Source of the DNA: Thermodesulfobacteriota bacterium
GTDB taxonomy: Bacteria > Desulfobacterota > Desulfobulbia > Desulfobulbales > SURF-16
Length of the DNA: 13,932 nucleotides
Reading direction: 5' to 3'
Assembly: GCA_039715015.1 (NCBI GenBank)
Contig: JBDLIE010000066.1
Location: 1-13,932 of the forward strand
A model generated the notes under the pieces. It ran no database searches. It saw nothing but the letters and a program-made list of their open reading frames with translations, and was not told where the DNA came from. Position 1 is the first letter of the stretch. Each line of letters begins with the position of its first letter. A program made the position numbers and the translations under genes. This document shows positions 1 to 13,932 of this stretch, piece after piece.

Positions 1-91
1 CGGCTAGTGGTTCATGTTAAGTTTCACACCTAACACAGGAACACCCACAGGGGACTTGAACCCCACTAGTTCACGCCCATGCCGGGCGTAC
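1..91 (-). mobile_element. 5' end (domain I start) of a group II intron, IIC-attC type, inserted antisense into an attC site; continues beyond the left edge
   Basis: The - strand reads ...GCATTGT|GTACGCCCGGCATGGGCGTGAACTAGTGGGGTTCAAGTCCCCTG... This gives a TTGT 5' exon end (95-92), a GUGYG-like start (GUACG), the class C CCCGGCATGGG motif and a GGGG-TTCAAG-TCCCC hairpin. It sits exactly where the R'' box (RYYTA|AC) of the next attC is cut. Confidence 0.85.
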
Positions 92-211
92 ACAATGCGT
101 TCAACGCCGACCCGCAAGAACGTGCGATTTTTCGAAATTAACCCAAAAACTTAGCCACGTTCCAAGTTGGCAGCCAGCCCGTTGGCGGGCGGGTTAACTT
201 TGGCGTTAGCC
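92..211 (+). repeat. attC site, interrupted at R'' by the intron
   Basis: Residual AC of R'' at 92-93. GTTCAACGCCGACCCGC (99-115) pairs with GCGGGCGGGTTAAC (185-198), leaving extrahelical bases. R' core GTTAGCC at 205-211. Confidence 0.85.
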
Positions 212-223
212 TGAAGGAAAAAC

Positions 224-1033
224 ATGCCAATACAACAAGATTTTTTGTCTTATCATAAATCAATCGGCAGAGAACTGAAGTCATCAGAGAGAAGAATTAG
301 AGACCTTATTGGCTCTTCTCACTGGCTAACTGATGGTGAGCATAAAGAAAGCATTCTACGGAAAGTGATTTCCGATTTTGCACCAGAAATATATAGAATT
401 GGTACAGGGTTTGTATGCTATCCGGGAGTAGCGAATGGCAATCAAAATAACTCTGGTCAATTAGATATTTTAATAACCTCTAAGATGAACCCAACTCTCT
501 ATAAAAGTGGGGAACTTCATTTTGTAACACCTGATTGCGCAAATGCAATAATCGAGGTTAAAACGAAAGTTTCAAATGGGGAAAAACTTCGAGAAGTCTT
601 ATCGAAGCTGAGTAATGACATAGAATCTATTCGAAATAATTCTGACAACTCAACTTCTTGCTGGGCTGGTCTATTTATATACAATACAGGCCAGCTTACG
701 GATAGAAATGTTCTTGAGATGCTTCAAAGTGTCACAAATGGTGATCGAATGAGGGTGATAAACTGCGTGGCAATTGGTGAAAATAAATTTGTACGATTTT
801 GGGAACATGGGCATTCAACAAGCAACTTAGGCCAAGATCCAATCTGGCATTCATATGACTTAAGAGATCTTTCACATGCCTATTTTGTTAGTAATTTAAT
901 ATCGCATTTATCTCCTAATTTCGATGATATATCATCTGAAGCTTGGTTTCCAGTCACTGGATCGAAAGAAATTCATAGATCTCTTTATGCAAAGTTGGCT
1001 GACAACGTAGCATTTGAATTTCAACAAGGCTAA
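224..1033 (+). CDS. Integron cassette protein, PD-(D/E)xK nuclease-like (DUF6602-like), 269 aa
   Basis: AAGGA RBS before the ATG. Motifs GEHKESILR, GTGFV, SGQLDILI and IIEVKT match the E...QxD...EVK layout of DUF6602/restriction-endonuclease-fold proteins (recognised from memory). The stop TAA lies inside the attC R'' box. AT-rich. Confidence 0.7.
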   Translation: MPIQQDFLSYHKSIGRELKSSERRIRDLIGSSHWLTDGEHKESILRKVISDFAPEIYRIGTGFVCYPGVANGNQNNSGQLDILITSKMNPTLYKSGELHFVTPDCANAIIEVKTKVSNGEKLREVLSKLSNDIESIRNNSDNSTSCWAGLFIYNTGQLTDRNVLEMLQSVTNGDRMRVINCVAIGENKFVRFWEHGHSTSNLGQDPIWHSYDLRDLSHAYFVSNLISHLSPNFDDISSEAWFPVTGSKEIHRSLYAKLADNVAFEFQQG

Positions 1034-1120
1034 CCAAAAAATTAAGCGGACGTCGTGAAGTGTGGCGGCGCTAGACGCGGCAAGTTCAATGGCGCCGTCC
1101 GCTTATTTAGGTCGTTAGAA
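1028..1120 (+). repeat. attC site of cassette 1 (93 bp)
   Basis: R'' GGCTAAC (1028-1034) is the exact reverse complement of the cassette's 5' core GTTAGCC (205-211). Arms AAATTAAGCGGAC / GTCCGCTTATTT pair with one extrahelical base. R' GTTAGAA at 1114-1120. Confidence 0.92.
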
Positions 1121-1135
1121 ATAATAAGGAAGCGA

Positions 1136-3055
1136 ATGAAGTACCGTTCAGAAATTGATGGTTTAAGAGCCATTGCAGTAATCCCAGTTATATTATTTCA
1201 TGCAGGATTTTCCACATTTAGTGGTGGATTTGTTGGCGTTGATGTTTTTTTCGTTATCAGTGGATACCTAATTACAACGATAATCCTCTCTGAAATGGAG
1301 AAAGGTACGTTTTCCATAGTCGACTTTTATGAAAGACGCGCGAGGCGTATTCTTCCTGCGCTTTTTCTGGTCATGTTTATTTCGCTACCCTTTGCATGGT
1401 TCTGGTTGCTACCAAGCGATATGAAGAGCTTTTCTCAAAGCTTGGTCGCTGTTTCATCATTTTCTTCAAATATTCTTTTTTGGCTTACGTCTGGCTATTG
1501 GGATACTGCGAGCGAATTGAAGCCTCTTTTACACACATGGAGTTTGGCGGTTGAAGAGCAATACTATGTTCTTTTTCCTCTATTTCTCATGCTAATGTGG
1601 AACTATAGAAAGCGTTGGATTCTTGGTGCTTTCATACTAATCGCTGGAATCAGTCTTATCACGGCACAGTGGGGTGCATATCACAATCCATCGGCAGCAT
1701 TTTATCTGTTACCAACAAGAGGTTGGGAACTTGCTATTGGTGCAGGCATCGCTTTTTATTTTCTATACCGTAAGCAGACTATTCGAACTCTCCTTTCGCA
1801 TAAGTTGGTTGATGAGGTACTTGGATTGCTCGGCTTGCTGATGATATGTTATGGGGTGCTTATCTTTGACGAAACAACTCCATTTCCCAGTATTTATGCC
1901 TTGATACCAACTATTGGAACTGGACTAATCATTCTTTTTTCATCATATGAAACAATAGCTGGTCGTCTGTTAAGCTCTAAACCATTAGTAGTAATAGGCT
2001 TAATTAGTTACAGTGCATATCTTTGGCATCAACCACTACTCGCTTTCGCAAGACACAGAGCCATTACTGATCCAAGTGATCTGCAATATGCTACTATAGC
2101 TTTTCTCTCGTTTCCACTTGCCTATTTAAGTTGGAAATATGTCGAGAAACCATTCAGAAATAGAAATAGAATCAGCAAAAAGAATATTTTCTTATTTTCA
2201 CTAATTGGGTCTGTCGTATTTATTTCCATTGGTTTAGCAGGGCATGTGACAAATGGATTTTATAATCGATACTCTGATAGCCAAAAAATCTTATTAGATA
2301 GTCATAAATACGATCGAAAAGAAGCGTACCGTGAGGGAGTCTGTTTTTTAGAGCCTGGTCAGAAATATTCTGACTTTAAGGATGAGTGCTTCTCTCCTGA
2401 CTCTGTCAATGGCGAGGATTTAATTATTCTCTGGGGTGACTCTCATGCAGCTGCGCTATCTTATGGGTTAAAAAAAATCATTCATGATTTGATACAATTA
2501 ACAGCAAGCGGGTGTACACCGATAATAGGATATAACCCAGCAGAAAGACCTCATTGCATTGATATTAATAATTATGTTTTAAGAAAAATTGAGCAGTTAA
2601 AACCTGAATTCTTAGTTCTGCATGCTAATTGGTTTAATCCATTAAATAAAATCGAATCTGGGTTAAAGGAAGGTTTGCTACATACAATATTGTATATTAG
2701 ATCAGTATCCCCAAAAACTAAAATCATTATCATTGGAGGCGTTCCTCAATGGAAACCTACCTTGCCATCGCTATTGTTAAAAAGCAATATTGAATTAAGA
2801 GAAATAGCTTATGTTCATTCTCAAAACCAAAAAAAAATACGAAATGCAGACAAAATGTTAGCATTGGTTGCAAATGAAAATGAATTAACATTCATCTCTC
2901 TTTTGGATATTTATTGTAAAGATGAAGAATGCTTGTCGTCTGTAAAATCAGGAAACACATATGAACCTTTCGCATGGGATTATGGGCACCTAACTAAATC
3001 ATCTTCTTCTTTAGTAGCAGAAAATATTCTGCCCACATTAATGCAAGCAAAGTGA
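1136..3055 (+). CDS. Acyltransferase-3 + SGNH fused O-acetyltransferase (OafA/YrhL family), 639 aa, cassette-borne
   Basis: Motifs RSEIDGLRAIAV, GGFVGVDVFFVISGYLIT, RRARRILP and HTWSLAVEEQYY, about 10-11 hydrophobic segments, then an SGNH domain with GDSHA and DYGH (DxxH). Start moved from 1055 to ATG 1136 (AAGGA RBS at 1126-1130) because the longer ORF runs through the attC. Confidence 0.92.
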   Translation: MKYRSEIDGLRAIAVIPVILFHAGFSTFSGGFVGVDVFFVISGYLITTIILSEMEKGTFSIVDFYERRARRILPALFLVMFISLPFAWFWLLPSDMKSFSQSLVAVSSFSSNILFWLTSGYWDTASELKPLLHTWSLAVEEQYYVLFPLFLMLMWNYRKRWILGAFILIAGISLITAQWGAYHNPSAAFYLLPTRGWELAIGAGIAFYFLYRKQTIRTLLSHKLVDEVLGLLGLLMICYGVLIFDETTPFPSIYALIPTIGTGLIILFSSYETIAGRLLSSKPLVVIGLISYSAYLWHQPLLAFARHRAITDPSDLQYATIAFLSFPLAYLSWKYVEKPFRNRNRISKKNIFLFSLIGSVVFISIGLAGHVTNGFYNRYSDSQKILLDSHKYDRKEAYREGVCFLEPGQKYSDFKDECFSPDSVNGEDLIILWGDSHAAALSYGLKKIIHDLIQLTASGCTPIIGYNPAERPHCIDINNYVLRKIEQLKPEFLVLHANWFNPLNKIESGLKEGLLHTILYIRSVSPKTKIIIIGGVPQWKPTLPSLLLKSNIELREIAYVHSQNQKKIRNADKMLALVANENELTFISLLDIYCKDEECLSSVKSGNTYEPFAWDYGHLTKSSSSLVAENILPTLMQAK

Positions 3056-3088
3056 ATCTAAACCATAAATCAATGGTGTACGAAAAAT

Positions 3089-3175
3089 TGCTAACAAACG
3101 CATGCACTCGGACAGCAAAAAGCGCCCCTCGTACCTCGCTCTGCTTTTTGCTGCCGGTGATGCGAGGCGTTAGGT
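3089..3175 (+). repeat. attC site of cassette 2 (87 bp)
   Basis: R'' TGCTAAC (3089-3095; one mismatch to the complement of GTTAGAA). Arms GCATGCACTCGGACAGCAAAAAGC / GCTTTTTGCTGCCGGTGATGC pair with extrahelical bases. R' GTTAGGT at 3169-3175. Confidence 0.92.
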
Positions 3176-3182
3176 TTTCACT

Positions 3183-3794
3183 ATGAGCGGATGTTGTAAT
3201 CAAGATTCTTTAGATCGGCTGCGCGAGCGACAGCGCGGAACATTACAAATTGTCCTCGGCATCAACGCCGTTATGTTCTGTATCATCGTTGCCGCTGCGT
3301 TCTATAGTAGATCAACCGCCCTGCTTGCTGACAGCCTTGACAATCTTGGCGATGCATTAACATATGGCCTCAGCCTTTACGCAGTTTCAAGGGGCGCTAC
3401 CGTCAAGGCCAAAGTTGCCCTGTTTAAAGGAGGGCTCATTTTCCTTGCGGCTTTCGCCGTGGCTGCTCAAATTATTTACAAGTTATTTGTCCCAAGCGTC
3501 CCCGTCTTCGAGGTTATGGGCGCGTTTAGTCTTCTTGCTTTTGCAGCAAACTCCCTTTGTCTTTTTCTTCTGTGGCGGCACCGTCACGAAGATGTGAATA
3601 TGAGTTCGGTGTGGGAGTGCTCGCGAAACGACATAGCATCAAATCTTTCTGTTTTCGTGGCGGCCGGTGCAGTTTGGTTCACCGGTTCAGGCTGGCCCGA
3701 TATTGCGGTTGCACTTAGCCTCGTGTGGTTCTTAATGCGTTCCGCTATTCGCGTTATTTCTTCAGCCATGGCAGAGCTTCGTGCGGCAGCCTGA
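3183..3794 (+). CDS. Cation diffusion facilitator (Co/Zn/Cd efflux-type), short form with no C-terminal cytosolic domain, 203 aa
   Basis: About six hydrophobic segments, CDF-type TM2 motif ALLADSLDNLGD, TM5 motif CSRND and an N-terminal CC pair. The protein ends shortly after the last TM segment. Confidence 0.85.
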   Translation: MSGCCNQDSLDRLRERQRGTLQIVLGINAVMFCIIVAAAFYSRSTALLADSLDNLGDALTYGLSLYAVSRGATVKAKVALFKGGLIFLAAFAVAAQIIYKLFVPSVPVFEVMGAFSLLAFAANSLCLFLLWRHRHEDVNMSSVWECSRNDIASNLSVFVAAGAVWFTGSGWPDIAVALSLVWFLMRSAIRVISSAMAELRAAA

Positions 3795-3850
3795 CAAGTC
3801 GTCTGGGCGGACGCCGAGAAAGAAGGCGGCGCTCAACTCTATCGTTAATA
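3789..3850 (+). repeat. Degenerate terminal attC of cassette 3 (62 bp)
   Basis: R'' reads GCCTGAC (3789-3795; AAC changed to GAC, overlapping the TGA stop). Imperfect arms GTCTGGGCGGACGCC / GGCGGCGCTCAAC. R' GTTAATA at 3844-3850. Confidence 0.75.
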
Positions 3851-4074
3851 TTGCCACATCCAACCTCAGTAATTTCCCAATTCACCCCATGTTGACATCA
3901 CTACTGTCCGGTTCCAGATACGAAATACTTCCTCCTCTGGTTCCATCATTGAATTGACTAAGGGCGAGGGATCGGTTCCCCACCCTCATCTGTAGGATTA
4001 GCCGTAAAGCGTTTCTATCCACCTAAGAGCTTCGGTGTCATTCACTTTACCAAGATACCTTTGGGGCAAACTAG

Positions 4075-4094
4075 GGGTCAATCCTGACCCTTTT
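4075..4094 (+). terminator. Possible weak intrinsic terminator downstream of the array
   Basis: GGGTCA-ATCC-TGACCC followed by TTTT; the stem is only 6 bp. Confidence 0.3.
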
Positions 4095-4230
4095 CTCATA
4101 GTATATCGTCACGCGCCATTCCCAAGCAGGTAAAAACCTGCTCACACCATATTTACCCCTGGTGCCTTATCTATTCTGTGCCCGGAATTTCTCCATAGGA
4201 AGCCGGTGATAAACTCGGGGTGAAATATGA

Positions 4231-4438
4231 CACTTTTCGAAATCTGATTACCATCGAATCTCAGCCACTTTCCTAGGATGATGTCGTAGGAGCCCGGCCC
4301 TCCGGGCGATAAAGAGACAATTCTGACTCGTCAGGTAGTCGTCCATCGCTCACAGGGGTGAGCTCCTACAGATCCCTATTGGTCGCTTGATGATGAGATA
4401 ATGGCTGAAACATGGTGGTAATCAGATTTCGAAATGTG
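4231..4438. mobile_element. MITE-like non-coding element with 23-bp terminal inverted repeats
   Basis: CACTTTTCGAAATCTGATTACCA (4231-4253) versus TGGTAATCAGATTTCGAAATGTG (4416-4438): 22 of 23 positions are complementary. Inner TCAGCCA (4261-4267) pairs with TGGCTGA (4402-4408). No ORF and no clear target-site duplication. Confidence 0.6.
4286..4369. repeat. Inverted doublet of GTAG-family REP-like palindromes (REPIN-like)
   Basis: + strand 4286-4310 reads GTAGGA-GCCCGG-CCCT-CCGGGC-GAT; - strand 4369-4345 reads GTAGGA-GCTCAC-CCCT-GTGAGC-GAT. Confidence 0.8.
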
Positions 4439-4614
4439 ATTAATGACGGCAGATTAAAAGAATCAAAAGCCAGCCAATCAATCACAAGCAAATCATCAAG
4501 AAAGGCAGGAGGTGCCAAAGCTGCTGAAGGATTACAAGCAGCCTGTCCCAGAGTAGAAGGGCTGCCTTCTGGATTACCCTTGGCCTGGTAATTTCAGGAA
4601 ATTAAACCCCTTTC

Positions 4615-5403
4615 TCAAATCTGCCTGGGACCTGAATTAGGCTTCTGGGCAAATGACTTGCTGAGCGGTCCCAAAACAGTGAGCGTGTCACCCGGCTTGA
4701 GGTCGAAGAGGTAGGAGGATATCTTTGCGGCCGGCGTTTTGGCAGCAGCTGTTGGTTGCCGTGGGGAGCTAAGGCGGATCCTCACCAGCAAGATTGCCTT
4801 TTCGTCTGGGCAGTCGACCATGGTGTAGGTCCGGGTCAACCTTGCCTGTCTTCCAGATTCTGTATTATTTTCGGAGGCAAGGGGTGGACATTCAATCTGA
4901 ACAAACTTGCCCTCCCTGAATGAGGCCTCTGCATGGCCAGGCAATTCCAGGATCAGTTCTTTGGCGGAGGGGGCCGTAGGGTCGTTGGCGCGGACCGGGC
5001 ACTGCCATCTTCTGACCCCGAAAAACTCGGGGGGGATTTCGATTGCCAGATCGCTTTTCACCGGGACCTGGCATGACAGACGGTAACCGGCCCGGATCTG
5101 TCGCCCGGAGAGGCGGCTCTGTTCCGTGGCTAAAAGATCTCCGCCGCCTTCAAGAATTTTTAGGCGGCATTGCCCGCAGATAGCGTTCCCCCCGCAGGCA
5201 GAGGGCAAAAAGATCCCCCCGCTAGCCAGGGCGTCTATGAGCTTGCCTCCGGACAGTACAGTAATGTCATTGCCCGGGGCACCATTGATCCGGATGGTAA
5301 CCTGCCGGGCGCCCACCAGTTTGGCCCGGGCCAGAAGAATGAGGCTTACCAGGACAAGAATGATCGTGGTAAAGATGCTGATGCCGAGAATGATTTCTAT
5401 CAT
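4615..5403 (-). CDS. nqrF: Na+-NQR subunit F-like protein, C-terminally truncated (262 aa; TM anchor + 2Fe-2S + shortened FAD domain, no NAD-binding domain)
   Basis: N-terminal TM helix, SACGGNAICGQC...RLSCQV iron-sulfur motif, RTYT (canonical RAYS), KISSY and LKPGDTLTVLGP, then a stop. GGGAGMAP and CGPP are absent. Last gene of the nqr operon. ATG at 5403 preferred over the TTG at 5412. Confidence 0.85.
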   Translation of the reverse strand: MIEIILGISIFTTIILVLVSLILLARAKLVGARQVTIRINGAPGNDITVLSGGKLIDALASGGIFLPSACGGNAICGQCRLKILEGGGDLLATEQSRLSGRQIRAGYRLSCQVPVKSDLAIEIPPEFFGVRRWQCPVRANDPTAPSAKELILELPGHAEASFREGKFVQIECPPLASENNTESGRQARLTRTYTMVDCPDEKAILLVRIRLSSPRQPTAAAKTPAAKISSYLFDLKPGDTLTVLGPLSKSFAQKPNSGPRQI

Positions 5404-5417
5404 GGTTAGCAAGAACC

Positions 5418-6029
5418 CTACAGTTGAATGCCGGAAAAGAGCAGGAAGACCATGGCCATCAGGCCCACCGTCATAAAGGTGAGGCCAAGGCCCCGCAGGG
5501 CCAGCGGGGCGTCGCTGTAGCGCAGCTTTTCCCGAATGCCGGCCAGGGCGGCAATGGCCAAGGCCCAGCCGCTTCCGGCCCCGAGGCCATATACCATGCT
5601 CTCGCTAAAGTTGTATTGCCGCTCCACCATGAAGAGCGAGCCGCCCAGTATGGCGCAGTTCACCGTGAGCAGGGGGAGAAAGATCCCCAAGGCGGTGTAG
5701 AGGGCCGGGAAAAATCGGTCCAGGACCATCTCCAGGATCTGGACCATTGCCGCAATCACCGCAATGGCGCAGATCAGGCCGAGAAAGCTGAGGTCCACCC
5801 CGGGCAGACCGGCCCAGGTCAGGGCCCCTTGTCTGAGCAGGTAACGGTAGATCAGGTTGTTGGCCGGAATGGTAATGGCCTGCACCACAATCACCGCTGC
5901 CCCGAGTCCCAGGGCGGTGCTTACCTTCTTGGACATAGCCAGAAAGGTGCACATGCCGAGGAAGACGCCCAGGGCCAGGTTCTCAAGGAAGACGGCCTTT
6001 ACAAGGATGTTGAGAAAGTGTTCCAGCAT
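5418..6029 (-). CDS. nqrE: Na+-translocating NADH:quinone reductase subunit E
   Basis: LGMCTFLA and [14 protein letters not shown] motifs (Fe-binding Cys), hydrophobic 203-aa protein, GGGAG RBS, operon position. Confidence 0.95.
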
Positions 6030-6041
6030 AACGGTGCTCCC

Positions 6042-6216
6042 CTACTCTTTTTCCGCGTAAAAGTTTACCAGCACCTCATCTTCGTCCTTTTTTGCCTTCT
6101 CGAATAGAGGGGCTATGCTTCAAAGTCCCAAATGAACGAATCTAAGGCACTGGTAAACTTTTAGGGCCTTGAGTTTAGCCAAATTTCATAGCCCTGGTGA
6201 ACTACTCTTTTTCCGC
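6042..6216. repeat. 15-bp direct repeat CTACTCTTTTTCCGC (6042-6056 and 6202-6216) flanking a 145-bp insert with a long inverted repeat
   Basis: The repeat is the last four codons plus stop of nqrD. Inside, TAAAAGTTTACCAG (6058-6071) and CTGGTAAACTTTTA (6150-6163) are a perfect 14-bp inverted repeat. Confidence 0.9.
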
Positions 6217-6822
6217 CAGTTCCGGTTTCCAGGTCCTGAGTGCCCAGATACTCAGGCCGATCAGAAAAAAAGCGCTTGGGGCCAGAAGCATCAGGCCATT
6301 GGGCTGGTACCAGCCGCCGTCCCGGACCAGGGGTAGAACTTGCCGGCCAAACAACCTGCCGCTGCCCAGAAGTTCACGCCAGAAAGCGACCGTAAGCAGG
6401 ATAAGACCGTAGCCCAGGCCGTTGCCGATGCCATCCACAAAACTGTCCCAGACCCTGTTATGCATGGCAAAGCCCTCGCTTCGGCCCAGGACGATACAAT
6501 TGGTTATGATCAGGCCGACATAGACGGAAAGCTGTTTGCTTAGCCCATAACTGAAGGCCTTGATCAGCTGGTCAGCCACAATCACCAGGGAAGAGATAAT
6601 GGTCATTTGGACAATAATCCTGATACTGTCCGGGACGTGGTTGCGGATGAGGCTCACGGCCGCACCGGCGCAGGCAACAACCAGGGTCACGGTCACGGCC
6701 ATGACGCAGGCGGTGGTTAGTTTAGTGGTCACCGCCAGGGCGGAACAGATGCCCATGATCTGGCAGGCGATGGGATTTTTATTGACAATCGGTGTCAGGA
6801 GGATCTTTTTGGCCTTGCTCAT
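6202..6822 (-). CDS. nqrD: Na+-NQR subunit D
   Basis: [22 protein letters not shown] and [10 protein letters not shown] motifs; 206 aa; start overlaps the nqrC stop (ATGA). Confidence 0.95.
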
Positions 6823-7607
6823 TGCTTCCCTCCTTGGCGGCGCATTTGGGCAAGGAAGGGCCCGAATCCGTCTTGGCCAAGCCAGTACAGGAGCATGTTC
6901 TCAACGCCCCGGCTGGTAATGGTGGCGCCCGAGATGGCGTCGACCTGGTGGGCGGCAACCTCAGGATCAGCATCCTTGCCGCCCTTGACCAAGCGGATAT
7001 TTGGCAGCCACTCAGGATCAAAGACAATTTTTCCTTGCCATTGGGCCTGCCATTCCGGGCGGTCGACCTCGCCGCCAAGACCCGGAGTCTCGCCATGTTG
7101 ATAAAAGGTGATTCCCTTGACGGTCTTGGTGTCCTTGGCCAGGGCGATGAAGCCGTACAAGGTGGACCAGAGTCCTTTGCCCTGCACAGGAAGAATAATC
7201 TGCCGGGTCTCACCGTTTTCTTTGACAAGATAGATCACACCGTACCGGGAGCGTACCTTGATTTTTGCTTTGTCAAGGGCAGTGGGGATGAGATGGCGCA
7301 GGGCCGGATCCACGACAGGCCTGCGCGGATCAAAGGCGGCAGGTTCCAGACCGGCAACCATGTCGCCGCTTTCCAGATCCACCACCACTGCCTCTACATT
7401 GTCAAAGGCCTCTTCGATTTCTTGTCTGCCGGCCTTGGCGTCTTTGAGAAGCCCGCCAGCAAGAAGGATGTTCTTTTTCAGATCAAGGGTTCTGTTCATC
7501 TCCTGACGGGGGCGCAAGAGGACGGCGGCGCTGGAGACCAGCAGCGCGCAGACGATACAGAGCAGGAAGGCGACCCCAAAGGTTTTTCGAACACTACAGA
7601 CTGCCAT
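6819..7607 (-). CDS. nqrC: Na+-NQR subunit C
   Basis: N-terminal TM helix, [18 protein letters not shown] and [11 protein letters not shown] (covalent FMN Thr). ATG at 7607 has AGGAGG upstream, so it is preferred over 7646. Confidence 0.95.
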
Positions 7608-8799
7608 GGCGTGCCAACCTCCTGTGCATAGTGCGCTGGACAACAAGATAATCGATGAGGGGGGCCAAACAGTTGCCGAACAGAATCGCCAGCATCATGC
7701 CTTCCGGGAAGCCGGGATTTAGGACCCGGATAAGCACGGCCATGACACCGATGAGCAGCCCGTACAGCCATTGTCCCTTGGCGGTCACGGCCGAGGTAAC
7801 CGGGTCGGTCGCCATGAAGACCGCGCCAAAGGCAAAGCCGCCAAGGACGAAATGCCAAGCCGGGGTAACACCAAACATGGGATTGGTGACATTGGTGCTG
7901 GAGTTGAACAGCAAGGCGAGGGACACCATGCCGATGCAGATGCTGAGCATAATCCGCCAGGAGGCTATACCGGCGCTTAAAAGAATGGCGGCCCCTATCA
8001 GACAGGCAAGGGTCGAGGTCTCGCCCATGGAGCCCGGCATCAATCCCAGGAAGGCCTGTGCCCAGCTGACGTTCAGGCCGGCAACCCCTTCGGCTGCGGC
8101 GCGGCCCAGCGGGGTGGCGCCGGATACTGCGTCAACTGATGATGTCCACACCCTCTCGCCGGTGAGAGAGGCCGGGTAAGAAAAAAAGAGAAAGGCGTAG
8201 CCGGTGAGGGCCGGATTGAGAAAATTTCTGCCAATGCCGCCGAAGATGAGCTTGCCGATGACGATGCCAAAGCTGATGCCCATGGCCACCAGCCATAAGG
8301 GAATAGTCGGCGGCAGAATCAAGGGAAACAGCAAGCCGGTGACCAGGAAGCCTTCATGGATCTCCTGGTTCCGCTGGCAAGAGAAAACAACTTCCCAAGC
8401 ACCTCCGACTAGATTGGAAACCAGAAGTACAGGAAAGAAGTAGAAAAAGCCGTGCAGGACGTTGGCGCTGACGCTGTGCGGGGAAAAACCGAGTCCCGAG
8501 GCGCGGAGCAGGTCGAACCGCCAACCAGCCGGCTCAATGAGACCGGCATGGGCCAGGGCCAGGTTGGCCTGCAGGCCGGTATTGTACAACCCTGCTAAGG
8601 TGCACGGGATCAAGGCGATGACCACCAGGCCCATGGTTTTTTTTATATTGAGACCATCGCGGACATGGGGGGCGCAAGAAGTGACCTGGCCCGAGGTGTA
8701 GAGAAAAGAGTCGAGTGCCGCAAAGATCGGTTGGTAATGAGCCAGTTTGCCCTGTTTTTCAAAAAGCGGCCGCTGTTTATCGAGAAATTTTTTCAGCAC
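7594..8799 (-). CDS. nqrB: Na+-NQR subunit B
   Basis: APHVRD, VGGAWEV, EGFLVT, FGGIGRNFLNPAL, DAVSGATPL (FMN Thr), GSMGETS, MATDPVT and APLIDY motifs; GTG start. Confidence 0.95.
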   Translation of the reverse strand: MLKKFLDKQRPLFEKQGKLAHYQPIFAALDSFLYTSGQVTSCAPHVRDGLNIKKTMGLVVIALIPCTLAGLYNTGLQANLALAHAGLIEPAGWRFDLLRASGLGFSPHSVSANVLHGFFYFFPVLLVSNLVGGAWEVVFSCQRNQEIHEGFLVTGLLFPLILPPTIPLWLVAMGISFGIVIGKLIFGGIGRNFLNPALTGYAFLFFSYPASLTGERVWTSSVDAVSGATPLGRAAAEGVAGLNVSWAQAFLGLMPGSMGETSTLACLIGAAILLSAGIASWRIMLSICIGMVSLALLFNSSTNVTNPMFGVTPAWHFVLGGFAFGAVFMATDPVTSAVTAKGQWLYGLLIGVMAVLIRVLNPGFPEGMMLAILFGNCLAPLIDYLVVQRTMHRRLARHGSL

Positions 8800-8801
8800 G
8801 G

Positions 8802-10145
8802 TTATCCTTTTTTTTCAATCCGACGCAAACTTTGACGAAGAAGCGGCCCGAAATCATTTTTGCACAGGTCCACAAAGGTGGCCAAAGCGAGATCCTCCTC
8901 ATCCAGGCCCAGGCAACCGAGGGCCTTGGCCTGTTCCATGTCTTGCAGGAGAAGGGCGCGCAAGAGAAAGGTCGGTTCCGTATCCAACGGCATCACTTTT
9001 TCAAAGCGGCCGATGGGGATAAGGGGTCGCTTACTGCCGTTCACCGCAGTGGTGAGGGCAAAACTTTTTGCCGGCCACAGTGGGGAGAGAAATGCGGGTT
9101 TGACGAAAAATTTCGCTCTGCCGGGCAAGGCCCAGCCGAAGAGTTTTCTTTCACGCCCCTCGCGGAGAACGGAAACCTGATTGTGAAATCGGCCCAGGTA
9201 AGCAAGCGCTCCTTGCGCTAACCTGCCCCCTAAAATGCTTCCGGAAATCAGCCTGTTTTCTCCAGCCTTGAGTTCCCCCTCTGTCAGATCGGCAATACTT
9301 GCCCCCAGTCTGGCCCTCAGAAGACGGGGCTGCTGCACCTGGGGACCGGCCAGGGAAATCACCCTTTGGGTAAGGAGCTCGCCGCTGCTGAAAAGATGGC
9401 CAATGGCCGCCACATCCTGGTAGCCGATGGACCAGACCGTTTTTTCCATACCGACCGGATCGAGAAAGTTAATATGGGTCCCGGCCAGACCAGCCGGATG
9501 GGGGCCGGCGAATTCTCTGGTGCTGACCTCAGGAAGGTCGCTGCCACTCAAGACCGTCCCCGGCGCCTTGCAGAGAAAAAGCGGGCCGCGGGTCAATTTT
9601 TTGAGAATTTTCAGACCTTGGTCAAATCCAGCGCCATAGTTGTGCAGCACCGTTTCTACGCAAGGGGCCAAGGGATTGGTGTCCATGGCAGTGACGAATA
9701 TGGAATGCGGTTCACTTCCCGGCAGCGGTGTTTTGGAAAAAGGCCTGGTGCGCAAAGCGGTCCAGAGGCCCGACTCGAGAAGCAGCTCTGTGACCTCTGC
9801 AACGCTCAAGCGCTCGATCTTCCGGCCCATATAGGAGGCAAAGGGGACGCTCTCGTCTCCCTGCACCTTGATAACCACTGCGAGCAGTTCTTTTTTCGCC
9901 CCCCATTGGATACTACTTACAGTCCCGGCCGCTGGCGCAGTGAATTTGACGCCCGGCCTCTTTTTGTCCTCAAAAAGCAGCTGCCCGACCCGGACGTAAT
10001 CGTTTTCTGCCACGGCCAGGGCCGCTTGCAGGTCAGGATAGTCGGGACCAAGGAGGGCCACGGACCCAGGCAGCGGCCCCTCGCCTACTGCCTGCTCTGG
10101 CGCCCCTGAAATGGAAAGATCAAACCCCTTTTTGATTGTGATCAT
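8802..10145 (-). CDS. nqrA: Na+-NQR subunit A
   Basis: MITIKKGFDL start, LFEDKK, LRTRPFSK, AMDTNPLA, GPHPAGLAGTHI and LDEEDLAL motifs. The ATG at 10145 gives 447 aa, a typical NqrA length. Confidence 0.95.
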   Translation of the reverse strand: MITIKKGFDLSISGAPEQAVGEGPLPGSVALLGPDYPDLQAALAVAENDYVRVGQLLFEDKKRPGVKFTAPAAGTVSSIQWGAKKELLAVVIKVQGDESVPFASYMGRKIERLSVAEVTELLLESGLWTALRTRPFSKTPLPGSEPHSIFVTAMDTNPLAPCVETVLHNYGAGFDQGLKILKKLTRGPLFLCKAPGTVLSGSDLPEVSTREFAGPHPAGLAGTHINFLDPVGMEKTVWSIGYQDVAAIGHLFSSGELLTQRVISLAGPQVQQPRLLRARLGASIADLTEGELKAGENRLISGSILGGRLAQGALAYLGRFHNQVSVLREGRERKLFGWALPGRAKFFVKPAFLSPLWPAKSFALTTAVNGSKRPLIPIGRFEKVMPLDTEPTFLLRALLLQDMEQAKALGCLGLDEEDLALATFVDLCKNDFGPLLRQSLRRIEKKG

Positions 10146-10285
10146 GGTGTGCGCTTTTTCCTTTTGAAGCGTTAGACCATAAGTCCGACACATCTCCGTT
10201 TTAGTAGTAGATATTGACAGATGCGTGTAAAGAGCGAAGCATCAAGACCTCTTGCCGGGTCAATGCAGAGTTGAAAATGTAAATT

Positions 10286-10314
10286 AGTATAGTAAACCGA
10301 TGATGCAGATACAA
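10286..10314 (-). promoter_or_regulatory. Candidate sigma70 promoter for the nqr operon
   Basis: The - strand reads TTGTAT (10314-10309), N17, TATACT (10291-10286), about 140 bp upstream of the nqrA ATG. Confidence 0.55.
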
Positions 10315-10366
10315 TGATCAAGAAAAAGATAGCTGAGAGCTCTTTAAAAGCACATAGCCACTTGCG

Positions 10367-10426
10367 GTCTCAAATTGAGGCAGTTGAGGAAGGAGGGAAA
10401 AGAGAGGAGGCGTCTGAAATTGAGAC
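10367..10426. promoter_or_regulatory. Tandem imperfect palindromes, candidate transcription-factor (bEBP-type UAS) sites
   Basis: GTCTCAAATTGAGGC (10367-10381) and GTCTGAAATTGAGAC (10412-10426) are identical at 13 of 15 positions, 45 bp apart; consensus palindrome GTCTCAAnTTGAGAC. Confidence 0.55.
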
Positions 10427-10441
10427 ACCAACCTAAAGAAT

Positions 10442-11812
10442 TTACTCAAGGCCATATTCCTTGATCTTATTGAGCAGGGTCTGACGGGCAATACCAAGTT
10501 TCTTGGCGGTCTGTGACTTATTGCCGGCTGTTTCTTCGATGGTGGTCCGGATCATTTCCCTCTCCATATCCCGCAGGGTGAGACCGCTGCTGGTGGCCTG
10601 CAGGTTACTGCCGTCCTGTTTTTTGCCATGCGGGTTGAGCTGGGGAGGGAGTTCCTTTGGGGTGATCTGTTCACCTTGGCAGAGGATGATGGCACGCTCT
10701 ATACAATTTTCCAGCTCACGAATATTGCCGGGCCAAGCATGGTGCAGAAGGAGGTTGATGGCCTGGGGATGGATGGAGCGGATATCCTTTTTGTTCTTTT
10801 CTGCATAGCGTTTCAGGAAATAACGGGCCAGATCTGGAATATCTCCGCCACGATCACGCAGGGGCGGCAGGATAATGGGCACCACGCTCAACCGGAAAAA
10901 AAGATCCTGCCGAAACTCCCCCTGCTTGACCATCTCTTCCAGATCCCGATGACTGGCAGCCACCATACGGACATCAACCTTGATCGTCTTGCTGCCTCCT
11001 AGACGTTCAATCTCTCCCTCCTGTAAGGCGCGGAGAATTTTGGCCTGGGTGGGCAGGGTCATGTCGCCGATCTCATCTAAGAACAAAGTGCCGTGGTGGG
11101 CCTGTTCAAAACGGCCCTTGCGCTGCTCCGTGGCGCCGGTGAAGGCACCCTTCTCATGGCCGAAGAGTTCGCTTTCAAGCAGATTTTCATGGAGGGCGGC
11201 GCAGTTGACCTTGATAAACGGCCCCTCCTTTCTTGCGCTATTTTCATGGAGGGCATTGGCAATCAGCTCCTTGCCGGTGCCAGATTCGCCACCGATGAGC
11301 ACAGTGGCATCGGAAGGCGCAACTAAGCGCAGTGTGGCAAACATCTCCTGCATGGCTTTGCTTGAACCAATGATATTATCAAAGGAAAAATTCTCCTGGA
11401 GCCTCTCCTTGAGGTGGATATTTTCCTGCTCCAGTTTTTCCACATGGAGGGCCTTGGCAATGATGAGTTGCAGCTCATCCATGTCAATGGGCTTGGTGAC
11501 ATAGTCAAAGGCGCCCCGTTTCATGGCCACAACAGCGGACTCCACCGAGGAAAAGGCGGTGATGACAATGACCGGCACCCGGATGGCGGCCTCTTGCAGG
11601 GCTGATAAGGTGGTAAGGCCGTCCATACGCTCCATCTTCAGATCAAGGAGGATCAAGTCAACATCATGGTCGGTTAATGCGGTAAGAACCTGATCACCGT
11701 CATCCACCTCCAGGATGTTGAATTCGGCTCCGGCCAGATTTGCCTTGAGCATGGTGCGATGGGCCTTGTCATCATCGACAAGGAGAACTGTTGTGGCGCT
11801 CGGTTCTGTCAT
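10442..11812 (-). CDS. Sigma54-dependent response regulator, NtrC family (ZraR/HydG-like), 456 aa
   Basis: Receiver domain (LLVDDD, LLDLKM, TKP), AAA+ domain with GESGTGKE, GAFTGA, LFLDEIGD, FRQDLFFRL and WPGNIRELEN, and a C-terminal Fis-type HTH. Confidence 0.95.
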   Translation of the reverse strand: MTEPSATTVLLVDDDKAHRTMLKANLAGAEFNILEVDDGDQVLTALTDHDVDLILLDLKMERMDGLTTLSALQEAAIRVPVIVITAFSSVESAVVAMKRGAFDYVTKPIDMDELQLIIAKALHVEKLEQENIHLKERLQENFSFDNIIGSSKAMQEMFATLRLVAPSDATVLIGGESGTGKELIANALHENSARKEGPFIKVNCAALHENLLESELFGHEKGAFTGATEQRKGRFEQAHHGTLFLDEIGDMTLPTQAKILRALQEGEIERLGGSKTIKVDVRMVAASHRDLEEMVKQGEFRQDLFFRLSVVPIILPPLRDRGGDIPDLARYFLKRYAEKNKKDIRSIHPQAINLLLHHAWPGNIRELENCIERAIILCQGEQITPKELPPQLNPHGKKQDGSNLQATSSGLTLRDMEREMIRTTIEETAGNKSQTAKKLGIARQTLLNKIKEYGLE

Positions 11813-13524
11813 CTACTGCCTCTTTGCGTGCCTGAAGGGAATAAAATATCGATGCGGGTTCCCTTTTCCGGGGCTGACACCACCTCAAAACTTCCATGAT
11901 GCTGGTCTATAATCTGGTGGCTGACGGCAAGCCCCAGACCAGTGCCGCTCTTCTTGGTGGTAAAGAAAGGGTCAAACATTTTTTCCAGTTCTTCGTCGTT
12001 CATACCTGGGCCGGTATCCTCTATCCAAATCCGTACGCCATCCCCTTTCTGAGAGGCGCCCAGTTCTATAGAGTCACCGGCAGGAGTGACCGCCATGCTG
12101 TTTTTCAGCAAGTTGATGAGCACCTGGAGAAGGAGGTCAGGGTCAGCCTCCATGGCCATACCCTCCTCACATTCCAGATGTAAGACAAGCTGTTTATCCG
12201 TGAAATCATGTTCTAAAAGTTTGGCGGCCTTGGAAAGCAGGGAGCAGGTGTCAATCTTCTGAAAATCGGGATCGCGGGGCCGGGCGAATTGTAAGAGCGC
12301 TGATATGCTGTGATTGAGGCGATCAACCTCACCGATCATTAGGTCTGCATACTCCCTGCCGTTTTCGTCATCCTTAAAGTGCCTGCTGAAATATTGGGCA
12401 AAGCCGCGCAGAGTGCCCAGGGGGTTTCTGATCTCGTGGGCGATACCGGCCGCCATTTGGCCCAAGGCCGCTAAACGGCGGGAGCGTTCAAGCTGTTGCT
12501 CAAGGGCTTGGATATCGCGCATGTCGCGCAAGATGAGAACCGAACCAAGCTTCTTGCCTTCTTGGTCCTGGAGCCGAGAGCCGCTCACCTTAACCGGTAT
12601 CTGTTTACCGGCATCCAGGGGGCAGTCAAGAGGGGCGTCCAGCAAGGGCTGGTCCAGATTCAACAGGTCCATCGGCCAGTGGCGAAACACCTCATCTATC
12701 CTTTTATGGACCAACGCCGAAAAAGGTTTGCAGACCAGTTCTTCCGCCTTAGCGTTACAGGAGACGATCCGGCTCATCCGGTCAAGGGTGATAAGACCGG
12801 CGGGCATACTCTCAATGACATTTTCAGTATAGAGCTCCATATTGGCCAGGGTGGAACGACTGACCCGTATCCCTTGATAGAGAAAGAGAAAATAAAAACC
12901 GGCGCAGCCAAGCAGAAACAGGATGGCGGCCATAATCAAGCCGTGTTCAACATCCTGCTCCCGGGCCTGATCAAACTCCGAGGTCCGTAAACCAATATAG
13001 ATGACCAGTTGACCTGAATCCTCCTCGCGCATATTCTGCATCCAGCGCTGGTGCATGGTCTTCATCTGTGGAGAGATATCAGCCAGGGGTTGAAAGATAG
13101 TGGCAACCTCGAAAACATCGGCTGAGGCGATAAGGGTGGTTATTGGCTTTTCCTGGGCCAAAACCTGGCTGACATCAGGGCGCTCTTCGGCCTGGGGCCA
13201 TTGTCCGGCCTTTGCAACCAGACGACCTTGCTCGTCAACAATATGGATATAGGCAACTGTCTCGGTCCTGGTTGTTTCGCTGACCAGGGTGCTTAAGGGA
13301 TCATCGCCGCGCATGTAATGCATCATTGAGGTGCGGGCCCCGGCCTCAAAACTGCGAATCAAGGTCAGTCCCTGGTTGAGGAGGAACCTCTCCATGAGGG
13401 CCTGTTCGCGCTTGAAGCTGCTAGTGGTCATTATCAGTACGAGGGTGGCCAGGAGAATACTCGCCACCACAATGGACAGGGCAATTTTGGACATTTTAAA
13501 TGTCTGGGTTTCCCTGGGGATCAT
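11809..13524 (-). CDS. Membrane sensor histidine kinase with PAS domain (ZraS/HydH-like), 571 aa
   Basis: Two TM segments around an extracytoplasmic domain (LIRSFEAGARTSM, ZraS-like), a PAS region, H-box AAGIAHEIRNPL, N-box QVLINLLKNS, DTGPG, FDPFFTTK and GTGLGL. Its stop overlaps the regulator start (ATGA). Confidence 0.93.
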   Translation of the reverse strand: MIPRETQTFKMSKIALSIVVASILLATLVLIMTTSSFKREQALMERFLLNQGLTLIRSFEAGARTSMMHYMRGDDPLSTLVSETTRTETVAYIHIVDEQGRLVAKAGQWPQAEERPDVSQVLAQEKPITTLIASADVFEVATIFQPLADISPQMKTMHQRWMQNMREEDSGQLVIYIGLRTSEFDQAREQDVEHGLIMAAILFLLGCAGFYFLFLYQGIRVSRSTLANMELYTENVIESMPAGLITLDRMSRIVSCNAKAEELVCKPFSALVHKRIDEVFRHWPMDLLNLDQPLLDAPLDCPLDAGKQIPVKVSGSRLQDQEGKKLGSVLILRDMRDIQALEQQLERSRRLAALGQMAAGIAHEIRNPLGTLRGFAQYFSRHFKDDENGREYADLMIGEVDRLNHSISALLQFARPRDPDFQKIDTCSLLSKAAKLLEHDFTDKQLVLHLECEEGMAMEADPDLLLQVLINLLKNSMAVTPAGDSIELGASQKGDGVRIWIEDTGPGMNDEELEKMFDPFFTTKKSGTGLGLAVSHQIIDQHHGSFEVVSAPEKGTRIDILFPSGTQRGSR

Positions 13525-13837
13525 CGCTTGTTTTCCCTAGTCATACGTATCATTACAGCAGCAGTTACGGCGGGTGGTTGGATTTATTATAAGATGTTTT
13601 GCTACCCTCTTAACTCAGGGCACACCTCTTGTTACCTGTCATCATAGCGGAATTCCAGCAAAAATGACAGTGCGGAGCTATGACAGAAAAGAACCTTTGA
13701 ACCAGTTGCTGATCATGGAGGATTTCTTCCATTTCAGCCTTGATTCAAAGGAACTCTTCCCTTTAATGACGTTTCAGAGCTACCTAAGCCGATAAACCCA
13801 GACATCATTAACACGGTCATAGTGGCCCCGCCTAAGG

Positions 13838-13871
13838 AAAGGCCTTACAGCGAAAATGCTGTAAGGCCTTT
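13838..13871. terminator. Perfect 14-bp hairpin, probable intrinsic terminator following the tRNA 3' end
   Basis: AAAGGCCTTACAGC-GAAAAT-GCTGTAAGGCCTTT, 7 bp downstream (on the - strand) of the tRNA-like CCA. Confidence 0.75.
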
Positions 13872-13878
13872 AATATCT

Positions 13879-13923
13879 TGGTGGCGGGACCAGGAATCAA
13901 ACCAAGGACACACGAATTTTCAG
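13879..13923 (-). pseudogene. Degenerate 3' half of tRNA-Phe(GAA); probable att-site remnant
   Basis: The - strand reads CTGAAAA-TTCGT-GTGTC-CTTGG-TTTGATT-CCTGG-TCCCGCC-ACCA: GAA anticodon loop, T-arm with TTC changed to TTT, acceptor strand and CCA. The bases 5' of the loop (CAGGC) do not pair properly with TTCGT. Confidence 0.75.
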
Positions 13924-13932
13924 GCCTGCGTG

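What the first reader, a model, noticed from the sequence alone, without database searches (positions are those of the whole stretch)
4615..10145. Otherwise intact Na+-NQR operon whose NqrF has no NADH-binding domain: possible alternative electron-input variant
Seen: NqrA-E keep their cofactor motifs (SGAT in B and C, Cys pairs in D and E) with no frameshifts. NqrF is 262 aa and keeps the TM anchor, four 2Fe-2S cysteines, RxY (RTYT at 4833-4822) and KISSY. It has a shortened loop before RxY and ends about 16 residues after TVLGP. I see no GGGAGMAP/CGPP remnant downstream, so this is not a simple frameshift. Established: canonical NqrF (about 407 aa) is the only NADH-oxidising subunit, and the related Rnf complex takes electrons from ferredoxin. 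Inference: either the complex is fed through the 2Fe-2S domain by another donor (ferredoxin/flavodoxin or a separate dehydrogenase), making it an undescribed Na+-pumping donor:quinone reductase, or a full nqrF elsewhere complements it, or nqrF is decaying. The clean stop near the domain boundary with the frame retained favours a functional remnant but does not prove it.
Basis: partly seen in the sequence, partly recalled or inferred. Interest (0 to 1): 0.75.

Follow-up and report, generated by a model that had tools for sequence, protein, structure and literature searches.

The report
Respiratory pump missing its NADH head
A small lineage of marine sulfur bacteria carries a respiratory sodium-pump operon whose electron-entry subunit lost its NADH-binding half long ago while the membrane core and the tethered iron-sulfur domain stayed under selection, so it may be a natural version fed by a donor other than NADH, although slow decay is not excluded.

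Summary
nqrF (4615-5403, 262 aa) aligns to V. cholerae NqrF 3-271 only, and no NAD-domain remnant lies downstream. An independently assembled contig matches across the stop, so it is not a mis-assembly. Four other database proteins (82-88% identical) end at the same point and share the same 19-residue loop deletion. None of the 125 other NqrF-positive genomes among 400 of the order shows this loss.

All divergence within this clade postdates the loss, yet it avoids conserved columns. The ratio (neutral = 1) is 0.13 in NqrB, about 0.25 in NqrD and 0.18 in the NqrF anchor plus 2Fe-2S domain. The FAD barrel (0.57) and NqrA (0.52) are relaxed, and NqrA lost charges where the NAD domain docks.

Best reading (0.5): a 'headless' Nqr fed through the retained 2Fe-2S domain by a separate cytoplasmic partner. 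Rivals are slow decay (0.3) and rescue by a 33%-identical full-length NqrF-like subunit elsewhere in the genome (0.12).

'Otherwise intact' is overstated: NqrB carries D52N, R209Y and E28A, so Na+ pumping is uncertain. There are no expression data and no matched dN/dS. The scan had not noted this on other DNA.

The parts
8802..10145 (-). nqrA, 447 aa; relaxed constraint; NqrF-docking charges changed (R40Q, R81W, E445K in V. cholerae numbering)
7594..8799 (-). nqrB, 401 aa; FMN threonine, riboflavin ligands and quinone-site glycines kept; D52N, E192L, R209Y and E28A changed
6819..7607 (-). nqrC, 262 aa; SGAT flavinylation motif at residues 226-229
6202..6822 (-). nqrD, 206 aa; C26 and C109 (V. 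cholerae C29, C112)
5418..6029 (-). nqrE, 203 aa; C27 and C125 (V. cholerae C26, C120)
4615..5403 (-). truncated nqrF, 262 aa: membrane anchor, 2Fe-2S domain and FAD-type barrel; no NAD-binding domain
5026..5313 (-). NqrF 2Fe-2S ferredoxin-like domain (residues 31-126); four cysteines invariant in 5 of 5 clade sequences
4648..5025 (-). NqrF FAD-type barrel (residues 127-252); 19 of 45 conserved columns altered; R210/Y212/S246 equivalents kept; 19-residue in-frame loop deletion near 4834-4884
6042..6201 (.). 160-bp genome-wide repeat with inverted arms between nqrD and nqrE; absent in related contigs of runs X3 and X4
10090..10174 (-). nqrA 5' end and leader, duplicated (79 of 86 identical) on adjoining contig C91 directly behind an accessory citrate synthase gene
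10442..13524 (-). sigma-54 response regulator and PAS histidine kinase (AtoC/ZraR-like and AtoS/ZraS-like, below cut-offs) lying between the two nqrA 5' copies; probably an inserted cassette, not part of the complex

Best explanation
This is an Nqr-derived membrane complex that no longer oxidises NADH itself but is still maintained. SHOWN: all redox-cofactor ligands from the NqrF 2Fe-2S cluster onward are present (NqrF 2Fe-2S, NqrD/E 2Fe-2S, FMN on NqrC and NqrB, riboflavin, quinone-site glycines); the NAD domain is gone; constraint persists on the core and on the anchor plus 2Fe-2S domain, and is relaxed on the FAD barrel and on NqrA. INFERRED: the tethered 2Fe-2S domain works like the flexible FeS domain of RnfB. 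It takes single electrons from a separate cytoplasmic partner and passes them through NqrD/E, NqrC and NqrB to menaquinone. The most likely partner is reduced ferredoxin or a flavodoxin-type carrier; a separate flavoprotein such as the C55 NqrF-like protein is possible. The barrel remnant is a docking or spacer domain that may still hold an exposed FAD. The direction could also be reversed (quinol to carrier, driven by the ion gradient). Whether cation pumping is retained is open.
For: (1) The same end point and loop deletion occur in 5 of 5 clade sequences (82-88% identical to the window protein), which form one clade on a 1.04 substitutions/site stem (quick tree, SH-aLRT 100). All within-clade change therefore postdates the loss. 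(2) Within-clade variable sites avoid conserved columns: NqrB 4 of 131 vs 58 of 267 (Fisher p=2e-7), NqrF 2Fe-2S 2 of 25 vs 21 of 69 (p=0.03), NqrD 4 of 101 vs 16 of 101 (p=0.008). The ratio is 0.13 for NqrB against 0.07 in leave-out canonical pairs, and 0.18 for anchor plus 2Fe-2S against 0.06. (3) Relaxation is focused where the lost function predicts: barrel 0.57 vs 0.11, NqrA 0.52 vs 0.14. Of 38 charge-conserved NqrA columns, 3 lost their charge class in both clade sequences. Two (R40, E445) are named NqrF contacts in PMC9325719 and the third (R81) lies beside K84/R85. (4) NqrD diverged less than NqrF between the window and proteins recorded on a 15,175-bp contig (13 of 206 vs 37 of 252, p=0.004), unlike uniform neutral drift. 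(5) Since the nqrA 5' duplication the 5,343 coding bases gained no stop. Neutral expectation is 5.9 stops, P0=0.003, counting all 7 differences; counting only the 4 away from the ragged end gives about 3.9 stops, P0 about 0.02 (same formula, by hand). (6) The host has ApbE, menaquinone (Mqn-type) genes, 4 oxoacid:ferredoxin oxidoreductase gamma domains, small ferredoxin-like ORFs, Rnf and a complex I without NuoF. The barrel's net charge is +3 to +5 against a median of -6 in 114 homologues, which suits an acidic carrier.
Against: No partner gene lies in the operon; the upstream neighbour is a citrate synthase. Constraint is weaker than canonical in every module tested. NqrB has D52N in 3 of 3 clade sequences, and PMC10643135 calls D52 strictly conserved at the proposed Na+ entry. 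It also has R209Y in 2 of 3 (116 of 116 homologues have R; it equals RnfD Arg130 beside the FMN ring) and E28A in the window only (116 of 116 homologues are acidic). A sister population has nqrA fused in frame to nqrB, and in one of its two contigs nqrA is also frameshifted. In this genome a 3.9-kb cassette with a terminator-like hairpin lies upstream of nqrA, and no sigma-70-like promoter was found (0 found, 0.6 expected by chance). The open-frame argument for the barrel alone is weak (1.9 stops expected, P0=0.15). The samples are tiny, related and found by protein search, which selects intact genes. The nearest full-length relative P0004 also has a basic barrel (+3). The NqrD/NqrF contrast was not significant on the second matched contig (p=0.08).
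Confidence: 0.5

Rival explanations
1. Slow decay. A horizontally gained gltA-nqr block lost its NADH input and became dispensable in a host that already has Rnf and a second Nqr-like cluster. It is eroding, and the window's copy may be silent.
For: All modules are more relaxed than canonical controls. There are changes at near-invariant NqrA and NqrB sites, several private to the window (7 in NqrA, 6 in NqrB). The sister population shows an nqrA-nqrB fusion and an nqrA frameshift. A cassette is inserted upstream, a repeat sits between nqrD and nqrE, and no promoter-like site was found. nqrA was found in 0 of 39 other genomes of the family. An unmatched hand estimate of pN/pS for nqrF (61 of 756 bases differ in an X3 contig; 32-45 residues differ among known clade proteins) runs from about 0.37 to about 0.9, against 0.05-0.15 in the 12 closest canonical pairs. 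The nearest full-length relative in the order (G057) has an in-frame stop in nqrD.
Against: NqrB constraint within the clade is close to canonical (0.13 vs 0.07; p=2e-7 against uniform change) although it all postdates the loss. All cofactor ligands are invariant. No stop or frameshift occurs in 5.3 kb since the duplication. Insertions fall between genes. The nqrA frameshift and the fusion sit where the window has runs of A and may be sequencing slips (inference).
Confidence: 0.3
2. Subunit rescue. The full-length NqrF-like protein of the C55 cluster (anchor, 2Fe-2S, FAD and NAD domains; beside pyruvate and isocitrate dehydrogenase genes) assembles on NqrA-E in place of the truncated subunit. 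The complex is then still an NADH:quinone reductase and the short NqrF is a passenger.
For: It is the only other anchor-Fer2-FAD-NAD protein in the genome. Its own cluster has no NqrA and has a 330-aa NqrB-like subunit without the N-terminal extension that forms the quinone site, so the two clusters look complementary.
Against: It is only about 33% identical and has its own B/C/D/E partners. The truncated subunit's anchor and 2Fe-2S domain are themselves constrained (0.18; four cysteines invariant), which a passenger would not need. NqrA's NAD-domain docking charges are eroded rather than kept. No close copy of the C55 proteins was found in the protein collection (clusters of 1), so co-occurrence in sister lineages is untested.
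Confidence: 0.12
3. The complex is a working electron conduit between a cytoplasmic carrier and the quinone pool or periplasm, but it is no longer coupled to Na+ pumping.
For: D52N is fixed in the clade, and E192L and D223E also occur. D52 is one of three acidic residues that PMC10643135 places on the proposed Na+ path. A role of E28 in Na+ translocation is recalled from Juarez 2009; that paper is not held.
Against: E157, the periplasmic glutamate, F338, F342, E144, D346 and D397 of NqrB, D133 of NqrD and E95 of NqrE are kept. The three nearest outside NqrB sequences also lack D52 and E192, so these changes may predate the truncation and be tolerated.
Confidence: 0.07
4. Assembly or binning artefact.
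For: The operon is absent from the 39 other family genomes searched.
Against: An X1 contig bridges the stop with 0 differences. X1 differs from the window at other sites, so it is not the identical sequence. Four further truncated proteins come from ENA, JGI and Logan records. The contig overlaps C91 and C54 exactly and shares repeat elements with many other contigs of the genome.
Confidence: 0.01

Closest known systems
Na+-NQR of Vibrio cholerae (PDB 7xk3, 8a1t; NCBIfam TIGR01936-TIGR01941)
   Same: Six subunits in the same order; all ligands of the two 2Fe-2S clusters, two FMNs and riboflavin; quinone-site G140/G141/F159.
   Different: NqrF lacks residues from about 272 to 408 (NAD domain, F406, and the acidic patch that docks on NqrA) and 19 loop residues. 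The FAD barrel is degenerate, the NqrA docking charges are changed, and NqrB has D52N, E192L and R209Y.
Rnf complex (RnfABCDEG; PDB 7zc6, 9eri)
   Same: Shared B/C/D/E core. The proposed input, a membrane-anchored flexible FeS domain reduced by a non-NADH donor, is how RnfB works (PMC12174285 section 13).
   Different: There is no polyferredoxin RnfB and no NAD/FMN/FeS RnfC. The output side is NqrB with its N-terminal quinone-site extension, and the shuttle is a 2Fe-2S domain. The host has a separate Rnf operon on C6.
Complex I without the NuoEFG module (e.g. Desulfurivibrio dismutans, PMC12142623)
   Same: An ion-pumping quinone reductase without its NADH module, with an unknown donor. The host has one on C24.
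   Different: Unrelated protein family: an analogy of design only.
NQR/RNF-like partial systems (Meheust et al. 2021, PMC8238504)
   Same: Rearranged Nqr/Rnf parts.
   Different: Those fuse an NqrB/RnfD-like domain to an NAD-binding domain and lack the full core. Here the full core is kept and the NAD domain is the part that is lost.

Membership tests
Na+-NQR | nqrABCDEF operon, NqrA-E above family cut-offs | tested here: met
Na+-NQR | NqrF membrane anchor and 2Fe-2S cysteines C70/76/79/111 | tested here: met
   ligands named in PMC10739449
Na+-NQR | NqrF NAD-binding domain and C-terminal F406 (NADH oxidation) | tested here: not met
   TIGR01941 score 236.8 < 295
Na+-NQR | FAD site in NqrF (Y212, S213, F406 per PMC10739449; R210 and S246 recalled) | tested here: inconclusive
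   R210, Y212 and S246 equivalents are invariant in 5 of 5; S213 is T, N227 is R/K, G243 and R229 vary, F406 is absent
Na+-NQR | NqrD/E intramembrane 2Fe-2S cysteines | tested here: met
Na+-NQR | FMN threonines NqrB-T236 and NqrC-T225, and an ApbE flavin transferase | tested here: met
   caveat: R209Y next to the NqrB FMN
Na+-NQR | Riboflavin ligands T162, G198, N200, N203, D346 and quinone-site G140, G141, F159 | tested here: met
Na+-NQR | Acidic residues of the proposed Na+ path (D52, E157, periplasmic Glu) and gate F338/F342 | tested here: inconclusive
   D52 is N in 3 of 3 clade sequences; the others are kept
Na+-NQR | Redox-coupled Na+ translocation | not testable with these tools
   needs biochemistry
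Rnf | RnfB polyferredoxin input and RnfC NAD/FMN/FeS output subunit | tested here: not met
   The subunits are NqrF-type and NqrA-type; the host's Rnf is a separate operon
Rnf | Ferredoxin as electron donor | not testable with these tools
   inferred only

The most novel reading that the evidence does not exclude
A naturally evolved, cation-pumping ferredoxin (or flavodoxin):menaquinone oxidoreductase built from Na+-NQR. It has Rnf-like one-electron input through a tethered 2Fe-2S domain and Nqr-like quinone output, with the FAD barrel turned into a carrier-docking domain and NqrA on its way to becoming a vestigial or fused scaffold.
Probability: 0.3. Interest if true: 0.78.

Novelty: new variant of a known kind. 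Interest (0 to 1): 0.56.

Why it matters
The reviews and structure papers read here describe NqrF as the NADH entry point of Na+-NQR and ferredoxin input as an Rnf property. A lineage that kept the core for a long time without the NAD domain would show that the Nqr pump can be re-plumbed to another donor. That would fill the ferredoxin-to-quinone slot between Rnf and Nqr and parallel the headless complex I in the same cell. It would also give a natural minimal construct for asking what the FNR domain, NqrA and NqrB-D52 contribute to coupling. If it is decay instead, it is a clean record of how such an operon erodes module by module, which is of modest interest. It is rare either way: five NqrF sequences in the collections searched.

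Tried and rejected
Simple frameshift or split gene: no NAD-domain remnant downstream and no stand-alone NAD domain in the genome.

Wider family of truncated NqrF: the profile search of 1.84 billion representatives gave one cluster for the clade. Among the listed hits that end early, the others end at scattered positions, mostly with non-homologous tails or none, as fragments and frameshifts do (their contigs could not be seen). Atlas clusters of 256-283 aa with Fer2 +/- FAD_binding_6 may be such fragments; not verified. In the order survey, the 7 matches with frames under 390 codons were 4 contig ends, 2 broken frames that keep the NAD domain and 1 C55-type paralogue.

DNA of sister operons for a true dN/dS was not obtained. 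Two metagenome scans, one genome scan, one viral scan, and family, order and phylum searches found none.

Expression: no RNA holder listed; this is no evidence either way.

Linkage of citrate synthase, the FMN dehydrogenase or the C55 genes to sister operons through cluster members: single-member clusters, uninformative. Rfam: no match. Promoter and terminator scans were at chance level downstream. A sigma-54 motif regex found nothing upstream of nqrA.

The AlphaFold model (pLDDT 79, pTM 0.71) folds a barrel, but it used full-length homologues as alignment, so it does not show FAD binding. No complex prediction was run, because no specific partner is claimed and the textbook pairs would pass by likeness.

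Literature: searches listed no paper describing an NAD-domain-less NqrF. One search returned only irrelevant papers. The library lacks most subscription journals and no supplements were read. Two papers I wanted (Pereira 2011, Juarez 2009) are not held.


Full report
OBSERVATION. The window is the whole contig C66 of genome G000 (3.01 Mb, 100 contigs, 99.99% complete, 0.53% contamination). It carries nqrABCDEF on the minus strand without stops or frameshifts. NqrA-E pass their NCBIfam cut-offs and NqrF does not (236.8 < 295). NqrF (ATG 5403, stop 4615; 262 aa) aligns to V. cholerae NqrF residues 3-174 and 207-271 and then ends. Pfam finds Fer2, a below-threshold FAD_binding_6 and no NAD_binding_1. 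The model folds into a membrane helix, a ferredoxin domain and a barrel (pLDDT 79), and its best structural matches are NqrF chains. No minus-strand frame of 3800-4900 holds NAD-domain sequence.

NOT AN ARTEFACT. One contig of run X1 spans 4399-6529 with no difference. X1 differs from the window at a few sites elsewhere, so it may be a near-identical strain or a re-assembly of the source; it is not fully independent. The window overlaps C91 and C54 exactly at its ends and shares repeat elements with many contigs.

NOT UNIQUE, BUT RARE. Of 1,300 hits (best 120 listed), two clusters were close: P0002 (88%) and P0003 (83%), both 257 aa; the next hit is 48% identical and 406 aa. The P0002 cluster adds P0121 (256 aa) and P0122 (265 aa). 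All five align to the same reference position (269-277) and stop 3-9 residues later. All five have a 17-residue loop where 114 of 114 full-length homologues have 36-37. They form one clade on a stem of 1.04 substitutions per site with short crown branches (quick tree; the careful search did not finish). Among 1.84 billion representatives the clade is one cluster. nqrA was found in 0 of 39 other genomes of the family. In 400 other genomes of the order, 125 have an NqrF match at E<=1e-32. The 7 matches with frames under 390 codons were contig ends, broken frames that keep the NAD domain, or a paralogue. The host is a Desulfobulbales member: earlier scan notes say so, it has dsrA, and the NqrF of a same-order genome is identical over the aligned part to a protein labelled Desulfobulbaceae. 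The runs that hold the stretch are labelled marine where labelled.

SELECTION AFTER THE LOSS. Because the truncation is shared, differences among clade members arose after NADH input was lost. I asked whether they avoid columns that are at least 95% conserved in outside homologues. NqrB (3 clade sequences, 116 outside): 4 of 131 vs 58 of 267, p=2e-7. NqrF 2Fe-2S domain (5 and 114): 2 of 25 vs 21 of 69, p=0.03. NqrF barrel: 9 of 45 vs 25 of 78, p=0.21, with 10 more conserved columns changed in all five. NqrD (5 and 32): 4 of 101 vs 16 of 101, p=0.008; these five come from one 90% cluster. NqrA (2 and 119): 11 of 131 vs 50 of 312, p=0.035. As a rate ratio against leave-out canonical pairs of similar identity: NqrB 0.13 vs 0.07, anchor plus 2Fe-2S 0.18 vs 0.06, barrel 0.57 vs 0.11, NqrA 0.52 vs 0.14. 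Clade pairs are not independent. Pairing of NqrB, NqrD and NqrF records to one operon rests on equal contig lengths (15,175 and 3,352 bp), and the NqrF partner of P0125 is unknown. NqrC and NqrE had one clade sequence each and could not be tested. True dN/dS could not be computed. An unmatched hand estimate for nqrF gives about 0.37 to 0.9 against 0.05-0.15 in close canonical pairs, so relaxation is clear and neutrality of nqrF as a whole is not excluded by that estimate.

ANATOMY OF WHAT CHANGED. Kept: NqrF C70/76/79/111; the NqrD/E cysteines; both FMN threonines; riboflavin ligands T162, G198, N200, N203 and D346; quinone-site G140, G141 and F159; E144, E157, F338, F342 and D397 (roles from PMC10643135 and PMC9325719 passages; the role of D397 comes from a reference title, and that of E144 is recalled). 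In the barrel the R210, Y212 and S246 equivalents are invariant, S213 is T, and N227, R229 and G243 are changed or variable. With 26 of 45 conserved columns retained, this is compatible with FAD binding but does not show it. PMC9325719 says NqrA R40, K61, K62, K84 and R85 hold NqrF E368-E399 (all deleted here), and that E443/E445 face K100/R104. Of 38 charge-conserved NqrA columns only R40, R81 and E445 lost their charge class in both clade sequences, and NqrF K100 is G in 4 of 5. Against function: NqrB D52N in 3 of 3, E192L in 3 of 3, R209Y in 2 of 3 (equivalent to RnfD Arg130 beside the FMN ring) and E28A in the window only. The three nearest outside NqrB sequences also lack D52 and E192.

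GENOMIC HISTORY. C91 continues the window. There an accessory citrate synthase (a close orthologue in 1 of 39 family genomes) is followed directly by an 86-bp copy of the nqrA 5' end (79 of 86 identical). The sister NqrA N-terminus (P0243, P0244) resembles the translation of that copy. I infer an ancestral gltA-nqr block, probably gained horizontally (no donor test was run), into which a 3.9-kb two-component cassette later inserted. Since then the coding region has gained no stop, against 5.9 expected if neutral (P0 0.003; 2.4-12.1 over the Poisson range), or about 3.9 (P0 about 0.02) if only the 4 internal differences count. A terminator-like hairpin follows the response regulator, and no sigma-70-like promoter was found before nqrA. 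A 160-bp repeat sits between nqrD and nqrE here and is absent from X3 and X4 contigs; an X3 contig instead has extra sequence between nqrE and nqrF. A sister population has nqrA fused to nqrB (862 aa), and on a second contig nqrA is also split.

HOST CONTEXT. G000 has an Rnf operon with ApbE on C6. It has an NqrA-less NqrBCDEF-like cluster on C55 with a full-length 367-aa NqrF-like protein, between isocitrate and pyruvate dehydrogenase genes (the dehydrogenase names are my reading of the sequences). It has complex I genes without nuoF, a state also reported for Desulfurivibrio dismutans (PMC12142623 passage). It also has Mqn-type menaquinone genes, four oxoacid:ferredoxin oxidoreductase gamma domains and small ferredoxin-like ORFs. 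The one flavodoxin domain found lies in a 414-codon frame, so a stand-alone flavodoxin was not found.

MECHANISM. In Nqr and Rnf a tethered FeS domain delivers single electrons to the NqrD/E cluster (PMC12174285 section 13). The variant keeps exactly that module under constraint and has let go of the parts that served NADH. The most economical working model is a headless Nqr that is reduced at the exposed 2Fe-2S domain (or an exposed flavin) by a separate partner and reduces menaquinone (0.5). Donor, direction and ion coupling are inferred, not shown. Slow decay (0.3), rescue by the C55 subunit (0.12) and an uncoupled conduit (0.07) remain. It works like Rnf on the input side and like Nqr on the output side. 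It fails the defining NADH-domain test for Na+-NQR and is not an Rnf.

NOVELTY. Paper searches listed nothing on an NqrF without its NAD domain, and earlier scan notes had no match by sequence or words. What I saw of each paper: passages of PMC10643135, PMC9325719, PMC4014512, PMC5016858, PMC12901251, PMC8238504, PMC9588780, PMC10739449, PMC10553843, PMC12142623, PMC13047784 and PMC12682751; the abstract, section 13 part 1 and section 16 of PMC12174285; no supplements, which could list atypical operons (for example those of PMC4014512 and PMC8238504). Pereira 2011, Juarez 2009 and the R210/S246 FAD mutagenesis are recalled only. Verdict: a real new variant of a known kind, interest 0.56.

Noticed in passing
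G000 C55:10576-14649 (L091): Five-gene NqrBCDEF-like cluster without NqrA, with a 330-aa NqrB-like subunit lacking the N-terminal quinone-site extension, between isocitrate and pyruvate dehydrogenase genes; its electron acceptor is unclear. Similar NqrF-like hits occur in G022, G030 and G071. NqrA-less nqr loci in sulfate reducers are recalled from Pereira 2011 (not held).
   Followed up: partly
proteins P0243, P0124, P0244 (contigs of 14,903 and 15,175 bp): In-frame NqrA-NqrB fusion (862 aa) in a sister population; a real fusion or a homopolymer slip.
   Followed up: partly
window 10090-13932 and G000 C91:1-349 (L090): Two-component cassette and an HD-domain fragment lying between 86-bp duplicated nqrA 5' ends, separating the operon from an accessory citrate synthase.
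   Followed up: yes
L090:1823-3010: FMN-dependent alpha-hydroxy-acid dehydrogenase-like ORF (PF01070) with N-terminal cysteine motifs upstream of the citrate synthase; a conceivable donor, but not shown to travel with the operon.
   Followed up: partly
window 4231-4442 and 6042-6201: Two families of small inverted-repeat elements with many copies in the genome; no Rfam match.
   Followed up: partly
L049 (G057:C178), nqrD: The nearest same-order operon with full-length NqrF has an in-frame TAG in nqrD.
   Followed up: no
proteins P0127, P0128, P0133: Sister NqrB group with G at D52, Q at K54 and H153, and L at E192; their NqrF partners were not found (0 of 400 other phylum genomes at E<=1e-150).
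   Followed up: partly
G000 C24:6129-17695: Complex I cluster without nuoEFG.
   Followed up: partly
window 224-3794: Low-GC block (DUF6602 protein, AT3-SGNH acyltransferase) and a short cation-efflux protein, unrelated to the operon.
   Followed up: no
protein P0126: 581-aa NqrB with an internally duplicated helix block on a 2-kb contig; possibly an assembly artefact.
   Followed up: no
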